From a virus, in IMG/VR virus record IMGVR_UViG_3300044712_001401, positions 25,066 through 89,065 of that record: 64,000 nt of DNA. One strand, 5' to 3'. The position numbers were made by a program, and so were the translations under genes. This document shows positions 1-64,000 of the stretch, piece by piece. The notes beneath the pieces are model-generated. The model did not search any database and was not told where the DNA came from. It saw only the letters and a list, made by a program, of their open reading frames with translations. Positions within the stretch are counted from its first letter, which is position 1. Each line of letters begins with the position of its first letter.

Positions 1-133
1 GTGGATTGTCGAACGCAACGGAACCGGCCTGCCGGATATGGGACCGTATCGGACGCGGGCGGAGGCGGACGACGACCGGGTTGGCGTGGCGAAGTTCTGC
101 CGACGGAATCCGGCGTACGTCGGTCCATAGCCG

Positions 134-239
134 AAAAAAAGAAACCCGGAAATCTTGTGCGGCGGGCTTGCGTCCTATTCCGATGATGGTACTATGAACC
201 AGTCGGACGAACGCAACAATCAACAACGGGAAACAAGAC
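134..239 (+). promoter_or_regulatory. Repeated promoter/leader element, copy 1
   Basis: TTGCGT(168)-16 bp-TACTAT(190) with a TG extension; closely matches the copy at about 37665-37767; ends at ATG 240. Confidence 0.7.
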
Positions 240-473
240 ATGGCCACGAAGCAAAAATCACCGCTCGCGAAACCGGCTCCGAAGAACGGCGACGTCGTAC
301 GGCTGCACGGGTACGAGTTCACGGTAACGAACGTCCGGCAATACTCGCAGCCGGTACACGGAGAGAGCTTCGCGGTCTGCCGGTTCGAGGGGGTTTGCAC
401 CGCGAACCGAGTCAACGACACAATCCGCCGGACGTCGTACAACGGCGGAACGTACGGGTGGCGGATCGACTAG
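240..473 (+). CDS. Hypothetical small phage protein
   Basis: ATG directly after the repeated leader; protein-like composition. Confidence 0.7.
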   Translation: MATKQKSPLAKPAPKNGDVVRLHGYEFTVTNVRQYSQPVHGESFAVCRFEGVCTANRVNDTIRRTSYNGGTYGWRID

Positions 474-528
474 GCGGAGACGAGAGCGGGGTTGGGCTCG
501 CGGCTCGCGAGCCCAACGGTATCGAGAC

Positions 529-840
529 ATGAGACGGGAGACGAACGTGGCGACCTATGCGGTATTAACGCGCGACGCTCAAGGCGTCGCGTCGCTCGGG
601 TATGTCTTGGACGACTACAACGAGGCGGAGTCGCTCCTACGCGACGAGGAGGGCTCGGCGGACGGGGAACGACGCGAGTTGTGGTCGCTCCGCGCCGGCT
701 GGAAGCAAGCCGTTCGCGTGAGCGAGTTCGGGATTCCTTGCGACGACGGAACCGAGGAGAGCGACGTGCACTCCGCTCGTCGTCTCGCTCCGTATCTGAA
801 AGCCAAGATTGGCGAGCTAGTGGTGGTTGTCGACGAGTAA
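529..840 (+). CDS. Hypothetical protein
   Basis: Co-oriented ORF with protein-like composition; start uncertain. Confidence 0.55.
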   Translation: MRRETNVATYAVLTRDAQGVASLGYVLDDYNEAESLLRDEEGSADGERRELWSLRAGWKQAVRVSEFGIPCDDGTEESDVHSARRLAPYLKAKIGELVVVVDE

Positions 841-854
841 CAAAGGGGGTGGTT

Positions 855-1169
855 GTGAATAATCGGAGCCGAAAATTCGAGCCCTACGTTCGACGGTACA
901 AGCCGGGGGACAAGGCGGTGTCGTTGCGGACGGCCTGCCGGATGGCGTTTTACCATGTCATGGGGCGGAATTTTTTTGTGTTGTTGCAGCGGGGGAAACC
1001 GCGAGTCGTTCTCGACGTGGCTGGGAGCCGTCGCGAGTTAGAGCAGATGCAGGTGCAAGTGGCGATGGGGCGGATGACGTTTGCGAGTTGGGCTCGCGAG
1101 ATTGGGCGACAGGCTCGCGGCGGAAAATTCAATCGAGCCAAGACAAAAGACAAGCGGTGGCAGCGGTGA
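855..1169 (+). CDS. Hypothetical basic protein
   Basis: 3' part of ORF 492..1169; GTG start after a purine-rich RBS-like run. Confidence 0.5.
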   Translation: MNNRSRKFEPYVRRYKPGDKAVSLRTACRMAFYHVMGRNFFVLLQRGKPRVVLDVAGSRRELEQMQVQVAMGRMTFASWAREIGRQARGGKFNRAKTKDKRWQR

Positions 1170-1447
1170 TCGAAATCAAACTACCGTTGGTTGACGTCGT
1201 CGACATAGCGTCGCTATCGGCGACAATCAATCAATTCCGTCGCCAAGTGCCATCGTCTGACCGGGCGTTCCGCAATTGGTACGAGCGGTTATCGCCAGCG
1301 GAGCGGCGTTTATTCTTGTATCGGATTCACGCGGTCGCGGAGATGCTAGAGCCGCTCCGTCACGCTAGGGTTTCTGTCGTCGCTCAAGTGTCCGGGGCCA
1401 GCGAGTCGCAGGAACGAGATACATCCGGGGGGCGTGATGTGCGGTAA
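1166..1447 (+). CDS. Hypothetical protein
   Basis: GTGA overlap with the upstream stop. Confidence 0.45.
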   Translation: MIEIKLPLVDVVDIASLSATINQFRRQVPSSDRAFRNWYERLSPAERRLFLYRIHAVAEMLEPLRHARVSVVAQVSGASESQERDTSGGRDVR

Positions 1448-1847
1448 AAGTCATGAGTGGTTTTGTCCTCGTTGCTGGCGAGTGCTGGAGTGGCGCGAAG
1501 TGACGTTCCAAGAGACGCACGACGGATGCGGCGAAGGCGTCGAGAGTCGCGAGCGAATCGCGGCGAGAGCAACGCCGGAGCGTGTTTTGGCTATGATTGC
1601 GGCTCGCGGTTGGTCTTCGCACTGGACGCACCGTGGTGCGTATCTGCACTTGGAGGCGTCCGAGCTAATCGAAGCGGTGCGAGGCAAACGCGGCGACGTT
1701 GTCGACGAAGCCGGAGACGTGTTGCTCGTGTTGCTATCGATTGTGGGAGCGGCCGGCGTGTCTTGGGGGGACGTCGAGCGCGCAGCGGCTACCAAACTCG
1801 CAAAACTAGAACGGCCGGGGCCGTATCGCGACGAGGGGACACAATGA
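1434..1847 (+). CDS. MazG-like nucleotide pyrophosphohydrolase with N-terminal Zn-ribbon
   Basis: ExxE...ExxD pattern (LEASELIEA...DEAGDVLL); CPRC...HDGCG. Confidence 0.65.
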   Translation: MMCGKSHEWFCPRCWRVLEWREVTFQETHDGCGEGVESRERIAARATPERVLAMIAARGWSSHWTHRGAYLHLEASELIEAVRGKRGDVVDEAGDVLLVLLSIVGAAGVSWGDVERAAATKLAKLERPGPYRDEGTQ

Positions 1848-2899
1848 ACACCGAGAAGTCTTGGTCGGTATTGATTGGCGATGTCCGGGTTCGTCTGCGC
1901 GACGTCCCGGACGAGTCGGTGCATTGTGTGGTGACATCGCCACCGTATTTCTCTCAGCGTGACTACGGGATGCCGGAGCAAATCGGGCTAGAGAAGACGT
2001 CGGCGGAATATGTCGCGCAACTCGTCGCGGTGTTCCGCGAAGTTAAGCGCGTCTTGCGTCACGACGGAACGCTCTGGCTGAATCTCGGCGACAAATACGC
2101 GAGCCAAGGTGGGGCTCGCAGCTATGGCTCGTCGGACGGCGCGGTGCGTCGGGCAGACGCTCCGGAGCGGAGAGCCCCGACGCTGCCACGCAAGAACTTG
2201 TACGGTATCCCGTGGCGTGTCGCGTTTGCCTTGCAAGACGACGGGTGGCTGCTGCGGCAGGATATTATTTGGCACAAATCGGATGCCATGCCGGAGAGCG
2301 TGACGGATCGGTGCTCGTCGGCGCATGAGTACGTTTTTCTTCTGGCTCGCGGATTCGATTACTTTTTCGATGCGGACGCCATCGCGGAGCCTGCCAGCGG
2401 AACGAGCGGCGGAGCGTGTTTCGGCAAGCAACAACACGATGCGGCCGGCTCCGGAGCGCAATCTCGCAGGTACGACCGGCCGGAGTACGAGACTCGCAAC
2501 AAGCGAAGCGTTTGGACCATGCCGACGTCCAAGTTTGGCGGAGCGCATTTCGCGACGTTTCCGCCGGCTCTCGTCGAGCCGTGCGTTCGTGCGGGCACGA
2601 GCGAGCGCGGGTGCTGCGCCGGATGCGGCGAGCCAATCCGTAGCGGAGGCGTCAAACGCTGGTGCACTTGCGGGAGCGAGGACGTTGCGCCGAGCGTGGT
2701 ACTCGATCCGTTTGGTGGCTCGGGGACCGTCGCGGCAGTCTGCGACCTGCTCGGCGGGCGACGGACAATCCTTTGCGAGCTAAACCCGGAATACGCGGCG
2801 ATGATTCCGGAGCGAGTGCGAGACGTTCGAGATGCGGCGTTCGGGCGGACGAAGCAGCGTGCGGTTCCGCCGATGCCGGGTCAAAAAGATCTTTTCTAG
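1844..2899 (+). CDS. Site-specific DNA methyltransferase (N4-C/N6-A, beta class)
   Basis: TSPPY catalytic motif; HFATFP; C-terminal VLDPFGGSGT SAM-binding motif. Confidence 0.92.
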   Translation: MNTEKSWSVLIGDVRVRLRDVPDESVHCVVTSPPYFSQRDYGMPEQIGLEKTSAEYVAQLVAVFREVKRVLRHDGTLWLNLGDKYASQGGARSYGSSDGAVRRADAPERRAPTLPRKNLYGIPWRVAFALQDDGWLLRQDIIWHKSDAMPESVTDRCSSAHEYVFLLARGFDYFFDADAIAEPASGTSGGACFGKQQHDAAGSGAQSRRYDRPEYETRNKRSVWTMPTSKFGGAHFATFPPALVEPCVRAGTSERGCCAGCGEPIRSGGVKRWCTCGSEDVAPSVVLDPFGGSGTVAAVCDLLGGRRTILCELNPEYAAMIPERVRDVRDAAFGRTKQRAVPPMPGQKDLF

Positions 2900-2910
2900 G
2901 AGACGAGACG

Positions 2911-3498
2911 ATGCCGGTGATTGTTGGGGTATCGAAAGATGGGGTTATTGAGTTCGCGACTGCGAGACTAACCGAGGAATCGGTGGAGCCACTAAACCAA
3001 ATCGTCGACGAAGGCGGATATGTCGCGATGGTCGATGGAAGGGTCACAGTGGGCGGGCGAGACGTCGAAAACGGTATTGTGCGGCCGGAGACGGCTAAGG
3101 CCGTTACGACGGTTTTCGATGTCGCGTTGTCGCTGCTGCTCCGCGTTGAGCAAGCCGGAATGATTGGCGACAAGTGGATGCGAGACATCGTCGCGAGACA
3201 GTCGCGGGCGGCTTGCGACGCGTGGGAGGAAGTCTACCCGAATGAGGCGTGTATATCGCGGCGAGCCTGGGATCGAATCGCGGACGAGATCGCTACGCGG
3301 CATGAACGGCTGATGGCAGGCGTACTTTCGCGGCTCAACGCCATGCAGATTTCTCCGGCTCCGCAACTCGTCGAGTCAGCACGGCCGGGAGTGTTTTTGA
3401 GTGTCACGCGAGAAACCGCAACCGGCTTTCGCATCGGAATTGCCGGGGCGTTGATGACGGCTCGCGAAGTGGCGCAAGTCATGTCGCAGGCGGACTGA
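2911..3498 (+). CDS. Hypothetical protein
   Basis: AGGAG RBS then ATG 2911. Confidence 0.6.
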   Translation: MPVIVGVSKDGVIEFATARLTEESVEPLNQIVDEGGYVAMVDGRVTVGGRDVENGIVRPETAKAVTTVFDVALSLLLRVEQAGMIGDKWMRDIVARQSRAACDAWEEVYPNEACISRRAWDRIADEIATRHERLMAGVLSRLNAMQISPAPQLVESARPGVFLSVTRETATGFRIGIAGALMTAREVAQVMSQAD

Positions 3499-3558
3499 AT
3501 TGGCTCGGCGGGATGCGGTTTGTTTTTTTTGGTCGAAACGCAAGACGGGGAAAGAGCG

Positions 3559-4962
3559 ATGGAAGACACGGTGAAAATCACGGAGTTGGACCTAGGCGAA
3601 ATTTTCCTAGGCGAGTTGCGGAACAAGACCGCGAGAGTCGGAGTCGTCGGACTCGGAACGGTGGGGCTCCCACGGGCGGTGGCTCTGGCTCGCGCCGGAT
3701 GGGACGTCGTCGGAGTCGATCGCAACGACGAGCGACTAGCGAAGATTGCCAACGCGGCGATGTTCGGCGCTCGCCCCATCCCGGAGCCTGGGCTCCCCAA
3801 TCAAATCTGCGGAGTTCCGGCCGATGACATTTTTGCGGCTGGAGAAATGGGCTTTACTGTCTACGCGTGGGACCAGTTACGAAATGAAACGGACGGCGAG
3901 CAAATCGACGTCTGGATCGTTTGCGTCTCGGCTCGCTCTCGCAAGGGAAACGACAAGCGGATGGGACCAGACTACCGACAGGTTCTGGACGCGGTGGCGC
4001 AAATCGGTGCGTTGTCGGGCGGGCGGAGTGCGCCGTTGCTGGTTGTCTTGGAGTCGCTCGTCGGTCCGGGAGCCACCCGAGCCCTGGTCGGCGAGACGCT
4101 CCAACGGATGCGACAGGAGCGTACGGTGCTTGCGGCGTACTCTCCGCCTGACTCGGGGATCGATCCGGAAAGTTTCAAGATGGTGAGTGGGACTAGCACC
4201 CTAGCGAGCCAAGCGGCTCGCGTTGTTTACGAATCGATTTTCACGCGGATATTGATCCCAGCGAAGGCGGAGGTAGTCGAAGCGTCGGCGCTCGTGCGGC
4301 ATTGCCAACGAGTCACAATTCGCGCGCTTGCTAACGAAATGTCCGATGCCCTGGCATTGATGGGAATCTCGTACGCAGACGCGTCTTTGCTCGCTCGTGA
4401 TAGCGTCGGCCCGTTTGGGCATCGACACGTCTTGCCGGATGCCGGAGTCGAACCGACGGACTCCGCCGAGACGGCTCCGAGTGCGTTTGCCGATGTCGCG
4501 GATTCGTTTAGCGCAACTCCGATCATTCGGTACGCCGGCAATACGCAAGAGAGGCGATGGGAAAAGATCGTTGAACGCGTCGAGATACTCGCGGGACACT
4601 CGGGTCGCTCGCCTGGGGATGCCGAGCGCTGGCCGATGATAATCGGGGTGTACGGGCTGCGACCGAAAGAGAGCGACGACGTCGAAGACGGTTCGGTCGG
4701 AAGCAAGATCGCGCAGGGGCTCGCGGCTCGCGGCTATACGGTAAAGCTATTCGACGACGCGGGCGGCTCGCGTCCGACCGTCGATGATATGCGGCGGTGT
4801 TCCGTGCTCGTCTGCGTGCACGGAACGCAGGGGCTGCCGACGGAGATTCTCGCCAACGCGACGACGCAGGAGCCGTGGATTTACGACGTCAGGAACCCCC
4901 CGTCGTGCGACCGGATGCCGCGAGACTTGATCCGGCTCTGGCGAAAGTCGCTTGGCGAGTAA
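3559..4962 (+). CDS. UDP-glucose/GDP-mannose dehydrogenase-family protein (degenerate)
   Basis: VGVVGLGTVGLP Rossmann motif; LVVLESLVGPGAT; AYSP; ALANEM; C-terminal GVYGLRPKESDD. Confidence 0.75.
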   Translation: MEDTVKITELDLGEIFLGELRNKTARVGVVGLGTVGLPRAVALARAGWDVVGVDRNDERLAKIANAAMFGARPIPEPGLPNQICGVPADDIFAAGEMGFTVYAWDQLRNETDGEQIDVWIVCVSARSRKGNDKRMGPDYRQVLDAVAQIGALSGGRSAPLLVVLESLVGPGATRALVGETLQRMRQERTVLAAYSPPDSGIDPESFKMVSGTSTLASQAARVVYESIFTRILIPAKAEVVEASALVRHCQRVTIRALANEMSDALALMGISYADASLLARDSVGPFGHRHVLPDAGVEPTDSAETAPSAFADVADSFSATPIIRYAGNTQERRWEKIVERVEILAGHSGRSPGDAERWPMIIGVYGLRPKESDDVEDGSVGSKIAQGLAARGYTVKLFDDAGGSRPTVDDMRRCSVLVCVHGTQGLPTEILANATTQEPWIYDVRNPPSCDRMPRDLIRLWRKSLGE

Positions 4963-4981
4963 CCGGAATCGGAGATACGTG

Positions 4982-5554
4982 ATGCAGCGTCAGTTGCGGC
5001 TATTGGAACGCGGCGGTGTCGGAGTCGACGGGACGAGCGCGGAATACTCTCCGTGCAAGTTGTGGCGATACTCGCTAACGCGACTGTGGCGGCCGGCCGA
5101 CGGGCACGACGAGCACGCGGGGAGCGTGGCGTTCGTCGCGCTCAATCCGTCGACGGCTACGGAGTACGAGGACGACCCGACGGTCCGCCGGATGATTCGG
5201 TTCGCGAAAGAGTGGGGACACGGAGGGCTCGTCGTGCTCAACGCGTTTGCGTATCGCTCGACGGACCCGCGAGGGCTCTACAACGTAGCGGACCCGGTTG
5301 GTGTCGAGAACGATTTCGCGATTCTCCGGTGGGTCGCGAGAGTCTCGCGGCTTGTCGTCGCATGGGGACGGCATGGGACACTGCACGGGCGATCGCATTA
5401 CCTGTCGAGGCTCCTAGCTGACGCAAATCCGATGTGTCTTGGCACGAACGGAGACGGCTCGCCAAAGCATCCATTATACGTCGCGGCGGACACTCCCCTG
5501 CGACGATGGACCGGACGACCTATGACGCGGGCCGACGGATGTCGTGAACCGTAA
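4982..5554 (+). CDS. DUF1643 family protein
   Basis: RYSLTRLW, LNPSTA, DDPTVRR, NAFAYRSTDP and PKHPLY motifs. Confidence 0.85.
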   Translation: MQRQLRLLERGGVGVDGTSAEYSPCKLWRYSLTRLWRPADGHDEHAGSVAFVALNPSTATEYEDDPTVRRMIRFAKEWGHGGLVVLNAFAYRSTDPRGLYNVADPVGVENDFAILRWVARVSRLVVAWGRHGTLHGRSHYLSRLLADANPMCLGTNGDGSPKHPLYVAADTPLRRWTGRPMTRADGCREP

Positions 5555-5570
5555 GGCTATGCGCTGTGTC

Positions 5571-5599
5571 TTGTCGGATCGTGCCGGAGCCGGTATAGT
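5571..5599 (+). promoter_or_regulatory. Sigma70-like promoter
   Basis: TTGTCG-17 bp-TATAGT upstream of GGAGG and ATG 5623. Confidence 0.5.
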
Positions 5600-5622
5600 T
5601 CGATTCGACGGAGGGCATACTC

Positions 5623-5853
5623 ATGAGCAACGAAATCTGCAGCGGTTGTGGTGGCGTCAATACGGGGCCAGCGGTTGCGGCTCCGTCGCGAGCGGCTCGG
5701 CACTCGCTCTGCGTGGGATGCGCGGTCGAAGCTGCCGAGATTACGAGCGAGCAGGAGCGGGCGTCGCTGTCAAGTTTGCCTGAACTGGACCGGGTTGTCG
5801 CTCCGTGGCGACGCCGGAGCCGGGCGTTCGTGCACTCTCGCGGGGCGTTCTAA
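5623..5853 (+). CDS. Small Cys-motif hypothetical protein
   Basis: GGAGG RBS; two CxxC motifs. Confidence 0.5.
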   Translation: MSNEICSGCGGVNTGPAVAAPSRAARHSLCVGCAVEAAEITSEQERASLSSLPELDRVVAPWRRRSRAFVHSRGAF

Positions 5854-6806
5854 TGAGCTGGGAAACGGACCCGCTGTGGCTTTGCAACCCACGGCGTCCG
5901 TGCGCGGCGTGCGGAAACAATCGGCGACGTCGTCGCGCGTGCGCGGCATGCGAAGGCGTGGGCTACGCGGCAGCCGATCTGGCGGGGCTCTGGCGCGGCT
6001 CGGCGGCGTTTCTGGTGTGCGGCGGTCCGTCGCTCGCGTCGCTTCCGGAAGGCGTGTTTCGCTTGCCGGGCGTTGCGTCGTTGGGCGTGAACAACGCGGC
6101 GGCGCACGCCGGCTGCCGGGCGTTTGTCTTCGGCGACCCGCAGTGGAAATTCTCGCACTCGCTTTTTTTGGACCCGACCGTGCTGGTGTTTGCGCCGTTC
6201 GGAAAGCTCCGGCGTTGCGTGCGAGTGCGGCTCCCTAATGGCTCGTTTCGGCAGTCGACGACCCGATTGTCGGATTGTCCAAACGTGTACGGTCTGGCGA
6301 GGACTGGCCGATTTAACGGGGCGGAGTTTTGCTCGACACGCTGGGCACAATGGGGACGCGGCGGTGTCGATTCTGACGCTCCGTTTAGGCGTCTTGCGAC
6401 GATGCTTTTGGGGCTGCGGTTGCTGGCGTATCTTGGAGCGACGCGGATTTACTTGGCCGGCGTGGACTTTGATTCGTCCGGCGGCTACGCGTGGGGCGAC
6501 CCGACAACGTGCGGCGGCTCGACGTGGACCAAAATCGGGCGGTTGCTCGACGAGTGCCGGGGGGCTATTGAGGCAGCCGGCGTCGTAGTGCGCAACGCTA
6601 CGCCGGGAAGTAAGTGCGCGGCATTTCCGGCCGTCGACTTTGCCGAGGCGTTGGCCGACGCTCGCGGATTGTGCGCCTATCCACCAGATTTGCGGGGGAT
6701 GTATTCGCGGCGATTGCTACGCGAAAACCTATCGGCGCATCCGGAGCCGATCTCAATTCAACAAGCCGTCGCGGAGGCGCGCCGGCAGGCGTCCGAAAGG
6801 CGATGA
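5853..6806 (+). CDS. Maf/DUF115-like glycosyltransferase-related protein with N-terminal Zn finger
   Basis: AFLVCGGPSL, LGVNN and LAYLGATRIYLAGVDF motifs; paralog of 35066..36559. Confidence 0.6.
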   Translation: MSWETDPLWLCNPRRPCAACGNNRRRRRACAACEGVGYAAADLAGLWRGSAAFLVCGGPSLASLPEGVFRLPGVASLGVNNAAAHAGCRAFVFGDPQWKFSHSLFLDPTVLVFAPFGKLRRCVRVRLPNGSFRQSTTRLSDCPNVYGLARTGRFNGAEFCSTRWAQWGRGGVDSDAPFRRLATMLLGLRLLAYLGATRIYLAGVDFDSSGGYAWGDPTTCGGSTWTKIGRLLDECRGAIEAAGVVVRNATPGSKCAAFPAVDFAEALADARGLCAYPPDLRGMYSRRLLRENLSAHPEPISIQQAVAEARRQASERR

Positions 6807-6930
6807 CGCCAAGGCGGACGTATCGCGCAAGACGTCCGGCCGATACAATCACTCGCGCCGAGGCTCGACGGAAGCGACGTCTGGTGACGTCGACGAGCCT
6901 GCGGCGGTTATTGCGACGACGGGAGAGCCG

Positions 6931-7470
6931 ATGATGGCGGAAGACTTGGAACGCGGAAACCAAAAGCCGGAGACGGAGTTTGCTGGAGTCAGAGCGGAGA
7001 ACGTCGAGCCCTACGATCTTAGCGGTCGAAATATCGACGTCAGGAATTGCGGGTCGTGCGATTGTGCGCATCAGCAATTGACGGTGCGGCCGTTGGCGGC
7101 TCGACAGTCGCATGGTTTCACGCATTGCTACACGTGTCCCACGACCGGCGATCCGGTTCCCGTGGCGCTCTACAAGCACGATGGGTCGCTGGTCGAAGTC
7201 GCTCCGGCAGCGTTGCGGGCGCTAATCTCTGCGGCGGCTCGCGGGCGCTATATGGTCGCGGTGTTCGTTTCGGAAGGGGAAACGGTCCATCTGCATCGGA
7301 CCACAAGTTCTTGGCCGACCGGACAGTTTGCGTTGGGGCTCAAGATGCTCGCGGACGATATCGACCGCGAAGTGGGTCCGCCGGTCACCGATACTCCGAT
7401 GGAACGGGCGGAACGTCCTCGTCCGTTGGTGGATTTGTTTTCCGGCGTTCCGTCGGGCGACGTCTCGTAA
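6931..7470 (+). CDS. Hypothetical protein
   Basis: GGAG RBS and ATG; CGSC and CP motifs. Confidence 0.55.
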   Translation: MMAEDLERGNQKPETEFAGVRAENVEPYDLSGRNIDVRNCGSCDCAHQQLTVRPLAARQSHGFTHCYTCPTTGDPVPVALYKHDGSLVEVAPAALRALISAAARGRYMVAVFVSEGETVHLHRTTSSWPTGQFALGLKMLADDIDREVGPPVTDTPMERAERPRPLVDLFSGVPSGDVS

Positions 7471-7487
7471 ATCTCGGGGGCGTCAAC

Positions 7488-7838
7488 ATGCGGCGGATAT
7501 GGAAGCGGCTCCGGTTTTGGTTGGCGACACGGGCCGCACTGCAAAGGCAAGCGTCAAAAGCTCTCGACGACGTTCACGAGCTGACAAATATCCTGCGTCG
7601 CGAACAAGGAGAGCACCGCGAGACGCGCGAGACGCTCGCGGAAACGCAGTCCGAGTTGGCCGAAGCGGCTGCGGAGGAATCGCGGCTGCGTGGGACGCTT
7701 GAAGTTTGCAAGGCGCAACTGGAGATGTATGCTCTCTGGGAAGCTCGCGAGCGAGAGCGGCTCGAAGCGGAGGCTGCAATTCTGGCAGCGCGTAGAACGC
7801 TCGCGATCGGTTCGTCTCGCGGAGCGGGCGACGAGTAG
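7488..7838 (+). CDS. Hypothetical coiled-coil protein
   Basis: E/A/L/R-rich helical composition. Confidence 0.5.
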   Translation: MRRIWKRLRFWLATRAALQRQASKALDDVHELTNILRREQGEHRETRETLAETQSELAEAAAEESRLRGTLEVCKAQLEMYALWEARERERLEAEAAILAARRTLAIGSSRGAGDE

Positions 7839-7880
7839 GCACGGTTCGGACACGACGGTCAGCACCGGGGGACTCAAGCG

Positions 7881-10088
7881 ATGTCGGATTTTTTAGCGGA
7901 CGCGCGACGCTCCGCGCGTTCGCGGGTGGAGATGGCTCGGCGGTCGTTTGGGCAGTCGCTGCGCAAGGCAACGAGCGGTGGCGCAGTTGTCGGCGACGCG
8001 TCCGAGCTTGGGCTCATGTCGTCGCTCGGAACGTCTGACGGATTCTCGTTTGGCGACAAAGGAGCGAGTCAAGCTCGACTCGCTCTGGCCGAGTTTCGGT
8101 CGTGGGTCTATGTCTGCGTAAACGCGATCGCGGGGCGTCTGTCGTCGCAACCGATGGTCGCCTGCCTTGTGTCGGACGACCAAAAGTCAAAGACGGGCAA
8201 GCGTAACTCGCGGCTTGACGTCACGCGGAAAAGAAAAGTTCCGGAATCGATTCGCGCGAAACTCCCAACCGCTTTCAGCATGGAGATTCTCACGAGCGGC
8301 GATATCGTCCGGACGTTAGAGCAACCCAACCCGGTGCAATCGCGCTCGCAGTTCTTGTACTTTTCGGCGGCGTCGCTGCTTTTGTGCGGAGAGTGTTATT
8401 GGGTCGCTGGGCTCGCAACTCCAGACGAAAGCGACCAGACGAGCGACGATGGGCCGCGCGTGGAATATTGGGCGATTCCGCGAACGTGGATCAAGCCATT
8501 GCATGAGGGGCGGTTATTTTCGGGCTACGAGTTGCGGACGAGCCCCAACGCCGAACCGATTTTGTTATCGTCTTCGCAGGTCGCTCGGACGTACTTTCCT
8601 GATCCGTCGGACATCCGCGCGTGTCGTTCTCCGCTCCAAGCCGTCGCAACGTCGGTGCGTGTTGACGACCGGCTCCAAGCGAGCCAAGAGCAAGCGTTCG
8701 ACCGTGGGCTCGATCCGAACCTAATCGTCACGGTGGGGCGGCTACGCGACGAGGACGGCAAGTTAGGTGATCGTCGTCCTCGTCTGACGGGGAGCCAGCG
8801 GCGACAATTGATTCGGGCCGTGCAGGAGGTCTGGGACTCGACGGTCAACGAGGGCTACCCTGCCATCGTCGACGGTTTCATTGAGTCGGTACACAAGCTA
8901 TCCAACACGCCATCCGAAATGGATTGGACCGAGTCGGGCGACGTAATCAAGCGGCGTATCTTTCAAGCGTTTCGCGTGAACCCCATCATCGTCGGGGAGA
9001 TTGTCGGAGCGAATCGCGCCCAAGTCGTCGAGGCGGAGAAGCATTTTTGCGCGAACGCTGTCAACCCCATCGCGTCGGCTCTCTCGGACTCTGCGGATCG
9101 GCTCTCGCGTTCGTTTTTCGAGGGCGGCTCGTCGACGCGTCTAACCGTATACGTCGAGCAGGCCGAGCCCACGGACCCGGATCTCGATACGCGGCGATGG
9201 GGCGACGCGCGTAAGCTGGGCGACGTAACGCGAGACGAGTATAGAGCCGAGCTATTGGGACTGCCACCACTTGAGGACGACAACGCCACGCGCAACACCC
9301 TACTATCGACCGTCGGCGGAATTACGGGCACGGTCCAGGTTGTCACGGCGGTCGGGCAAGGCATGGTGCGCCCCGAACAAGCCCAAGCGATGTTGGAGCT
9401 ATTTCTCGAAATTCCTCCGGACGTCGCGGGCCGAATTGCCGGCGTTGGGCAGGCTCCGATCCCGGCTCTGACGCCACCGAATCCGCCGGGCGGACCAGTG
9501 CCATCGCCAGCACCGCCAAAGCCGGCCGATCCGGTGGACGACAACGAGGAGCCACCGCTTGCCGAGGACGCTCCGCCGCAGCCGGACGAGTCGCAGGAGG
9601 CGTCGTATGTGGCTCGCTATGACGTCGTACCGCTCGCGCCGACCCAATCCATGCAAGACGAAGCGGCCGTCGGTCTGGGCTTGCTAGGCGAACGCACGGT
9701 GCAAGTTTCGTCGGGGCTGCTGTCGGTGGCTCGTCGTATTGCCGGCGGAGAGCGATTGCGGGCGATCGAGTGGCGATGGCTTCGCAGCTATCTCGCACGG
9801 TGCGGAAACGCTGGGCGCAACGAGCCGGGATGGAATCGCGACGAGGCATCTTGGCCGTCGTTGCCGGCGTTGCTCTGGACGTGTTGCGGCGGTGACGCGG
9901 CGTTCGTGCGGTCCTCGTACGTGTGCGCGTGTCTCGATACGGCCGACCGTCGCGAGGCAAAGCGGGAAAAGTTTGCCGGGGCGACGACGACGATTACGCG
10001 AGCCGACGTCAAGGCGCTCAATGCCTCGCAGCTCAACGCGTTGATTGGAGGGGCTGCCGACCAAATCGGTGGCACGTTTCAAGGCTAG
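7881..10088 (+). CDS. Phage portal protein with Pro-rich linker and C-terminal extension
   Basis: WVYVCVNAIA, LEQPNP, LLLCGECYW, SPLQA, IFQAFRVNPIIVG and TRDEYRAELLGLPPL are typical of HK97-like portals. Confidence 0.88.
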   Translation: MSDFLADARRSARSRVEMARRSFGQSLRKATSGGAVVGDASELGLMSSLGTSDGFSFGDKGASQARLALAEFRSWVYVCVNAIAGRLSSQPMVACLVSDDQKSKTGKRNSRLDVTRKRKVPESIRAKLPTAFSMEILTSGDIVRTLEQPNPVQSRSQFLYFSAASLLLCGECYWVAGLATPDESDQTSDDGPRVEYWAIPRTWIKPLHEGRLFSGYELRTSPNAEPILLSSSQVARTYFPDPSDIRACRSPLQAVATSVRVDDRLQASQEQAFDRGLDPNLIVTVGRLRDEDGKLGDRRPRLTGSQRRQLIRAVQEVWDSTVNEGYPAIVDGFIESVHKLSNTPSEMDWTESGDVIKRRIFQAFRVNPIIVGEIVGANRAQVVEAEKHFCANAVNPIASALSDSADRLSRSFFEGGSSTRLTVYVEQAEPTDPDLDTRRWGDARKLGDVTRDEYRAELLGLPPLEDDNATRNTLLSTVGGITGTVQVVTAVGQGMVRPEQAQAMLELFLEIPPDVAGRIAGVGQAPIPALTPPNPPGGPVPSPAPPKPADPVDDNEEPPLAEDAPPQPDESQEASYVARYDVVPLAPTQSMQDEAAVGLGLLGERTVQVSSGLLSVARRIAGGERLRAIEWRWLRSYLARCGNAGRNEPGWNRDEASWPSLPALLWTCCGGDAAFVRSSYVCACLDTADRREAKREKFAGATTTITRADVKALNASQLNALIGGAADQIGGTFQG

Positions 10089-13035
10089 CGTCGAGCAGTT
10101 TGTCGCGAGATTCATTGCGGCGAACCCGACATTGACGAAGGGGAGCGGAGCAACTCAAGCGTCTCGGCTCGTAAAGATGTTCGACGCGAAATCGGCTCTG
10201 GCCGATCTGTCGCGGCGGTGCATTAATCCGCTCGCGTCAGCGTTCGCGACTGGGGCAATCGTCGAGCGTCGGCTACACCGCGCCGTTTGCGTTGATCACA
10301 AATCCGGCGTCAAGACGACGGCCGAGGATATCGCGAGACGGCTACAAATCGACTTGCCACCGGGGATTTCGATTGGGCAAATGCCGGCGTGGCTCCGCGC
10401 TCGCGCGGCCGAGATTATCCACCGGACGTTCCAGGAGCCCTATTGGCAGCGCATACCCGAGACGACTCGCGACGATATCGAAGTGACGCTCCGCAACTCG
10501 ATCGACGAGGGGCTCTCCGTCCGGGAAGTCTCGCGTCAAATCATGGAGCGACACGGGGACCAATACGACCGATGGCGATCCGTCAACGTCGCTCGCACCG
10601 AGATGACGAACGCGCTCAACGCCGGGCACGTCGAGGGGATTCGCCAGACGGCGCAAGAAACCGGCCTGCGAATTGGCAAGGAGTGGGTGAGCGTGCTCGG
10701 CACCACGACTCGCGAGACGCACGCGGACGCGGACGGGCAGCAGACACCGGACGCGGAGGGAAATTTTACATTGGCCGGCTACGAAGTTCCGTGGCCGGGG
10801 CACTGGTCGCTGCCAGCGTCCGAGCGTTGCCATTGTTTCCCGGCGGGTACTCTGGTGCGTTCTATCGGCTCAACGCAAGCCGTGATGCGGGCATGGTATG
10901 AAGGCGTTGTCTATGAAATTACGACGGTTGGCGGGCGGAGACTTTCCGTCACCGAGAACCACCCCGTACTTACCGCGAGTGGATGGGTCGCGGCTGGAAA
11001 GCTCAAGATAGGCGACCAGTTGTTCGCCACAACGAGACAAGTCGAGTCGTCCGTGGCGAATGAACAAATACAAGACGAACCAACCAGAATTGAGCAAATG
11101 TTCGAGGCGGCGCGAGAGCGATCCGTTTTTGGTTCCGGGGCGTCCGGCTACAAACTCCGCCGGTGCAGTCGTCGAGACTTCTACGGCGATGGGGAATTCT
11201 CGCAGGGCTATGTCGAGATTGTATTGATCGACAGCGACCTGCGTGCGGATCGTGAATCCGCAGCCGACAAGGTACGACGAGACCAAGACTTCTCGCGAGT
11301 AAACATTTACCTGCCGGAGTTGCTTCGTCATGGCGCGGCGGCGTCTTCGTTCAATCGGCTCAGTGGACAAGCGGCGAGCGTTCCAAGCGGCAGAAAGGAC
11401 GTCGTTAGCCAAAGCGGATCGGTCGTCGTCGTCGAGCCCCGACCAGCGGCTACGTTGCCCATCGGAGTACGAGCGGATTTTGCGGCCGTTGGCTCGCAAT
11501 CTTTCGGCGAGCCACGGACGACTCACCCCGTACCGTTCGGCGACGCGCTTAAGGTTCTCGCCTGCGTCGTAGTCGCGGATCATGTCGCTCAAATCGTCGC
11601 GGTCAAGTCGGCGTGTCACGTGTACGATCTCCAAACTGAAAGCGGCCTGATTGAGGCGGGCACTGGCAATGGTGGTGTAATCGTATCAAATTGTCAATGT
11701 AGCGTTATATCGTCCGTCGTCATGGACGAAATCTCCGACGAGCCAAAGCCGGAACCGACACCGGAACCGGAGCCGACGCCACCGCCGGCAGTCGAGCCAC
11801 CGCCGGCGCAAGAACCGCAGCCAATCCCGGCGTGGGAGCCTGGGACGATTCCGACGTCGGACCAACTCGGTGCGATGAGCTACGAGGAACTGCGGCGAGT
11901 GCCTGTCGAACACGTCGTTAACTTGCATCCCGAATTGAACGACGTACATCAGCGGGTATTGAAAGCGGCGGACAAGTTCGACCGGCTTGGCGGCGCACCG
12001 CCGAAGGCGAAGCTCGACAAAGCGGCCGAGGATTACAACAAGGCACACAAGAAGGTTTACGAGCTTGAAGCGAAATGGATGCAAGCCAACGAGCGAGGCG
12101 ACAAGGAAAAGGCGAAGGCGTTGATGGAAAAAATCGACGCGGCTGCGGCGAAGTTTGAGGCGGCGAAGACCAAGTACGCGGGGATGCTCGACAAGCGATT
12201 TAAGGCGAACGAGTTCAAGACACCGGAAGAGGCTCGGCGGTCTTTCCTGGCATCCGTGGGCGTTCCGAAAGGCGAGCGATTGAAAATCTACGGAGTTAAG
12301 GCTCCGATGCATCCGCCAGAATACCGCGTCAACTTGGAGGATGGCGGGTCCGTCGTCGTCCAGTTTCAGGATCAAAATATGCTGCGGACCAGCACCGGAG
12401 ATTGGGACCGCAATTCGCACGTTGGCCGACGAATTGAGGAGGCGAAAAACTTTGTCGAACCACTGATTGCGAAGCGTGGTGTCTTTGCGGAAAGCGAGCG
12501 AATTGCCAACGAAGTGGCGAACGTGCGGTTTCATCTTGGGGAGGAAGGCGTTCGCGCGCATGCGAAAGCTAAAGGGCACGACGTCACGAAATCAGATGCT
12601 CCAAACTATCGCGGTGTTTTTATCTCGCCGTCGGACGACGTGGGGACTGTGGTGCATGAGCTAGGCCACGTCATCGAAGGGGCTCGCGGCGACGGCATGA
12701 CCAAACGTGCCGAGGAGTTTCGGCAATATCGCACGGCGAAGACGCCAGACGTCCCGATGCGAAAGTACAGTCCGTTCTATTCCGAGTGGGAAATTGGCAA
12801 CGAAGATCGATTTCATGGGGTCTTCGATAGCGACGCCAAGCCGGGGAAGGTATATGATGAAAAAGACAACGTTGCGAGGCGTGCTGCGTACACCGGCAAA
12901 GGCTATGGAATGTATGGCACGGAGCTAACGTCGATGGGGCTCGAAGCGATGTATCGCGACCCGTATCGGCTCGCGAAAAACGACCCGGAGTTGTTCAAGT
13001 TCGTGATTGGGGTGTTGCGTGGAATCGTCGAGTAG
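10045..13035 (+). CDS. MuF/SPP1 gp7-like head morphogenesis protein with an intein and a C-terminal HExxH domain
   Basis: VARTE, KEWVSV...TRETHA, ERCH/CQC after intein removal; VHELGH near the C-terminus; start uncertain (possible fusion to portal). Confidence 0.85.
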   Translation: MEGLPTKSVARFKASVEQFVARFIAANPTLTKGSGATQASRLVKMFDAKSALADLSRRCINPLASAFATGAIVERRLHRAVCVDHKSGVKTTAEDIARRLQIDLPPGISIGQMPAWLRARAAEIIHRTFQEPYWQRIPETTRDDIEVTLRNSIDEGLSVREVSRQIMERHGDQYDRWRSVNVARTEMTNALNAGHVEGIRQTAQETGLRIGKEWVSVLGTTTRETHADADGQQTPDAEGNFTLAGYEVPWPGHWSLPASERCHCFPAGTLVRSIGSTQAVMRAWYEGVVYEITTVGGRRLSVTENHPVLTASGWVAAGKLKIGDQLFATTRQVESSVANEQIQDEPTRIEQMFEAARERSVFGSGASGYKLRRCSRRDFYGDGEFSQGYVEIVLIDSDLRADRESAADKVRRDQDFSRVNIYLPELLRHGAAASSFNRLSGQAASVPSGRKDVVSQSGSVVVVEPRPAATLPIGVRADFAAVGSQSFGEPRTTHPVPFGDALKVLACVVVADHVAQIVAVKSACHVYDLQTESGLIEAGTGNGGVIVSNCQCSVISSVVMDEISDEPKPEPTPEPEPTPPPAVEPPPAQEPQPIPAWEPGTIPTSDQLGAMSYEELRRVPVEHVVNLHPELNDVHQRVLKAADKFDRLGGAPPKAKLDKAAEDYNKAHKKVYELEAKWMQANERGDKEKAKALMEKIDAAAAKFEAAKTKYAGMLDKRFKANEFKTPEEARRSFLASVGVPKGERLKIYGVKAPMHPPEYRVNLEDGGSVVVQFQDQNMLRTSTGDWDRNSHVGRRIEEAKNFVEPLIAKRGVFAESERIANEVANVRFHLGEEGVRAHAKAKGHDVTKSDAPNYRGVFISPSDDVGTVVHELGHVIEGARGDGMTKRAEEFRQYRTAKTPDVPMRKYSPFYSEWEIGNEDRFHGVFDSDAKPGKVYDEKDNVARRAAYTGKGYGMYGTELTSMGLEAMYRDPYRLAKNDPELFKFVIGVLRGIVE
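10834..11691 (+). mobile_element. Intein (Hint domain), 286 aa
   Basis: Block A CFPAGT; block B VTENHPV; block F HVYDL; ends in SN followed by +1 Cys; removal restores the MuF Cys motif. Confidence 0.9.
10870..11619 (-). CDS. Antisense nested HTH + DUF559/Vsr-like (PD-(D/E)xK) putative homing endonuclease
   Basis: YDAGENLKRVAERYGVSRPWLAERL (HTH); QVAVDQYNLDIAL...IAVEV...LLNSGWFVLYLF; GGAG 9 nt before GTG 11619. Confidence 0.72.
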   Translation of the reverse strand: MTRRLDRDDLSDMIRDYDAGENLKRVAERYGVSRPWLAERLRANGRKIRSYSDGQRSRWSGLDDDDRSALANDVLSAAWNARRLSTEPIERRRRRAMTKQLRQVNVYSREVLVSSYLVGCGFTIRTQVAVDQYNLDIALREFPIAVEVSTTAPAEFVAGRPGTKNGSLSRRLEHLLNSGWFVLYLFIRHGRLDLSRCGEQLVAYLELSSRDPSTRGKYGVVLGDGKSPPANRRNFIDNAFIPCPHHGLR

Positions 13036-13339
13036 AATTGAACCAAAGCTCACAAAGCGGATTCCGGGCGGACGTCTGGTTGCGACGCTTGATAAGTCGC
13101 TCAAGTTCGTGGTCGCGTTTGAGCCGAGCGACGAAACGCGATTCGACGACCAAATTGAAGCCATTATTCGAGTCTCGCAGCGGATGCTCAACTCCATCGC
13201 GGACATTGCCGCGCGGTCGTTCCGGTTTGGGCCAAGCGACGGAAATAAGTTTGATGGGATCTTGCACGCGGCGGCGTCGGCGGGCGAGTGGACAATTGAG
13301 CGGCCGGAGCCAATCGACGTGGGGGAGGTTGTGTGGTAG
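13007..13339 (+). CDS. Hypothetical protein downstream of MuF (possible immunity/partner)
   Basis: Position and composition only; start uncertain. Confidence 0.4.
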   Translation: MGCCVESSSRIEPKLTKRIPGGRLVATLDKSLKFVVAFEPSDETRFDDQIEAIIRVSQRMLNSIADIAARSFRFGPSDGNKFDGILHAAASAGEWTIERPEPIDVGEVVW

Positions 13340-13569
13340 TCGAAATTGAAAAACGCGAGGATGGCGAGCTAGTCGTAGCGATGGCGGGCGGGGCCGGTGG
13401 CGGTATGGGGGCTGCGTCTTGCGTGCGCGTACGTCCTGACGAGTGGTGGCGTGGGTGGAAATACTCGCGGCTGGAGCGGCTTGCGGGGCGTGGCAAAGTG
13501 GATCTGCAAACTAAAGACCAACGACGCGCGGCGGACGGCGTATCGATTGGCGGCGAACGTCCGGAATAG
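13333..13569 (+). CDS. Hypothetical protein
   Basis: GGAGG RBS and GTG start. Confidence 0.45.
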   Translation: MVVEIEKREDGELVVAMAGGAGGGMGAASCVRVRPDEWWRGWKYSRLERLAGRGKVDLQTKDQRRAADGVSIGGERPE

Positions 13570-13586
13570 CCGAGGAGCATAAGCAC

Positions 13587-14033
13587 GTGGCGAGAGTATC
13601 GGGAGACTTTCTGGGGCTTGTTGGCGAAATGGCGGTGCGCCGAATTGCAATGGTCTACGGCAAGCGAGCCCAACGCAACGGAGGGCGGCTGGAGTTGTCG
13701 CCAGACGAGCACCGATTGTCGCTGGTGTGTCGTACGCTCCATCATCGGTTCCTGTCTCGTAAGTACGAGGCGAGCGAGCGCGAAGTCGACGAGATGCTCG
13801 CGTTGGCAGAACTGCTGGTTGTGGCGCACAAGCAAAACACCCACGGCGTAGCGCCGGGGCCGATTGCTGGTCGCGACGAGCCGAGCCGCTCGTTTGATAT
13901 CGACCGGGCGGCGCTGATTCTCAAGACTGAAACCGAGTTGCCAGCGACGGCATACGCCGAGATTGTCGCGGCGATCCAGGGCGGCGCAATCGACGGTGGA
14001 AATCCGGACGCGATGATCGGCGGCGAGCAATGA
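13587..14033 (+). CDS. Hypothetical protein
   Basis: GAGGAG RBS and GTG start. Confidence 0.55.
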   Translation: MARVSGDFLGLVGEMAVRRIAMVYGKRAQRNGGRLELSPDEHRLSLVCRTLHHRFLSRKYEASEREVDEMLALAELLVVAHKQNTHGVAPGPIAGRDEPSRSFDIDRAALILKTETELPATAYAEIVAAIQGGAIDGGNPDAMIGGEQ

Positions 14034-14302
14034 GCGGCGACGGCTCGAAGTCGTCGGGGCGTTCGTCGGCGGCGATTAACGCAGACGGCGACTCCGCGCG
14101 AGCGCTCGCGTTACTGTTGCGCGCAACGAAGAAATTCCAGGACCGATTTCACGAATCGGTTCGTGCACGCGATACGACGTGGCATCGTCTGGCCGTAAAA
14201 GTCGATCGCGGTCGAATCGTCTCGATTCAATTGATTCTCGACGAGTCGGTGGATGTACCCAAGCCAGACGCGGACGAACGCGAGGCGGAACCAAATAGCT
14301 GA
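14030..14302 (+). CDS. Hypothetical protein
   Basis: ATGA overlap with the upstream gene. Confidence 0.5.
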   Translation: MSGDGSKSSGRSSAAINADGDSARALALLLRATKKFQDRFHESVRARDTTWHRLAVKVDRGRIVSIQLILDESVDVPKPDADEREAEPNS

Positions 14303-14319
14303 CGCGACTTGTGGAATTG

Positions 14320-14348
14320 TTGACCTGCGACCACCGAGTTTGTATTGT
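14320..14348 (+). promoter_or_regulatory. Sigma70-like promoter
   Basis: TTGACC-17 bp-TATTGT in an intergenic region. Confidence 0.5.
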
Positions 14349-14413
14349 GTCGCTAGTGGGCAGGTGACGTCGCTATCTAAAAGCGGCGAAGCGAGGCGAC
14401 AGGCCGGGGAGCG

Positions 14414-14452
14414 GGCCGGCGTCCGTGGCGAATCGGACGCCGGCCTTTTTTT
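14414..14452 (+). terminator. Rho-independent terminator
   Basis: Perfect 12-bp stem GGCCGGCGTCCG/CGGACGCCGGCC followed by T7. Confidence 0.85.
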
Positions 14453-14637
14453 GTTGGCGTGGTGTAGCAAGGTCTTGACGCAGCCACCGATAGGGTACTA
14501 GGCTACGCCGGACGTTCCAGGCGAACCGATGACGAATCACGAGCCGGGGCGGAGTCTCTAGGCGCAGCGTCGAACCCACCCTTTCGACGTTTGCATCTTG
14601 GCTCCGTCTCGGCTCGTTCTTTTTGCGGGTAGAAGCG

Positions 14638-15558
14638 ATGTCGAAAAACTGCTCGTTTTATCTGGGACCGGCGGTAAACCTTTCGGCTCGAAAAGTGCGG
14701 GTCGTTTGCACGAACTATCAACCGCCCGATCTCATTACGCAGCAGACGCTCGCGGGAAACGCGACGACGTTCTCCATCGAACTTGAGGACGATAAGAAAT
14801 ACGAGATTCGCTTGATCGACGTGCGCGGCGGCGTGGACGGTCTCCCGTCGTACCTGCGAGTCGATACGTCTTCCGATTTGATTCCGTTTCAGTCCGGCGA
14901 AATCGTGCTCGTATCGGCGGAGGACACTTCCTCCTCGTCGCTATCGTCGCTGTCGTCGGTATCGTCGTCATCGTCTCGCGGATCGTCGCTCTCGTCCAAG
15001 TCGAGTAGCAGCCGGTCCTCGTCGTCTCGCTCCAGCTCGTCGAGCCAGAGCAGCCTTAGCAGCTTGAGCAGCCTATCGTCGTCGTCGTCTCGCGGCTCGT
15101 CGCTGTCGTCGCTCTCGTCCAAGTCGAGTAGCAGCCGGTCCTCGTCGTCGAAGTCGTCTAGTGGCAGCTCGTCATCGTCGTCGATTACGCAATCGCTCTC
15201 GGCATCGTCTCGCTCGTCCAAGTCGAGCAGTAGCCGGTCGTCTGGTGGCTCGTCGCAGAGCAGCTTGACGTCGTCGCTCTCGTCGCTGTCGAGTTTAACC
15301 AGCAGCCGCTCGTCGTCGTCGTCGATGAAGTCGATGACCGAATCCAGCCTCTCGTCGCTCTCGTCCGTCTCGTCGAGCCGGTCCAGTTTGTCGTCCGTCT
15401 CGTCGAGCCTATCGAGCCAAAGCAGCAGCCGCTCGTCGTCGTCCAAGTCGTCGAGTAGCAGCGTGTCGTCGTTGTCGTCGTCCTCGTCCAGCAATTCCAG
15501 CAGCAACTCCTCTTCGACGTCGAGCCAATCGGTCTCGTCGTCGTCGACGGAACCCTAA
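14638..15558 (+). CDS. Small beta-rich domain plus about 200-aa poly-Ser tail
   Basis: About 95-aa globular N-terminus, then S-rich repeats (SSLSSLSS, SSRSSS) using mixed Ser codons. Confidence 0.75.
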   Translation: MSKNCSFYLGPAVNLSARKVRVVCTNYQPPDLITQQTLAGNATTFSIELEDDKKYEIRLIDVRGGVDGLPSYLRVDTSSDLIPFQSGEIVLVSAEDTSSSSLSSLSSVSSSSSRGSSLSSKSSSSRSSSSRSSSSSQSSLSSLSSLSSSSSRGSSLSSLSSKSSSSRSSSSKSSSGSSSSSSITQSLSASSRSSKSSSSRSSGGSSQSSLTSSLSSLSSLTSSRSSSSSMKSMTESSLSSLSSVSSSRSSLSSVSSSLSSQSSSRSSSSKSSSSSVSSLSSSSSSNSSSNSSSTSSQSVSSSSTEP

Positions 15559-15576
15559 TTTTAGGAGCATCCCGAG

Positions 15577-15957
15577 ATGGCTCGGAACCGTTTGTCCGGA
15601 ATCAACGTGGCGCAAGTGGTGCGTTACGTTTTGCAGGCTCCCGTCGATTCTTTCGATGCGCTGTTTAACGCGGTCGAAGCGTCCATGCAGCGGCTCGGAG
15701 TTCCGTCGAATCGACGAGCACTTCGCGACGTCGGGCACGCGAGCGTCACGATCAACTTGCGTTCGGTGATCGCGTGGGCGGAGGCACTGCCGACGCCGAC
15801 CGAGGACAACCCGATTGCGACGGAGACCGTCGACGCGCTGGTGCAAATTCACGCGGCATGCTCGACTCGCTATCGGGCATCCGGATACACGGCGAAGAAG
15901 CCGTCGGCCGAGGACGTGGCAGCCGTAAACGATTTGGGCGAACGCCAAGGCGAGTAG
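15577..15957 (+). CDS. Hypothetical protein
   Basis: AGGAG RBS and ATG. Confidence 0.6.
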   Translation: MARNRLSGINVAQVVRYVLQAPVDSFDALFNAVEASMQRLGVPSNRRALRDVGHASVTINLRSVIAWAEALPTPTEDNPIATETVDALVQIHAACSTRYRASGYTAKKPSAEDVAAVNDLGERQGE

Positions 15958-16025
15958 ATGCCGGGCGAGCGTCGGTTCGGCTCCAAAAGTTGGGACGTCT
16001 GATTCGGGTCTGGAGGATTAACGCG

Positions 16026-18794
16026 ATGTCGATTCACGAACGGTTGGTGGAGTCGCTCAAGGCGCGAGCCGTGGCGCGCGCGGGCAAGTCGGCGAACGCG
16101 TTCGGCTATGGAATCGGTTTGGCCGAAGCGTACGTCGCTCGCGCGTTTGATGAGCTTGGCTTTGGCGAGACAATCGCAGGAGCCAAGCGAGCGGACATTC
16201 TCGCGGCATCGTCCGGCAAGTTGGTGTACTGCCAACCGGAACTGGAGATTTTCCGCAAGACGACGCGGTCCTCTCAATTTGCGGAGCTACTTCCGGACGG
16301 AATCAAAGCCCCAGACAACACGCTCTTGGTCTTTCAGAACGTGGTGACGACGCCACGCATCGATCGCGACAAAGACGTCTTGGAAACGTCTGGCGGAATG
16401 CTTGACCCGAAGGCTCCGCTGTTGTGGCAGCACCTATACAATCTGCCGCTCGGTCCGGTGCTCGCGACGATTGAGCACACCCCCAAGGCGCTCAAGGTCG
16501 CGTGCGCAATTGTCGACGTCAACGATCTCACATCGGACGCGGCGAAATTTGTGGAGGCGGGGGTGCTCCGTATCTCGCACGGATTCCGGGCGTTGGAGTG
16601 GGACCAGCGCAAGGCGGAGCCGGGGGACGCGATGGGCGAACCGGGCTATCACATCACCAAGTTTGAGATAATGGAAGTCTCGCTGGTTTCCGTTCCGTCG
16701 AACGTCGATGCCGTGATCGAGATGTACGCCAAGGGCTCGCTCTCGTCCGACGTCGCGAAGGCGTGGGCTCGCAAGTCGTACGATGCTCGCCATCGCTCGT
16801 GGCGCGGCGTGACGCTCGACGACGCGAGCCAGACGGCGGTGGCTCCGTCCGGAGTCAAGCGAGTCGTGATTGACGACGCGACGCCGGCGAACGAGACGGA
16901 AGAACCGGCAATCGACTCCGGCGATGTTGATTCGATTTGGGGCAAGTCAATTCCGGGCGGCGCGAAGGCGTTCGACGTCCAACGGCAAAACTTGGAGGCG
17001 TCGCGATTGGAGTACGAGTGGGTGTCGCGTTATCTCGGCACCGAAATCAAGAACGTCACGAGCCGGGACGAGCGAGCGTCGGGGGTGTGGGTCGGTACGT
17101 TCTTGTATGGCGTAGAGGAGGCGTTGGTTGGGCTCGACGCCAAGCAGGATGACTTGCGAAATCTGACGGACGACGGCAAGGAGATGCCACCCGAGTTTGC
17201 GCACGTCGAGCTAAACTCGAAAACGAGCCGCTCGTTCGTCGTCGAGGGGCTGCGTTTTTTTAAGACGGCTCGCGGACATCTGGTCGTCAAGACGTATCGG
17301 ACGTGGCACGGCGTTGGTGTCTGCGCCTATGCGGCGGATCAGCAACTCGCAACCGACGTCATCGATTCAGCGTGGGCTCTCGGGCATCAGAAAAATCTGC
17401 TGCGCTACGAGGCTTTTTCTCTGTCGGGTGAGTTCTTGCCGGCGACGTCCGAGAAGTTTGACGGCTTGTTTTTGACGCCGGAAAACGAGGCGTCAGTGAA
17501 GCGAATCGTCCGCTTGCTCAACGAGAAGGGTGGCGATCTGCCGAATCGCGGAATGATCCTGGCCGGACCGCCGGGGACTGGCAAGACGCTTTCCTCGCGA
17601 ATCGTGCGCAACGAGGCGAACGCGACCTTCGTTTGGATTGCGGCGCGGGACTTTTCGCGATTTGGTGCGTACGGAACCTTCGGGATGGCGTTTGATTTGG
17701 CAAAGGCTCTCGGGCCGTGCGTCTTATGTTTCGAGGACATCGATTCGTGGATCGACGGATACTCGGTCGACCTGCTCAAGACGGAACTGGACGGAGTCGG
17801 GCGTAGTCGTGGCATCGTTACGATGCTATCGACGAATCATCACCAGCGGTTGCCAAAGGCTCTCGTCGATCGGCCGGGGCGGTTCCATGACGTCTTGGTG
17901 TTTGATTTGCCGGACGACGCGACGCGCGCGAAAATGATTGAACGGTGGCTGCCGGAACTTCCGGACGAGTCGCGGGCGCGAGTCGTGGAGCAAACCAAGG
18001 GCTACGCCGGCGCTCATGTTTTCGAGTTGTGCTACTTTGCTCGCGTGCTCGGCGACGACGAGAAGATGGCGGTGGATGCGGCGGTCGATGTCGCGTTGAA
18101 AAAGATCTCGCAAGCCCGCGAATTGGTGGGAGCCAAGTCGGGCGAATCGCTGCAAGTCAAGGCGGCGCGTCCCGTGGCATACAAGCGGCTCGCGTTCGGA
18201 GTCAAGTCGGCGGAGACTCCGAGCGGCGTGGCCGAGGCGGCTCCGCCGCTACCGACTGCGGACGAGACGGTGCTAGACGGCTCCGCACGCGTCCCTGACG
18301 CGTCGAGCGGTGATCCGGGCGACGACACGGCAGAGCCAACCGAAAGCGGCGAGGCGGGCGACGGTGCGTCCGAGACAGGCGAACCGCTTGTCGGCACGTC
18401 GGGCGACCTGGAGACTCCGAAACAATCCGGCGCGAACGTGAGAAAGGCCGGACGCGTCTTGAGCGAAAAGAACTTGACCGCGCTCAAGGAGTGCCAACAA
18501 GACATGGAGCACGTCATCGACAACGAGGAGCTAAGCCGTTCGGGGCTCGCGTTGATGGAGCGGTGCGTGGACAGAATCAAAACGGTGATTTCGACGGCTC
18601 AACCGGAAGTTGGGCCGGTCGTGGACCCGGCGTTGGCCGGGCAGGCGAGTGCGGCGGAGTCGCTCTCGGCAAAGAGTGCGTTTTCGTTGGCGCTGACGTT
18701 GTCATCGAAGCAAGAGCGTCGGCGATGGCGAGCCGCTCTCGATTCGGTGGTGGCTCGGGACGAAGACGATGACGTTATGGCGGATTTGATGTAA
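16026..18794 (+). CDS. HK97-type prohead protease fused to an AAA+ ATPase and scaffold-like C-terminus
   Basis: DRDKDV, PLLWQH, ISHGF and EVSLVSVPSN (protease); GPPGTGKT, CFEDID and RPGRF (AAA); GGAGG RBS. Confidence 0.85.
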   Translation: MSIHERLVESLKARAVARAGKSANAFGYGIGLAEAYVARAFDELGFGETIAGAKRADILAASSGKLVYCQPELEIFRKTTRSSQFAELLPDGIKAPDNTLLVFQNVVTTPRIDRDKDVLETSGGMLDPKAPLLWQHLYNLPLGPVLATIEHTPKALKVACAIVDVNDLTSDAAKFVEAGVLRISHGFRALEWDQRKAEPGDAMGEPGYHITKFEIMEVSLVSVPSNVDAVIEMYAKGSLSSDVAKAWARKSYDARHRSWRGVTLDDASQTAVAPSGVKRVVIDDATPANETEEPAIDSGDVDSIWGKSIPGGAKAFDVQRQNLEASRLEYEWVSRYLGTEIKNVTSRDERASGVWVGTFLYGVEEALVGLDAKQDDLRNLTDDGKEMPPEFAHVELNSKTSRSFVVEGLRFFKTARGHLVVKTYRTWHGVGVCAYAADQQLATDVIDSAWALGHQKNLLRYEAFSLSGEFLPATSEKFDGLFLTPENEASVKRIVRLLNEKGGDLPNRGMILAGPPGTGKTLSSRIVRNEANATFVWIAARDFSRFGAYGTFGMAFDLAKALGPCVLCFEDIDSWIDGYSVDLLKTELDGVGRSRGIVTMLSTNHHQRLPKALVDRPGRFHDVLVFDLPDDATRAKMIERWLPELPDESRARVVEQTKGYAGAHVFELCYFARVLGDDEKMAVDAAVDVALKKISQARELVGAKSGESLQVKAARPVAYKRLAFGVKSAETPSGVAEAAPPLPTADETVLDGSARVPDASSGDPGDDTAEPTESGEAGDGASETGEPLVGTSGDLETPKQSGANVRKAGRVLSEKNLTALKECQQDMEHVIDNEELSRSGLALMERCVDRIKTVISTAQPEVGPVVDPALAGQASAAESLSAKSAFSLALTLSSKQERRRWRAALDSVVARDEDDDVMADLM

Positions 18795-18853
18795 GGCGTT
18801 TTCTCGCGGCGTCCTGGGGCGTCTCGGGTTTCTTTTTTATCGGGGAGCCAGTT

Positions 18854-20455
18854 ATGAAGATTACCGCCGGCCTGAAAACTTGGGCCGTCTCGAAGGGGCT
18901 CGCGGAAAACGCGAGCGAGTTGCAAATCAAGCGGTGCGTGGCGGACGCGTTAGCGGACGGCTCGCTCACGCATGATGATTATTTGGCGTTGACGTCGGAC
19001 GCACCGAACGCCGGCGCGAAGGCGTTGCTGGAGCGAATCGCGTCCTCGTTGGAGAGCGGCGTCAAGCCGGCGGCTGCGGAGGCCGGCGCGATCAAGGGCA
19101 GCGTCGGAGGAGCCACGCCGGAACCGAAGCGGGCGAAGCCGAGCGCGTTTGAGCGGGCGTTCTCGACGGCCGATGGCGACGACGAGCCGGAGCGGGTCGT
19201 CATCGAAGTCGTGGGCGTGCACGAGCGCTACGACAACACCCGCAAGTCGGCTCGCTTTCCCGAGCGGACGATGAAGGGGGCGAAGCACTCGCGCGCCGGG
19301 CAACTGGTGACCGAAGGCGGCGACCGTGGCGTGCGCACGATCGAGGAGCCGTCGGAGTTGGATCTTGCGCTCTGCGGGGCGTACGTCAAATTCTCGATTG
19401 CGTCGCAACTGGGCGGCGTGAATCGGGTTCCTCGCCCGCTCCGTATGACGGAGCACGATTCGCAGCTCATGCAGTACGCGTTGGCGAAGGCCAAGTGGGG
19501 CGGCGTGCTCCACGGGGAGGGGACGGACGTCGAGGGAGCCATCGGCGTGAAGGGGGCTTTGCTCACGCCGAGCCAGCAAAAGGCGCTGATCGACGACGCC
19601 ACGAGCGGCGGTCTCGAAATCGCGCCGATCGCGTTCGACGACGCGGTCATCATGACTCCGCTTTTGTTCTCCGAGTTCTACCAGCGGGTGAACACGGTCC
19701 CCATCACTCGCGGCCGGCGCATCGAGGGCGCGTCGATGGGCAACGTCACGATCTCGGGGACGGGCGGCGACGATACGAACATCCCGCTGTTCAACACCGC
19801 GAGTTTCATCGCGGCGTTCGACACGACGATCTTTCCGGTCAACGGAGCGGTCGAGATTGGGCTGGATTTCATTTCCGATTCGCCAATCGACGTGGCGAAT
19901 ACGGTGGTGCGTCAATACGGAAACGTGTTGCTCGCGTGGCTCGACGAGCAGGTATGCATCGGCGACGGAACGACGGAGCCGGAAGGCGTGCTGAACGCGT
20001 CGGGGACGACGTCGGTGAACGCGGAGAACGGCGCGGGCGGTCCTCCGACTGTCGGCGATTACGAGAACCTGTTGTTCGGCGTGGCAAAGGCGTTCAAGGC
20101 GGGGACGAGCCCCGACCGGATCACGTTCGGCGCGAACGAAACGACGTACCAGCGGGCACGCGGGATCGCGGTTTCGACGACGGATCAACGCCGGGTGTTC
20201 GGGATGACGCACGAGGATTACGTGCTGTTGAACCGCACGTTCGGCATCGGCGAGTTCTTTACGAATCGCCAATCCGTCTTTGTGAACTGGGCTCGCTATC
20301 GGATGTATCGTCGGCTCGGCCTGACGATCAAGGTGACGACCGAAGGCTCGACGCTCACGCGTAAGAACCTGATGTTGCTCACCGCGCGTGCTCGCTACGG
20401 CGGACAACTGGAAGACGGTGGCGCGGCGGCCGTTTGCGCTGACGGGCAATCGTAG
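18854..20455 (+). CDS. Major capsid protein (HK97 fold)
   Basis: Follows the protease; SGGLEIAP, GDGTTEPEGVLN and ARARYGG; followed by a terminator. Confidence 0.85.
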   Translation: MKITAGLKTWAVSKGLAENASELQIKRCVADALADGSLTHDDYLALTSDAPNAGAKALLERIASSLESGVKPAAAEAGAIKGSVGGATPEPKRAKPSAFERAFSTADGDDEPERVVIEVVGVHERYDNTRKSARFPERTMKGAKHSRAGQLVTEGGDRGVRTIEEPSELDLALCGAYVKFSIASQLGGVNRVPRPLRMTEHDSQLMQYALAKAKWGGVLHGEGTDVEGAIGVKGALLTPSQQKALIDDATSGGLEIAPIAFDDAVIMTPLLFSEFYQRVNTVPITRGRRIEGASMGNVTISGTGGDDTNIPLFNTASFIAAFDTTIFPVNGAVEIGLDFISDSPIDVANTVVRQYGNVLLAWLDEQVCIGDGTTEPEGVLNASGTTSVNAENGAGGPPTVGDYENLLFGVAKAFKAGTSPDRITFGANETTYQRARGIAVSTTDQRRVFGMTHEDYVLLNRTFGIGEFFTNRQSVFVNWARYRMYRRLGLTIKVTTEGSTLTRKNLMLLTARARYGGQLEDGGAAAVCADGQS

Positions 20456-20596
20456 TCGAAGCGGTCGCGGGCGTTGCTCGCGGCGACAAACTAGGCGAGG
20501 CGCGACCGTAGGTGTTGCGTCTCGCGTTCGAGTCTGGCACGATGCCGGGGCGAAAGCGCCGGGTTGCAGTTTTTCCGTCGGCTGCCTCACGGCGTT

Positions 20597-20628
20597 CCGC
20601 TCGGCATCATGCCGGGCGGTTTTCTTTT
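20597..20628 (+). terminator. Probable terminator after the capsid gene
   Basis: CCGCTCGGC/GCCGGGCGG stem followed by TTTTCTTTT. Confidence 0.55.
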
Positions 20629-20659
20629 CATGGCGACGGAGCAAGACGGAGAATCTTAC

Positions 20660-21262
20660 GTGGCAAACGAACCACAAAACACGTCGGCCGAGCAAGACCG
20701 GGCCGTGCGGGCTCGCAGTGGCGGGCCGGCGTTCGTCGTCGAGTTTGGCGACGACAACTGCCGGACGATTACGATTAACACGCTCAAGCTCCGAGTACGT
20801 GGGCGGTTCTCGTCATCGGTGCTCCACAAGCGGCCGATGGGCGGGCGAGATATGGGGCAAGCCATGAATCGGATGCCGGACATCCCTGGCATGCGATTGA
20901 GCTTTGACCCGCGAACCAAGACGTGTCGATTGTACGACCCGTTGGAGGCGGACAAGACGTTACTCGATCGCGTCAATTCAGCGGCGGAGGGCGTTCCGGC
21001 GATCATCAAGTCGGGCGGACGGTTTACGTTTGTGCCGGCGTCCGAGCATGACTTCTCAGACCCCGACCGGCTCAAGACGCTGCTCGTCGAGTTGCTAAAC
21101 AAGGTCGAGTCCGGTTCGTGCGTTGTGGTCGAAGGCGAGCTACCAACGCGGGACCAACTGACCAAAATTCCGGGACGTCGCCTGCACGATCCGTGGAATT
21201 CGTCGGCGACGAAGCCACGCTACTCGGACGAGGCGGAGGAAGCTCTCCACGCGGCGGAGTAG
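20660..21262 (+). CDS. Hypothetical protein
   Basis: GGAG RBS and GTG; part of ORF 20564..21262. Confidence 0.6.
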   Translation: MANEPQNTSAEQDRAVRARSGGPAFVVEFGDDNCRTITINTLKLRVRGRFSSSVLHKRPMGGRDMGQAMNRMPDIPGMRLSFDPRTKTCRLYDPLEADKTLLDRVNSAAEGVPAIIKSGGRFTFVPASEHDFSDPDRLKTLLVELLNKVESGSCVVVEGELPTRDQLTKIPGRRLHDPWNSSATKPRYSDEAEEALHAAE

Positions 21263-21298
21263 GAATCGCTCGCGACTCGCGAGAGAAAGACAGGACGC

Positions 21299-21454
21299 AT
21301 GAGCGCGAAGACGATGGAGCCGCAGAAGAACGCGGCGGGACCGTGCCGAGTTTGCGGCGGACGTAAGACGGTCGATGGTCCCGGTGGAAAAAAAGTCCCG
21401 TGCGTCGCGTGTCGCGGCACGGGACGTAATGGTGTCTCGACTCAAAACAAGTAG
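21299..21454 (+). CDS. 51-aa DnaJ-type Zn-finger microprotein (not in the ORF track)
   Basis: Translated by hand: MSAKTMEPQKNAAGPCRVCGGRKTVDGPGGKKVPCVACRGTGRNGVSTQNK; AGGA RBS. Confidence 0.65.
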   Translation: MSAKTMEPQKNAAGPCRVCGGRKTVDGPGGKKVPCVACRGTGRNGVSTQNK

Positions 21455-21463
21455 CTTTAGGAG

Positions 21464-22030
21464 ATGACGATGACTCCTGCACAACTGGCGACGCTCAAGG
21501 CGGATATTCTCGCCAATCCCAACGTCAACACGATTCCGCGCAATCCCGATGGGTTCGTCTCGATTGCGGCTTGGTACAACCAAACGGCGGCTCCCGATTT
21601 CGTCGTCTGGCGAACCGACGTTCCGGTGGAAGACATTCAGAACGCCATCGTCTATGCCAATATGACTCCGGCTCAGGCGATTCCGGCGGGGCCAACGAAC
21701 GACATCCTCGCGTGGCAGTCACGGGCGCTCGCGGCGCAGGGAAAGCAGTTCAACCTGCAAAATCTGCTGCTCGGGCGAACAACGGTGAACGCGTCGCGAA
21801 CCAATATTCGCGCGGCGTTCCAGGACTGTCTCACGGGATTGCCGACGAAGGCGGACGGGACGACGCAGGCGGCCGGCTGGGCGGCGGTGCAAACGGCAAT
21901 GCAACGTTTGGCAACGAACGGCGAAAAGCTCTACGCGACCGGAGACGGAGCCGGCGGGGCTCCCGATACGATGACCTTCGAGGGGGCGGTGCAAGGTCAA
22001 GACGTCGAAGCGGCGTTGGCGTTGCCCTAG
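21464..22030 (+). CDS. Hypothetical virion-associated protein
   Basis: AGGAG upstream; A/T/G-rich; lies in the structural module. Confidence 0.65.
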   Translation: MTMTPAQLATLKADILANPNVNTIPRNPDGFVSIAAWYNQTAAPDFVVWRTDVPVEDIQNAIVYANMTPAQAIPAGPTNDILAWQSRALAAQGKQFNLQNLLLGRTTVNASRTNIRAAFQDCLTGLPTKADGTTQAAGWAAVQTAMQRLATNGEKLYATGDGAGGAPDTMTFEGAVQGQDVEAALALP

Positions 22031-22090
22031 TCGTCGGAGCCACGAGCGGACGGGCGTAGAGTTGGCGTCTCAAGCAACGAGGGAAAGATC

Positions 22091-22897
22091 GTGGGTAGCA
22101 TCTCCATCAATGGATTCGGAAACGCGGCGTTGCTCCGCTCTCCGTCGCTCGACGACGTGACGATTGAGCTGTTCGGAGTTTGTCGTCGATGTCGGCTCTA
22201 TCACAAAATCAGAGCGAACCCGATGTCGTTCGGGTCGCTCGCGTTCGATTGGCAGCACAAGCACCGATTGTGCGAATTGGAGACTCCCGGCTCCGTCGAG
22301 TTCATTTCGCCACGGCGAACGATGCCAAGGAATTTCGACGATCGGATTTACAATCGGCTCGGGTATGGTCCGCAATGGCTCGACTGGCGGCCGAATGCGG
22401 ACGTGAAGTTGGCGTACGCGGCAGACGCGGCGATGACGATGGACCTTTCAGCTCTCAACTCGTCGTCGACGTTTACGCTCGGCCGAGAGTCGACGGCGGT
22501 CGACAATACGGCCAATCTCTATCTCGACTTCCGGATCACCGGAACCTACATAGCGGGCACTACGCCGACGACTCCTGCCGAGACTCGTTTGTATTTGATT
22601 ATACCAACCGATGACACCCCTGCGTGGCCAGACGTGTTCGACGGGACGGATAGCAATGAAACCGTCACGAATTCAAACATACTTGATACGCTCCCGATGT
22701 TGTGGTCTGGAACCGTTGGTACGACATCCAATCAGACGTATCCAATTATCTCAGCGATGACGGTCGCGCAAGTGCTCGGTTTTTGCCCATCGCGGTGGGG
22801 ACTGTTCTTTACTCACTTTCACACCGCCGCTCTCAAGACCGATGCGGGAAATACTAACTCGATCTACCGTCAAGGTCTTTACGCCACGGTGATTTAG
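22091..22897 (+). CDS. Hypothetical virion-associated protein
   Basis: Thr-rich, beta-type C-terminal half; structural module. Confidence 0.6.
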   Translation: MGSISINGFGNAALLRSPSLDDVTIELFGVCRRCRLYHKIRANPMSFGSLAFDWQHKHRLCELETPGSVEFISPRRTMPRNFDDRIYNRLGYGPQWLDWRPNADVKLAYAADAAMTMDLSALNSSSTFTLGRESTAVDNTANLYLDFRITGTYIAGTTPTTPAETRLYLIIPTDDTPAWPDVFDGTDSNETVTNSNILDTLPMLWSGTVGTTSNQTYPIISAMTVAQVLGFCPSRWGLFFTHFHTAALKTDAGNTNSIYRQGLYATVI

Positions 22898-24861
22898 TGC
22901 TCACGCAAGGCGTACCCTACAATCTTGGCGGACCGATCGAGCCGCAGCACCCGTTGCATCGGGGGCTCGTCTCGCATTTCATTTGTTTGCCTGGATTGAT
23001 GGGCGGAGCGAGGCTGCAAAATAGAATAGCTCCGCACCGCTATGCTCGTTTCGTGACCAATACGACGCGACCTTCGTGGTGGTCGTCGTTTGGACGAACG
23101 GCCGGCGCTGGCTCGATCAAGTTTCAGCATAGCTCGACGAACGGCGGCTATCTCGACCAGGACTATACGGGAATCTCCGCGTATCCGTTATCGCTCGCGG
23201 CGTGGGTGTACTGCGGAGGCATCACCGATACGTTCTACCGTGCGATCCTGACGGTCGGCTCCGACGGGTCGAATCGTGGCTGGTGTAATATCGTCGTTCG
23301 CGGGACCACATCGACTTCGATGCGGTTTGGGATGACGACAGACAACAACGACGTAGGTGGTGGATCGGCGGCCGATACAAGCACGACAAATTACTCATCC
23401 GCATGGCATCACGTAGTGGGGGTCTGGGAGTCAGCAACATCGAGAAAACTGTACGTCGACGGGCTGCTGCTTGCGACCTATACGTCGTCAGTCACGCTTG
23501 CCGCTGGAATCGCGACCGGTTCAACGTGGCTCGGCGCGCAGAACCTTCGCGGGTCTGTCTCTGGCAATACATCGCTGACCGGCTACGCAGACGATTGGAG
23601 AGTTTGGAATCGCGGCTTGTCGTCGTCGGAGGTTTGGACGCTTTACAATCTCACTCGCGTAGGTAGCCCCATGCGCTACGTGCGAGGATGTCGGATTAGT
23701 TCGATTTTGCTCGACGGAGACACGGCGGTTTCGAGCCAATCATCTTCGCTTAGCTCGCTCTCGTCTTCGCGTTCGTCGTCTTCGCGTTCGTCGCTTAGCT
23801 CGCTCTCATCGTTGTCGAGCCTGTCGAGTTCGTCGCGTTCGTCCTCGTCGATTAGCTCGCTCTCATCGTTGTCGAGCCTGTCGAGTTCGTCGCGTTCGTC
23901 CTCGTCGATTAGCTCGCTCTCGTCGTTGTCGTCGTCGAGCGTGTCGAGCCTTAGTAGCTTGTCGAGCCTGTCGACGTCTTCGCGTTCGTCGTCGTCTCGC
24001 TCGTCGTCGTCGATATCGAGCGTGTCGAGTCTCTCGACGTTGTCGAGTCAATCGAGTTCGTCGCTGTCGAGCCTGTCAAGCCAATCGAGTTCGTCGCGGT
24101 CGTCGAGTTCGTCGCTCTCGTCGCTGTCGTCGCTGTCGAGTTCGTCTCGCTCGTCGTCGAGCGTGTCGAGCCCAAGCAGTTTATCAACGCAGTCATCGCA
24201 GTCGACGTCGAGCCTGTCGAGCTTGTCGAGTGCGTCGAGCGCGTCGGTGATATCGCTATCGACTCCGTCAAGTCAGTCCAGTTTTTCGAGTTCGTCGCGG
24301 TCGAGTTCGTCTCGGTCGAGTTCGTCTCGTTCGTCGTCGTCTCGTTCGTCGTCGTCTTCGCTTAGCTCGCTTTCGTCGTTCTCGTCCTCGTCGCGGTCCT
24401 CGTCGTCGCTGTCGAGCGCGTCGAGCGTGTCGAGCCTGTCTAGCCAATCGTCGTCGCTCTCGTCCGTCTCGTCGCTTAGCTCGCTCTCGTCGTCGAGCGT
24501 GTCGAGCATTTCAAGTGCATCGAGTTCGTCTCGCTCGTCGCTGTCGAGTTTATCAAGCCTGTCGAGTTCGTCGCGGTCGTCGTCGTCGCTTAGCTCATTG
24601 TCGAGCCAATCAAGCTCGTCGGTTTCTTCGTCGAGCGCGTCGAGCGTGTCGAGCCTGTCTACCCAATCGGTTAACTCGTCGTCGTTCTCATCGTCGCTCT
24701 CGTCCGTCTCGTCGTCGTCTGTCTCGTCGTCGAGCACGTCCGACGCGTTCGGTGGGCATCCGTGGCCTGGATACGCGACGGCTGCGGGGCGGACCGGAGA
24801 AAATGACGGGGGCGGATACGCGACGGTGTCGGGCGGCTATAGCGGCGTTGTTGTTCGCTAG
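22897..24861 (+). CDS. LamG/ConA-like lectin domain plus long poly-Ser region
   Basis: SLAAWV, WHHVVGVW, KLYVDG and DDWRVWNRGLSSSEV motifs; Ser tract about 23730-24740. Confidence 0.8.
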   Translation: MLTQGVPYNLGGPIEPQHPLHRGLVSHFICLPGLMGGARLQNRIAPHRYARFVTNTTRPSWWSSFGRTAGAGSIKFQHSSTNGGYLDQDYTGISAYPLSLAAWVYCGGITDTFYRAILTVGSDGSNRGWCNIVVRGTTSTSMRFGMTTDNNDVGGGSAADTSTTNYSSAWHHVVGVWESATSRKLYVDGLLLATYTSSVTLAAGIATGSTWLGAQNLRGSVSGNTSLTGYADDWRVWNRGLSSSEVWTLYNLTRVGSPMRYVRGCRISSILLDGDTAVSSQSSSLSSLSSSRSSSSRSSLSSLSSLSSLSSSSRSSSSISSLSSLSSLSSSSRSSSSISSLSSLSSSSVSSLSSLSSLSTSSRSSSSRSSSSISSVSSLSTLSSQSSSSLSSLSSQSSSSRSSSSSLSSLSSLSSSSRSSSSVSSPSSLSTQSSQSTSSLSSLSSASSASVISLSTPSSQSSFSSSSRSSSSRSSSSRSSSSRSSSSSLSSLSSFSSSSRSSSSLSSASSVSSLSSQSSSLSSVSSLSSLSSSSVSSISSASSSSRSSLSSLSSLSSSSRSSSSLSSLSSQSSSSVSSSSASSVSSLSTQSVNSSSFSSSLSSVSSSSVSSSSTSDAFGGHPWPGYATAAGRTGENDGGGYATVSGGYSGVVVR

Positions 24862-24871
24862 GAGGTGTGTT

Positions 24872-25219
24872 GTGAGTGTCAATCTTGTCGCGCAACGACG
24901 ACGGACCTTGATTCGGGAGTTCACGTTTTACGACACGGGCGACGAGCTACTAACGATCGACGCGGGGGATGTGATCGAGGTCCGCATCGGGCGCAACGGC
25001 TCTCCCGCGTTGATTGAAATCTCGTCGGCGGGGCCGACCGCAAACGGGAGCACGTGCCAGCAAAATAACCCGTGCGTGGTTGTCTTTCACGAGGACGACG
25101 TTTCCGAATTGCACGCGGGCAACTACGATCTTGAAATCGTGCTCGTCGACGCAAGCCGTGGCGGCGTGGAACTTGAGATTGAACGCGGCGTGTTTTCGGT
25201 CTTGGAGGCGGTGCAATGA
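24872..25219 (+). CDS. Hypothetical beta-sandwich (BppU-like) structural protein
   Basis: GGAGG RBS; GNYDLEIVL...GVFSV pattern. Confidence 0.5.
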   Translation: MSVNLVAQRRRTLIREFTFYDTGDELLTIDAGDVIEVRIGRNGSPALIEISSAGPTANGSTCQQNNPCVVVFHEDDVSELHAGNYDLEIVLVDASRGGVELEIERGVFSVLEAVQ

Positions 25220-26046
25220 GCGTATTGATTTCCGAGGCTGACGTGCGGGTGTCGCTAGGAATCGCCGCGATCATCACGGACGAGGAGCGGCAGGTGCTCT
25301 CGACGGTTGTTGTCGAAGCGACCAAGGCAATCGCCGATTTTCTCGGATACGATCCGGTGCAGCGTTCGGTCACCGAGTTCTACCCGCGAGGCAATTTGGC
25401 AAGCTCGCGGCGTGGCTCGGAAGAGTTCGACTCCAACGGAACGCGAGCCTACATCCGCAGCACTAGTGGGCGTCGTCAGACGCTCCAGCTTGCGCGGCTC
25501 CCGGTGCGATCCGTGGCGTCAGTTCGCGTCGATCTCACCGGGCGATTCGGGCAGGCGTCCGGGGCGTTTCCAGGTAGCACCGAGTTGGTTTCAGGCGTCG
25601 ATTACTGGGCGGAGTTCGAGGAAGCGAACCTATGCCAATCTGGCATGCTGATTTCAACGGGGCTTTGGCCGACGGAGCCGGGCAGCGTGCGGGTCACCTA
25701 CGTCGCGGGGTACTCGTCGCAGGAATTGGCGGGTCGGGCGTATACGACTGAAACCGTCGGCGGAGACGTCACGGAGTACACCAACGCCGGCGTAAACGCG
25801 TCGGCGATCGTACGAGCCGCGAAGCTCACGGCCTCCAAGTTTTTCCAAACCGAGATGTCGAACCGGAAGTCGTCGGCGACGGGGTGGCGAGCGGCCGGCT
25901 CGCTCACCGGCGAGAAGCTCGGAGACTACGCTTACACGAAAGACGCGATGGCGTCTCGCTCGCTCACCGGGATGGCGATTAGCCTTCCAGGGGAGGCGGC
26001 CGAGTTGCTGGAGCCCTACGTGCACTACGGCTTAGCTCGGACGTAG
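25216..26046 (+). CDS. Head-tail connector/adaptor-like protein
   Basis: VRVTYVAGY, EKLGDYAY and ELLEPY; position. Confidence 0.7.
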   Translation: MSVLISEADVRVSLGIAAIITDEERQVLSTVVVEATKAIADFLGYDPVQRSVTEFYPRGNLASSRRGSEEFDSNGTRAYIRSTSGRRQTLQLARLPVRSVASVRVDLTGRFGQASGAFPGSTELVSGVDYWAEFEEANLCQSGMLISTGLWPTEPGSVRVTYVAGYSSQELAGRAYTTETVGGDVTEYTNAGVNASAIVRAAKLTASKFFQTEMSNRKSSATGWRAAGSLTGEKLGDYAYTKDAMASRSLTGMAISLPGEAAELLEPYVHYGLART

Positions 26047-26058
26047 GAGGCTCTCGTC

Positions 26059-26256
26059 GTGGCCGGACAGTCAAACGGAGGCGTAACCGTATTCCTGCGA
26101 GTGGTGGTGCGGAATCGTGCGGCCGTTGCGGCGTTGATGTCGGTTGTCGACGAGCTACGCGAGATGGCGGAGGATCTGCCGTGGACGTCGGCCGGCGAAA
26201 TGGCCGATCGTCTTGAGGCGTCTTTAGAGGAGCTAGACGTTGTCTCTACTCGATAA
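26059..26256 (+). CDS. Small hypothetical protein
   Basis: AGGAGG RBS and GTG. Confidence 0.45.
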   Translation: MAGQSNGGVTVFLRVVVRNRAAVAALMSVVDELREMAEDLPWTSAGEMADRLEASLEELDVVSTR

Positions 26257-26614
26257 CCTGCCGCACCAAGTTACGATTTCGCGGATGTCGTACGCGAGCG
26301 ATTCGTATGGAAGAATTGAGTCGCTCCGACCGTTGGCGTCGGGCGTCAGCGCGTGGGTGCAAAACGCGACGCAAAGCGACATCGTCGAGTCGCAAAAACG
26401 CAAGCAAATCGTAACGCATCGGATCGCCTTTTCCGGTGTCCCATCCGTGCGGATGCGTCCCGGCGATTACGTCACGGTCACTAGCGGGCCGTCGTTCGTC
26501 GGCAGCCAATTCAAGTTTCTCAGCGCGACCGACCGTTCGGCAGGGCTTGGCGTGCTATGGATTGGGCTATTCGAGGAAAACACGCAAGACGACCCGCCGG
26601 AGGACGATTCGTGA
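26240..26614 (+). CDS. Head closure (stopper)-like protein
   Basis: Size, position and HQVTISR...RPGDYV pattern. Confidence 0.6.
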   Translation: MSLLDNLPHQVTISRMSYASDSYGRIESLRPLASGVSAWVQNATQSDIVESQKRKQIVTHRIAFSGVPSVRMRPGDYVTVTSGPSFVGSQFKFLSATDRSAGLGVLWIGLFEENTQDDPPEDDS

Positions 26615-26949
26615 AAATTCAAGTTGCAAACGTCGACGATTTTTTAGGCGAGCTACACTGCGAGAGCACGCGGGTGAAAAATGGCGTTGTTCGCTTTCAG
26701 GTCTATCGAACGCCGGAGCAAGACGAGCGGGTGTCGTTCGACGTCGCGGTCCTGGCAACGGCTATTTTGACGGACGACGACAAGCGGCCGGTCGCGATTC
26801 TGGAATACATCGAAGCGTGCGGTCGCGACTCGCGAAAAGAAGTCGACGCTGGGAGCCGCCGCGCGGCGGAGATTGAATTACGGATTCGCGAGGCGTGCGG
26901 AAGTTTGAACCTGTCGGTTCGTCCCGGCAAGTTTGAGCTGTTTTATTAG
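26611..26949 (+). CDS. Hypothetical protein
   Basis: GTGA overlap with the upstream gene. Confidence 0.55.
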   Translation: MKIQVANVDDFLGELHCESTRVKNGVVRFQVYRTPEQDERVSFDVAVLATAILTDDDKRPVAILEYIEACGRDSRKEVDAGSRRAAEIELRIREACGSLNLSVRPGKFELFY

Positions 26950-26964
26950 AGCGAGGGCGCAAAC

Positions 26965-27435
26965 GTGGTATCAGCGGAACGCATGCGAGCCGGCCGAGCC
27001 GCGAGAATCGAGCGATACAATACGCGTCTCCGTTGGTTTGGCGACCAACTGGAAGCCGGTGTCAGAATGAGCGTTGAGGCTCGGCTGCGACTTGCGGCGC
27101 AATTGTTGCGCGACAAGGTGGTTGTCAATCTCTCGGTTCCCGTGGTCAAAGAGCGGCGGCGCGGCGCGGGCGGTCGCTTCGCTCGCGTGCGCGTGACGCA
27201 GCGCTCGCGACCGGGAGAGTTTCCGCGAGCCGACACGACGCGACTGATGAAAGACATCTATTATGAGATGCAGGGTCGCGAAATGGCGATCGTGGGGACG
27301 ACGCTTGATTACGGGTTGATTCTTGAGACGCGGATGGACCGGGCGTTCTTGCGGCGTACGCTCCTGGAAATGCAAACCGACCTGACGAGGATTTTGACGG
27401 CTGGGCTCGGCGGCGCGGACCTGCGTATTACTTAG
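26965..27435 (+). CDS. HK97 gp10-like neck/tail completion protein
   Basis: SRPGEFPRADTTRL, VGTTLDYGLILE and RAFLR motifs. Confidence 0.7.
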   Translation: MVSAERMRAGRAARIERYNTRLRWFGDQLEAGVRMSVEARLRLAAQLLRDKVVVNLSVPVVKERRRGAGGRFARVRVTQRSRPGEFPRADTTRLMKDIYYEMQGREMAIVGTTLDYGLILETRMDRAFLRRTLLEMQTDLTRILTAGLGGADLRIT

Positions 27436-27452
27436 CTAGCGAGGAGAACGCG

Positions 27453-27962
27453 ATGACGACACCGGCTGGGCGCGGAGCGTGGACGTTGACGAAGGCGATT
27501 CGTGCGAAGTGGACCGCTTCGTCTCCGTCGCTCGACAACGCTTTTCGCGCGTATTGGACGATGCCGACAGAAACCCGAGTTCCTGTCTTATCGCTTGGGG
27601 AGGCGCGACCGTCGACGCCGGGGCCGTACGCAGTCTTCGCGACCGAGTTTGTGCGGCACGTCGCGGCGATGACCGGAGTCGAGCGAGACACCGAAAACCA
27701 GTTGCAAGAATACTGGGTCCGAATCCGGATTCACGCCAAGCAAACCGCGAGCGTTTCGGCTCTCGGAGTTGCGGCTGCTCTCGCGACGTTGGTGGCTTCG
27801 GAGTTTGACTCTCGCTCGCGTCGTCTCGACTTAACGCCGGATGCCTTGGTGTCTCAACGTCGGATGGGCGACGTCGTGGTCGAACAAGACGATGTCGCGG
27901 AGATCGAGCTATCATGGCTCGTCGTCGTCGATTGCGTCTATGAAGGGCCAGTGGTATCCTAG
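27453..27962 (+). CDS. Tail terminator-like protein
   Basis: Position; PGPYAVF. Confidence 0.5.
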   Translation: MTTPAGRGAWTLTKAIRAKWTASSPSLDNAFRAYWTMPTETRVPVLSLGEARPSTPGPYAVFATEFVRHVAAMTGVERDTENQLQEYWVRIRIHAKQTASVSALGVAAALATLVASEFDSRSRRLDLTPDALVSQRRMGDVVVEQDDVAEIELSWLVVVDCVYEGPVVS

Positions 27963-28011
27963 CGGCGAATTCTTGCGCGACGACGGTTGACAAATTAGCA
28001 ACTCGGGGGAC

Positions 28012-28683
28012 GTGGCGATGGGCGAGCGAACTGGCGAGGCGCAAATCAAGATCACGGTCGGCGGGAATATCTACAACACTTCCGGCCTGAACGTGTCGAC
28101 GTCGATCATTGGCGCGGCAATTACGAAGCTCACGCTCGAATCGGGCATTGAGGCCGACGAGTTTAACCGGGCGTGGCAAAGCATCGACCGCACGCTCGCA
28201 TCGGGCGCAAGTGAGACGCTCGATTTGTACGACTTCGCGACGCTCGACATCGGAGGCGGCGCGGGGAACGACGTGCTCGGGCAGGCGTTGACGATGGAAG
28301 AAATCGTCTGTCTGGTGATCGTGCAAGAAGAGGGTCCGGGGCGACTTGAAATCAACGAGACTCCGCCGGCCAACGTGATCGCGTGGCTTGGCTCGCATAC
28401 CGTGGCGAACGGCGGGGCACTCAAGGCGGGTGGCGTCCGGCTCTGGTTGGAGTCGGACGCTGACGCGTTGGACATCACCGATGCGTCCTCTCACAAGGTG
28501 ACGTTTAAGGCGAACGGCGGAGCGGTCACGTACTCAATTTACATTCTCGGACGTCACGACGATAACGAGTCGTCATCGTCAAGCCTGTCATCGTCCTCGT
28601 CGTCGTCCTCGTCTCGCTCGTCGTCTTCGCGGTCGAGTTCGTCAAGCGTATCGTCGCTGTCGTCCTCGTCCTCGTCTCCGTAG
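28012..28683 (+). CDS. Structural protein with C-terminal poly-Ser tail
   Basis: Beta-rich body and about 35-aa Ser tail. Confidence 0.65.
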   Translation: MAMGERTGEAQIKITVGGNIYNTSGLNVSTSIIGAAITKLTLESGIEADEFNRAWQSIDRTLASGASETLDLYDFATLDIGGGAGNDVLGQALTMEEIVCLVIVQEEGPGRLEINETPPANVIAWLGSHTVANGGALKAGGVRLWLESDADALDITDASSHKVTFKANGGAVTYSIYILGRHDDNESSSSSLSSSSSSSSSRSSSSRSSSSSVSSLSSSSSSP

Positions 28684-28757
28684 TCGTTTCGGTTGGGGTT
28701 TGTCGAGGCGGAACGGCAACCCGCAAATAGTTCCACAACTCGCGGGAGTATTGTTCT

Positions 28758-29192
28758 ATGACCACACCTGCCGACGGCTCGACTGCTCGCTCTGGCGAGC
28801 TTGGCAAGGCCGTAATCGAAGACACGTTGGTGGCTCGCATCACGAAGTGGAGCCTGGAGGATTCCGTTGGAGAGTCGGCTTGGGGCGACTCGGACAGCGA
28901 AGGCTACACGAACCGGAAGGCAGCGCGAAAGGATTGCACCGGCTCGCTGGAGGGCAAGTTCGACGAGGACTCTCCGGTCTATGACTTGTTCGCCACGGGC
29001 GACATCGTCGAGTTGGTATTGTGGGAGACGGCCACCGATTACTGGGCGTTTCCGCGAGCGCTGATGAAGAACTTCAAAATCACCTACGACCAAGACACCA
29101 AGGAGGTCGTCGGGTGGACCGCCGATTTTGGCGCGGACGGCAAGTTCTATCGGCCGGGAGCGGTCGGGGCTCCGGCGCACACCCTGCCGTAG
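28758..29192 (+). CDS. Tail tube protein
   Basis: ITKWSL...CTGSLEGKFD...VGWTADF pattern; lies before the chaperone and tape measure. Confidence 0.7.
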   Translation: MTTPADGSTARSGELGKAVIEDTLVARITKWSLEDSVGESAWGDSDSEGYTNRKAARKDCTGSLEGKFDEDSPVYDLFATGDIVELVLWETATDYWAFPRALMKNFKITYDQDTKEVVGWTADFGADGKFYRPGAVGAPAHTLP

Positions 29193-29239
29193 TCGCACTT
29201 GCGGCGATAATCGGTGGGCAACTAGGTACGGCAATTCCG

Positions 29240-29278
29240 AGCCGTTCGGCGAAGTGCCGGACGGCTTTTTTTTATTTT
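29240..29278 (+). terminator. Rho-independent terminator
   Basis: AGCCGTTCGGC/GCCGGACGGCT stem followed by a long T tract. Confidence 0.8.
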
Positions 29279-29298
29279 GACAGACGGAGACGGTGTTT

Positions 29299-30012
29299 AT
29301 GTCGGCGGATCGGATGGAAGCGGTGGTGCGGCGCGAGCGCGTCGTCGATATGCCGGACGGAAAGAAAATGGTGATTACGGGGCTCGGGCTACAAGACTTT
29401 GTCGCGGCTCGGGACGAGGCGTTGCGGCTCTACCGTCGCGCGCACGTGCAGGCGGTTGAAGACATCGCAGACTTGATTGCGGATGAGGACGAGCGACAAC
29501 GACGCCGGATGAAGGCGTTTGACGAAGCGCAATCGATGACGGTGGATTCGTTGCCTACTCGCGTCGTTTCAATTCCGGTGCGAGACCGCGCCGGGCGTCC
29601 CGTTCGTGCGGTCGGCAAGCCGGGCGAGTATATGACGGTGCAACGCGAAACGGAGTACACCATCTGGTGGATGAGCGAGACGCCGTCGGGGCGTCTATTT
29701 ATGACGTGGCGTTCGTTGCGCGGAGCACCGGGGCAGGAATCCATTACGCTGGACGAGGCGGATACGATTTTCCGGGACGCGGCAGCACAACTGCAATCGA
29801 TCGCGAACGAGGTCGGAGAGTTGTCGAGTACGTCGCTATTGGCCGACGATGCAACGGTGGAGACGCTGGGAAACTCAACAGGCCGGACGTCGTCGAACCC
29901 CACGGGCGGCCGGCCGGAAGTGGCGACAGCAGCGGCGGGGCTATCGAGGCGACAGCGTCGCAACTTGGCGAGGCTGGAACGCCGGCGAAGTCGGCGAGAC
30001 GGCCGGGCGTGA
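29299..30012 (+). CDS. Tail assembly chaperone (G)
   Basis: Between tail tube and tape measure; contains an in-frame slippery heptamer. Confidence 0.65.
   Translation: MSADRMEAVVRRERVVDMPDGKKMVITGLGLQDFVAARDEALRLYRRAHVQAVEDIADLIADEDERQRRRMKAFDEAQSMTVDSLPTRVVSIPVRDRAGRPVRAVGKPGEYMTVQRETEYTIWWMSETPSGRLFMTWRSLRGAPGQESITLDEADTIFRDAAAQLQSIANEVGELSSTSLLADDATVETLGNSTGRTSSNPTGGRPEVATAAAGLSRRQRRNLARLERRRSRRDGRA
29868..29874 (+). other. -1 programmed ribosomal frameshift site G GGA AAC
   Basis: X XXY YYZ in the G frame; the -1 frame stays open to 30386. Confidence 0.65.
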
Positions 30013-30386
30013 ATTGGGCGGTCGTCGCGAGAAAGATTTGTGAAGCCTACCCTGGGGTAACGACGGACGCGGTCGGACGGATGACGATTGACCAAATTCT
30101 GGTTATGGTTTTGCCTATCAAGCAACTCCAAGCTACGCATGGGGTGGTCGAAATTTCGACGGCCGAGGCTGCGGCGTTGGGGCTTGTGCGGCGCGACAGT
30201 AACGGCGAGTCACTCGTTCAACGCATCCGGGCATCCGAAGAACACCGTAGGAAAGTGGCAGCGGCGAGGGCCGAGCGGAAAGAAGAGCGGCGGCGACGTC
30301 GCGAGAAACGGCGAGCGGAAATCGAGCGGCAGACGAAGGCCGATCGTGCTCAACGGCGCAAAGAGCGGCGGCGACGTCGCAGGTAG
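29874..30386 (+). CDS. Tail assembly chaperone frameshift extension (T part of GT)
   Basis: -1 frame ORF with YPGVTTDAVGRMTIDQI; could also start independently at GTG 30009. Confidence 0.55.
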   Translation, partial: LNRPDVVEPHGRPAGSGDSSGGAIEATASQLGEAGTPAKSARRPGVNWAVVARKICEAYPGVTTDAVGRMTIDQILVMVLPIKQLQATHGVVEISTAEAAALGLVRRDSNGESLVQRIRASEEHRRKVAAARAERKEERRRRREKRRAEIERQTKADRAQRRKERRRRRR

Positions 30387-30416
30387 AGCGGACGACGGGC
30401 GGTTTTTGGGGGGCTT

Positions 30417-32429
30417 ATGGCTGCATCTGTAAAACTCGCCGAGGCGTTCGTTGCGCTCACAATGAATCTCGGCGGATTGCGAGAAGGGCTCTCATCCGCC
30501 AAGTCGGAGATCTCCGCCGGCGTTGCTGGATTTCAATCGCTGCTGGGTGGGCTTGGCTTGGCGGGCGGACTGGGTGGGTTCTATCTGGGAGCCGAGGCGG
30601 CTGCCGATTCTGCGCTGCGCGGAATTGACGCGCAAGCGAGGCTCGCGGCCGCGCTCAAGGCTACTGGAGGAGCGGCCGGATTTTCGGCGGAGGAGTTGGC
30701 TTCGTGGGCGGGTGAATTGCAAGACGCAACCAACATCGAAGATGAAACCATCATGGAATCGATGGCGCTCTTGTCGACGTTCAAGAGCGTGCAAAACGAC
30801 GTGTTCAAACGTGGAACGCAAGCGGCTCTCGACTTAGCAAAGACGGGGTTCGGCTCGGCGGAGTCGCAAGCTGTCGCGCTGGGAAAGGCGTTAGAGAATC
30901 CAACAAAGGGCATTACGGCGCTCGGGCGGTCCGGCGTTACGTTTACGGATGCCGAGAAGGCAAAGATCAAGGAGCTACAAAAGAGCGGCAATCTCTACGA
31001 GGCGCAGCTTGTCATCTTGAACGCTGTCGAGGGGCAGGTCAAAGGCGTCGCGGAAGCCATGCGAAACACGCCGGCGGGGCAATACGAGGCGGCGAAAATC
31101 GCGCTCGGAGATTTGCAAGAGGAGCTAGGCGGAGCCGTCTTGCCTAGTCTTACGCGATTCAAGCAGCAGGTCGTCTCGGCGGCCGGCGTGGGGCTCGTCT
31201 TCGCGAAGGGGCTCCTGGCGGTCAATGACGCGTTAGGCGGGATGCCTGGAACACTCGCGGCCGTTTCGTCTGGCGTCATGGCGGTCGCGGCGGCGCTCAA
31301 GGCGGCGCGGCTCGCGGGTCTCACGTTCGGCGCTGCCATGCGGACCGCATTGATTGGGACCGGCGTTGGTATTTTGCTGGTGGCGTTGGGCTCGATAGCC
31401 TCGCTGATTTGGTCGGCGATTGAGGCGGCGATCGAGTTCGCAAAAACGCAGGGCGAGTGGGAGGGAATTGTCGCGCAGTTTTCGGTTGCGTGGGAAAACG
31501 TGGTCGCTTCGTTCGACGCGATTTGGCAATCGCTGGTTTCAATTGCGACGTCGGCGCTTGCGGCAATCGGCATCGACATTGAGACAACGACAGAGGACGG
31601 CTTGTCGTCGTTTGGCTCGTTCGTGCTCTCGGCGATTCAATGGTTTGCGGACTTGGCGGTGAACGCGTCCGAGTGGCTGCGAGTCATTGCCGAGAACGCC
31701 GGGACCGTTTGGGAAATGGTGAAAAACGGTCTCTGGGTCGCGTTGCTCTTCATGGGCGATTTGCTGATGAACTGGCCGGGTGTTTGGTCTTACATGAGCG
31801 GGCGAGTGTTACGGTTCTTCTGGGACATGCTGATGTCGTTGATCGACTTCCTGGCGAAAGCCCTGGAAGTAATGGCGAACGCGGTCGGGGAGTTTGTGGG
31901 GTGGCTCTGGGACGCAATCAAAGCGGCTATCACCGGAGACGCAATCCCAGATTTTTTCGCGTCGCTCTCGTCGAGATTGATGCAAGAAGCAGCCGACGTT
32001 GGGACCGCGTTTCAAGACGGCTGGAACAAGGCGGGGATGTCGCTTACGTGGCAGCCATCGGCGGCGTTTACGAACGCGATTAAAGAGCAGGAGCGACTCG
32101 CCGATAAGTTACTAGACGCAAAGGCGCAGCTAGAAGCCGGCCGTGGCGGGCGTCTTGCGGACCTTCTCAAAGGTGACAAGAAAATCGGCAATGGAAACGC
32201 GGACCGAAAAGTTGAAATCAGCGCGGCCGAGCTAAAAGTTCCCAGCGGGTTCATCCAGTTTGACGCGCTCGGAAAAAGTTTCCAAGACGCGATGATTGAG
32301 AAGAACGACCCAGCCAAGCAAACGGCGAAAAATACCGACCTGATGCGACAAGCGGCGGAGCGTCAAGAGCAACTCTTGAAAGACATCAAGGCGAACACGG
32401 AAGACGAAGATCAGGTTGCGGACGACTAG
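30417..32429 (+). CDS. Tape measure protein
   Basis: A/G-rich helical sequence; ALGKALENPTKGITAL; periodic Trp. Confidence 0.85.
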   Translation: MAASVKLAEAFVALTMNLGGLREGLSSAKSEISAGVAGFQSLLGGLGLAGGLGGFYLGAEAAADSALRGIDAQARLAAALKATGGAAGFSAEELASWAGELQDATNIEDETIMESMALLSTFKSVQNDVFKRGTQAALDLAKTGFGSAESQAVALGKALENPTKGITALGRSGVTFTDAEKAKIKELQKSGNLYEAQLVILNAVEGQVKGVAEAMRNTPAGQYEAAKIALGDLQEELGGAVLPSLTRFKQQVVSAAGVGLVFAKGLLAVNDALGGMPGTLAAVSSGVMAVAAALKAARLAGLTFGAAMRTALIGTGVGILLVALGSIASLIWSAIEAAIEFAKTQGEWEGIVAQFSVAWENVVASFDAIWQSLVSIATSALAAIGIDIETTTEDGLSSFGSFVLSAIQWFADLAVNASEWLRVIAENAGTVWEMVKNGLWVALLFMGDLLMNWPGVWSYMSGRVLRFFWDMLMSLIDFLAKALEVMANAVGEFVGWLWDAIKAAITGDAIPDFFASLSSRLMQEAADVGTAFQDGWNKAGMSLTWQPSAAFTNAIKEQERLADKLLDAKAQLEAGRGGRLADLLKGDKKIGNGNADRKVEISAAELKVPSGFIQFDALGKSFQDAMIEKNDPAKQTAKNTDLMRQAAERQEQLLKDIKANTEDEDQVADD

Positions 32430-32449
32430 ACCGCTCCGGGAGGTTAGTT

Positions 32450-33376
32450 ATGGGCTCTGATATTGACGACGCGCGCCTAGCTACCGATGGCGGGATTCCG
32501 TACAAGCTCATGGAGGGCTATCCGCGAATCTCCGCAAGCGACGACGGCTGCTCAGCGGAGGAGCAATACTTGATTCGCTCGCGAGACGTCGCGGCGTTCT
32601 TTGCGGAATCGATGCCTCCGCCGATTGTGTTTCTTGATTTCATTACGCAGCCGGCGCGGCGGCGTATGCCGGGAACCGGATTCTTGGTGACAAAGGAGGT
32701 TTCGTTCGAGCCATTCGACAAAACGAAACCGGGCGATCCGTTTCGCGTTGATCCGTCGGCGGCGTCCGGAACCTATTCAGATTTGTACGTCGCGAATATC
32801 AAGTACGAGACAGGGCAGGAGAGCGACGAGACAGAGCACGACGAGAACAAGCCGGAGACGTTTCTGGAGCATGACGTCAACGTGGGCGGCGAGTTCCTTA
32901 GTATTCCGCCAGCAAAGACGAAGATTGTCGAAGACGACCTAGGGACTCCGCAATCGTACGGCGCAGCGGTGGACAATCCGGATCGCAATTCTCCGGTGCA
33001 AAAAATCGTCGCGACGATGGAGCATAACTTGCGGTGGAAGTTCGTGCTCGTGCCTCCGTGGGAAGAAATTCTGCGACAGTTAGGCCACGTGAACCGCGCA
33101 CGTCATGCGGTTTTTTTTGACTCGCCCGCCGAGTGCGTTTTGTTCATGGGAGTGAGTGGGAAGCGGCAGTACCTTTGGAACGGCGCAAGCGTCGTCGTAC
33201 AACCGTGGAGTCTCGACTACAAGTTTTCCGCGAAAGAGATTACCGAGGGCGCGAACACCTGGGGTTGGAATCACGTGTACTCTCCCGACAAGGGAAAGTT
33301 TGTGCGGCTATTTCGCGCGGGCGGGCTGCCGTTGTACGAGTCTGCCGATTTCACGCTTCTATTTAAGAAGGGGTAG
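32450..33376 (+). CDS. Tail tip/distal tail-like protein
   Basis: Immediately after the tape measure; GGAGG RBS. Confidence 0.55.
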   Translation: MGSDIDDARLATDGGIPYKLMEGYPRISASDDGCSAEEQYLIRSRDVAAFFAESMPPPIVFLDFITQPARRRMPGTGFLVTKEVSFEPFDKTKPGDPFRVDPSAASGTYSDLYVANIKYETGQESDETEHDENKPETFLEHDVNVGGEFLSIPPAKTKIVEDDLGTPQSYGAAVDNPDRNSPVQKIVATMEHNLRWKFVLVPPWEEILRQLGHVNRARHAVFFDSPAECVLFMGVSGKRQYLWNGASVVVQPWSLDYKFSAKEITEGANTWGWNHVYSPDKGKFVRLFRAGGLPLYESADFTLLFKKG

Positions 33377-33379
33377 AAC

Positions 33380-35053
33380 GTGCCACGCGAGCCGATGAGA
33401 GAGCACTCCGGGACCGGCGCTTACAAGGTCTCCGGAAAATGGCTTACGCAGCATGCGCGGCTGCACAATGCCGATTTGTTGGGGAACGGCGTTGGATGGG
33501 ACCGCCGCACGAAGGGACACATCGGCGCGCAAAACTCCGACGAGCCACTTCGTATTGGGCCGGCGACGATTGTTGAAGTTGTATCTGGCGAGGCGTTCAC
33601 GTATCGCGCGCGGTTTCGTTGGTGGTCGGGGACGTCTGGAATTTGGCAAGAAATGCAGGAAGACCTGCTGCTTGATTCGTCGGCATACTGGGAGGGCATC
33701 GTCTCAGACGAATCGGTTGAAGTCGGCATCTCGGGTGTGTGCTCGTTGCTCTCGGACGCGAGCAACTCTCCGGTGGCCGGGCCGGCGTTTGGTGCGATTC
33801 CAACGTTTTACGCAGGCGATGTGGTGATTGCTTATTGGGACTCCGTGCGGCAGCGGCTCATTCCGATTATTTCTCCGCCGGAGCCAGAAGCGCAAGCCGA
33901 GTTCGTTTCGCTCACGCAGCAAGCGATTGCGTATCGAGCCGACCGCCCCGATTCAAACTATGTCGAGGCGTATATTGAAGTCTTGTTGCCGGCCGGTTCC
34001 TGGACGCGTCGCGCAAAGATTTGTTGGCCGGTTCCTCGTTACGACCGGGGGCGGTGGTACGATAGCCGGTCAGGCTTTTTGACGTTCTACGCACCGAACG
34101 CGTTGGGCTCAACTACGAGCGTTCGGATGCGTTTTGTGTCGTCCGTTTCGTCTTACGAAATTGACGTTCTTGAAGCTCGTCTGCGGTTCTACCCAATTGC
34201 GAGATTGTCAGTTGGAGCTACGGGGACCGGCTCGACTGTCTCGGGGCGTTCTGGCGGAACCGTAAAGACGGGTTTTGCTGTCATCGGTGGAACGCCGGGG
34301 CGATTTGCCGATTCGCCCTATTTTTCGACTGCCGGCGGACCGGTCGATATCAGCTATTCGGACGCGTGCGACGGCTGGGTTATCGGTCTGGAATACTCGG
34401 CGATAATTGGCAACATCGAGCAATCATCGTCTGCCTCGTCGTCGTCTAGTTCGTCGTCGAGCAGCAGCAGCTCGTCTAGTTCGTCTAGCTCGTCGTCGAG
34501 CAGTAGCAGCTCGTCGAAGTCGTCATCCTCGTCAAGCGAGTCGTCAGAGCACACCTACTGCTACTGCGTGGTTGTCTCGGACGTAATTTGCAACTTGGAC
34601 GGAACGGTCGCGGCCGTATGTTATACGACGCTGACGCTGCCGATGGTCAATGGTAGCTGCGCGACTGTGTGCGGCACTCAATACTGCGTCCCGTGCGGCG
34701 AACGGTCCTCCGCATCGTCGATGTCGTCGGTGTCGTCGCAGTCGTCTCGCTCGTCGTCGTCGCACTCGTCTTCGTCGAAGTCGTCTTCGTCTTCGTCGTC
34801 TTCGTCGCACTCGTCTTCGAGCAAGTCGAGCGTGTCAAGTTTGTCGAGCGTGTCGAGCAACTCGGCGACGTCGATCAGCGCGTTGCTATTTTGCGAGGGC
34901 GGCTGCTTGTGGGTGGCGACGCAAGTAGAGCCGTACGTTTGGGACACTCCGCCGGTCGATACGTGCGAGGCGGGCTGCGAGTGTCCACCCCCGTCGCGTC
35001 CAACTCCGACGGGACCAGAAGACCAACTCTATGATTTTTGCGTGCCGAGCTAG
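33380..35053 (+). CDS. Tail-associated protein with two poly-Ser tracts and Cys-rich domains
   Basis: Ser tracts about 34420-34545 and 34705-34880, flanking Cys clusters. Confidence 0.65.
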   Translation: MPREPMREHSGTGAYKVSGKWLTQHARLHNADLLGNGVGWDRRTKGHIGAQNSDEPLRIGPATIVEVVSGEAFTYRARFRWWSGTSGIWQEMQEDLLLDSSAYWEGIVSDESVEVGISGVCSLLSDASNSPVAGPAFGAIPTFYAGDVVIAYWDSVRQRLIPIISPPEPEAQAEFVSLTQQAIAYRADRPDSNYVEAYIEVLLPAGSWTRRAKICWPVPRYDRGRWYDSRSGFLTFYAPNALGSTTSVRMRFVSSVSSYEIDVLEARLRFYPIARLSVGATGTGSTVSGRSGGTVKTGFAVIGGTPGRFADSPYFSTAGGPVDISYSDACDGWVIGLEYSAIIGNIEQSSSASSSSSSSSSSSSSSSSSSSSSSSSSSSKSSSSSSESSEHTYCYCVVVSDVICNLDGTVAAVCYTTLTLPMVNGSCATVCGTQYCVPCGERSSASSMSSVSSQSSRSSSSHSSSSKSSSSSSSSSHSSSSKSSVSSLSSVSSNSATSISALLFCEGGCLWVATQVEPYVWDTPPVDTCEAGCECPPPSRPTPTGPEDQLYDFCVPS

Positions 35054-35065
35054 ACGGAGCGAGCG

Positions 35066-36559
35066 ATGAGGCGGAGACGACGAAGCGGTGGCGGAGTGTC
35101 GTCGGCAATCGCGAGATATCGCGAGGCGATGGGGCGATGGAAAGCGGCCGGCAGTCCGCTTCGGACACCACAACGGATTGAGTACATCCACAAAAAAATT
35201 TGTCGGCCGTGCACTCATTACAAACCATTGCTCGGCGATTTTGGGGTCTGTCGGCTTTGCATGTGCAGCCTGAACTTAGGCAATCGCATGAACAAGCTAG
35301 CGTGGGCAACCGAAGAGTGTCCGGACGACCCGCCAAGGTGGCTTGCGGAGATTCCGGTTCCGGCGTCGTCCTCTCCGGTGAGCGGCGTTGCTCTCGGGGG
35401 CGACGTCCAACTAGACCAGACGGAGATAGACGGCATGACGGACCAACCGACGGTGGCGGAGACAGGCGATCGAGAAGAGAATACCGGGCGACGAGCCAGA
35501 ATCGAACGGCGCGCCGCGCGGCGAGCCGCAAGGCGAGCGGCGCGAGAAGCAGAACGGCAATCGGCGGATGCAGGGGCTTTAGATCACGTCGTAGCGGACG
35601 CGTCCGCCGGGGCGTTGGCAGAATCCGTCGAGCGACGCCGGCGACGTCGCGAGCGACGAGCGGCTCCGCCGGCTATATCGCTTCCGGCAAACGCCGACCC
35701 GCTGGAGTTATTTGGCAAAAATAGCGAGCCAATCGGCCACGCGTTGCGCAACTTGTGGGCTCCTGCGCCGGCGTTTCTGGTGTGCGGAGGACCGTCGCTC
35801 CGCTCGCTCGACGTCTCTCTGCTCGGGCAGCGTGGCGTTGTCTCGCTAGGCGTGAACAACGTCGCGGGGTTCGCGCCCGTGCGCGCTTTCGTGTGCTCGG
35901 ACCCGCCGGAAAAGTTTCATCACGGGATCTGGCTGGACCCAGCGATTCTCAAGTTTGTGCCACGACCAAAACTCCCGAAACGGATTCGCGCCAAACGCGA
36001 GGATGGCTCGTTCGCGTTTACGTCAATGAGAGTCGCGGACTGCCCATCAACTTTTGCCTTTACGCGAGATTCCGAGTGGGAGCCGGAAAACTTCTTGCGA
36101 CGTCCGGCGGCGACGTGGGGCGTTGGCAAGGGCGCGGCGGAAAAGACCGGACGTCCGAAGCAATTTTGTACGATGCTGCTCGGGCTGCGGCTACTCTGTT
36201 ATCTCGGCGCGCGTCGCGTGTACTTGCTAGGCGTTGATTTTGCGATGGGACCAACGGACGAGAGCGGAGCCGGGAACGGATACGCGTTTAACGAGCGGCG
36301 AGACGTCGACGCGGCGGCGAGCAACAACGCCAAATACAAAGACGTTGCAAAGCTCGTCGCGGAGCTGCGGCCGACGTTCGAGGCGGCCGGCGTCGAAGTG
36401 TTTAATTGCAACGCGTCTTCGGCACTGACGGCGTTTCCGTTCGTGTCGTTCGAGGACGCGATTGCCGACGCTCGCCACCATATTCCGCCAGAGCCGTTTG
36501 ACTTGCTCGGGTGGTACGACAAAGACGACGAGCGAGAGCGAAAAGCCGACGCGGATTAA
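35066..36559 (+). CDS. Cys-rich N-terminal domain plus Maf/DUF115-like glycosyltransferase-related domain
   Basis: CRPC...CRLCMC...ECP; AFLVCGGPSL, LGVNN and YLGARRVYLLGVDF. Confidence 0.62.
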   Translation: MRRRRRSGGGVSSAIARYREAMGRWKAAGSPLRTPQRIEYIHKKICRPCTHYKPLLGDFGVCRLCMCSLNLGNRMNKLAWATEECPDDPPRWLAEIPVPASSSPVSGVALGGDVQLDQTEIDGMTDQPTVAETGDREENTGRRARIERRAARRAARRAAREAERQSADAGALDHVVADASAGALAESVERRRRRRERRAAPPAISLPANADPLELFGKNSEPIGHALRNLWAPAPAFLVCGGPSLRSLDVSLLGQRGVVSLGVNNVAGFAPVRAFVCSDPPEKFHHGIWLDPAILKFVPRPKLPKRIRAKREDGSFAFTSMRVADCPSTFAFTRDSEWEPENFLRRPAATWGVGKGAAEKTGRPKQFCTMLLGLRLLCYLGARRVYLLGVDFAMGPTDESGAGNGYAFNERRDVDAAASNNAKYKDVAKLVAELRPTFEAAGVEVFNCNASSALTAFPFVSFEDAIADARHHIPPEPFDLLGWYDKDDERERKADAD

Positions 36560-36588
36560 GGCAAACCGCAAATAAAATCCGCAAGTGC

Positions 36589-36664
36589 GGTCGATTTTAC
36601 GAAAAAAGAACCTGCGGTTTTCATGCAGGAAACCGCAGGATTTCGTGAATCGACCATTTTTTTT
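36589..36664 (+). terminator. Long imperfect hairpin plus T tract ending the structural operon
   Basis: GGTCGATT..ACGAAA..CCTGCGGTTT / AAACCGCAGG..TTTCGT..AATCGACC followed by T8. Confidence 0.6.
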
Positions 36665-36681
36665 GGTGGATTGCGTGCAGT

Positions 36682-36774
36682 GGGCTTGCATCCTATGCCG
36701 ACTGTGGTAGTATTACCCCATCGGACGCACGGGGCGGACGAGACGAAAAGACGAGACGACGGGAGACGGGAAAC
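36682..36774 (+). promoter_or_regulatory. Repeated promoter/leader element, copy 2
   Basis: TTGCAT(36686)-16-TAGTAT; TACCCCATCGGACGCACGGGGCGGACGAGACG...ACGGGAGACGGGA then ATG. Confidence 0.75.
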
Positions 36775-37614
36775 ATGAACGCCAACGAAATGACCTTCGG
36801 GATCGAAATCGAAACGCACGCCGGAGCCCAAGCCATCGCGGCGGGGTTGGTCGTCGGAGGCTACGGAGTTGGAACCCAAGTCCCCTACCTTCCGGCCGGC
36901 TGGAAAGCGAGCCGAGACGGGTCAATCAACGCACCGGCCGGGCGAGTTTCGGCCGAAATCGTCTCGCCCATCCTGAAAGGCGAAGAGGGCTTGCGGCAAG
37001 TGGTCGAAGTCGTGCGAGCCTTGAATGCTCACGGACACCAAGTCAATGCGTCGTGCGGCGTTCACGTTCACGTGGGGTTCGACCCCCGGCTGCCGGCCGA
37101 AAAGCTCGCTCGGCTTATGTCGGCCGTATCGCACCTGGAACGAGCCTTGTACGCCATCACGGGCACGAAGTCGCGAGAACGTGGTCACTATTGCGGCGGA
37201 ATCCGCAAGTATGGCAATGTCAACGAAGCCAAGCGGAACATGGACCGGAGCCGGTATCACCTGCTCAACATCACCAACTTGGCTTCCGGCCGTCGGCCGA
37301 CCGTGGAGTTCCGCGTGTTCTCCGGCTCGCTCAACGAAGTCAAAATCGCGGGCTGGGTTCAAGTGGCTCTCGGCATCGTCGAGCGAGCCTTGAGCACGAC
37401 CCGCGCCCCGAAGTGGGAGCCGAACGCTCGCAAGCTGTACGCCGGAACGGCGACCAGCGAGTGCCTTCGCCTGTTGCAATATCTCGGGTGGTATTTCGCC
37501 CCGGAAACGACCAAGCACTGGGGTTGGCTTGGTAACGTCGTCGCGTTGAAAGACGTCCGCAAGATGTTCCGCCGGCTCGCCAAGAAGTACGACGCGGAAC
37601 CGGCCGTCGCCTAG
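36775..37614 (+). CDS. Putative amidoligase (COOH-NH2 ligase, Amidoligase_2)
   Basis: TFGIEIE, DGSI, EIVSPIL, SCGVHVHVG and TVEFR. Confidence 0.85.
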   Translation: MNANEMTFGIEIETHAGAQAIAAGLVVGGYGVGTQVPYLPAGWKASRDGSINAPAGRVSAEIVSPILKGEEGLRQVVEVVRALNAHGHQVNASCGVHVHVGFDPRLPAEKLARLMSAVSHLERALYAITGTKSRERGHYCGGIRKYGNVNEAKRNMDRSRYHLLNITNLASGRRPTVEFRVFSGSLNEVKIAGWVQVALGIVERALSTTRAPKWEPNARKLYAGTATSECLRLLQYLGWYFAPETTKHWGWLGNVVALKDVRKMFRRLAKKYDAEPAVA

Positions 37615-37625
37615 TCGGACGCGAG

Positions 37626-37653
37626 CGGGGGGCGGCTCGCGGAGCCGCCCCCG
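37626..37653. terminator. GC-rich hairpin after the amidoligase
   Basis: GGGGGCGGCTC/GAGCCGCCCCC inverted repeat; weak U tract. Confidence 0.45.
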
Positions 37654-37664
37654 TTCGGGGCTCG

Positions 37665-37767
37665 CAAAAAGAAAACCGGAAATCTTGTGCGGTGGGCTTG
37701 CATCCTATTCCGATGGTGGTAGTATTACCCCATCGGACGAACGCAACGCAAACGGGAGACGGGAATC
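37665..37767 (+). promoter_or_regulatory. Repeated promoter/leader element, copy 3
   Basis: TTGCAT(37698)-16-TAGTAT inside the dyad CCGATGG-T-GGTA-GTAT-TACC-CCATCGG. Confidence 0.75.
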
Positions 37768-38064
37768 ATGAACGCCAACGAAACGAACGAAGTGCGAAAC
37801 GAAGACAAGCCGGTGCTCGTTGGAATCCTGCGTAACGCGAGCCGTCTTGGCTCGACGCTCGCAGACCTAGCGGCGGACACTGGTTTTACGGCTGCACGAA
37901 TCGCGGCCGTTGCCAAGCGATACGAGGGGCGACGCTTTCGCGGCGGAGTCATCACCTATGTCGCGCCGCAGTCCGGCTCGTTCAAGTCCGCCTGCCCTGG
38001 AATCAAGAACCCGCGAACGGGCATCTCCGGCCGAGTTCCGGCCGAAGTTTTCGTGACGCGTTAG
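37768..38064 (+). CDS. Small HTH-like hypothetical protein
   Basis: STLADLAADTGFTAARIAAV; first six residues resemble the amidoligase start (MNANE). Confidence 0.6.
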   Translation: MNANETNEVRNEDKPVLVGILRNASRLGSTLADLAADTGFTAARIAAVAKRYEGRRFRGGVITYVAPQSGSFKSACPGIKNPRTGISGRVPAEVFVTR

Positions 38065-38119
38065 ACGAGACAAAACGGAACGAGACTAAACGAACAACTA
38101 GACGACGGGAGAGATTACG

Positions 38120-38809
38120 ATGTGCGGAGTTTTTGGTTTTGTGGCGAACGGGGATCGCGGGCCGAGTCTCAAGATGCTGCGTCTTTTGGCAAAAGAAACA
38201 CAATCGCGAGGGCGTCACGCGTTCGGCTTGGCGTACGTCAACCACGACGACGAAACGGTGCGGACGTGGAAGGCTCCGGGCGACGCCGACCAGCACTTGG
38301 CGCAGCTCGACGAAGTCGCAAATGCCCGCATCGTCATCGGGCATTGCCGGTGGGCAACGCACGGATCGCCAGACGATAACGGCAACAACCACCCGCATGA
38401 AATCCGTAAGAGCGGCGGGTGGCTTGTCCACAATGGGGTCGTGCGCAATTATCGCGAAATCGTCAAGGCGTGCGGCGCTCGCATGCGGACGGAGTGCGAC
38501 TCGGAAAGCCTTGCCATCCTGCTCGGCAAGCTCAACGGAAGTGTCTCCCGTCGGCTCGCGAAAATGGCAGAGCTATCGTCGGGGGTCTTGGCGGTGCTGT
38601 CGATCATGCCGGGCGACGACGGCAGGCTGCGTCTCGGGGCAGTCCGTCGCGGTAATCCGTTGCACTATGCGGTGTCGCGTCACGGATACTATTTCGCGAG
38701 CTTGCCAAATGGGCTCGGCTACGCTCGCGAGTTTCCGGATTTGACGTCGTGGGAGTTCAACGGCGCAAAGCGACAAGCTGCGGCCGTCGTCGCGACGCTC
38801 CAAGCGTAA
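38120..38809 (+). CDS. Class II glutamine amidotransferase (Ntn hydrolase)
   Basis: N-terminal MCGVFG, IGHCRWATHG, NNHPH, HNGVV and CDSE. Confidence 0.9.
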   Translation: MCGVFGFVANGDRGPSLKMLRLLAKETQSRGRHAFGLAYVNHDDETVRTWKAPGDADQHLAQLDEVANARIVIGHCRWATHGSPDDNGNNHPHEIRKSGGWLVHNGVVRNYREIVKACGARMRTECDSESLAILLGKLNGSVSRRLAKMAELSSGVLAVLSIMPGDDGRLRLGAVRRGNPLHYAVSRHGYYFASLPNGLGYAREFPDLTSWEFNGAKRQAAAVVATLQA

Positions 38810-38818
38810 CGCGATTAC

Positions 38819-39484
38819 GTGACGCACGGCGAGGCGTTCGCTACGATGTGCGAGCCTATCGACGGCTCGCGCGTGGCGAGAGTTTTAGACGGACCGGAAA
38901 AGCTCAGACGGAGAGAGACGATGGAACATAGACGATGGCAGCCGGTACTGCCGGCGGCGTTGAACACGCCGGAGCCGAGAGCGTGGGGATTTGCGACGCA
39001 GGTAGAGCCAACTGAACGCGGTGCGTTCAATTGCTACGCTGAAATGGCGTGCGGCGGCTTTTCCTCGTTTCATGTTCATCCCCGGCATGCAAACCGGTTC
39101 AGTATTGAAGCGGGGGTCGCGGCGGTGTTCGTCGAGCGTCCTGCAGAAGAAGGCTACGACGTTTTCATTTTGGACGCGTTCGCGTCTGGATACGCCGACC
39201 GAACGATTCACGTTCACGCGGGGGCCGTTCATGCGTTCGCCTGCCTTTCGGATCGGGCGGTGGTCTTTGAGCGTTATCTTCCGGTGCTTGGTTGGGCGCA
39301 GAGTGTTCCGACGATTCGCCGATTTACGAAGTCGGGTCGGCTTTGTCCGGACGCCGGAAATCTGCAAAGTCTGGCCGATATCCTGGCTTCAATTCTCGAC
39401 GTCATCGAAGCCGTAAATCCGGAATTCTGCTGCGGTCTTGCGAATTCCGCAAAGGAGGTCGAGTGGCCGAGCCGCAAAGAATAA
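38819..39484 (+). CDS. Hypothetical protein (possible cupin)
   Basis: SSFHVHP...GAVHAF His pattern; start uncertain. Confidence 0.45.
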   Translation: MTHGEAFATMCEPIDGSRVARVLDGPEKLRRRETMEHRRWQPVLPAALNTPEPRAWGFATQVEPTERGAFNCYAEMACGGFSSFHVHPRHANRFSIEAGVAAVFVERPAEEGYDVFILDAFASGYADRTIHVHAGAVHAFACLSDRAVVFERYLPVLGWAQSVPTIRRFTKSGRLCPDAGNLQSLADILASILDVIEAVNPEFCCGLANSAKEVEWPSRKE

Positions 39485-40269
39485 TCGAACGCATGACGGT
39501 TGTTGTTGGACTCGACGCGCGAACGTCAAAGCAGTTCGTTGCGTCGTCGCCAACGTGGATCGCTGCTTATCCCGAGCTGCTGCGGGCTCGTTGGCTTGTG
39601 TTTTTCGACCAGACTCAGCTACCGGGTGATGCCGTGCTCGACGCTCTGGAGCGAGTACTACCGGCCGGCGTTGCTTTCGATTTAATGTCGTGGGGACTCG
39701 GCACGGAGTACGAGTCGCAACGCGAAAAGATGTTGACCGGGTTTGTGCTCGGGGCTCCATTTCGCGTACGGACCGATTGGTGGATTAAGATCGACACCGA
39801 CGCGCTCGCCGAGCGGCGTTCGGACTGGCCGAATCCGGATTGGTTCAGAGGCGAAGACGGCCGAACGCCGGCAATCGTGGCGAGCCCTTGGGGCTACACA
39901 AAACCAGCGGACCAAATGGCGAGGCTCGACGCGTGGGCGACGGTTGCCGGCGTTCCAGGCGAGCCGCTCAATTTGCCAGTCGAGCCGGGCGCAAGTCGGT
40001 GTTGCCATCCGCGAATTGCCTCCTGGCTCTCGTTCTATCGGACGTCGTTTACGCTTGACGCGGCTCGATACTGCGAGCCTCCGGCGTCGCGAGGCTCCGG
40101 CGTTGCGGCATACAAGATGCCGGTCCCGTCGCAGGATGGCTTTCACTGGTATATGTCGCGGCGTCTTGGCGAGCTAGTCGTTCGTGCCAATATGAAGCGA
40201 CGCGGTTGGACCAATATTTCGAGTTTTGACAAGCTCAAAGCGAGGGCCGATGAAATTCTTGGCAAGTGA
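39463..40269 (+). CDS. Putative GT-A fold glycosyltransferase
   Basis: AAGGAGG RBS; WWIKIDTDA DxD motif. Confidence 0.55.
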   Translation: MAEPQRIIERMTVVVGLDARTSKQFVASSPTWIAAYPELLRARWLVFFDQTQLPGDAVLDALERVLPAGVAFDLMSWGLGTEYESQREKMLTGFVLGAPFRVRTDWWIKIDTDALAERRSDWPNPDWFRGEDGRTPAIVASPWGYTKPADQMARLDAWATVAGVPGEPLNLPVEPGASRCCHPRIASWLSFYRTSFTLDAARYCEPPASRGSGVAAYKMPVPSQDGFHWYMSRRLGELVVRANMKRRGWTNISSFDKLKARADEILGK

Positions 40270-41137
40270 TGGCGTGCTCTACATGCTCAACGGGGACAAG
40301 CACGCGAACCATCTGGTGGTGTCTTTGTACTCGCTCCGGAAGTCGGGCTATCGCGGCGCGGTCGCAATTGCGGCCGGCGACGAAGCCGGGCGGCGCGTGG
40401 CGTCGCTGTGTCGCGCAGACTCACGACTTGGTCCGATTGTCATCGTGGAGTGGAACTGCCCTACGCGACGAACGCACGGCAACGGGATTCAATACGCGAA
40501 CAAAACGCAGATGCATACGTTGACTCCGTTCGGCCGGACGGTATTTCTTGACGCCGACACGTTGGTGGTCGGGCCGGCCGAATCGGACGATTCGTCTCCG
40601 AGCCTTGCGGATATGCTGCCGGATCACGAGCAGGTGCGATTGACGCGTTTCGCCCGTTGGACGTCGCAGGACATTGCCGGACGGATCGAGCCGTGGCGAG
40701 AAGTGCGACCGCGAGAAGTTGCGGTGCAACTCGCCAGAGCATATCCAGCAATCAACACCGGGGTCGTGGGATTTGCGAGGACGAGCCACCGGTTCATGGA
40801 TGAGTGGCGACGGGCGACGTTGCAACGAGTAGGTTTCATTTGCGACGAAATCGCGGCGCAGCTTATCTTCCCGGATTTTCCGCACGTCGTGCTGTCGGAC
40901 CGCTGGAACGCGTCACCAGTCTACTCTAACCCAATTGATTACAACGCCGGGAAGGTTATTGTCTGGCACGGACACGGATTCAAGTTTCACAAAAAAGAAG
41001 TCGGGCGAGCGATTTGGCGACCGTGGTACGAAGAAGCCATCGGCCAAAATCTAGCCGACATCGCGACGTGGACCAACAACGTGCCGAAGTCGCCAGACTC
41101 ATTTATCAAAACGGATTCGGAAGACGGGGACGAGTGA
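40250..41137 (+). CDS. GT8-like glycosyltransferase
   Basis: VSLYSL, TVFLDADTLV, INTGVVGF, RWN and VWH. Confidence 0.7.
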   Translation: MKFLASDGVLYMLNGDKHANHLVVSLYSLRKSGYRGAVAIAAGDEAGRRVASLCRADSRLGPIVIVEWNCPTRRTHGNGIQYANKTQMHTLTPFGRTVFLDADTLVVGPAESDDSSPSLADMLPDHEQVRLTRFARWTSQDIAGRIEPWREVRPREVAVQLARAYPAINTGVVGFARTSHRFMDEWRRATLQRVGFICDEIAAQLIFPDFPHVVLSDRWNASPVYSNPIDYNAGKVIVWHGHGFKFHKKEVGRAIWRPWYEEAIGQNLADIATWTNNVPKSPDSFIKTDSEDGDE

Positions 41138-42345
41138 TGCTTCCGCGAACCTTTGAGTTTGATGACTACCCACGAGACGGAATCCGGTTGTTGTCATTGC
41201 TGGATTTTCTCAAGTCTCGCTATCCAAAATTCAAGGCGTGCGTCTTTTGTATTCCGGTGGAAATGACCGACGCTGCGTGGTCTGAATTGCTACGCCGCTC
41301 GGAGTGGTTGAAAGCGTATCCGCACGGCTTTAAGCACGTGAAGGGCGAGTGCCGACGCAGCAAGAAAAAAGCGAGACACCTAAAGACGCTCGACGCGATC
41401 GCGCGCGACGCACGGTGGGGCTCCGTCTTTAAGCCACCGTGGTACGGCTACTGCGGCGAGTTTTTCGCGGAGCTGCACACTCGCGGATTTTCGCTTGCGA
41501 CTAAGTCGCTCCAGCATCTACCGTTCCCGATGCCGGCCGAGTGGCGAACGTGGAACGTACGCGACGCCGAGTGGGCTACGAGTCGCGACGCGCGCAAGCG
41601 AGACGCCGGAAGGCACGTTGTTTGTCACCCGGTGTATAACGACGCACGAGCCAACAAGGCAAAGCGAACGGAGATCTCGTCGAAGCACGTCGCACGGTGG
41701 TCGCATGACTGGACACCCGACGATGAGTGGGCTTTCGTCGACGCGTTGGTGCGTCCGGTGACCGTTAAGCTGCATCTGGCTTGCGGTCCGGATGCGGTGT
41801 GGCAAGGCTGGGACTCGTTCGACGCGCGGGAATTTCCGGGCGTGCAACAATGGCGGTGGGGCGAGTCGCTGCCGTTCGGAGACAACCGCGCGGACGTGGC
41901 TTTTTGCTCGCACTCGTTCAACTACATCGACGAAAGCGAGTACGCAACGGCCGCGCTCGAAGTTTGGCGAGTGCTGCGCCCTGGCGCGATCTGGCGACTG
42001 TCCGAGGACGCGACCGATAGCGGTTACGTTTGGCGTTCTCCGGGGCAGCGCGCTCGCGGAACTGGGACGATTCGGTCGCTGCCAACGCGGGCCAAACTCG
42101 TAGCGGCTCTCCGTCGAGTTGGGTTCACGGTTCACGATGCGGAGCCGGGCAACACGCGGTCGGTTCATTCCGACGTGTTGCAAGGCGATAGTCGAGACCG
42201 ACGGTATCGAGCCGGCCACAAGTTCTATCTTGAAGCGTGCAAGTCGATCGACATTCCGGATTTGTCGCGGTCGCGGTTTTACGACCCGCGAGCCAGACGC
42301 ACCGGAGTCTATCGGCTGCCAGACGAGGCGGAGCAATCGCGATGA
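41137..42345 (+). CDS. Polysaccharide deacetylase-like domain fused to a class I SAM methyltransferase
   Basis: FDDY, HGFKH and FKPPW; then KLHLACG, LPFGDNRAD, SHSFNY and EVWRVLRPGA. Confidence 0.65.
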   Translation: MLPRTFEFDDYPRDGIRLLSLLDFLKSRYPKFKACVFCIPVEMTDAAWSELLRRSEWLKAYPHGFKHVKGECRRSKKKARHLKTLDAIARDARWGSVFKPPWYGYCGEFFAELHTRGFSLATKSLQHLPFPMPAEWRTWNVRDAEWATSRDARKRDAGRHVVCHPVYNDARANKAKRTEISSKHVARWSHDWTPDDEWAFVDALVRPVTVKLHLACGPDAVWQGWDSFDAREFPGVQQWRWGESLPFGDNRADVAFCSHSFNYIDESEYATAALEVWRVLRPGAIWRLSEDATDSGYVWRSPGQRARGTGTIRSLPTRAKLVAALRRVGFTVHDAEPGNTRSVHSDVLQGDSRDRRYRAGHKFYLEACKSIDIPDLSRSRFYDPRARRTGVYRLPDEAEQSR

Positions 42346-43124
42346 GCTTTCAACGCACGATTGATATCGTAACGCACGTTTACTGCCCACCCGGATTGAG
42401 CTGCTACGCGAAGCACCTGCTGTGGCAATATGCGAGCCTGCGTCGATACTCGCCACCAGAAGTTTGCGTGCGCCTCAAAGTCTGTGCGTCGTTTCATGAC
42501 AAGACGACGATGGCGATTCTCGCCCGCGTGTTGGATGACGATTCGCGGCGAGCAACTCCGGAGTTTGCGGTTGTTCCAGTGTTGCTAGACCAGGAGCGGC
42601 TGTTTCGGCGCGCGATTGGTCGTAACATTGCGACCAACGCAACTCTCGCCGATGTGGTGTGGTATACCGACGCCGATTATCTATTTGGCGACGGATGCCT
42701 AGACGCGGTTGCGCGGCTCGTGCGTCCGGATCAGTGCGCCATGCCTGCTCGCGTCAAGATTTCGACGGATCATGAAACCGGTCAACGTATGGTTGACGAC
42801 CCGCCGCTCGACGACGACGGATGGCCGGTCATTGACGACACCCGGTTTTCGGAGCGGCGCGAAAGAGTCGCTATCGGCGGGCTGCAAATCGTCGGCGGCG
42901 ACGTCGTGCGCGAGCGAGGCTACTTGCGAGAAGACCGCGAGTGGCAGCAGCCAGTCGACGCAAGCCTAGGGTTTCGCTCGTGCAAATGCGACGTCGCATT
43001 TCGTCGATACGTTGGGCAGCCGTTCGTTCGGCTGGATATTCCCAACGTCTATCGAATTCGGCACACATCCGACGGACGCGACTTTGCGGCCGACGGGACC
43101 AACTTGGGGAAGCAGGCGTGGTAG
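42342..43124 (+). CDS. GT2-like glycosyltransferase
   Basis: RAIGRN, VWYTDADY and IGGLQIV. Confidence 0.65.
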   Translation: MSFQRTIDIVTHVYCPPGLSCYAKHLLWQYASLRRYSPPEVCVRLKVCASFHDKTTMAILARVLDDDSRRATPEFAVVPVLLDQERLFRRAIGRNIATNATLADVVWYTDADYLFGDGCLDAVARLVRPDQCAMPARVKISTDHETGQRMVDDPPLDDDGWPVIDDTRFSERRERVAIGGLQIVGGDVVRERGYLREDREWQQPVDASLGFRSCKCDVAFRRYVGQPFVRLDIPNVYRIRHTSDGRDFAADGTNLGKQAW

Positions 43125-43780
43125 CAACGATCGAAAATCCAAAGACGGATGAACGCGGGCGACGCTGGACCAACGAGTGGTTTGAGTCTGGCACTCGCCC
43201 GACGTGGGACAAATTGCTGCTGCCATACGTCGCGAAAGCGTTTCCACTTGGAACCGCTCGCTACGTGGAGATTGGCGTCTGCGAGGGAGCGTCGATGTTG
43301 TACGCGCTCGAATCGCTCAACGTCTGGTCGGCGGATGGCATCGATCCGTGGCGTCCGATTCGCGATTTGGAGCGGCTGCGCCGAGCGTCGGCTGCATACG
43401 AAGAGCATGCGAGGCACAATCTAAGCGTCTACACGTCGCAGCAAATCACGGGGCGAGGCAAGTACACTCGGACGCGGGCGAGACTGCATGCGCGGTCGTC
43501 GTACGATATGATTCGCGACGGCTCATTCGCGGCGCTTGGCGAGTTCGATATCGCCTATGTCGACGGCGATCACGCGGCGGCGCGAGCGTTGGTCGATTGC
43601 TGCGCTTGCTTTGGCTCGCTCGTTCGCGGCGGCGTGCTGATTATCGACGACCTGGACCGGCGTTGGCATCTTGGCAAACCGTGGGTGTACGAGGCAGCTC
43701 GGGCGTTTCTCGACGCGTTCGAGAAGCTCTACCGGGTGCTCTATCGAACGGACACGCAACTGGCGGTGGTAAAACTATGA
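43118..43780 (+). CDS. Class I SAM methyltransferase (Methyltransf_24-like)
   Basis: YVEIGVCEGAS, FDIAYVDGDH and GGVLIIDD. Confidence 0.85.
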   Translation: MVATIENPKTDERGRRWTNEWFESGTRPTWDKLLLPYVAKAFPLGTARYVEIGVCEGASMLYALESLNVWSADGIDPWRPIRDLERLRRASAAYEEHARHNLSVYTSQQITGRGKYTRTRARLHARSSYDMIRDGSFAALGEFDIAYVDGDHAAARALVDCCACFGSLVRGGVLIIDDLDRRWHLGKPWVYEAARAFLDAFEKLYRVLYRTDTQLAVVKL

Positions 43781-44406
43781 GCGACGCGACGGAGCAAGGT
43801 GCATTTGGAGCAAAATTTTCGCGGCGTCGCGGAGCCTCAATCGACGAGTCGCTCGCGGAGGTGCTGCGCCACGTAATTGCGGACGCGCAAGCACGCATGA
43901 ATCCGCTCACGACGACGGTGGCGGATATCGGCGCGGGGGCCGGCGGCTACGTGCTGATGGCGTCGAAGCTGCCGGGCGTGCTCGCTGTCGGAGTGGACGG
44001 GACGCCGGGGATCGAGCAAATCTCCGGCGGTTTCGTGCGTGAGGTAAACTTAGCCTCCGTGCAGCTAACCAATTGGGTATTCTGGACGTGGGAGGACCGG
44101 TTCAAGCAAGTGAAGCGAACTACGCTCGACGTCGCGTGGTTCATCGAAGTTGGCGAGCATATTCCAAAGATTTGCGAGCAAATCGTCTTCTGGAACTTGT
44201 GGCGCAGCAATGCGGCGACGTTGGTGGTTTCATGGGCGACGCCGGGGCAACGCGGTCGCGGACACGTCAACTGCCGGTCTTCGGAATACGTCGCGAACCG
44301 TCTAGGCGAAAGCGGATACGTCATTGACGACGAGGCGACTGCCAACGCAAGGCGCAGCGCGGGGCGAGGCTGGGACCGGAAACTGATGATTTTGAGGCGA
44401 GCATGA
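43777..44406 (+). CDS. Class I SAM methyltransferase
   Basis: VADIGAGAGGY, EVGEHIP and SWATPGQRGRGHVNC. Confidence 0.8.
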   Translation: MSDATEQGAFGAKFSRRRGASIDESLAEVLRHVIADAQARMNPLTTTVADIGAGAGGYVLMASKLPGVLAVGVDGTPGIEQISGGFVREVNLASVQLTNWVFWTWEDRFKQVKRTTLDVAWFIEVGEHIPKICEQIVFWNLWRSNAATLVVSWATPGQRGRGHVNCRSSEYVANRLGESGYVIDDEATANARRSAGRGWDRKLMILRRA

Positions 44407-44636
44407 GCAACGAATGTAAGCTGCGAGTTCGTAGACGCGGAGACTTCGTTGAAACGTACACGGCGACGCGAGCCGGGGCCGGCGTGATTTTTTGTCGCGC
44501 CGGCAATGCCATCACAAGTCGTGGCGAATTCGCCTTTCCTCGCGACGTAGCGGCGGACGTTGCCGAGTGGGACCGGATCTATGAGCGGCTCGGAGGCGTG
44601 GCGATTTACGACGAGGACGGAGATCAGGTTTTGTAA
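44403..44636 (+). CDS. Hypothetical protein
   Basis: ATGA overlap with the upstream gene. Confidence 0.5.
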   Translation: MSNECKLRVRRRGDFVETYTATRAGAGVIFCRAGNAITSRGEFAFPRDVAADVAEWDRIYERLGGVAIYDEDGDQVL

Positions 44637-44750
44637 AGATCCGAGAATCCGGTTGCCGAACTATTCCGGGCATGGTATAGAATACGTCGAGCCGCACGAG
44701 AGCCGAGCGTGAGTCGCGAGGCGCGGCAAGAAGGCGACGGGAGACGCAGG

Positions 44751-45062
44751 ATGCTAGTATTATCGCGAGAGATTGGAGAGACGATTCACATCGGCGACAA
44801 CGTCACGGTGACGGTTGTTGAGCTGCGACGTCATGGCGCTATGCGAGTGCGTCTCGGAGTGGACGCACCGCCCGACGTGCGAATTTGTCGCGGGGCGAAG
44901 CAAGCGGCGACGGACGACCCGCAAACGCGAGCCGAGCGGCGTTTAATCGCGGCGTTGCGAGAGTTTTTTACGCACGGGCCGGCAGACTCAATGGCGGCGC
45001 TGTCTGCCATCGTCGCTCGCTTGGCGACGGAATCAAACGACGGGAGACTTGGCGATGAATGA
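44751..45062 (+). CDS. csrA: Carbon storage regulator (CsrA/RsmA) family protein with C-terminal extension
   Basis: MLVLSREIGETIHIGDNVTVTV...VRLGVDAPPDVRICR. Confidence 0.85.
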   Translation: MLVLSREIGETIHIGDNVTVTVVELRRHGAMRVRLGVDAPPDVRICRGAKQAATDDPQTRAERRLIAALREFFTHGPADSMAALSAIVARLATESNDGRLGDE

Positions 45063-45972
45063 CCCTCTATCCGTGCCGGTGGAAGTACCGGCGGAGGACG
45101 CGTTGCGATCACGTGACGCGGCAAGCGATATCGAGCGGCGGGCGATGGAAGGCGCGGAGTATCACCGCGCCGAGGGACTTTCGCAAAGCATGCTGAAAGT
45201 GTTCCGCGAAGACCCCGAGCGATTTTTTGAGCTGTACGTTTCGCGCGTCGTCGCCGACGCAAGCGAGCCAACGGACTCGCAGCGGTTCGGTCTGGCGTTG
45301 GAACGGCTCGTGTTTTACGGCGAGACTGGGCATAAACTGATTCCTCCGGACGTGCTCAACGAGCAGGGACACCGCAAGGGCGGACGCTGGACCGAATTTA
45401 AGAACCGGATGGAGCAAGAACACGGTCCGGGCGTGTCGCTTTTGACAATCGACGAGTGGGACAAAAAGGTCGGTCCCGTCATGACCGCATGCGACAAGCT
45501 GCGCGAACACCCGCGAGCGTCCAAGCTCTTGTGGGGGCAAGGCGATCCGCATGTTGCCTATTTTTGGACGGACGAACAAACCGGGCTGCGCTGTAAATGC
45601 CAGCTCGATATTTTGTCCTCGCGTGGAATCATCGTCGACTTGAAGGCGATGGCTTCGGTGTCGGCTCGTGATTTCGCGTCTTCGGTGTACGAGTACGGAT
45701 ATCACTGGCAGGCTTGGTGGTATCAGCAAGCGGTGCGGCGAGCGACAGGCGAAACGATGCCTTTCGTTTTCGTTTGCGCGAAAAACAAACCGTCGCATCA
45801 CGCCGAGTGCTACGAGCTAGGCGCGGACTGGATGCGATTAGCAGAGTTAGAGATTCGGCGGTCACTCGCCGATCTGAAAGCGGCGTATGACACCGGAGAT
45901 TGGCATAGTGCCACTCACGGAGATGTTACGGTTTTGAACCCGCCGAGTTGGGTTCTCACGAAGACGGAGTAA
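45055..45972 (+). CDS. RecE/exonuclease VIII-like PD-(D/E)xK nuclease (DUF3799-like)
   Basis: LSQSMLK, CKCQLD, IVDLK and YGYHWQAWWY. Confidence 0.82.
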   Translation: MNDPLSVPVEVPAEDALRSRDAASDIERRAMEGAEYHRAEGLSQSMLKVFREDPERFFELYVSRVVADASEPTDSQRFGLALERLVFYGETGHKLIPPDVLNEQGHRKGGRWTEFKNRMEQEHGPGVSLLTIDEWDKKVGPVMTACDKLREHPRASKLLWGQGDPHVAYFWTDEQTGLRCKCQLDILSSRGIIVDLKAMASVSARDFASSVYEYGYHWQAWWYQQAVRRATGETMPFVFVCAKNKPSHHAECYELGADWMRLAELEIRRSLADLKAAYDTGDWHSATHGDVTVLNPPSWVLTKTE

Positions 45973-45977
45973 AAACG

Positions 45978-47342
45978 ATGGCAATGGGACAGACGGACGA
46001 CATGGGGTTTGAGGATTCCGTATTAGCGGGATTATCCGCGAACGCGGTTACGGCGCTTTCGACGACAGGGGTAACGGCGCAACGGACTGGAAATCAATTC
46101 TCAACGGCGGTTCGCGTTCAAGTTCCTCGCGTGCTGCAAGAAAAGCACAAGCAACTGCTGCAAGAAGCGACGCTCGCGGGAGAGTCGTTCTACTACGGCT
46201 GGGGGACCGGAAAAGACCGGGTTCTGGGACCGTCGATTGGGCTCGCAATGGCTGCGGCGAGAGTGTGGGGCAACTGCGCGGTCGACCTTGCGCCCATGCA
46301 GGAAGCGGCGGACGCGTGGATTTTCACGGCTCAATTTATTGACCTGGAAACCGGTTTCACGCTCGCGCGACAATTCCGCCAATCGAAGCACTGGTCGGTG
46401 CAGGGAAAGTACGACCAGGAGCGAAAAGATGACATGAGGTTTCAGATCGGCCAGTCAAAGGCGGCTCGCAATGTCGTCATCAACGCGCTGCCAAAGTGGC
46501 TCATTGATGCGGCGGTCGCGGCGGCTCAAAACGGCGTGCGAAAGCGCATCGAGCAGTACGTTGAAACCAACGGGCTCGCGAAAGCCGTTGATATTGTGCT
46601 CAAGCAGCTCAAGCAGCACGGCGTCAGCGAAGAAGCAATATTGGCAAAATGCCAAGTCGCGAAGGTGACGGGGCTCGACGTCGAGCACGTCGTGATGTTG
46701 CGTGGCGACCTATATTCGCTCCAGCAAGGCACGGACCGTCCGGAGGCGTTGTTCCCAACGGGCGGCGAGTTGCCGGCGGCGCAGCAAGCGACAAACGCCA
46801 CGACGACGCGAGGGACCGGTCCGGTGCGGTCGGCGGTTAACGATGCGCTGGATGACGACGCGGCGACGGACTCGCGGCCGGTGCAATCCGAGAAGGCGAA
46901 AGTCGCGAGCGAGCAAGCGACGACGCCGGCGGCAAAATCAAAGAAACCGCGAGCCGAGGCGTCTGCGGTGACAAAATCGACGCCAGCTCCGGTAGGTCCG
47001 CCGGCTGAACCGGTTCCGTCGCCGATCGACGCGGTGGCGGATGACGTTGGCGAGTTGGCAACGGCAGTCGCTGGCGAGCAGCCAATTGCATCCGACAACT
47101 CCGCGACGGACGTGGAGCCGCAGTCGCAGCCGTCGTCGGGCGGCGACGTCGGCGAGGGACTCATTGATTTGCCAAACGGATTCCGCGCGCGGCTCAAGAC
47201 GACTCGCGCGCCGGCGGAAATCGACGCGCTGATGAAGGAGTTCGACGTCGAGACGACGACGGATGAGCAATGGAAGGTGATGACGACGTTGGCGGAAAAG
47301 CGACGCGTTGAACTACGCCAAGCGGCGCGACGCGGAGCCTAG
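45978..47342 (+). CDS. Probable single-strand annealing/recombination protein
   Basis: Follows the RecE-like gene; GPSIGLA...WGN...DLET...SKAARN core with a disordered C-terminus. Confidence 0.55.
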   Translation: MAMGQTDDMGFEDSVLAGLSANAVTALSTTGVTAQRTGNQFSTAVRVQVPRVLQEKHKQLLQEATLAGESFYYGWGTGKDRVLGPSIGLAMAAARVWGNCAVDLAPMQEAADAWIFTAQFIDLETGFTLARQFRQSKHWSVQGKYDQERKDDMRFQIGQSKAARNVVINALPKWLIDAAVAAAQNGVRKRIEQYVETNGLAKAVDIVLKQLKQHGVSEEAILAKCQVAKVTGLDVEHVVMLRGDLYSLQQGTDRPEALFPTGGELPAAQQATNATTTRGTGPVRSAVNDALDDDAATDSRPVQSEKAKVASEQATTPAAKSKKPRAEASAVTKSTPAPVGPPAEPVPSPIDAVADDVGELATAVAGEQPIASDNSATDVEPQSQPSSGGDVGEGLIDLPNGFRARLKTTRAPAEIDALMKEFDVETTTDEQWKVMTTLAEKRRVELRQAARRGA

Positions 47343-47499
47343 CGTTTTGGCGCGACGCGGAGCGAGTCGAGACGCACCACCAGAAGCATTCCGTGATGCT
47401 CGGATTCTGGCGAGGAAGGTGGGCGGCGCGGTAGCCGGCGCAACTCTCGACTCGCTCGCGGCGTTGCGCGCGAGCAATCTTGAGGCGTGGGGATTCGCG

Positions 47500-47802
47500 A
47501 TGGGACAGCGAGAGCTTTTCGACGGGGACGGAAACCCGACCGCGAGACGCGGACTTGCGCCGCGCGACCCGCACGTGCGAACGAGTGACGCACCGCGAAT
47601 TCGCGGGCAAAATCTCGCGGTGTTGTTGCGCCTGCGGGAGCGTCCGGCTACGTCCGCCGAGTTGGCGGCGATTTCGTTGAAGTACACTGGGCGAGTCTCG
47701 GATTTGCGCAAAGCCGGCGCGGAGATTATCTACGACGGCGAACGGGCCGTTTACGTGCTAGTGCGGGATCTCATTTTGGACGGAGACACCAACCGTGGCT
47801 GA
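47500..47802 (+). CDS. Small winged-helix protein
   Basis: RPATSAELAAI...RVSDLRKAG. Confidence 0.6.
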   Translation: MGQRELFDGDGNPTARRGLAPRDPHVRTSDAPRIRGQNLAVLLRLRERPATSAELAAISLKYTGRVSDLRKAGAEIIYDGERAVYVLVRDLILDGDTNRG

Positions 47803-47977
47803 TCCGAAACGCAAGCCGGGAAGTCGAGCGGCAGCGGTTGTTTGTCAATGTCGCGCGCACAATCCAACGCTGTGGAAAGACGAGCCGGCGGTGTCTGGCT
47901 CAATTCGGACGGTTTGCAAGCTATGCGGGCGTTTCATCGGACGACGGCCGGTGGACGACAAACGGAAGACCCGCTAA
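47795..47977 (+). CDS. Small Zn-ribbon hypothetical protein
   Basis: GGAG RBS; CxC and CxxC. Confidence 0.45.
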   Translation: MADPKRKPGSRAAAVVCQCRAHNPTLWKDEPAVSGSIRTVCKLCGRFIGRRPVDDKRKTR

Positions 47978-48037
47978 GGTTCGACGCGTCGACGCAAGAC
48001 GACACGCGAAGCGAGACGCGAGACGGGAGACGAGACG

Positions 48038-49126
48038 ATGCAGGCGGAGCGGGTGGGAGCCCTTGCGCGGGCGTTATTGTCCGGGGGCGTAGTCGGAAGC
48101 CTAGGAGCCGAAGCGGCGGTCGTGGCTTTGGCAATCGCGGTTCATGGTCGCGACGATACGAGCCATCTGGCGCAATGTCTCGGGATTAGTGAGCGGAGCG
48201 TTCGGCGACACCGGGCCGCAGCCGAGCGGGCCGGGATTATTCCGGCGGGCGACGGAACGCACCAGGGGCTCGCGGACGCGACGATAGGCTCGGCGACGAG
48301 CGGAGAGCCAAGCGACAGCGTCCGGACGCGTCTGGCGAGCCATGCGGCGACGGAGAGCGACGCGAGGCAGGCTGGAAGCGATGGCGACGAGGCGGAACGA
48401 GGCGCGGCCAAATCTGGCCGGGATCGAGGCGATGGCAGCGAAGCGAGCGGCCAAATCTGGCCGGAGCCAGTCCTAACGGGTGGTTTGCATCGGCCAAATC
48501 TGGCCGATGGCACTTCCGACGGGGGGTTGCTCGCGGCCAAATCTGGCCGGGAGCGGCCAAATCTGGCCGGAGCCTCGCGCGAAGAATCTAGTTTAAACCC
48601 AGCACTACGGTTCCGGTCTTCTCCTGGCGCATTAAATCACGGCGCGCCGCGCCGCGCCGTATTTGGATTTCGGTTGTCCGAAGATGACATCGAGACGTTT
48701 CCGACGATTCCGGGGATCGACGGGATCAAGCGTCGACGAGTTGCGCCGCTCGCTCGGGGCTCGCTCGTGGACGGCTGCGACGTGTGCCGAGTTCTTCCGG
48801 CGGATATCTGCCGGGATATTCAACGGCTTGTTGTGTGGTGGCGTCAGCAAATCGGAGTGTCCGGGGCGGTTACTGGGGACTCGGGGCTAGAGTTGGTTTT
48901 AGTCGTGGCGAAGGCGTTGGCGATTGCTCGCGGCGGGAGTCGCGTGCGGAATACGGCTGCTGTGCTCGTGTCGTGTTTTCGGTCGGGGGCGTGGCGACAG
49001 GAGCGAGATTGTTTGGCGGACGCGGTGCGGTGGGTTTCTCGGCTCGTCGAGACGGGCGACGTTGCGTGGGCGACGTCGGACGACGAGCGGGATTTGATTT
49101 CTTGGAAGACGGGAGCGGTCGGATGA
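48038..49126 (+). CDS. Putative replication initiator (N-terminal HTH, internal iterons)
   Basis: LAQCLGISERSVRRH HTH; contains iterons; overlaps the dnaB start. Confidence 0.7.
   Translation: MQAERVGALARALLSGGVVGSLGAEAAVVALAIAVHGRDDTSHLAQCLGISERSVRRHRAAAERAGIIPAGDGTHQGLADATIGSATSGEPSDSVRTRLASHAATESDARQAGSDGDEAERGAAKSGRDRGDGSEASGQIWPEPVLTGGLHRPNLADGTSDGGLLAAKSGRERPNLAGASREESSLNPALRFRSSPGALNHGAPRRAVFGFRLSEDDIETFPTIPGIDGIKRRRVAPLARGSLVDGCDVCRVLPADICRDIQRLVVWWRQQIGVSGAVTGDSGLELVLVVAKALAIARGGSRVRNTAAVLVSCFRSGAWRQERDCLADAVRWVSRLVETGDVAWATSDDERDLISWKTGAVG
48405..48569. repeat. Five iterons CGGCCAAATCTGGCCG (putative origin)
   Basis: Exact copies at 48405, 48448, 48491, 48534 and 48554, each with dyad symmetry; AT-rich TCTAGTTTAAAC follows. 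Confidence 0.85.
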
Positions 49127-50862
49127 GTTCTGGAGATTTTGGTCCAGTCGGGTCGCGGTCAACGAGACCGATAGCGACAAGCGAACAAGAGCGACGCGAG
49201 CAGCCTCCGGACGGCGAGCCGTCGGTGGCGGGCGTCTGGAGCGACGAGTTGCCGTTGCCGGACAACGGAACGCGGCAAGCGAACCGGCGAGCAGCAACGC
49301 AACGCGGCGGTCGCGGAGCGGCTCGCGCGGGGCGTCGCGCAGCGGAGAACGCTCCGCCGGATGTCGCAACGTCCGAGGCGTTGCGGCTTCCACCTGTCGA
49401 CGTCGAGGCGGAGACTTCGGTGATTGGCTCGGCTCTGTTATCGGCGGAGGCGTTCGATGAAATGGCGTTAGTGGTGAGTGACGCCGATTTCGCGGACCCC
49501 GTGCTCGCGGTGATGTGGCGAGCGATTGCAGCGATTCGGGAAGCAGGCCGGCCGCTCGACATCGTGCTCCTCGCGGAGCGTTTGCGGGCGGAGGGAACGT
49601 ACGAGCGGATTGGCGGAGCGGCCGGATTGCACCGGCTATTCAATGCGGTCCCGAACGCGGCGCACGGTAGATACTATGCCGGAATCGTGCGCTCAAAATC
49701 GATTCTGCGGCAGTTGTTGCTCGCGTCCGAAACGACGATTACAGAGACCTACGCCGAGGCGGCCGAGCCGGAGGCGATCTTGTCGGCGGCCGAGCAGCGA
49801 ATCTACGCCATCGCGGATCGAGGCGTTGCGGCGACAACTAGCGGCGTTGACGTGGGGGCGGTGCTTGCGGAGGCGATTGAAAGGATCGAGGCGAGACGCG
49901 GCGGGGGGCTCGTCGGCATGCCGACCGGGATTCACGACCTAGACGAAATTACGGGCGGGTTTAGGCGTCAAGAGTTTGTCGTGATCGGCGGACGGCCGTC
50001 GATGGGGAAAACGTCGCTCGGCTGGACGATTTGCCGGGCTGCGTCGCGAGCTGGGAATCGAGTGATGTTTGTCTCGCTCGAAATGTCGGCGCTAGAACTG
50101 GCGGACCGGGCGTTGTGTATGGAAGCTCGCGTTAACCTGCACCGCGCTCGCTCGGGGACAATCTCGAACGAGGACCGGGCTAGGCTCGTCGAATCGGCGG
50201 GTGAAATTTCGTGCCTGCCGATTGTCTTTGACGACACGCCGGCGCGACGCGTGGCGCAAATCGCGGCGTTGGCTAGACGCGAGCAACGACGGTCGGGACG
50301 GCTCGACATGATCGTGATCGACTACCTGCAACTCGTCGAACCGGACTCGTCGCGAGACCCACGACAAGAGCAAGTCGCGAAGATCGCGCGGCGGCTCAAG
50401 CTCCTGGCTCGCGAGCTAAACGTATGCGTGGTGGCTTTGGCTCAAGTCAATCGGCAAAGCGACCGCGCCGGCGAGCCACCAAGGCTCTCGGACCTTCGCG
50501 AGTCGGGGGCGATCGAGCAGGATGCGGACGTGGTGGTGTTTGCGCATCGGCCGGCGTACTACGGGAAAGGGGACGTCGAGCCGACGGCCGACGCGGAACC
50601 GGCGGAGCTACACGTCGCCAAGCAACGGAACGGTCCATGCGGACAAGTCGATGTGATTTGGATGCGGCGGTTTGCGGCATACACGGATCGAGCGAGCGAG
50701 CGGTACGACGGCGACGAGTGGACCCCATATCGGGAGTCGTCCTCGCCTGGGGCGTACGATTTCGGTCCGATGTCGACTCCGCCGGCCGAGCCGACAATAC
50801 CGGGGGTTCCTAGCGTCGATACGCCGGTGTCGAATCCAGCGAATCGACGCGACTTGTTTTAG
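49123..50862 (+). CDS. dnaB: Replicative DNA helicase
   Basis: GGRPSMGKT, SLEMS, IVIDYLQL, LAQVNR, DLRESGAIEQDAD and KQRNGP. Confidence 0.95.
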   Translation: MSSGDFGPVGSRSTRPIATSEQERREQPPDGEPSVAGVWSDELPLPDNGTRQANRRAATQRGGRGAARAGRRAAENAPPDVATSEALRLPPVDVEAETSVIGSALLSAEAFDEMALVVSDADFADPVLAVMWRAIAAIREAGRPLDIVLLAERLRAEGTYERIGGAAGLHRLFNAVPNAAHGRYYAGIVRSKSILRQLLLASETTITETYAEAAEPEAILSAAEQRIYAIADRGVAATTSGVDVGAVLAEAIERIEARRGGGLVGMPTGIHDLDEITGGFRRQEFVVIGGRPSMGKTSLGWTICRAASRAGNRVMFVSLEMSALELADRALCMEARVNLHRARSGTISNEDRARLVESAGEISCLPIVFDDTPARRVAQIAALARREQRRSGRLDMIVIDYLQLVEPDSSRDPRQEQVAKIARRLKLLARELNVCVVALAQVNRQSDRAGEPPRLSDLRESGAIEQDADVVVFAHRPAYYGKGDVEPTADAEPAELHVAKQRNGPCGQVDVIWMRRFAAYTDRASERYDGDEWTPYRESSSPGAYDFGPMSTPPAEPTIPGVPSVDTPVSNPANRRDLF

Positions 50863-50912
50863 GCGTGGCGTTGTGCTAATCTTCTCGACGCGGATTCGTC
50901 TCCCGCGCTCAG

Positions 50913-50953
50913 AGCCCCGCTGTGATTCCCGTCCGGCGGGGCTTTCTTTTTTT
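50913..50953 (+). terminator. Probable terminator after dnaB
   Basis: AGCCCCGC/GCGGGGCT stem followed by a T tract. Confidence 0.6.
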
Positions 50954-50985
50954 CCGGATTCTTTTCCGGATTCGCTCGCCTGCTA

Positions 50986-51073
50986 TTGCATCCTATTCCG
51001 AAGGTGGTAGTATTACCCCATCGGACGCGGGTTGCGGCCGAGGCGGAAAGACGAGACGACGGGAGACGGGAAG
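50986..51073 (+). promoter_or_regulatory. Repeated promoter/leader element, copy 4
   Basis: TTGCAT-16-TAGTAT, TACCCCATCGGACG and GACGGGAGACGGGAAG then ATG. Confidence 0.75.
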
Positions 51074-51460
51074 ATGTGCCAGACGACGAAAACCGAACGC
51101 GGAACCATCAAGACTTGCAAGCGCTGCGGCGGAAAAGGATTCGGGAATTGGGCGGTCGCTCATCTTGGGGTTCCTGGGCTCTGCATGGCCTGCAACGGCT
51201 CGGGGCAAGTCGTCGCCTTCTCGATGGCGACGCGGGTCGCTCAATATTTGTCGCGGATGCAGGCTTGGGCGGACAAGCTAGAAACCAACGCGAACAAGCT
51301 GGAAACGGCATTGCAAAACAAGCGGTTTGGCTCGGACTTTCATCAACAACAAGTCGCGAGCTTTCGGGCGAAGCGGGTTGAAGTTTTGGCGGACATCGCA
51401 CGCGTCGCAGCGGCCGGAAAGGTTTCGGCGAAAGAGCAAGCGGCGAGCGGACCGGCTTAG
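51074..51460 (+). CDS. DnaJ-type Zn-finger hypothetical protein
   Basis: CKRCGGKG...CMACNGSG. Confidence 0.7.
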   Translation: MCQTTKTERGTIKTCKRCGGKGFGNWAVAHLGVPGLCMACNGSGQVVAFSMATRVAQYLSRMQAWADKLETNANKLETALQNKRFGSDFHQQQVASFRAKRVEVLADIARVAAAGKVSAKEQAASGPA

Positions 51461-51475
51461 AAAAAAGACGGAGCG

Positions 51476-51569
51476 GGGGCTTGCATCCTATTCCGTATGC
51501 GGTAGGATGTTGGAGTCGGACGCACGGGGCGGACGACGAGACGAAACGACTACAACGGGAGACGGGAAG
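51476..51569 (+). promoter_or_regulatory. Repeated promoter/leader element, copy 5
   Basis: TTGCAT(51481)-16-TAGGAT; TCGGACGCACGGGGCGGACG; ACGGGAGACGGGAAG then ATG. Confidence 0.72.
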
Positions 51570-52121
51570 ATGGCAATTGCAACGGAACGCGTCGGGGCGC
51601 GAGTGTACGTCACTGGGAACACGTACGAGATTCGCGGGCAACTAAAAAACGCCGGCTGCCACTGGGATGGCGATCGCAAGGCGTGGTGGATCGGGGCAGC
51701 TAAGGCGTCCGAGCTTGAAAGTCTGATCGCGGGGCTCGGCTCTGCGCCGGCGGCCGCGCAAAGCTCGGAGCAACGCGAGGACGTCTCGGGGCGACCTGTC
51801 TACGGGAAGGTTGAGTACAAGGGGCGAGCCTATTACGTCATCGGAATTTCTCAACGAACCGGAAAACTCTGGCTTACTGTGCTCGACGGCTCAATCAATT
51901 TTTGGGCTGCGGAAACCGCGTGCCGGTGGACCAAGACGTACGAGCCGCGAGAGTATCGCGGGCGACGCGAGCACCAGACGCTCGGCGGGCTGCGACGCTT
52001 TATCGAACGCTCGCGGGAAGCGGACCGAGAGATTGCGGCCGGGCGAATCCCGCACGGGTACGCGATTGACCGCGAAGACGGCCAAGTAAAACGCCGCTCC
52101 GAGTGCGATATGCCGGAGTAG
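51570..52121 (+). CDS. Hypothetical protein with DUF5710-like N-terminus
   Basis: GNTYEIRGQLKNAGCHWDGDRKAWW. Confidence 0.65.
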   Translation: MAIATERVGARVYVTGNTYEIRGQLKNAGCHWDGDRKAWWIGAAKASELESLIAGLGSAPAAAQSSEQREDVSGRPVYGKVEYKGRAYYVIGISQRTGKLWLTVLDGSINFWAAETACRWTKTYEPREYRGRREHQTLGGLRRFIERSREADREIAAGRIPHGYAIDREDGQVKRRSECDMPE

Positions 52122-52174
52122 GCGACGAGCACAACGCCGGCCGGAGAACGCTCCGGCCGGATTGGGAGGAAAAG

Positions 52175-52564
52175 ATGAGCAAAAAAAAGAGCGAGCCGAT
52201 CGACTTGCCACGACTCGAAACTGCGTACGGGAACACCGTGCTGGTGCGGGCCGATGGGTTTGTTTGCGTCGCGGGGGTCGACTATTCGACGTGCCACATC
52301 GAGGTGGCAGGCGTTAACGACGACGTCTTAGTGTTGTACGTCCCGAGCCGCACCGCGTACCTCAGCCGAATGTCTCGGTCAAAGCATTGCTCGCCCGAAT
52401 ATCTGGTGTTCCGGATTAAGTCGCTATCGGTCGACGAGAGCGGGACTCGCAAATACGAGGTGCAGCCGCTCGGGTCGATCGACGTTGGGCGAGACACAAT
52501 AAAAGAGCGGCGGATGCGTTGGGCGGCGCAAATCGAGTCGCGGCGAACTAAGCCGGGAGGCTAA
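52175..52564 (+). CDS. Hypothetical protein
   Basis: GGAGG RBS and ATG. Confidence 0.6.
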   Translation: MSKKKSEPIDLPRLETAYGNTVLVRADGFVCVAGVDYSTCHIEVAGVNDDVLVLYVPSRTAYLSRMSRSKHCSPEYLVFRIKSLSVDESGTRKYEVQPLGSIDVGRDTIKERRMRWAAQIESRRTKPGG

Positions 52565-52565
52565 T

Positions 52566-53015
52566 GTGACGGAGTTAAAGCGAGTGCTAGAGCGGCTTAC
52601 GTCGCCTTATGACGACCGCTCGTGGCTAGAGTGCGATGGTCTCACGCGGGTGCTCGCGTACGTGCTCGCGGGGGCCGGCGTTCCACATCGGGCAATGGTT
52701 GGTCGCGTCGAGTATTCCGGGCATGAGTTCGAGCCGCATTTCTGGCTCGTCGTCGAGCCGTGGATTATCGATTATCGGCTGCGAATGTGGCTCGGACCAT
52801 CGGCTCCGCACGGCGTGTTTTTGCTGGAACACGGGACGCCTAGACAGGACCGCTCACGCTATGGCACCGGCGAGCACCCGGACTATCACGGGCGGGTGTG
52901 TCAGTTCTTGGCAACAGAAACGATTTTCGAACTTTTATCGGGGCGGAAAGCGGAGACGGCAACGTGGCAAGCGATCATGCAAGGCAAAAAGTTTGCGACG
53001 CGATCGAGCGAGTGA
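52566..53015 (+). CDS. Transglutaminase-like (Cys-His-Asp) hypothetical protein
   Basis: ECDGLTRVL...PHFWL...IID. Confidence 0.5.
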   Translation: MTELKRVLERLTSPYDDRSWLECDGLTRVLAYVLAGAGVPHRAMVGRVEYSGHEFEPHFWLVVEPWIIDYRLRMWLGPSAPHGVFLLEHGTPRQDRSRYGTGEHPDYHGRVCQFLATETIFELLSGRKAETATWQAIMQGKKFATRSSE

Positions 53016-53536
53016 CGCTCGACGTACTCGCGGCGGGGCGTGCCAGTATCGGTCCAAACGAGTGCGTGCGGTGGGCGTTTGTCTTGCTGCAAGAGTTGAC
53101 TTGCCGACGCTCGATGCCGCGAGCAATCTTCCAATCGGGCACCGCTATGTTTCCAATGCTCTCGCAAGGAACGCCGGACGACGGCGGTGAAACGCACTTT
53201 TCGTACGTGTGGGAGTTGAGCGAGCAGACGCGGCGACGCGTCGAACGCGGCGTGATGCCAGAAATGCACGCGTGGGTTGCGGTGCCGGATCACGGCATCA
53301 TCGTCGATGCAACGCTAGGGTTTCAGCGCGAGAACTACACGCGGACGCAGGCGATAGCGAACGCTGACGCGTCACGTTGGACGAACGCCGAGTTGCCGGC
53401 GGTGTTCGTCGGAGACTCCGAGGACGCTGGACGACTGCGACTTTCGTATCGTGCGGACATGGCGGCGATCGAGTGCGTGCACGTATTGCGCGAGCCGACG
53501 TTGGCTCGTCGCTGGATTAGGCATTATTTTGACTAG
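53012..53536 (+). CDS. Transglutaminase-like (Cys-His-Asp) hypothetical protein
   Basis: ECVRWA...MHAWV...IVDAT; start uncertain. Confidence 0.45.
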   Translation: MTLDVLAAGRASIGPNECVRWAFVLLQELTCRRSMPRAIFQSGTAMFPMLSQGTPDDGGETHFSYVWELSEQTRRRVERGVMPEMHAWVAVPDHGIIVDATLGFQRENYTRTQAIANADASRWTNAELPAVFVGDSEDAGRLRLSYRADMAAIECVHVLREPTLARRWIRHYFD

Positions 53537-53546
53537 GAGACGACGG

Positions 53547-54611
53547 ATGGCGGAACAATCGAAGATTGCGTGGACGACGTCGACTTGGAATCCGTGGCGA
53601 GGCTGCACCAAAGTGGCCGAGGGCTGCCGGAACTGTTACGCGGAAAAACTCGCCGAGCGATTTCCGGATACGTTTGGTGTCTGGGGCGACGCTGGTGCTA
53701 GGGTGGTCGCGTCCGAAAAGCAATGGAACGAGCCGAAACGCTGGGAGACGCGAGCCGCAAACGCGAAGCCGGGTGATGCTCCGTGGTATGTGTTCTGCGC
53801 CTCGCTCGCGGACGTCTTCGAGTACTGGCGAGGATCTTTGCGGCATAGCGCGGGTGTCACGATGCGCCTAATGCACGAGCCAAACGGGCATCCTTTGAAA
53901 TGGGGAGCCGGCGTCGTGCTCGATCACCCTGGAACCGGGCGACTGTTGACAATGCAAGACGCAAGGCAGCGGGTGTTTGATACGTGGCAAGCGACTCCGC
54001 ACTTGCGGTGGCTCGTGCTTACGAAGCGACCGAAAAACATTCTTCCGATGCTCGACGGCCGGAAGTTTCCAAACGTCATGTTTGGGACGTCGGCGGCGAT
54101 TCAAGACGACGTTGACCGGCTGCTGCCGTATCTAATCGCGGTCAAACGTGCTGGTGTGTGTGCCGGCGTGTTTTTATCGGCCGAGCCACAAGTCGAGCGG
54201 CTTACGCTCGATCACGACTACGATGCGACCAGCGGATTGACGCGGCGATGGCTCGGACCGGGCGGTCTAGATTGGGTGATTATTGGGGGCGAGAGCGGGC
54301 AAAACGCAAGGCTTTTTTGCGTCGATTGGGCACGTGATTTAATCGACGAGTGCCGCGCCGCTGGGACCGCTTGTTTTTTCAAGCAAACCGGCTCGGTCAC
54401 GATGATGAGTCGAGACAGCATCGAGCGACGAAGAGCGGGCAATAATCCGGAGAATGAGTGGCCGGAGGGAACGTCGTTTACTTCGCGAGCGTGCGACATT
54501 GGAACCGAATGGCAGGGGCACTTGGTCGCGTTGCGCAGTACGAAAGGCGAAGATCCGGCCGAGTGGCCGGAGTGGTTGCGTGTCCGAGAATTCCCAACGT
54601 GCTTTGAGTAG
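53547..54611 (+). CDS. DUF5131 / phage Gp37Gp68 family protein
   Basis: WNPWRGCTKVAEGCRNCYA, LTKRP, DWVIIGGESG and FFKQ. Confidence 0.9.
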   Translation: MAEQSKIAWTTSTWNPWRGCTKVAEGCRNCYAEKLAERFPDTFGVWGDAGARVVASEKQWNEPKRWETRAANAKPGDAPWYVFCASLADVFEYWRGSLRHSAGVTMRLMHEPNGHPLKWGAGVVLDHPGTGRLLTMQDARQRVFDTWQATPHLRWLVLTKRPKNILPMLDGRKFPNVMFGTSAAIQDDVDRLLPYLIAVKRAGVCAGVFLSAEPQVERLTLDHDYDATSGLTRRWLGPGGLDWVIIGGESGQNARLFCVDWARDLIDECRAAGTACFFKQTGSVTMMSRDSIERRRAGNNPENEWPEGTSFTSRACDIGTEWQGHLVALRSTKGEDPAEWPEWLRVREFPTCFE

Positions 54612-54624
54612 GCGAGGCGAAGTC

Positions 54625-54861
54625 ATGAACGCCACGACGTGCCGAGCGTGCGGAGAGCGTTTGCGAAACGTCGCGATGGAGCGGCGAAAAATTCGCAAAA
54701 CGCGAAACCAACCGATTGTGGACGAAGAGCTAGACTACTGCCTAGATTGTGCTGATGAAATGTTTTTTGGTGTGCTGGCTTGTCAGCGTTCCTTGGGAGA
54801 GTTCCGGTTTGGGACTCGCGGCGGAGATCGCGTGATTCGCTCAACGAGAGGGCTTGCGTGA
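54625..54861 (+). CDS. Small Zn-binding hypothetical protein
   Basis: CRAC...CLDC. Confidence 0.5.
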   Translation: MNATTCRACGERLRNVAMERRKIRKTRNQPIVDEELDYCLDCADEMFFGVLACQRSLGEFRFGTRGGDRVIRSTRGLA

Positions 54862-55211
54862 GTATTAATCGCACCAAACCGCGCGTACGACGTAGCGCCA
54901 AGTGGGAGGCATTGTCAAAGCGGATTATTGCCAAGCACCCCTACTGCGCGGTGTGTGGCAACACGACAAAGCGAGAGCTACGCGGACATCACAAAGTGCC
55001 GGTTCACGTCGATCCGTCGCGCGAGCTTGACGAAGCGAATGTCGTTGTTCTCTGTCAAGGTAAGACCGTCAATTGTCACTTGTTGGTTGGGCATTTAATG
55101 AGCTGGCGGTCGTGGAACGTCGCGGTCGATTCCGATATTGCAAGGCTCGCGTCGGCAATTCAATCGCGGCCGATGCTCGCTCAAAAAACACAACCGGAGA
55201 GCAACTCATGA
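54858..55211 (+). CDS. HNH endonuclease
   Basis: CAVCG, HHKVPVH, NVVVLC and NCHLLVGH. Confidence 0.85.
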   Translation: MSINRTKPRVRRSAKWEALSKRIIAKHPYCAVCGNTTKRELRGHHKVPVHVDPSRELDEANVVVLCQGKTVNCHLLVGHLMSWRSWNVAVDSDIARLASAIQSRPMLAQKTQPESNS

Positions 55212-55804
55212 TCAAAGCGGACAAGGAGGAAAGTTTTGGCTGCGTCGGCTCGTCAATTGTCTTGCGGTCTGGACGTTACATCGACCTGTTGAATCCAAAG
55301 CCGAGCGATATTCGGATCGAAGACATTGCGGCGGCGTTGGCGAAGCTCTGTCGATTTGGCGGGCATTGCTCGCGGTTCTATTCCGTCGCAGAACACTCGA
55401 TACACGCGGCATCAATTGTCAAAGACGACGGCGCGGAGCGTCTCGCAATACTGGCGACGCTGCTACACGATGCGGCAGAGGCATACATCGGCGACGTCGT
55501 CCGGCCGTTGAAGCGAGTGCTCGGCGAGCGCGTGCGTCAAATCGAGGAGCGAATTCTAGCGGTCGTGTCGGACCGGTTTCTAGTCGACGTGATGGCGTAC
55601 AAACCGGTGTGGGAGCCTGTCGACAATGCGCTTTTGATTGCCGAGCGCAACGCGTTGTTTCCGTCGCGAATGAGTGGCGATCCGGTGTGGCATCTGGAAG
55701 ACAGAGTGCGAAAGGTGCGTTTGTTTTCGTTCGGATATTCCTCCGAAAAATCGGAGAAAGCATTTTTGGACTTTTTTGACAGTCTATCGGGGAGCGTCTC
55801 GTGA
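55208..55804 (+). CDS. HD-domain phosphohydrolase (YfdR/YfbR-like 5'-deoxynucleotidase)
   Basis: RFGGH, YSVAEHS and LLHDAAEAYIGD. Confidence 0.88.
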   Translation: MIKADKEESFGCVGSSIVLRSGRYIDLLNPKPSDIRIEDIAAALAKLCRFGGHCSRFYSVAEHSIHAASIVKDDGAERLAILATLLHDAAEAYIGDVVRPLKRVLGERVRQIEERILAVVSDRFLVDVMAYKPVWEPVDNALLIAERNALFPSRMSGDPVWHLEDRVRKVRLFSFGYSSEKSEKAFLDFFDSLSGSVS

Positions 55805-56238
55805 AAGTGATTTTTGACGACGCAGAGTTCAGCCGAGTCATTAAGGGCTCGGCGGGTAGTGTTGACGCAAGCGAAGTCGCGGTCGTCGTGCGAGAGCACG
55901 GAACGGAGCAAGGCAATCCAGTTGCGGCGTTCACGTTTTTGGTGCGAACGGAAAACGGTCCTTTGCGCGTGCAAGCGACGTCGACGGTCCGTTCGTTTCT
56001 GCTACTTGCGGCGGCGCTACGCGGCAAGTTTGAGCATCTTGATTTAGAAGCTCCAGTGCCGCTCCCGGAGAACGCACCGAAAACGATTCGCGGCATCGTC
56101 GATGGCGTTGGCTATGATGCGGTGCTCATGGAGCGGGTCTACTTGGTGCATGCGGACGGGTCCGGCATCGGGATCGCGACTACCGAGGCGGAAATCCCAG
56201 TCATCGCAAAGGCGTTGGATTCGCGACGCGTTCGCTGA
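55801..56238 (+). CDS. Hypothetical protein
   Basis: GGAG RBS; GTGA overlap. Confidence 0.55.
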   Translation: MKVIFDDAEFSRVIKGSAGSVDASEVAVVVREHGTEQGNPVAAFTFLVRTENGPLRVQATSTVRSFLLLAAALRGKFEHLDLEAPVPLPENAPKTIRGIVDGVGYDAVLMERVYLVHADGSGIGIATTEAEIPVIAKALDSRRVR

Positions 56239-56240
56239 TT

Positions 56241-56876
56241 TTGCATAGAAACCGGGGTGTCCTCTTGATTCGTCTGGTCGGTAACGCGTCGATTGTGCTG
56301 CCGTTGCCACCCAAGGCTCTCGACCCAAATGCTAGGCCGTCGCGATGGGGGAAAATTCGCGCGAAGTCCAAATATAGAAAGCAAGTTGCCGAGGCTGGAA
56401 TCGCGTGGATTATTGATCGTTACGGCTGCCTAGCGAAGCCAAACTTTCGGCAAGAACGAGTGCGTCTTGTCTATCAATTTGGGCGACGAGCAAAGCGACG
56501 CGACCCGGATAATTTGATCGCGTGGGCTAAGGCGGCGATTGATGGATTGGTGGACGCGGGGATTTTTGCCGACGATAGCCAATTGACTTACGATCCACCA
56601 ACGCAAACGACGGGCGTAGACCTGCCGTCGTTGATCGTCGAGATTGTTTCGGTGGGGTGGAAAAGCGAAGCGACGCAAGAAGACAAACCACCAAAACAAC
56701 GCGAGCAATTATCAGGTGACGACGTCGGGCGAGTCGCGGCGGCGCTTGCGGCATGCGTTGACGTGTTAGAGAGCTTTTCGCTTACGGCGGTGGTCGCAAT
56801 TGGCAACCGAGAATCGCGACGCGTCGCGGCATTGTCGGACGCTCGCGCCGCTCTGGACGTACTAGGCCGCTCTTGA
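56241..56876 (+). CDS. RusA-like Holliday junction resolvase
   Basis: RRDPDNL...KAAIDGLVDAGIFADD; start uncertain. Confidence 0.75.
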   Translation: MHRNRGVLLIRLVGNASIVLPLPPKALDPNARPSRWGKIRAKSKYRKQVAEAGIAWIIDRYGCLAKPNFRQERVRLVYQFGRRAKRRDPDNLIAWAKAAIDGLVDAGIFADDSQLTYDPPTQTTGVDLPSLIVEIVSVGWKSEATQEDKPPKQREQLSGDDVGRVAAALAACVDVLESFSLTAVVAIGNRESRRVAALSDARAALDVLGRS

Positions 56877-56992
56877 CTCGGCTTTTTGCCGAACCGATAA
56901 CTAGGCGATTCTGCCGGCGGTCAACGCGTGGACGTGGCGCGGTGCTGCGAGTCAACGCTTGACGCAGGCGGGTTTCTCTAGGAGACGTGTCG

Positions 56993-57616
56993 ATGCTTGG
57001 CAGATTCGTGCTGGCGGTGTTGTTGTCTTGCGTGACGTGCGGAGGAGCGATTCAAGCGACGGAGCCACCGGTAATCGCGGTGGATATCTCGACGCTCAGC
57101 GATGGATCATACGTGCTCGTAAAGGCAGGGGGGACCGTAACGCTGCGCCCTTTGCAACTGATTGTCCCATCGGTCGCTCCGACGCCGATTCCACCGCAGC
57201 CGCAACCGTCGGTGCTCACGGCTCGCCAAATCGCGTTTCGGGACAAAACGCAGGCGGTCGCGACGGACGCGGCGAAGGCTCAGGGGCCGGCGCTCGCGGC
57301 GCTTTATCGCCAAGTTGGCAAGTCGGTGCGGACGGGCCAGCTAGGCGACGCGGCGACAGCGGCGATGGCGACCAAAGCGGCGACCGATCTGCTGTTGACG
57401 ACGAACGCGGCTCCGTGGGCCGGCGTTCGGCAAACGCTCTCAGACGAGTGGACCAAGCTCCAAACGTCTGGCGCGCCTATCGCTTCTTACGCGGAATTAT
57501 TGGAAGACGCGGCGGTCGGCATTGAGGCGGCGAGCCCACGGGCAATTGACCCGGCAATGCTCGCGCTGATTCTCGAAATCGTCAAAATCATCTTGGCACT
57601 GTTCAAGCCTGTCTAA
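56993..57616 (+). CDS. Secreted/membrane-anchored protein
   Basis: N-terminal signal-like segment, Pro-rich linker and C-terminal hydrophobic helix. Confidence 0.65.
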   Translation: MLGRFVLAVLLSCVTCGGAIQATEPPVIAVDISTLSDGSYVLVKAGGTVTLRPLQLIVPSVAPTPIPPQPQPSVLTARQIAFRDKTQAVATDAAKAQGPALAALYRQVGKSVRTGQLGDAATAAMATKAATDLLLTTNAAPWAGVRQTLSDEWTKLQTSGAPIASYAELLEDAAVGIEAASPRAIDPAMLALILEIVKIILALFKPV

Positions 57617-57667
57617 TCGATCGCGGTCCGCCGCACCAAACTGAAGCGCACGACGGAGAAATTGTCG

Positions 57668-58900
57668 ATGTTCCGAGCCCATCCATTGTCGCACCTGATC
57701 CCAAGTCGCAACACGTTCTCCGCCGAACCGATGACGCCGGCAACGTCGGCGGTTGTGTTGTCGTCGCTCTATTCTGACTCCGGCGGTTTCGTGGGAGCGT
57801 TTTGCGCAAATAGCGAACGCGGTCCGACGTGGGCGAATCGCGTAGCCAACTACGATCGCGACGAGTTTCGACACGATACGCCGGGGAATATCAAACGATT
57901 TTCAGAATTGCCGACGGCTCGGATTCAACCGGGGGCCGGTAAGGGGCAGCGGTCGATCGTGTGGCGTCACGCGTTGGAGCAATGGCGCAAGAACGGCTCG
58001 GAGGGGCCGTTACCTTTTTCGTGCTATCAGGATTATGGTTCGTGCGTCGACGCGGAGGCGTCGGAACGCATCACGGCGATGGCTGGGTGGAGAGCCGCTC
58101 AGCCGACGTTGCGGGAGCGATTCCGGCGAGCGGCGGCGTGGTATCGCTACGCCAACCGTGGGTTTTGCTCGGACGGCTGGAGCGGCTGGGCGTGCGCGAA
58201 AGTCGCGTTACAAATCGGTGTTGCTTGGCGTCAGAAGTACGATGAGGGCGATTTCGAGGACGACGACAAGAACGAGCAAATTGTCGCGCGCACGTGGTGC
58301 AGGAACGGTGTGCCAAAAAGTCTTGCGGAACGAACGCAACGCGAGCACCCGCACAAAGACGGATCGATCACCGATTTCGATGGCGGGATGGAAGGGTTGC
58401 GAGACGTGTTGCTGGCGGGTGGGACCATCGCGACGGGCGGAGTCGTTACCAGCGGTGGCTCTCGTCCGTTCACTCCGGGACGAGTTGGGCCGCATATGCA
58501 AGGCATCGGCGGGTTTGACGACACCGACGAGTACCGGAAGTTCATCAAGGACCGGATGGGGTATACGCTCCCGGAAAACGACTTTGCGCTAGTGTTCAAC
58601 CAGACCTGGGGCGAGGGCTGGAGCGGCGAGTGCGCCGACCAATACTGGCCGGATTTTTGGGGCGAAAAACCGCAGGGGGCGTGGGTCTGTCTGGCATCGT
58701 GGGCGTTACGCAATTTTGAGGGCGATATGCTGGCTTGGCTCCCGGATTTCGTTGGCGTGGCGGACCCAAATCCGGTTCCGCCGAATCCGGTTCCACCGCC
58801 GGCTCCGCCGGGGCCGATTCCGCCGAGCGGCGTTGTCGTCGGCGGGCAAGTAACGCTGAACGGCAAGGCTTACATTTTGGTTCCGAAACCGGAACTGTAG
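57668..58900 (+). CDS. Papain-like (C1) cysteine peptidase
   Basis: QDYGSCV, GPHMQ and FNQTWGEGW give the Q-C-H-N catalytic set; Pro-rich tail. Confidence 0.65.
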   Translation: MFRAHPLSHLIPSRNTFSAEPMTPATSAVVLSSLYSDSGGFVGAFCANSERGPTWANRVANYDRDEFRHDTPGNIKRFSELPTARIQPGAGKGQRSIVWRHALEQWRKNGSEGPLPFSCYQDYGSCVDAEASERITAMAGWRAAQPTLRERFRRAAAWYRYANRGFCSDGWSGWACAKVALQIGVAWRQKYDEGDFEDDDKNEQIVARTWCRNGVPKSLAERTQREHPHKDGSITDFDGGMEGLRDVLLAGGTIATGGVVTSGGSRPFTPGRVGPHMQGIGGFDDTDEYRKFIKDRMGYTLPENDFALVFNQTWGEGWSGECADQYWPDFWGEKPQGAWVCLASWALRNFEGDMLAWLPDFVGVADPNPVPPNPVPPPAPPGPIPPSGVVVGGQVTLNGKAYILVPKPEL

Positions 58901-58973
58901 TTGTTGGAGTTGATTGCGTCTGGTGTAATCCGCCGACGGATTGTTCGTTGGCACTTTGTTTAGGAGCAAATCG

Positions 58974-59219
58974 ATGAATCGCAAGGCTTGTTTGCGTGTG
59001 TTGGTGTTGGGCGTGGTGGCGTTGGCGTTCCTCATTCCGATCGGCGGCGTTGACGCTGGCGAGTGCGGGCTGCTCTCGGGTGTGTGCGGGCGTGGAGTCA
59101 CGCGCGACCGCGAGGGGCGATATGTCGCACGCGTTGGCGAGCGAGTCGCGGTCGTCGGCGGAGTCGTGCTCAGGAAGGCTCGCGGCGCTTTTCGTTGGAC
59201 GATTCGCGCTCGCTCGTAA
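58974..59219 (+). CDS. Small signal-peptide/membrane protein
   Basis: AGGAG RBS; hydrophobic N-terminus and basic C-terminus. Confidence 0.55.
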   Translation: MNRKACLRVLVLGVVALAFLIPIGGVDAGECGLLSGVCGRGVTRDREGRYVARVGERVAVVGGVVLRKARGAFRWTIRARS

Positions 59220-59314
59220 CGACGGTCGGTGAGGCTAACGTAGTCGCTCCGCCCGAGCCAAAGGTACTCGGGCGGAGCCGTTCTAAAAACGCTCAAGATA
59301 CGATTGGGGAAAGC

Positions 59315-59941
59315 GTGGACTCGACAGCAGACATAGCGACCGTTGTGATCTCAGTGTTGGGAGCCGGCGGTTTGTCGGCGCTTTCTGTGAAGTGGCTTGA
59401 ATATCGGCAGAAAGCGCACGAGATGGACCAGACGCACGAATCTGGAGTCCTGGAGCGGATGGAGACGCGGCTCACCATTGTCGAGGCGGCCGAACGCGAG
59501 TGCCAAAACGCGAAGGAGTCGTTGCTACGAGAAATCGGAACGCTACGCTCGGAGAACGCCGGACTCAAGGCGGACGTCGCGCAAATCAAGCGGCATATTG
59601 AGCGAGCGAACGGCTCACGCGTCATCCGGGGATCGTGCTGCGACGACGGACGGATTACGGCATGGTTCGATGCGGCGGATGGAGCATGGATTGGATGGCG
59701 TTGCGCCGAGATGCTGGGAAGCCCAATTGAACGGCTTGTTCCACCCGAGGCTCGGGATGCTCACATCGAGGCGTTTACGCTCGCGGCTCGCTCGGCCGAA
59801 CCGATTCGCAATCGGCAATTTCGCGACGTCTATATCCAAACGGCAGGCGGCGCAACAATGCAGGCGACCGTGATTGTCAACACCGTAGAGCGAGACGGGA
59901 ACCGCTCGTTTGAGTTCGAGATCCATCGACGCGACGAGTAG
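59315..59941 (+). CDS. TM + coiled-coil + PAS-domain protein
   Basis: IATVVISVLGAGGL TM; heptad region; IGWRCAEMLGSPIERLVPPEARDAH PAS signature. Confidence 0.65.
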   Translation: MDSTADIATVVISVLGAGGLSALSVKWLEYRQKAHEMDQTHESGVLERMETRLTIVEAAERECQNAKESLLREIGTLRSENAGLKADVAQIKRHIERANGSRVIRGSCCDDGRITAWFDAADGAWIGWRCAEMLGSPIERLVPPEARDAHIEAFTLAARSAEPIRNRQFRDVYIQTAGGATMQATVIVNTVERDGNRSFEFEIHRRDE

Positions 59942-59971
59942 CGGCGGTGGCAAACACCCGATCTGACGTGC

Positions 59972-60005
59972 AAAAAGGCGAGCCTAGAACGGCTCGCCTT
60001 TTTTT
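59972..60005. terminator. Bidirectional rho-independent terminator
   Basis: AAAAAGGCGAGCC-TAGAAC-GGCTCGCCTTTTTTT. Confidence 0.85.
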
Positions 60006-60036
60006 GTGGATTCTTTCAGGAATCAGTGCTTGCCGG

Positions 60037-60124
60037 TTGACTCCTATGCCGAGGATGGTAGTATTGCCCCATCGGACGCACGGGGCGGACGAGACGAAAA
60101 ACGCGAGACGACGGGAGACTGGAA
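60037..60124 (+). promoter_or_regulatory. Repeated promoter/leader element, copy 6
   Basis: TTGACT-16-TAGTAT; CCCCATCGGACGCACGGGGCGGACGAGACGAAAA; ACGGGAGACTGGAA then ATG. Confidence 0.75.
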
Positions 60125-60451
60125 ATGACTACAAAAGCATACGCACCGCGAATAATCGAAACTGGACTCACGGCGGTAGTCAAGGCTCGGGTGACAAAGT
60201 CGCTCGACGGGACCGGGTTTACGGTTTGGGCGGACGTCGTAACGCCGGTCGTCGACAGGCCCACGACATATGGGATCACGGTACGGTCGGCGGCTCTCGC
60301 GGGGCGAATCGCGGCTTGTATCGACGATCAGAAAGCCTTCGGGCCGGCGGCCGAGTTGCGAGCCGACATCAACGGCCAGACCTATATTTCGCACTCGGCG
60401 AAAATCTTGGGGCGAACCGCGAACGCCGACCTTCGGCGGCTCGGGTACTAG
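60125..60451 (+). CDS. Hypothetical protein
   Basis: ATG directly after the repeated leader. Confidence 0.65.
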   Translation: MTTKAYAPRIIETGLTAVVKARVTKSLDGTGFTVWADVVTPVVDRPTTYGITVRSAALAGRIAACIDDQKAFGPAAELRADINGQTYISHSAKILGRTANADLRRLGY

Positions 60452-60527
60452 GAGCAAGACGAGCGGCGAGCGTCGCGGGGACGCTCGCCACGGGGCGAGT
60501 TGTAAGACGACAACGGGAGACGACACG

Positions 60528-62096
60528 ATGGCGACGACAAGCAAAAAAAAGACGGCGAAGACGCAACACGAGCCGGCAAAGGAAAATCGGCGCGACGGGT
60601 TGGTGCGGCAATTCAAGGCGGCGAGGCGAGTGTCGGTTCCGCTGATCTGGATCAAGACGCCGGATGCGTCGCGGACGCAGACCGTAATCGCGGATGCCGT
60701 GAACGGCGACCGGCCGGCGGCGAAGTTATCGTGGGACGTCGTGCGAGGCGTCCACGCGCTAAATGACGCGGGGCGGGAAGCCTTGCGGACTCTCGGCGAC
60801 GACAAGGTTCAGGAGACGGTTCAGAATCCGACGGCAATGCTTGTTATCGCGCAGGGATTGCCGGAGCGGACCGTTTTGTTTTTCCATAACGCGCAGCGTT
60901 TCATCGACGACGTCTCGGTCATGCAGGCGGCGGCTAACCTCCGGGACGCGTACAAAGGAGACCGTCGCACGTTGGTCCTGCTTGGGCCGTCGGCTCCGCT
61001 ACCCGTCGAGTTGCAAACCGACGTCTTGGTTCTGGACGAGCCGCTCCCGGCGGAAGCCGAATTGCGCGAAATTGTGCAAGAGCAAATCTCGGCGGCCGGC
61101 GACCAAATCGAGTTCGCGGTTACGCCGGAACTACTCACGGACGCGGCGGGGCGGCTCAAGGGGACGTCGGCTTTCGCGGCGGAGCAACTTACGGCGATGT
61201 CGCTGGGGCGGTCGGCGATCGACATGCACGGTCTCGACGAGCAGGCACGCGAGCTAATCGAGCAAACGCCGGGGCTTGCCTTCGAGCGAGGGGCGGAGAC
61301 GTTCGAGGACATCGGCGGTCTGGACTTCGCCAAGGCGTTCGGCTCGCGACTATTTGGCGGGCCGCTCGCGCCGTCCGTCGTCGTGCGAGTCGAGGAAATC
61401 GAAAAGGTGATGTCCGGGGCAAAAGGGGACTTGAGTGGAACGAGCGGCGACGCGCTGCAAGTGCTCTTGAGCGAGATGGAGGATAACGGGTGGACCGGAA
61501 TGCTCGCCTTCGGCGCGCCTGGAGCAGGAAAATCGCTATTCGCGAAAAGCCTTGCTAACACGTTCAACGCTCGCCCAATCCGGTTCGACATGAACGCGAC
61601 CAAGGGCTCGCTCGTTGGGCAGTCCGAGCAGCGGATTCGAGCCGCGCTCAAAGTCATCAAGACAATCGGCGGATCGCGGGTGTTTTTCCTAGCGTCTTGC
61701 AATCGGCTCGACTCGCTCCCGGCGGAGCTACAACGCCGGTTCCGTTGCGGCGTTTGGTTTTTTGATATTCCTGGACCGGCGGAATTGTCGCAAATCTGGG
61801 ACATCAACCGCGCGCGGTTTGGCATTGCCGACGACGACGAAACGCCGGCGATCTCGGAATTGACTGGTGCGGACGTCCGGAATATCTGCGAGATGGCGGC
61901 GGCGTTGCGGTGCTCGCTCTCCGAGGCGCTTGCCTTTGTCGTGCCTCTCAAGCAGCAGAGCCCCACGGCGGTGGCGGACGCACGCGCGATGGCGGCGAAT
62001 AAGTTTATCTGCGCGACTCGCGGCGGAGTGTACGAAACGCCGGACAAGCGAAGGGCTCGCGGCGAGCGTCCGACGCGGACCGTCGAAGTCGAATAG
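60528..62096 (+). CDS. Ycf46-like AAA ATPase with permuted motif order
   Basis: Ycf46-type N-terminus, FEDIGGL, VEEIEK placed before GAPGAGKS, ASCN and LTGADV. Confidence 0.85.
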   Translation: MATTSKKKTAKTQHEPAKENRRDGLVRQFKAARRVSVPLIWIKTPDASRTQTVIADAVNGDRPAAKLSWDVVRGVHALNDAGREALRTLGDDKVQETVQNPTAMLVIAQGLPERTVLFFHNAQRFIDDVSVMQAAANLRDAYKGDRRTLVLLGPSAPLPVELQTDVLVLDEPLPAEAELREIVQEQISAAGDQIEFAVTPELLTDAAGRLKGTSAFAAEQLTAMSLGRSAIDMHGLDEQARELIEQTPGLAFERGAETFEDIGGLDFAKAFGSRLFGGPLAPSVVVRVEEIEKVMSGAKGDLSGTSGDALQVLLSEMEDNGWTGMLAFGAPGAGKSLFAKSLANTFNARPIRFDMNATKGSLVGQSEQRIRAALKVIKTIGGSRVFFLASCNRLDSLPAELQRRFRCGVWFFDIPGPAELSQIWDINRARFGIADDDETPAISELTGADVRNICEMAAALRCSLSEALAFVVPLKQQSPTAVADARAMAANKFICATRGGVYETPDKRRARGERPTRTVEVE

Positions 62097-62201
62097 TGGT
62101 GGGTCTCTCGTTTCCGCCGGCTCGTCACCGGCGGAGTCTCGGGGGCGGACGTTGGGAGCAATCCTGACGTCCGCCCCACCCGTATCTAGGAGCGTGGGCC
62201 T

Positions 62202-63101
62202 ATGGAGTCGCTGTTGTATCGTCGAAAAATTGAGTGTATGGAGGCGGTGACCGTGGTCGAAATTCAACGGCCGTCTCCCTACGAGCGGGTGGCTCCGTTT
62301 GCGCGGTGGCGGGCGCGTCGCGAGTCGCTCGACGGTTCGCAGGTAGGCGAGTGGGGCGAATTTACGAACCTGCTTCCGGCCGGCGGGTCGCACGTTGACG
62401 CGCGCTCTAAGTCGCAGGAATTTGAGGCGCGGATTTTGCGAGACGGCTGGGCTCCGGTGTCTCGTCGCTCGAACGCGGCGATCGCGCCGTCGCAAGGCGA
62501 GGCTGGATTCGGCGATCGGCCAGTCGTTGTCGAGTCGCGAGTTTATATGCGCGAAGACGACGTCTCGAAAGTCGATTGCGTGACCGTTTCGGCGTTGGTC
62601 GCGGACCCGTTTCGCTATCGTCCCGAACAAGTCGATGGCTACAACCCGGTTCTGGTCGGCGTTGGAGGCGACATCCCGGTCCCGTCGTTGATTCGTCCCG
62701 TGCCTTGTGTCGTTGAGTCGTGCGAGAGCGATGGCGGAGTCGATTCGCGGTCTGGTGGCACGCGGGTGCGGCTTGTTTTGCGCCCTGTTGAGTTGCCAAC
62801 GCGCGACCCCGTGCAAGTTTGGCTTCGCAGCTTAGTCGGGCGTCCAAGGCCGCTCTCGTACGAGACGCTTTGGTCGGAACTGTCGCGGGTTGTCGGCGAC
62901 TCGCGGCAGCGGCGCGCAATTCTGGCACAAGTGATGCGAGACGAAGTTGACGTCGGAATTTCCGAGGAGCAACGCGCGGAGCGGATCGCGGCGATTCAAG
63001 AACGCGAACAAGCCGAGCGAAAGGCGACGGAGGCGGCGAGAGAGGAGCGGCGAGCGGCGTACGCTCGCCCGGTGCGTAAAATCGATTTGGGAGACGAGTG
63101 A
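62202..63101 (+). CDS. Hypothetical protein
   Basis: AGGAG RBS and ATG; C-terminal coiled coil ending RKIDL. Confidence 0.55.
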   Translation: MESLLYRRKIECMEAVTVVEIQRPSPYERVAPFARWRARRESLDGSQVGEWGEFTNLLPAGGSHVDARSKSQEFEARILRDGWAPVSRRSNAAIAPSQGEAGFGDRPVVVESRVYMREDDVSKVDCVTVSALVADPFRYRPEQVDGYNPVLVGVGGDIPVPSLIRPVPCVVESCESDGGVDSRSGGTRVRLVLRPVELPTRDPVQVWLRSLVGRPRPLSYETLWSELSRVVGDSRQRRAILAQVMRDEVDVGISEEQRAERIAAIQEREQAERKATEAAREERRAAYARPVRKIDLGDE

Positions 63102-63829
63102 TGCGAGACGAGACAAAAAAGCTCTTGGCAATTAAGCGAACGACGTGCGACTGTGAAAGTTGTCGCTGCGGTTGCTATACGAATCCGGGGACGCTGTCGC
63201 CAACCGATATCGTCGCGATTGAGTCGCTACGATGCGTCGACGTTGGGCAGCGCGAGGCGTGGTGGATTCGTCACGCTGAAATCTCGGCAGCGGCTCGGAT
63301 GCGCCGGACGGTCGAAATCAAACAAGCGGATGGCAGCAAGACGACGCAGGTTGTTGATATCCCGGTGGCGGTGATTGTTCCGTCGCTCGTCGTCGACGAG
63401 GGCTCGCCAACCGGCAAGCGGTGCGTGTTCTTGGGCGAGGATGGGCGTTGCGGAATCCACGAGGCGTCGCCCGTCGGTTGTCGCTTGTTCGATTCGCATC
63501 AGCCGACCGTTGTCGCACTTCGGATTTTGCGAGTCATTGCGGACGAGTCGGTTCACTCGGCGGCGACCGTGATGCTGGCCCCCGAGACTGCGACGGAAGC
63601 CGATCGAGCCCATGAACTGGTCGCGGAATCGCTTTTGAAAAGCAAGAAAATATCAACGTCGTCTCCGCAGGCTCGCGCTCAGAACATGCGAGAGCTACAC
63701 CGAATTATCACGGCTGCTCAATTGCTCGGTCCGTCGGTTGCGTCGGCGGTCCGAGCGGCGACTGCCTGCTCTGGAATTGATCTAGACGCGGCTTACATCG
63801 CGGATGACGGCGGGCCGCACGGAGTATAG
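63098..63829 (+). CDS. YkgJ-like Cys-cluster (Zn/Fe-chelating) protein
   Basis: CDCESCRCGC...CVFL...CGIHEASPVGCRLF. Confidence 0.7.
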   Translation: MMRDETKKLLAIKRTTCDCESCRCGCYTNPGTLSPTDIVAIESLRCVDVGQREAWWIRHAEISAAARMRRTVEIKQADGSKTTQVVDIPVAVIVPSLVVDEGSPTGKRCVFLGEDGRCGIHEASPVGCRLFDSHQPTVVALRILRVIADESVHSAATVMLAPETATEADRAHELVAESLLKSKKISTSSPQARAQNMRELHRIITAAQLLGPSVASAVRAATACSGIDLDAAYIADDGGPHGV

Positions 63830-63836
63830 AGCGATT

Positions 63837-64000
63837 CTTGGGGCGTGCTTGGGGCGTGCTTGGGGCGTGCTTGCGGGCGTGCTTGGGGCGTGCTTGGGGC
63901 GTGCTTGGGGCGTGCTTGGGGCGTGCTTGCGGGCGTGCTTGGGGCGTGCTTGCGGGCGTGCTTGGGGCGTGCTTGCGGGCGTGCTTGGGGCGTGCTTGGG
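63837..64000. repeat. Tandem repeat (CTTGGGGCGTG)n with a CTTGCGGGCGTG variant
   Basis: 14 full units plus a partial unit, four of them the 12-bp variant; runs off the window end. Confidence 0.95.

Follow-up and report, generated by a model that had tools for sequence, protein, structure and literature searches.

A MuF intein of an uncultivated phage with a predicted Vsr-like homing endonuclease gene on its opposite strand

The MuF gene, its intein and the nested reading frame

The window analyzed in this study is a stretch of 64,000 nucleotides of the IMG/VR virus record IMGVR_UViG_3300044712_001401 (positions 25,066 to 89,065). It carries a MuF-like gene (features and coordinates are collected in Table 1), whose product matched Phage_Mu_F of Pfam (E = 1e-9, residues 144-238) as well as PHROG head-morphogenesis families. 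A HELGH motif is present in the C-terminal extension of this ORF.

Table 1. Positions of the features of the MuF locus within the window
Feature	Position	Strand	Remarks
MuF-like head morphogenesis / minor capsid gene	10045..13035	+	996-aa ORF, start tentative, intein-split
Class-1 intein, 286 aa	10834..11691	+	in conserved MuF motif (ERCH/C..SN/CQC)
Intein Cys1 (CFPAGT)	10834-10836	+
Intein block B TENHP, residues 40-44	10951-10965	+
Sense filler of the intein, residues ~140-235	11251..11538	+	open, poorly conserved, low predicted order
Intein block F HVYDL, residues 262-266	11617-11631	+
Intein terminal Asn (N286, within VSN)	11689-11691	+
+1 Cys after the intein	11692-11694	+
Antisense nested gene, 249 codons	10870..11619	-	GTG 11619-11617, TGA 10872-10870; exact codon register with the intein
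Predicted N-terminal HTH DNA-binding module, residues 7-43	11491..11601	-
Predicted Vsr / EDxHD-like nuclease domain, residues 104-242	10894..11310	-
YNLD motif of the antisense nuclease	11223-11212	-
AVEV motif of the antisense nuclease	11187-11176	-
Shine-Dalgarno GGAG	11629..11632	-	9 nt upstream of antisense GTG
Weak candidate promoter	11669..11697	-	TTGACA 11697-11692, 17-nt spacer, CACCAT 11674-11669

The MuF gene had been described, in a reading of this DNA made from the sequence alone, as the host of a canonical intein. All of the landmarks of a class-1 intein were indeed found, namely (i) C1, (ii) T40-E-N-H43, (iii) H262-VYDL, (iv) N286 and (v) C+1; the penultimate position is occupied by Ser instead of His, which is also the case in many other members of the family. 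A HINT fold was recovered for the sense product, with alignments spanning approx. 107-110 residues. The conserved MuF N/CRC motif, which the intein interrupts in the window, is continuous in alleles lacking the intein. On the basis of this interruption and of the intact motifs, we infer that the intein is splicing-competent.

No match to any nuclease family was obtained with the sense intein, and in its structural model residues 140-235 lack a fold, forming a low-confidence stretch within the HINT fold (pLDDT 31-60 at residues ~140-235, vs. >90 in the splicing lobes). The presence of a sense-strand nuclease in the insert was consequently rejected, as the sequence-only reading had anticipated; the size of approx. 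190 aa that it assigned to the insert was too large, since the filler is nearer to 100 aa.

The minus strand is open in the register of the intein from codon 285 down to the TGA opposite codon 13. The ORF proposed earlier on this strand, lying wholly within the intein, was recovered at the same coordinates, and its GTG is the start backed by comparison within the family. The Shine-Dalgarno (SD) sequence preceding it corresponds, in reverse complement, to the Asp-Leu-Gln codons in the block F region, and the TTGACA hexamer of the candidate promoter sits opposite the first two codons of the C-extein. In the consensus scan, this candidate did not reach the threshold. The only site found by that scan in the window (11606-11579) is located inside the antisense ORF, and it cannot drive transcription of the full-length gene.

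The antisense protein and its relatives

The AF2 model of the antisense protein (mean pLDDT 89.8) comprises an HTH followed by a Vsr / I-Bth0305I-like nuclease, and a profile search matched the protein to I-Bth0305I (E = 1.3e-6). The HTH and the Vsr-like fold proposed from the sequence are thus both recovered in the model. Pfam analysis of the window protein gave no match to DUF559 (PF04480), and returned HTH_23 (0.0034) and MTES_1575 (PF18741; 0.2), the latter with 12 bits, short of the gathering cutoff of 38.2. Among 12 relatives compared with Pfam, MTES_1575 was matched weakly in eight (best 2.8e-4) and DUF559 in three (best 2.7e-3). The window protein contains one HTH; relatives apparently carry from one to several N-terminal copies.

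Residue D136, within the YNLD motif, aligns with the metal-binding D196 of I-Bth0305I (as mapped from the HMMER alignment and from the D196A/H213A substitutions of the 3r3p construct, 17 residues apart) and is invariant in 39 sequences. Similarly, E147 aligns with the Glu of the I-Bth0305I AIEV motif, and both metal ligands, the Asp and the Glu, are invariant in the family. The general-base His (H213 of I-Bth0305I, in E-x-G-G-x-W-H) is absent: the window copy has AVEVSTTAPAEF here and carries no His at +7. The suspicion that the active site may be degenerate was therefore justified with respect to the His, but not with respect to D136 and E147, which are retained. The position equivalent to H213 is not conserved in the closest clade of the window copy (L023-L028), and most family members outside this clade have E(I/V)xGGxWH with the His. 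Its absence makes the catalytic activity of the window copy uncertain. It also lowers the likelihood that this copy is a typical EDxHD enzyme, but not that the family works like one.

Conserved antisense ORFs, which the sequence-only reading had proposed to seek in other phage inteins, proved to be widespread. A tblastn search with the antisense protein (E = 1e-21) identified 110 GenBank phage records, 102 of them at a coverage of at least 80%; every match lies on the strand opposite to a MuF or head-morphogenesis gene. The hosts of these phages include Gordonia, Rhodococcus, Salmonella, Escherichia, Pseudomonas, Vibrio, Aggregatibacter and Idiomarinaceae. In IMG/VR we found 389 relatives, and at all 80 of the 80 loci kept the antisense frame is nested in an open MuF ORF. 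At every locus examined, the gene was found solely inside the same MuF intein site. A protein library clustered at 50% identity yielded 1613 clusters at E <= 1e-30, whose full-length matches, C-terminal tail included, suggest that they may be nested likewise. The relatives emerged from profile and alignment queries; a word-indexed search of proteins returned no homologue of the antisense product, a single-protein locus query with it in IMG/VR returned nothing, and a narrow-pattern scan of genome contigs confirmed no relative. The gene is annotated at only one of 22 GenBank loci, as a hypothetical protein.

An antisense frame in codon register is often open by chance, and the caution expressed earlier on this point was well founded. 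Given the codon usage of the exteins (six TTA, CTA or TCA in 710 codons) in this window of 58% GC, the open antisense run of 271 codons has a P of ~0.1; it is not significant alone, and the case therefore rests on comparison with relatives. In these, at 42-52% GC, the per-locus P for the open frame ranges from 3e-3 to 1.8e-9. Between block F and the stop that ends it (located opposite intein codons 2-20), the in-register antisense frame is free of stops at 23 of 23 loci, so that the antisense stop codons which would have spoken against a gene were encountered at none of them. At loci of 42-46% GC it is open, with 5-37 stops in the other frames. In this register, a stop codon on either strand faces TTA, CTA or TCA on the opposite one, so synonymous codon choice alone suffices to keep both frames open.

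The substitution pattern indicates that the antisense frame is under purifying selection. In 11 Jersey-like phages, pairwise differences at sense codon positions 1/2/3 amount to.20/.14/.48 and.09/.04/.43 in the exteins, vs..24/.045/.10 in intein codons 76-235 (chi-square P ~3e-12). Substitutions thus concentrate at the third positions of sense codons in the exteins, but at those of antisense codons within the intein. The same switch was seen in a Gordonia pair (48/7/25 in the insert vs. 2/0/17 in the extein). Compared with 38 relatives, the identity of the insert is.32 in the antisense translation (BLOSUM62 score 1.25 per column) and.20 in the sense translation (0.29), and over the codons matching the filler the amino-acid divergence among Jersey-like relatives is 0.36-0.40 in sense vs. 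0.05-0.22 in antisense. For the C-terminal tail of the antisense protein, which lies opposite blocks A-B, conservation could instead reflect constraint on the sense strand.

The expression signals are conserved as well. Wherever the antisense start could be placed, it lies opposite the block F His, and an SD core occupies the equivalent place in 45 of 52 non-redundant loci. A perfect TATAAT is located upstream in 24 of the 52, vs. ~2% expected by chance (a rough hand estimate), and some relatives have a full TTGACA-17/18-TATAAT in the equivalent region. The window copy lacks the segment that bears the TATAAT in its nearest relatives; without this hexamer and without the H213-equivalent His, it may be weakly expressed or catalytically altered.

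Homologues of MuF are present in 703 phage records, only 75 of which cover at least 80% of a MuF with an intein. Among close relatives (extein identity 79-92%), most matched as two extein pieces only, spanning 1041 nt, as expected of intein-less alleles, and alleles with and without the intein interleave in the family. In two phages the inteins differ at four of 816 nt (99.5% identity), while the flanking exteins differ at 72 of 600 sites (88% identity). No close intein-less relative of the window MuF was found, the best being 41% identical.

Proposed mechanism and alternative explanations

We conclude that the locus probably represents a mobile MuF intein whose homing endonuclease has a gene of its own, written on the opposite strand in codon register. 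According to this model, the intein would be translated within MuF and excised by its HINT lobes (residues ~1-135 and 245-286), and sense residues ~140-235 would serve as a tolerated linker, of which nothing is required except that it contain no stops. The antisense mRNA would start near the junction of block G and the C-extein, and translation would be initiated at the GTG opposite the block F His, with the use of the SD sequence embedded in block F. The predicted product of 249 aa would consist of an N-terminal HTH, a helical linker and the Vsr / I-Bth0305I-like nuclease. By analogy with I-Bth0305I, to which it is homologous, and given the patchy distribution of the intein, the most likely role of this nuclease is to cut MuF alleles without the intein at the conserved N/C(R/Q)C site during co-infection, whereupon repair would copy the intein in.

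The division of labor suggested from the sequence, in which one strand encodes a filler and the other the nuclease, agrees with the two predicted folds and with selection on the antisense frame. It does not account for the extent of the gene, which runs from block F to block A and is thus not confined to the part opposite the filler: its nuclease core overlaps some of the sequence that encodes the N-terminal splicing lobe. We incline, by a little, towards true two-fold dual coding, in which the Vsr core (antisense residues ~105-242) would be written opposite the N-terminal HINT lobe (sense residues ~21-158), with the start and the SD, and in many members a consensus sigma-70 promoter, contained within blocks F/G. 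In that case, the modules for splicing and homing would be obliged to co-evolve as one unit, which would have spread over phages of at least Actinomycetota and several gammaproteobacterial families.

A related reading, in which folded and functional domains would be specified by both strands along most of their overlap and sense residues ~81-135 would form a real additional subdomain of the intein, seems to us possible but rather doubtful. These residues, with their conserved DFHGDG..V.IV motif, are modeled at high confidence (pLDDT 82-96), and codons 101-140 of the Jersey-like phages show little variation at any of the three positions (.105/.033/.016 and.15/.04/.055), as double constraint predicts. 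However, the best-conserved segment of the nuclease (YNxD..AVEV) is encoded by the same codons, so that constraint on the antisense strand could account for both the sense conservation and the AF2 confidence, and the HINT alignments of ~107-110 residues can be explained by the N lobe (1-70) plus the C lobe (245-286). The proposal is compatible with a mobile intein carrying an antisense endonuclease, and would refine it.

It is unlikely that the antisense protein, although real, lacks or has lost the function of a homing endonuclease and serves in this lineage as a regulator that binds DNA, as a nickase, or as a nuclease of phage competition or exclusion, the intein being inherited mostly vertically. 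The clade of the window copy has kept the ORF and the other invariant residues in spite of lacking the H213-equivalent His, the closest intein-less MuF is as distant as stated above, and a recent preprint (bioRxiv 10.1101/2025.01.02.630785) notes that inheritance looks vertical in most VSR-like cases. Such a role fits poorly with the confinement of the gene to one MuF intein site at all loci examined and with the invariance of the metal-ligand Asp and Glu; moreover, elsewhere in the family near-identical inteins reside in diverged exteins, and alleles with and without the intein interleave.

The view that the ORF is no gene at all, its register being open by chance in GC-rich DNA and its conservation mirrored from the sense strand, would accommodate the P of ~0.1 in the window, the failure of the word-indexed search and the partial coupling of sense and antisense conservation through shared second codon positions, but it is strongly disfavored by the frame remaining open at 42-46% GC (P down to 1.8e-9), by the clustering of substitutions at antisense third positions, by the better conservation of the insert in antisense than in sense, by the confident Vsr fold opposite a sense stretch with pLDDT <50, and by the profile match to I-Bth0305I together with the conserved start codon and SD.

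A mobile intein with its endonuclease on the opposite strand would mean that a pair of proteins, one per strand, can be maintained on the same ~750 bp through long periods of evolution, with the second gene hidden by standard annotation. If this is true, expression of the homing nuclease would be separate from that of the late head gene which hosts the intein, an uncoupling proposed in the sequence-only reading for which the promoter candidate of the window copy is weak, and the locus would offer a natural system for studying the co-evolution of two proteins sharing codons.

Comparison with known systems

The layout described here is not new. Anti-sense VSR-like endonucleases in actinophage minor-capsid inteins have already been reported by Gosselin, Arsenault and Gogarten (bioRxiv 10.1101/2025.01.02.630785, version 2025-10-20), and the locus in the window conforms to the type defined in that preprint: a contiguous MuF intein with no in-frame endonuclease and with an antisense VSR-like ORF. 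It represents one further instance of this architecture, from the contig of an uncultivated phage. The survey in the preprint was limited to actinophages of PhagesDB, whereas the window copy belongs to an 89-kb IMG/VR contig of uncultivated origin, and further members of the family occur in phages of Salmonella, Escherichia, Pseudomonas, Vibrio and Pasteurellaceae. The codon-position test and the embedded SD and promoter signals come from the present analysis, and are not mentioned in the available text of the preprint.

The same source also cites anti-sense LAGLIDADG endonucleases in the Synechocystis DnaX intein (Gorbalenya 1998; Gogarten et al. 2002). The premise of the sequence-only reading, that intein endonucleases are normally in-frame parts of the intein polypeptide, is outdated in the light of these two precedents. 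As in the DnaX intein, the endonuclease ORF in the window lies opposite the coding strand of the intein itself; unlike it, the predicted enzyme is Vsr/EDxHD-like rather than LAGLIDADG, and the host gene is a different one.

In the so-called fractured genes (Dassa et al. 2009, PMC2677866), a free-standing gene for a Vsr-like (EDxHD) or GIY-YIG endonuclease is located between the halves of a split intein. The resemblance concerns a separately translated Vsr-like endonuclease with N-terminal DNA-binding modules and its own expression signals. In fractured genes, however, the endonuclease is encoded on the same strand, the host gene is in two parts and the intein is split, whereas here the ORF is antisense and the intein contiguous.

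I-Bth0305I, the prototype of the EDxHD homing endonucleases (Taylor et al. 2011, PMC3239194; PDB 3r3p), shares with the antisense protein a Vsr-like catalytic domain placed after DNA-binding modules, and its N-x-D and AIEV Glu are matched. It differs in being encoded on the sense strand of a group I intron and in possessing the catalytic His213, while the window copy, approx. 19% identical, is antisense within an intein and lacks this His. Finally, bifunctional inteins such as PI-PfuI (1dq3) and TliVMA (7qss) contain in-frame LAGLIDADG or HNH endonucleases, in contrast to the foldless in-frame insert and the predicted separate antisense nuclease of the MuF intein.

The MuF intein and the frame opposite it

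The window carries an intein within a MuF-like gene and an ORF nested on the opposite strand (see table), as the sequence-only reading had observed. Cys1 (in CFPAGT) opens the intein, blocks B and F read TENHP and HVYDL, respectively, and the terminal VSN is followed by a +1 Cys. When compared with sequence libraries, the sense-strand intein matched in its splicing parts and to no nuclease, in agreement with the earlier claim for the insert. The minus-strand frame is in exact codon register and stays open from the codon facing intein codon 285 down to a TGA that faces codon 13. Its start, GTG 11619, pairs with the block-F His codon and is preceded by GGAG, nine nt upstream.

Features of the MuF region in the window
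Feature	Position	Strand	Remarks
Upstream 735-aa ORF	7881..10088		portal-gene position by comparison with related phages
MuF-like head-morphogenesis gene	10045..13035	+	996-aa ORF; Pfam Phage_Mu_F at residues 144-238 and several PHROG head-morphogenesis families
Class-1 intein	10834..11691	+	MuF ORF residues 264-549
Antisense gene	start GTG 11619	-	249 aa; start backed by the family alignment; exact codon register with the intein
Weak candidate promoter	TTGACA 11697-11692	-	17-nt spacer, then CACCAT; below consensus-scan threshold

The stop codons TAA, TAG and TGA read as TTA, CTA and TCA on the complementary strand. In this register each strand can therefore stay open if two Leu codons and one Ser codon go unused, which would carry no cost in amino-acid choice. 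The warning that such a frame may be open by chance was well placed, since the 271-codon antisense-open run has a probability of about 0.1 in the window alone, as judged from TTA/CTA/TCA usage in the exteins (6/710 codons). The comparative evidence, unlike the window alone, is decisive in placing the antisense frame beyond chance.

The source virus record (IMG/VR) is 89 kb long and 85% complete (CheckV). The upstream 735-aa ORF and the start of the MuF ORF overlap by approx. 44 nt, and MuF may begin at TTG 10045 or at a later ATG. The MuF C-extein (11692-13035) extends for approx. 450 aa beyond the intein and comprises a Pro/Glu-rich linker, a Lys/Ala/Glu-rich stretch and a HELGH zincin-like motif near residue 880. 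A phrog_33618 match covers residues 856-992, and this part of the protein is a candidate MuF-fused domain with effector or protease function.

Recurrence and strand-specific constraint

A tblastn search of GenBank phages with the antisense protein matched 110 records (102 at a coverage of at least 80%), each match overlapping a MuF, head-morphogenesis or minor-capsid gene in antisense orientation. These phages infect Gordonia, Rhodococcus, Salmonella, Escherichia, Shigella, Pseudomonas, Vibrio, Aggregatibacter and Idiomarinaceae. The 22 loci fetched share one insertion site in MuF (..N|C ... N|C[RKQ]). At none of them does a stop interrupt the in-register antisense frame between block F and its terminal stop, which lies opposite intein codon 2-20, compared with 5-37 stops in the other frames. 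This includes the loci of 42-46% GC (Aaphi23 and two Vibrio phages), for which the per-locus chance probabilities, computed from extein codon usage, are 5e-6 to 2e-9. In IMG/VR, 389 relatives were recovered by an alignment-based scan; at each of the 80 loci kept, the antisense gene is nested in an open MuF ORF, with the intein again at the same MuF site. A profile search of a 1.84-billion-protein library gave 1613 clusters at E <= 1e-30, these being protein matches alone, in which nested and free-standing genes are not distinguished. Conserved antisense ORFs in other MuF inteins, which the earlier reading had proposed to look for, are thus present.

The antisense ORF is annotated in only one of the 22 GenBank records, that of Salmonella phage PK1 (PV360690.1, 2459-3268), where it overlaps the head morphogenesis gene and is called a 'hypothetical protein'; the record of Escherichia phage Snoke annotates the intein but not the antisense gene. 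In locus L036, the antisense-protein HMM has a second, weaker match (4037-4297; E = 3e-10) elsewhere in the MuF ORF, again in antisense, which may be HTH-only. In Rhodococcus phage REQ3 (NC_016654.1, 2465-3007), the MuF intein begins with Ala rather than Cys, and the antisense ORF, of only 181 aa, lacks the HTH region; this form may be decaying or minimal. The available text of a 2025 preprint (bioRxiv 10.1101/2025.01.02.630785) lists the REQ3 intein as class 3, of 225 aa.

The proposed comparison of selection on the two strands was made from mean pairwise differences at sense codon positions 1/2/3 in 11 Jersey-like phages; in codon-on-codon register, antisense position 3 is sense position 1. 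Both exteins gave an ordinary coding pattern (N-extein,.20/.14/.48; C-extein,.09/.04/.43), whereas in intein codons 76-235 the pattern was flipped to.24/.045/.10 (variable sites 96/20/46 versus 112/78/231; chi-square P about 3e-12). Intein codons 1-75 were mixed (.15/.07/.19) and the last 37 sense-like (.04/.01/.13). The Gordonia pair Fosterous and Angelicage showed the same flip (insert, 48/7/25; extein, 2/0/17). In twenty-codon bins, codons ~141-220 vary freely in sense but are constrained in antisense (amino-acid divergence of.36-.40 and.05-.22, respectively), and low variation at all three positions in codons ~101-140 suggests double constraint. Between the window and 38 IMG/VR relatives, the insert is 32% identical in antisense (BLOSUM62 1.25 per column) and 20% in sense (0.29 per column); in the N-terminal splicing lobe this order is reversed.

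The antisense protein and its expression signals

The description of the minus-strand product as an HTH followed by a DUF559/Vsr-like domain is supported as regards the HTH and the Vsr-like nuclease fold. Its AlphaFold2 model (39-sequence alignment; mean pLDDT 89.8) had as top Foldseek match 3r3p, the structure of the EDxHD homing endonuclease I-Bth0305I, at E = 0.011 only; a 12-member antisense profile matched 3r3p at 1.3e-6, 3hrl at 2.3e-5 and Vsr at 0.026. Among relatives, Pfam matches were strong to HTH_7/38/58 and weak to MTES_1575 and DUF559.

Invariant in 39/39 antisense sequences are Q127, Y133, N134, D136, A145, E147 and R171. The 3r3p construct is a D196A + H213A mutant, and since its two Ala, 17 apart, align (HMMER) at N-V-A-F and Y-W-A-S, D196 corresponds to D136 (YNLD); the Glu of AIEV in 3r3p aligns with E147. 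In most family members the H213 position is occupied by a His, as part of E(I/V)FGGxWH. The suspicion that the nuclease is degenerate is partly upheld for the window copy, because it reads AVEVSTTAPAEF here and this motif is not conserved in its closest clade (L023-L028; 36-42% identical); against it, the gene is intact throughout that clade.

At every locus where it could be placed, the antisense start codon lies opposite the block-F His. An SD core precedes the start by 5-16 nt in 45 of 52 non-redundant loci, the typical region, GGAG(G/A)TC(A/G)TA(A/G)AC-ATG, being the reverse complement of the block-F (D/N)-L codons. A perfect TATAAT occurs within 100 nt upstream in 24/52 loci (chance expectation about 2%, by a rough calculation). 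Full sigma-70 consensus sites (TTGACA-17/18-TATAAT) lie on the antisense strand in the block G codons (..LY..GIIVKN) of the IMG/VR loci L048, L050, L079, L090, L091 and L100, about 30-60 nt upstream of the ATG; the window copy is without this block-G segment.

Intein distribution and relation to published work

With the intein-bearing LSPA1 MuF as query, 703 phage records matched, of which only 75 cover at least 80%. Many close relatives (extein identity 79-92%; e.g. SE2, wksl3, K1ind2, LM08P2) match as two extein pieces only, spanning 1041 nt, as would be expected of intein-less alleles. The inteins of Salmonella phages vB_STM-ZS and W5_chr3 have 4 differences in 816 nt, and the adjacent N-exteins differ at 72/600 sites over 200 codons, which looks like recent intein transfer between diverged MuF alleles. 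Distant intein-less relatives of the window MuF have the empty site as RCH|CLC and N|CRC. Homing would fit these distribution patterns, short of proof.

The interpretation of the element as bidirectionally coded is supported, with the corrections given here. The layout of an intein with an antisense VSR-like endonuclease is already described in the available text of the preprint (Gosselin, Arsenault and Gogarten, bioRxiv 10.1101/2025.01.02.630785); the architecture is therefore known, and the window provides one more member. In its discussion of endonuclease VII-like inteins, that text places Angelicase, Affeca, Keitabear and Sedona (so spelled) in 'cluster 47'. By tblastn, the VSR-like antisense gene lies in MuF of Angelicage, Affeca, Keitabear and Sedona; unless the passage is ambiguous, two different inteins would be present in these phages. 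Relative to the available text, the present results add breadth outside actinophages, codon-position evidence and the signals embedded in intein blocks F and G. A further addition is that the antisense gene extends across the splicing domain and is not placed outside it.
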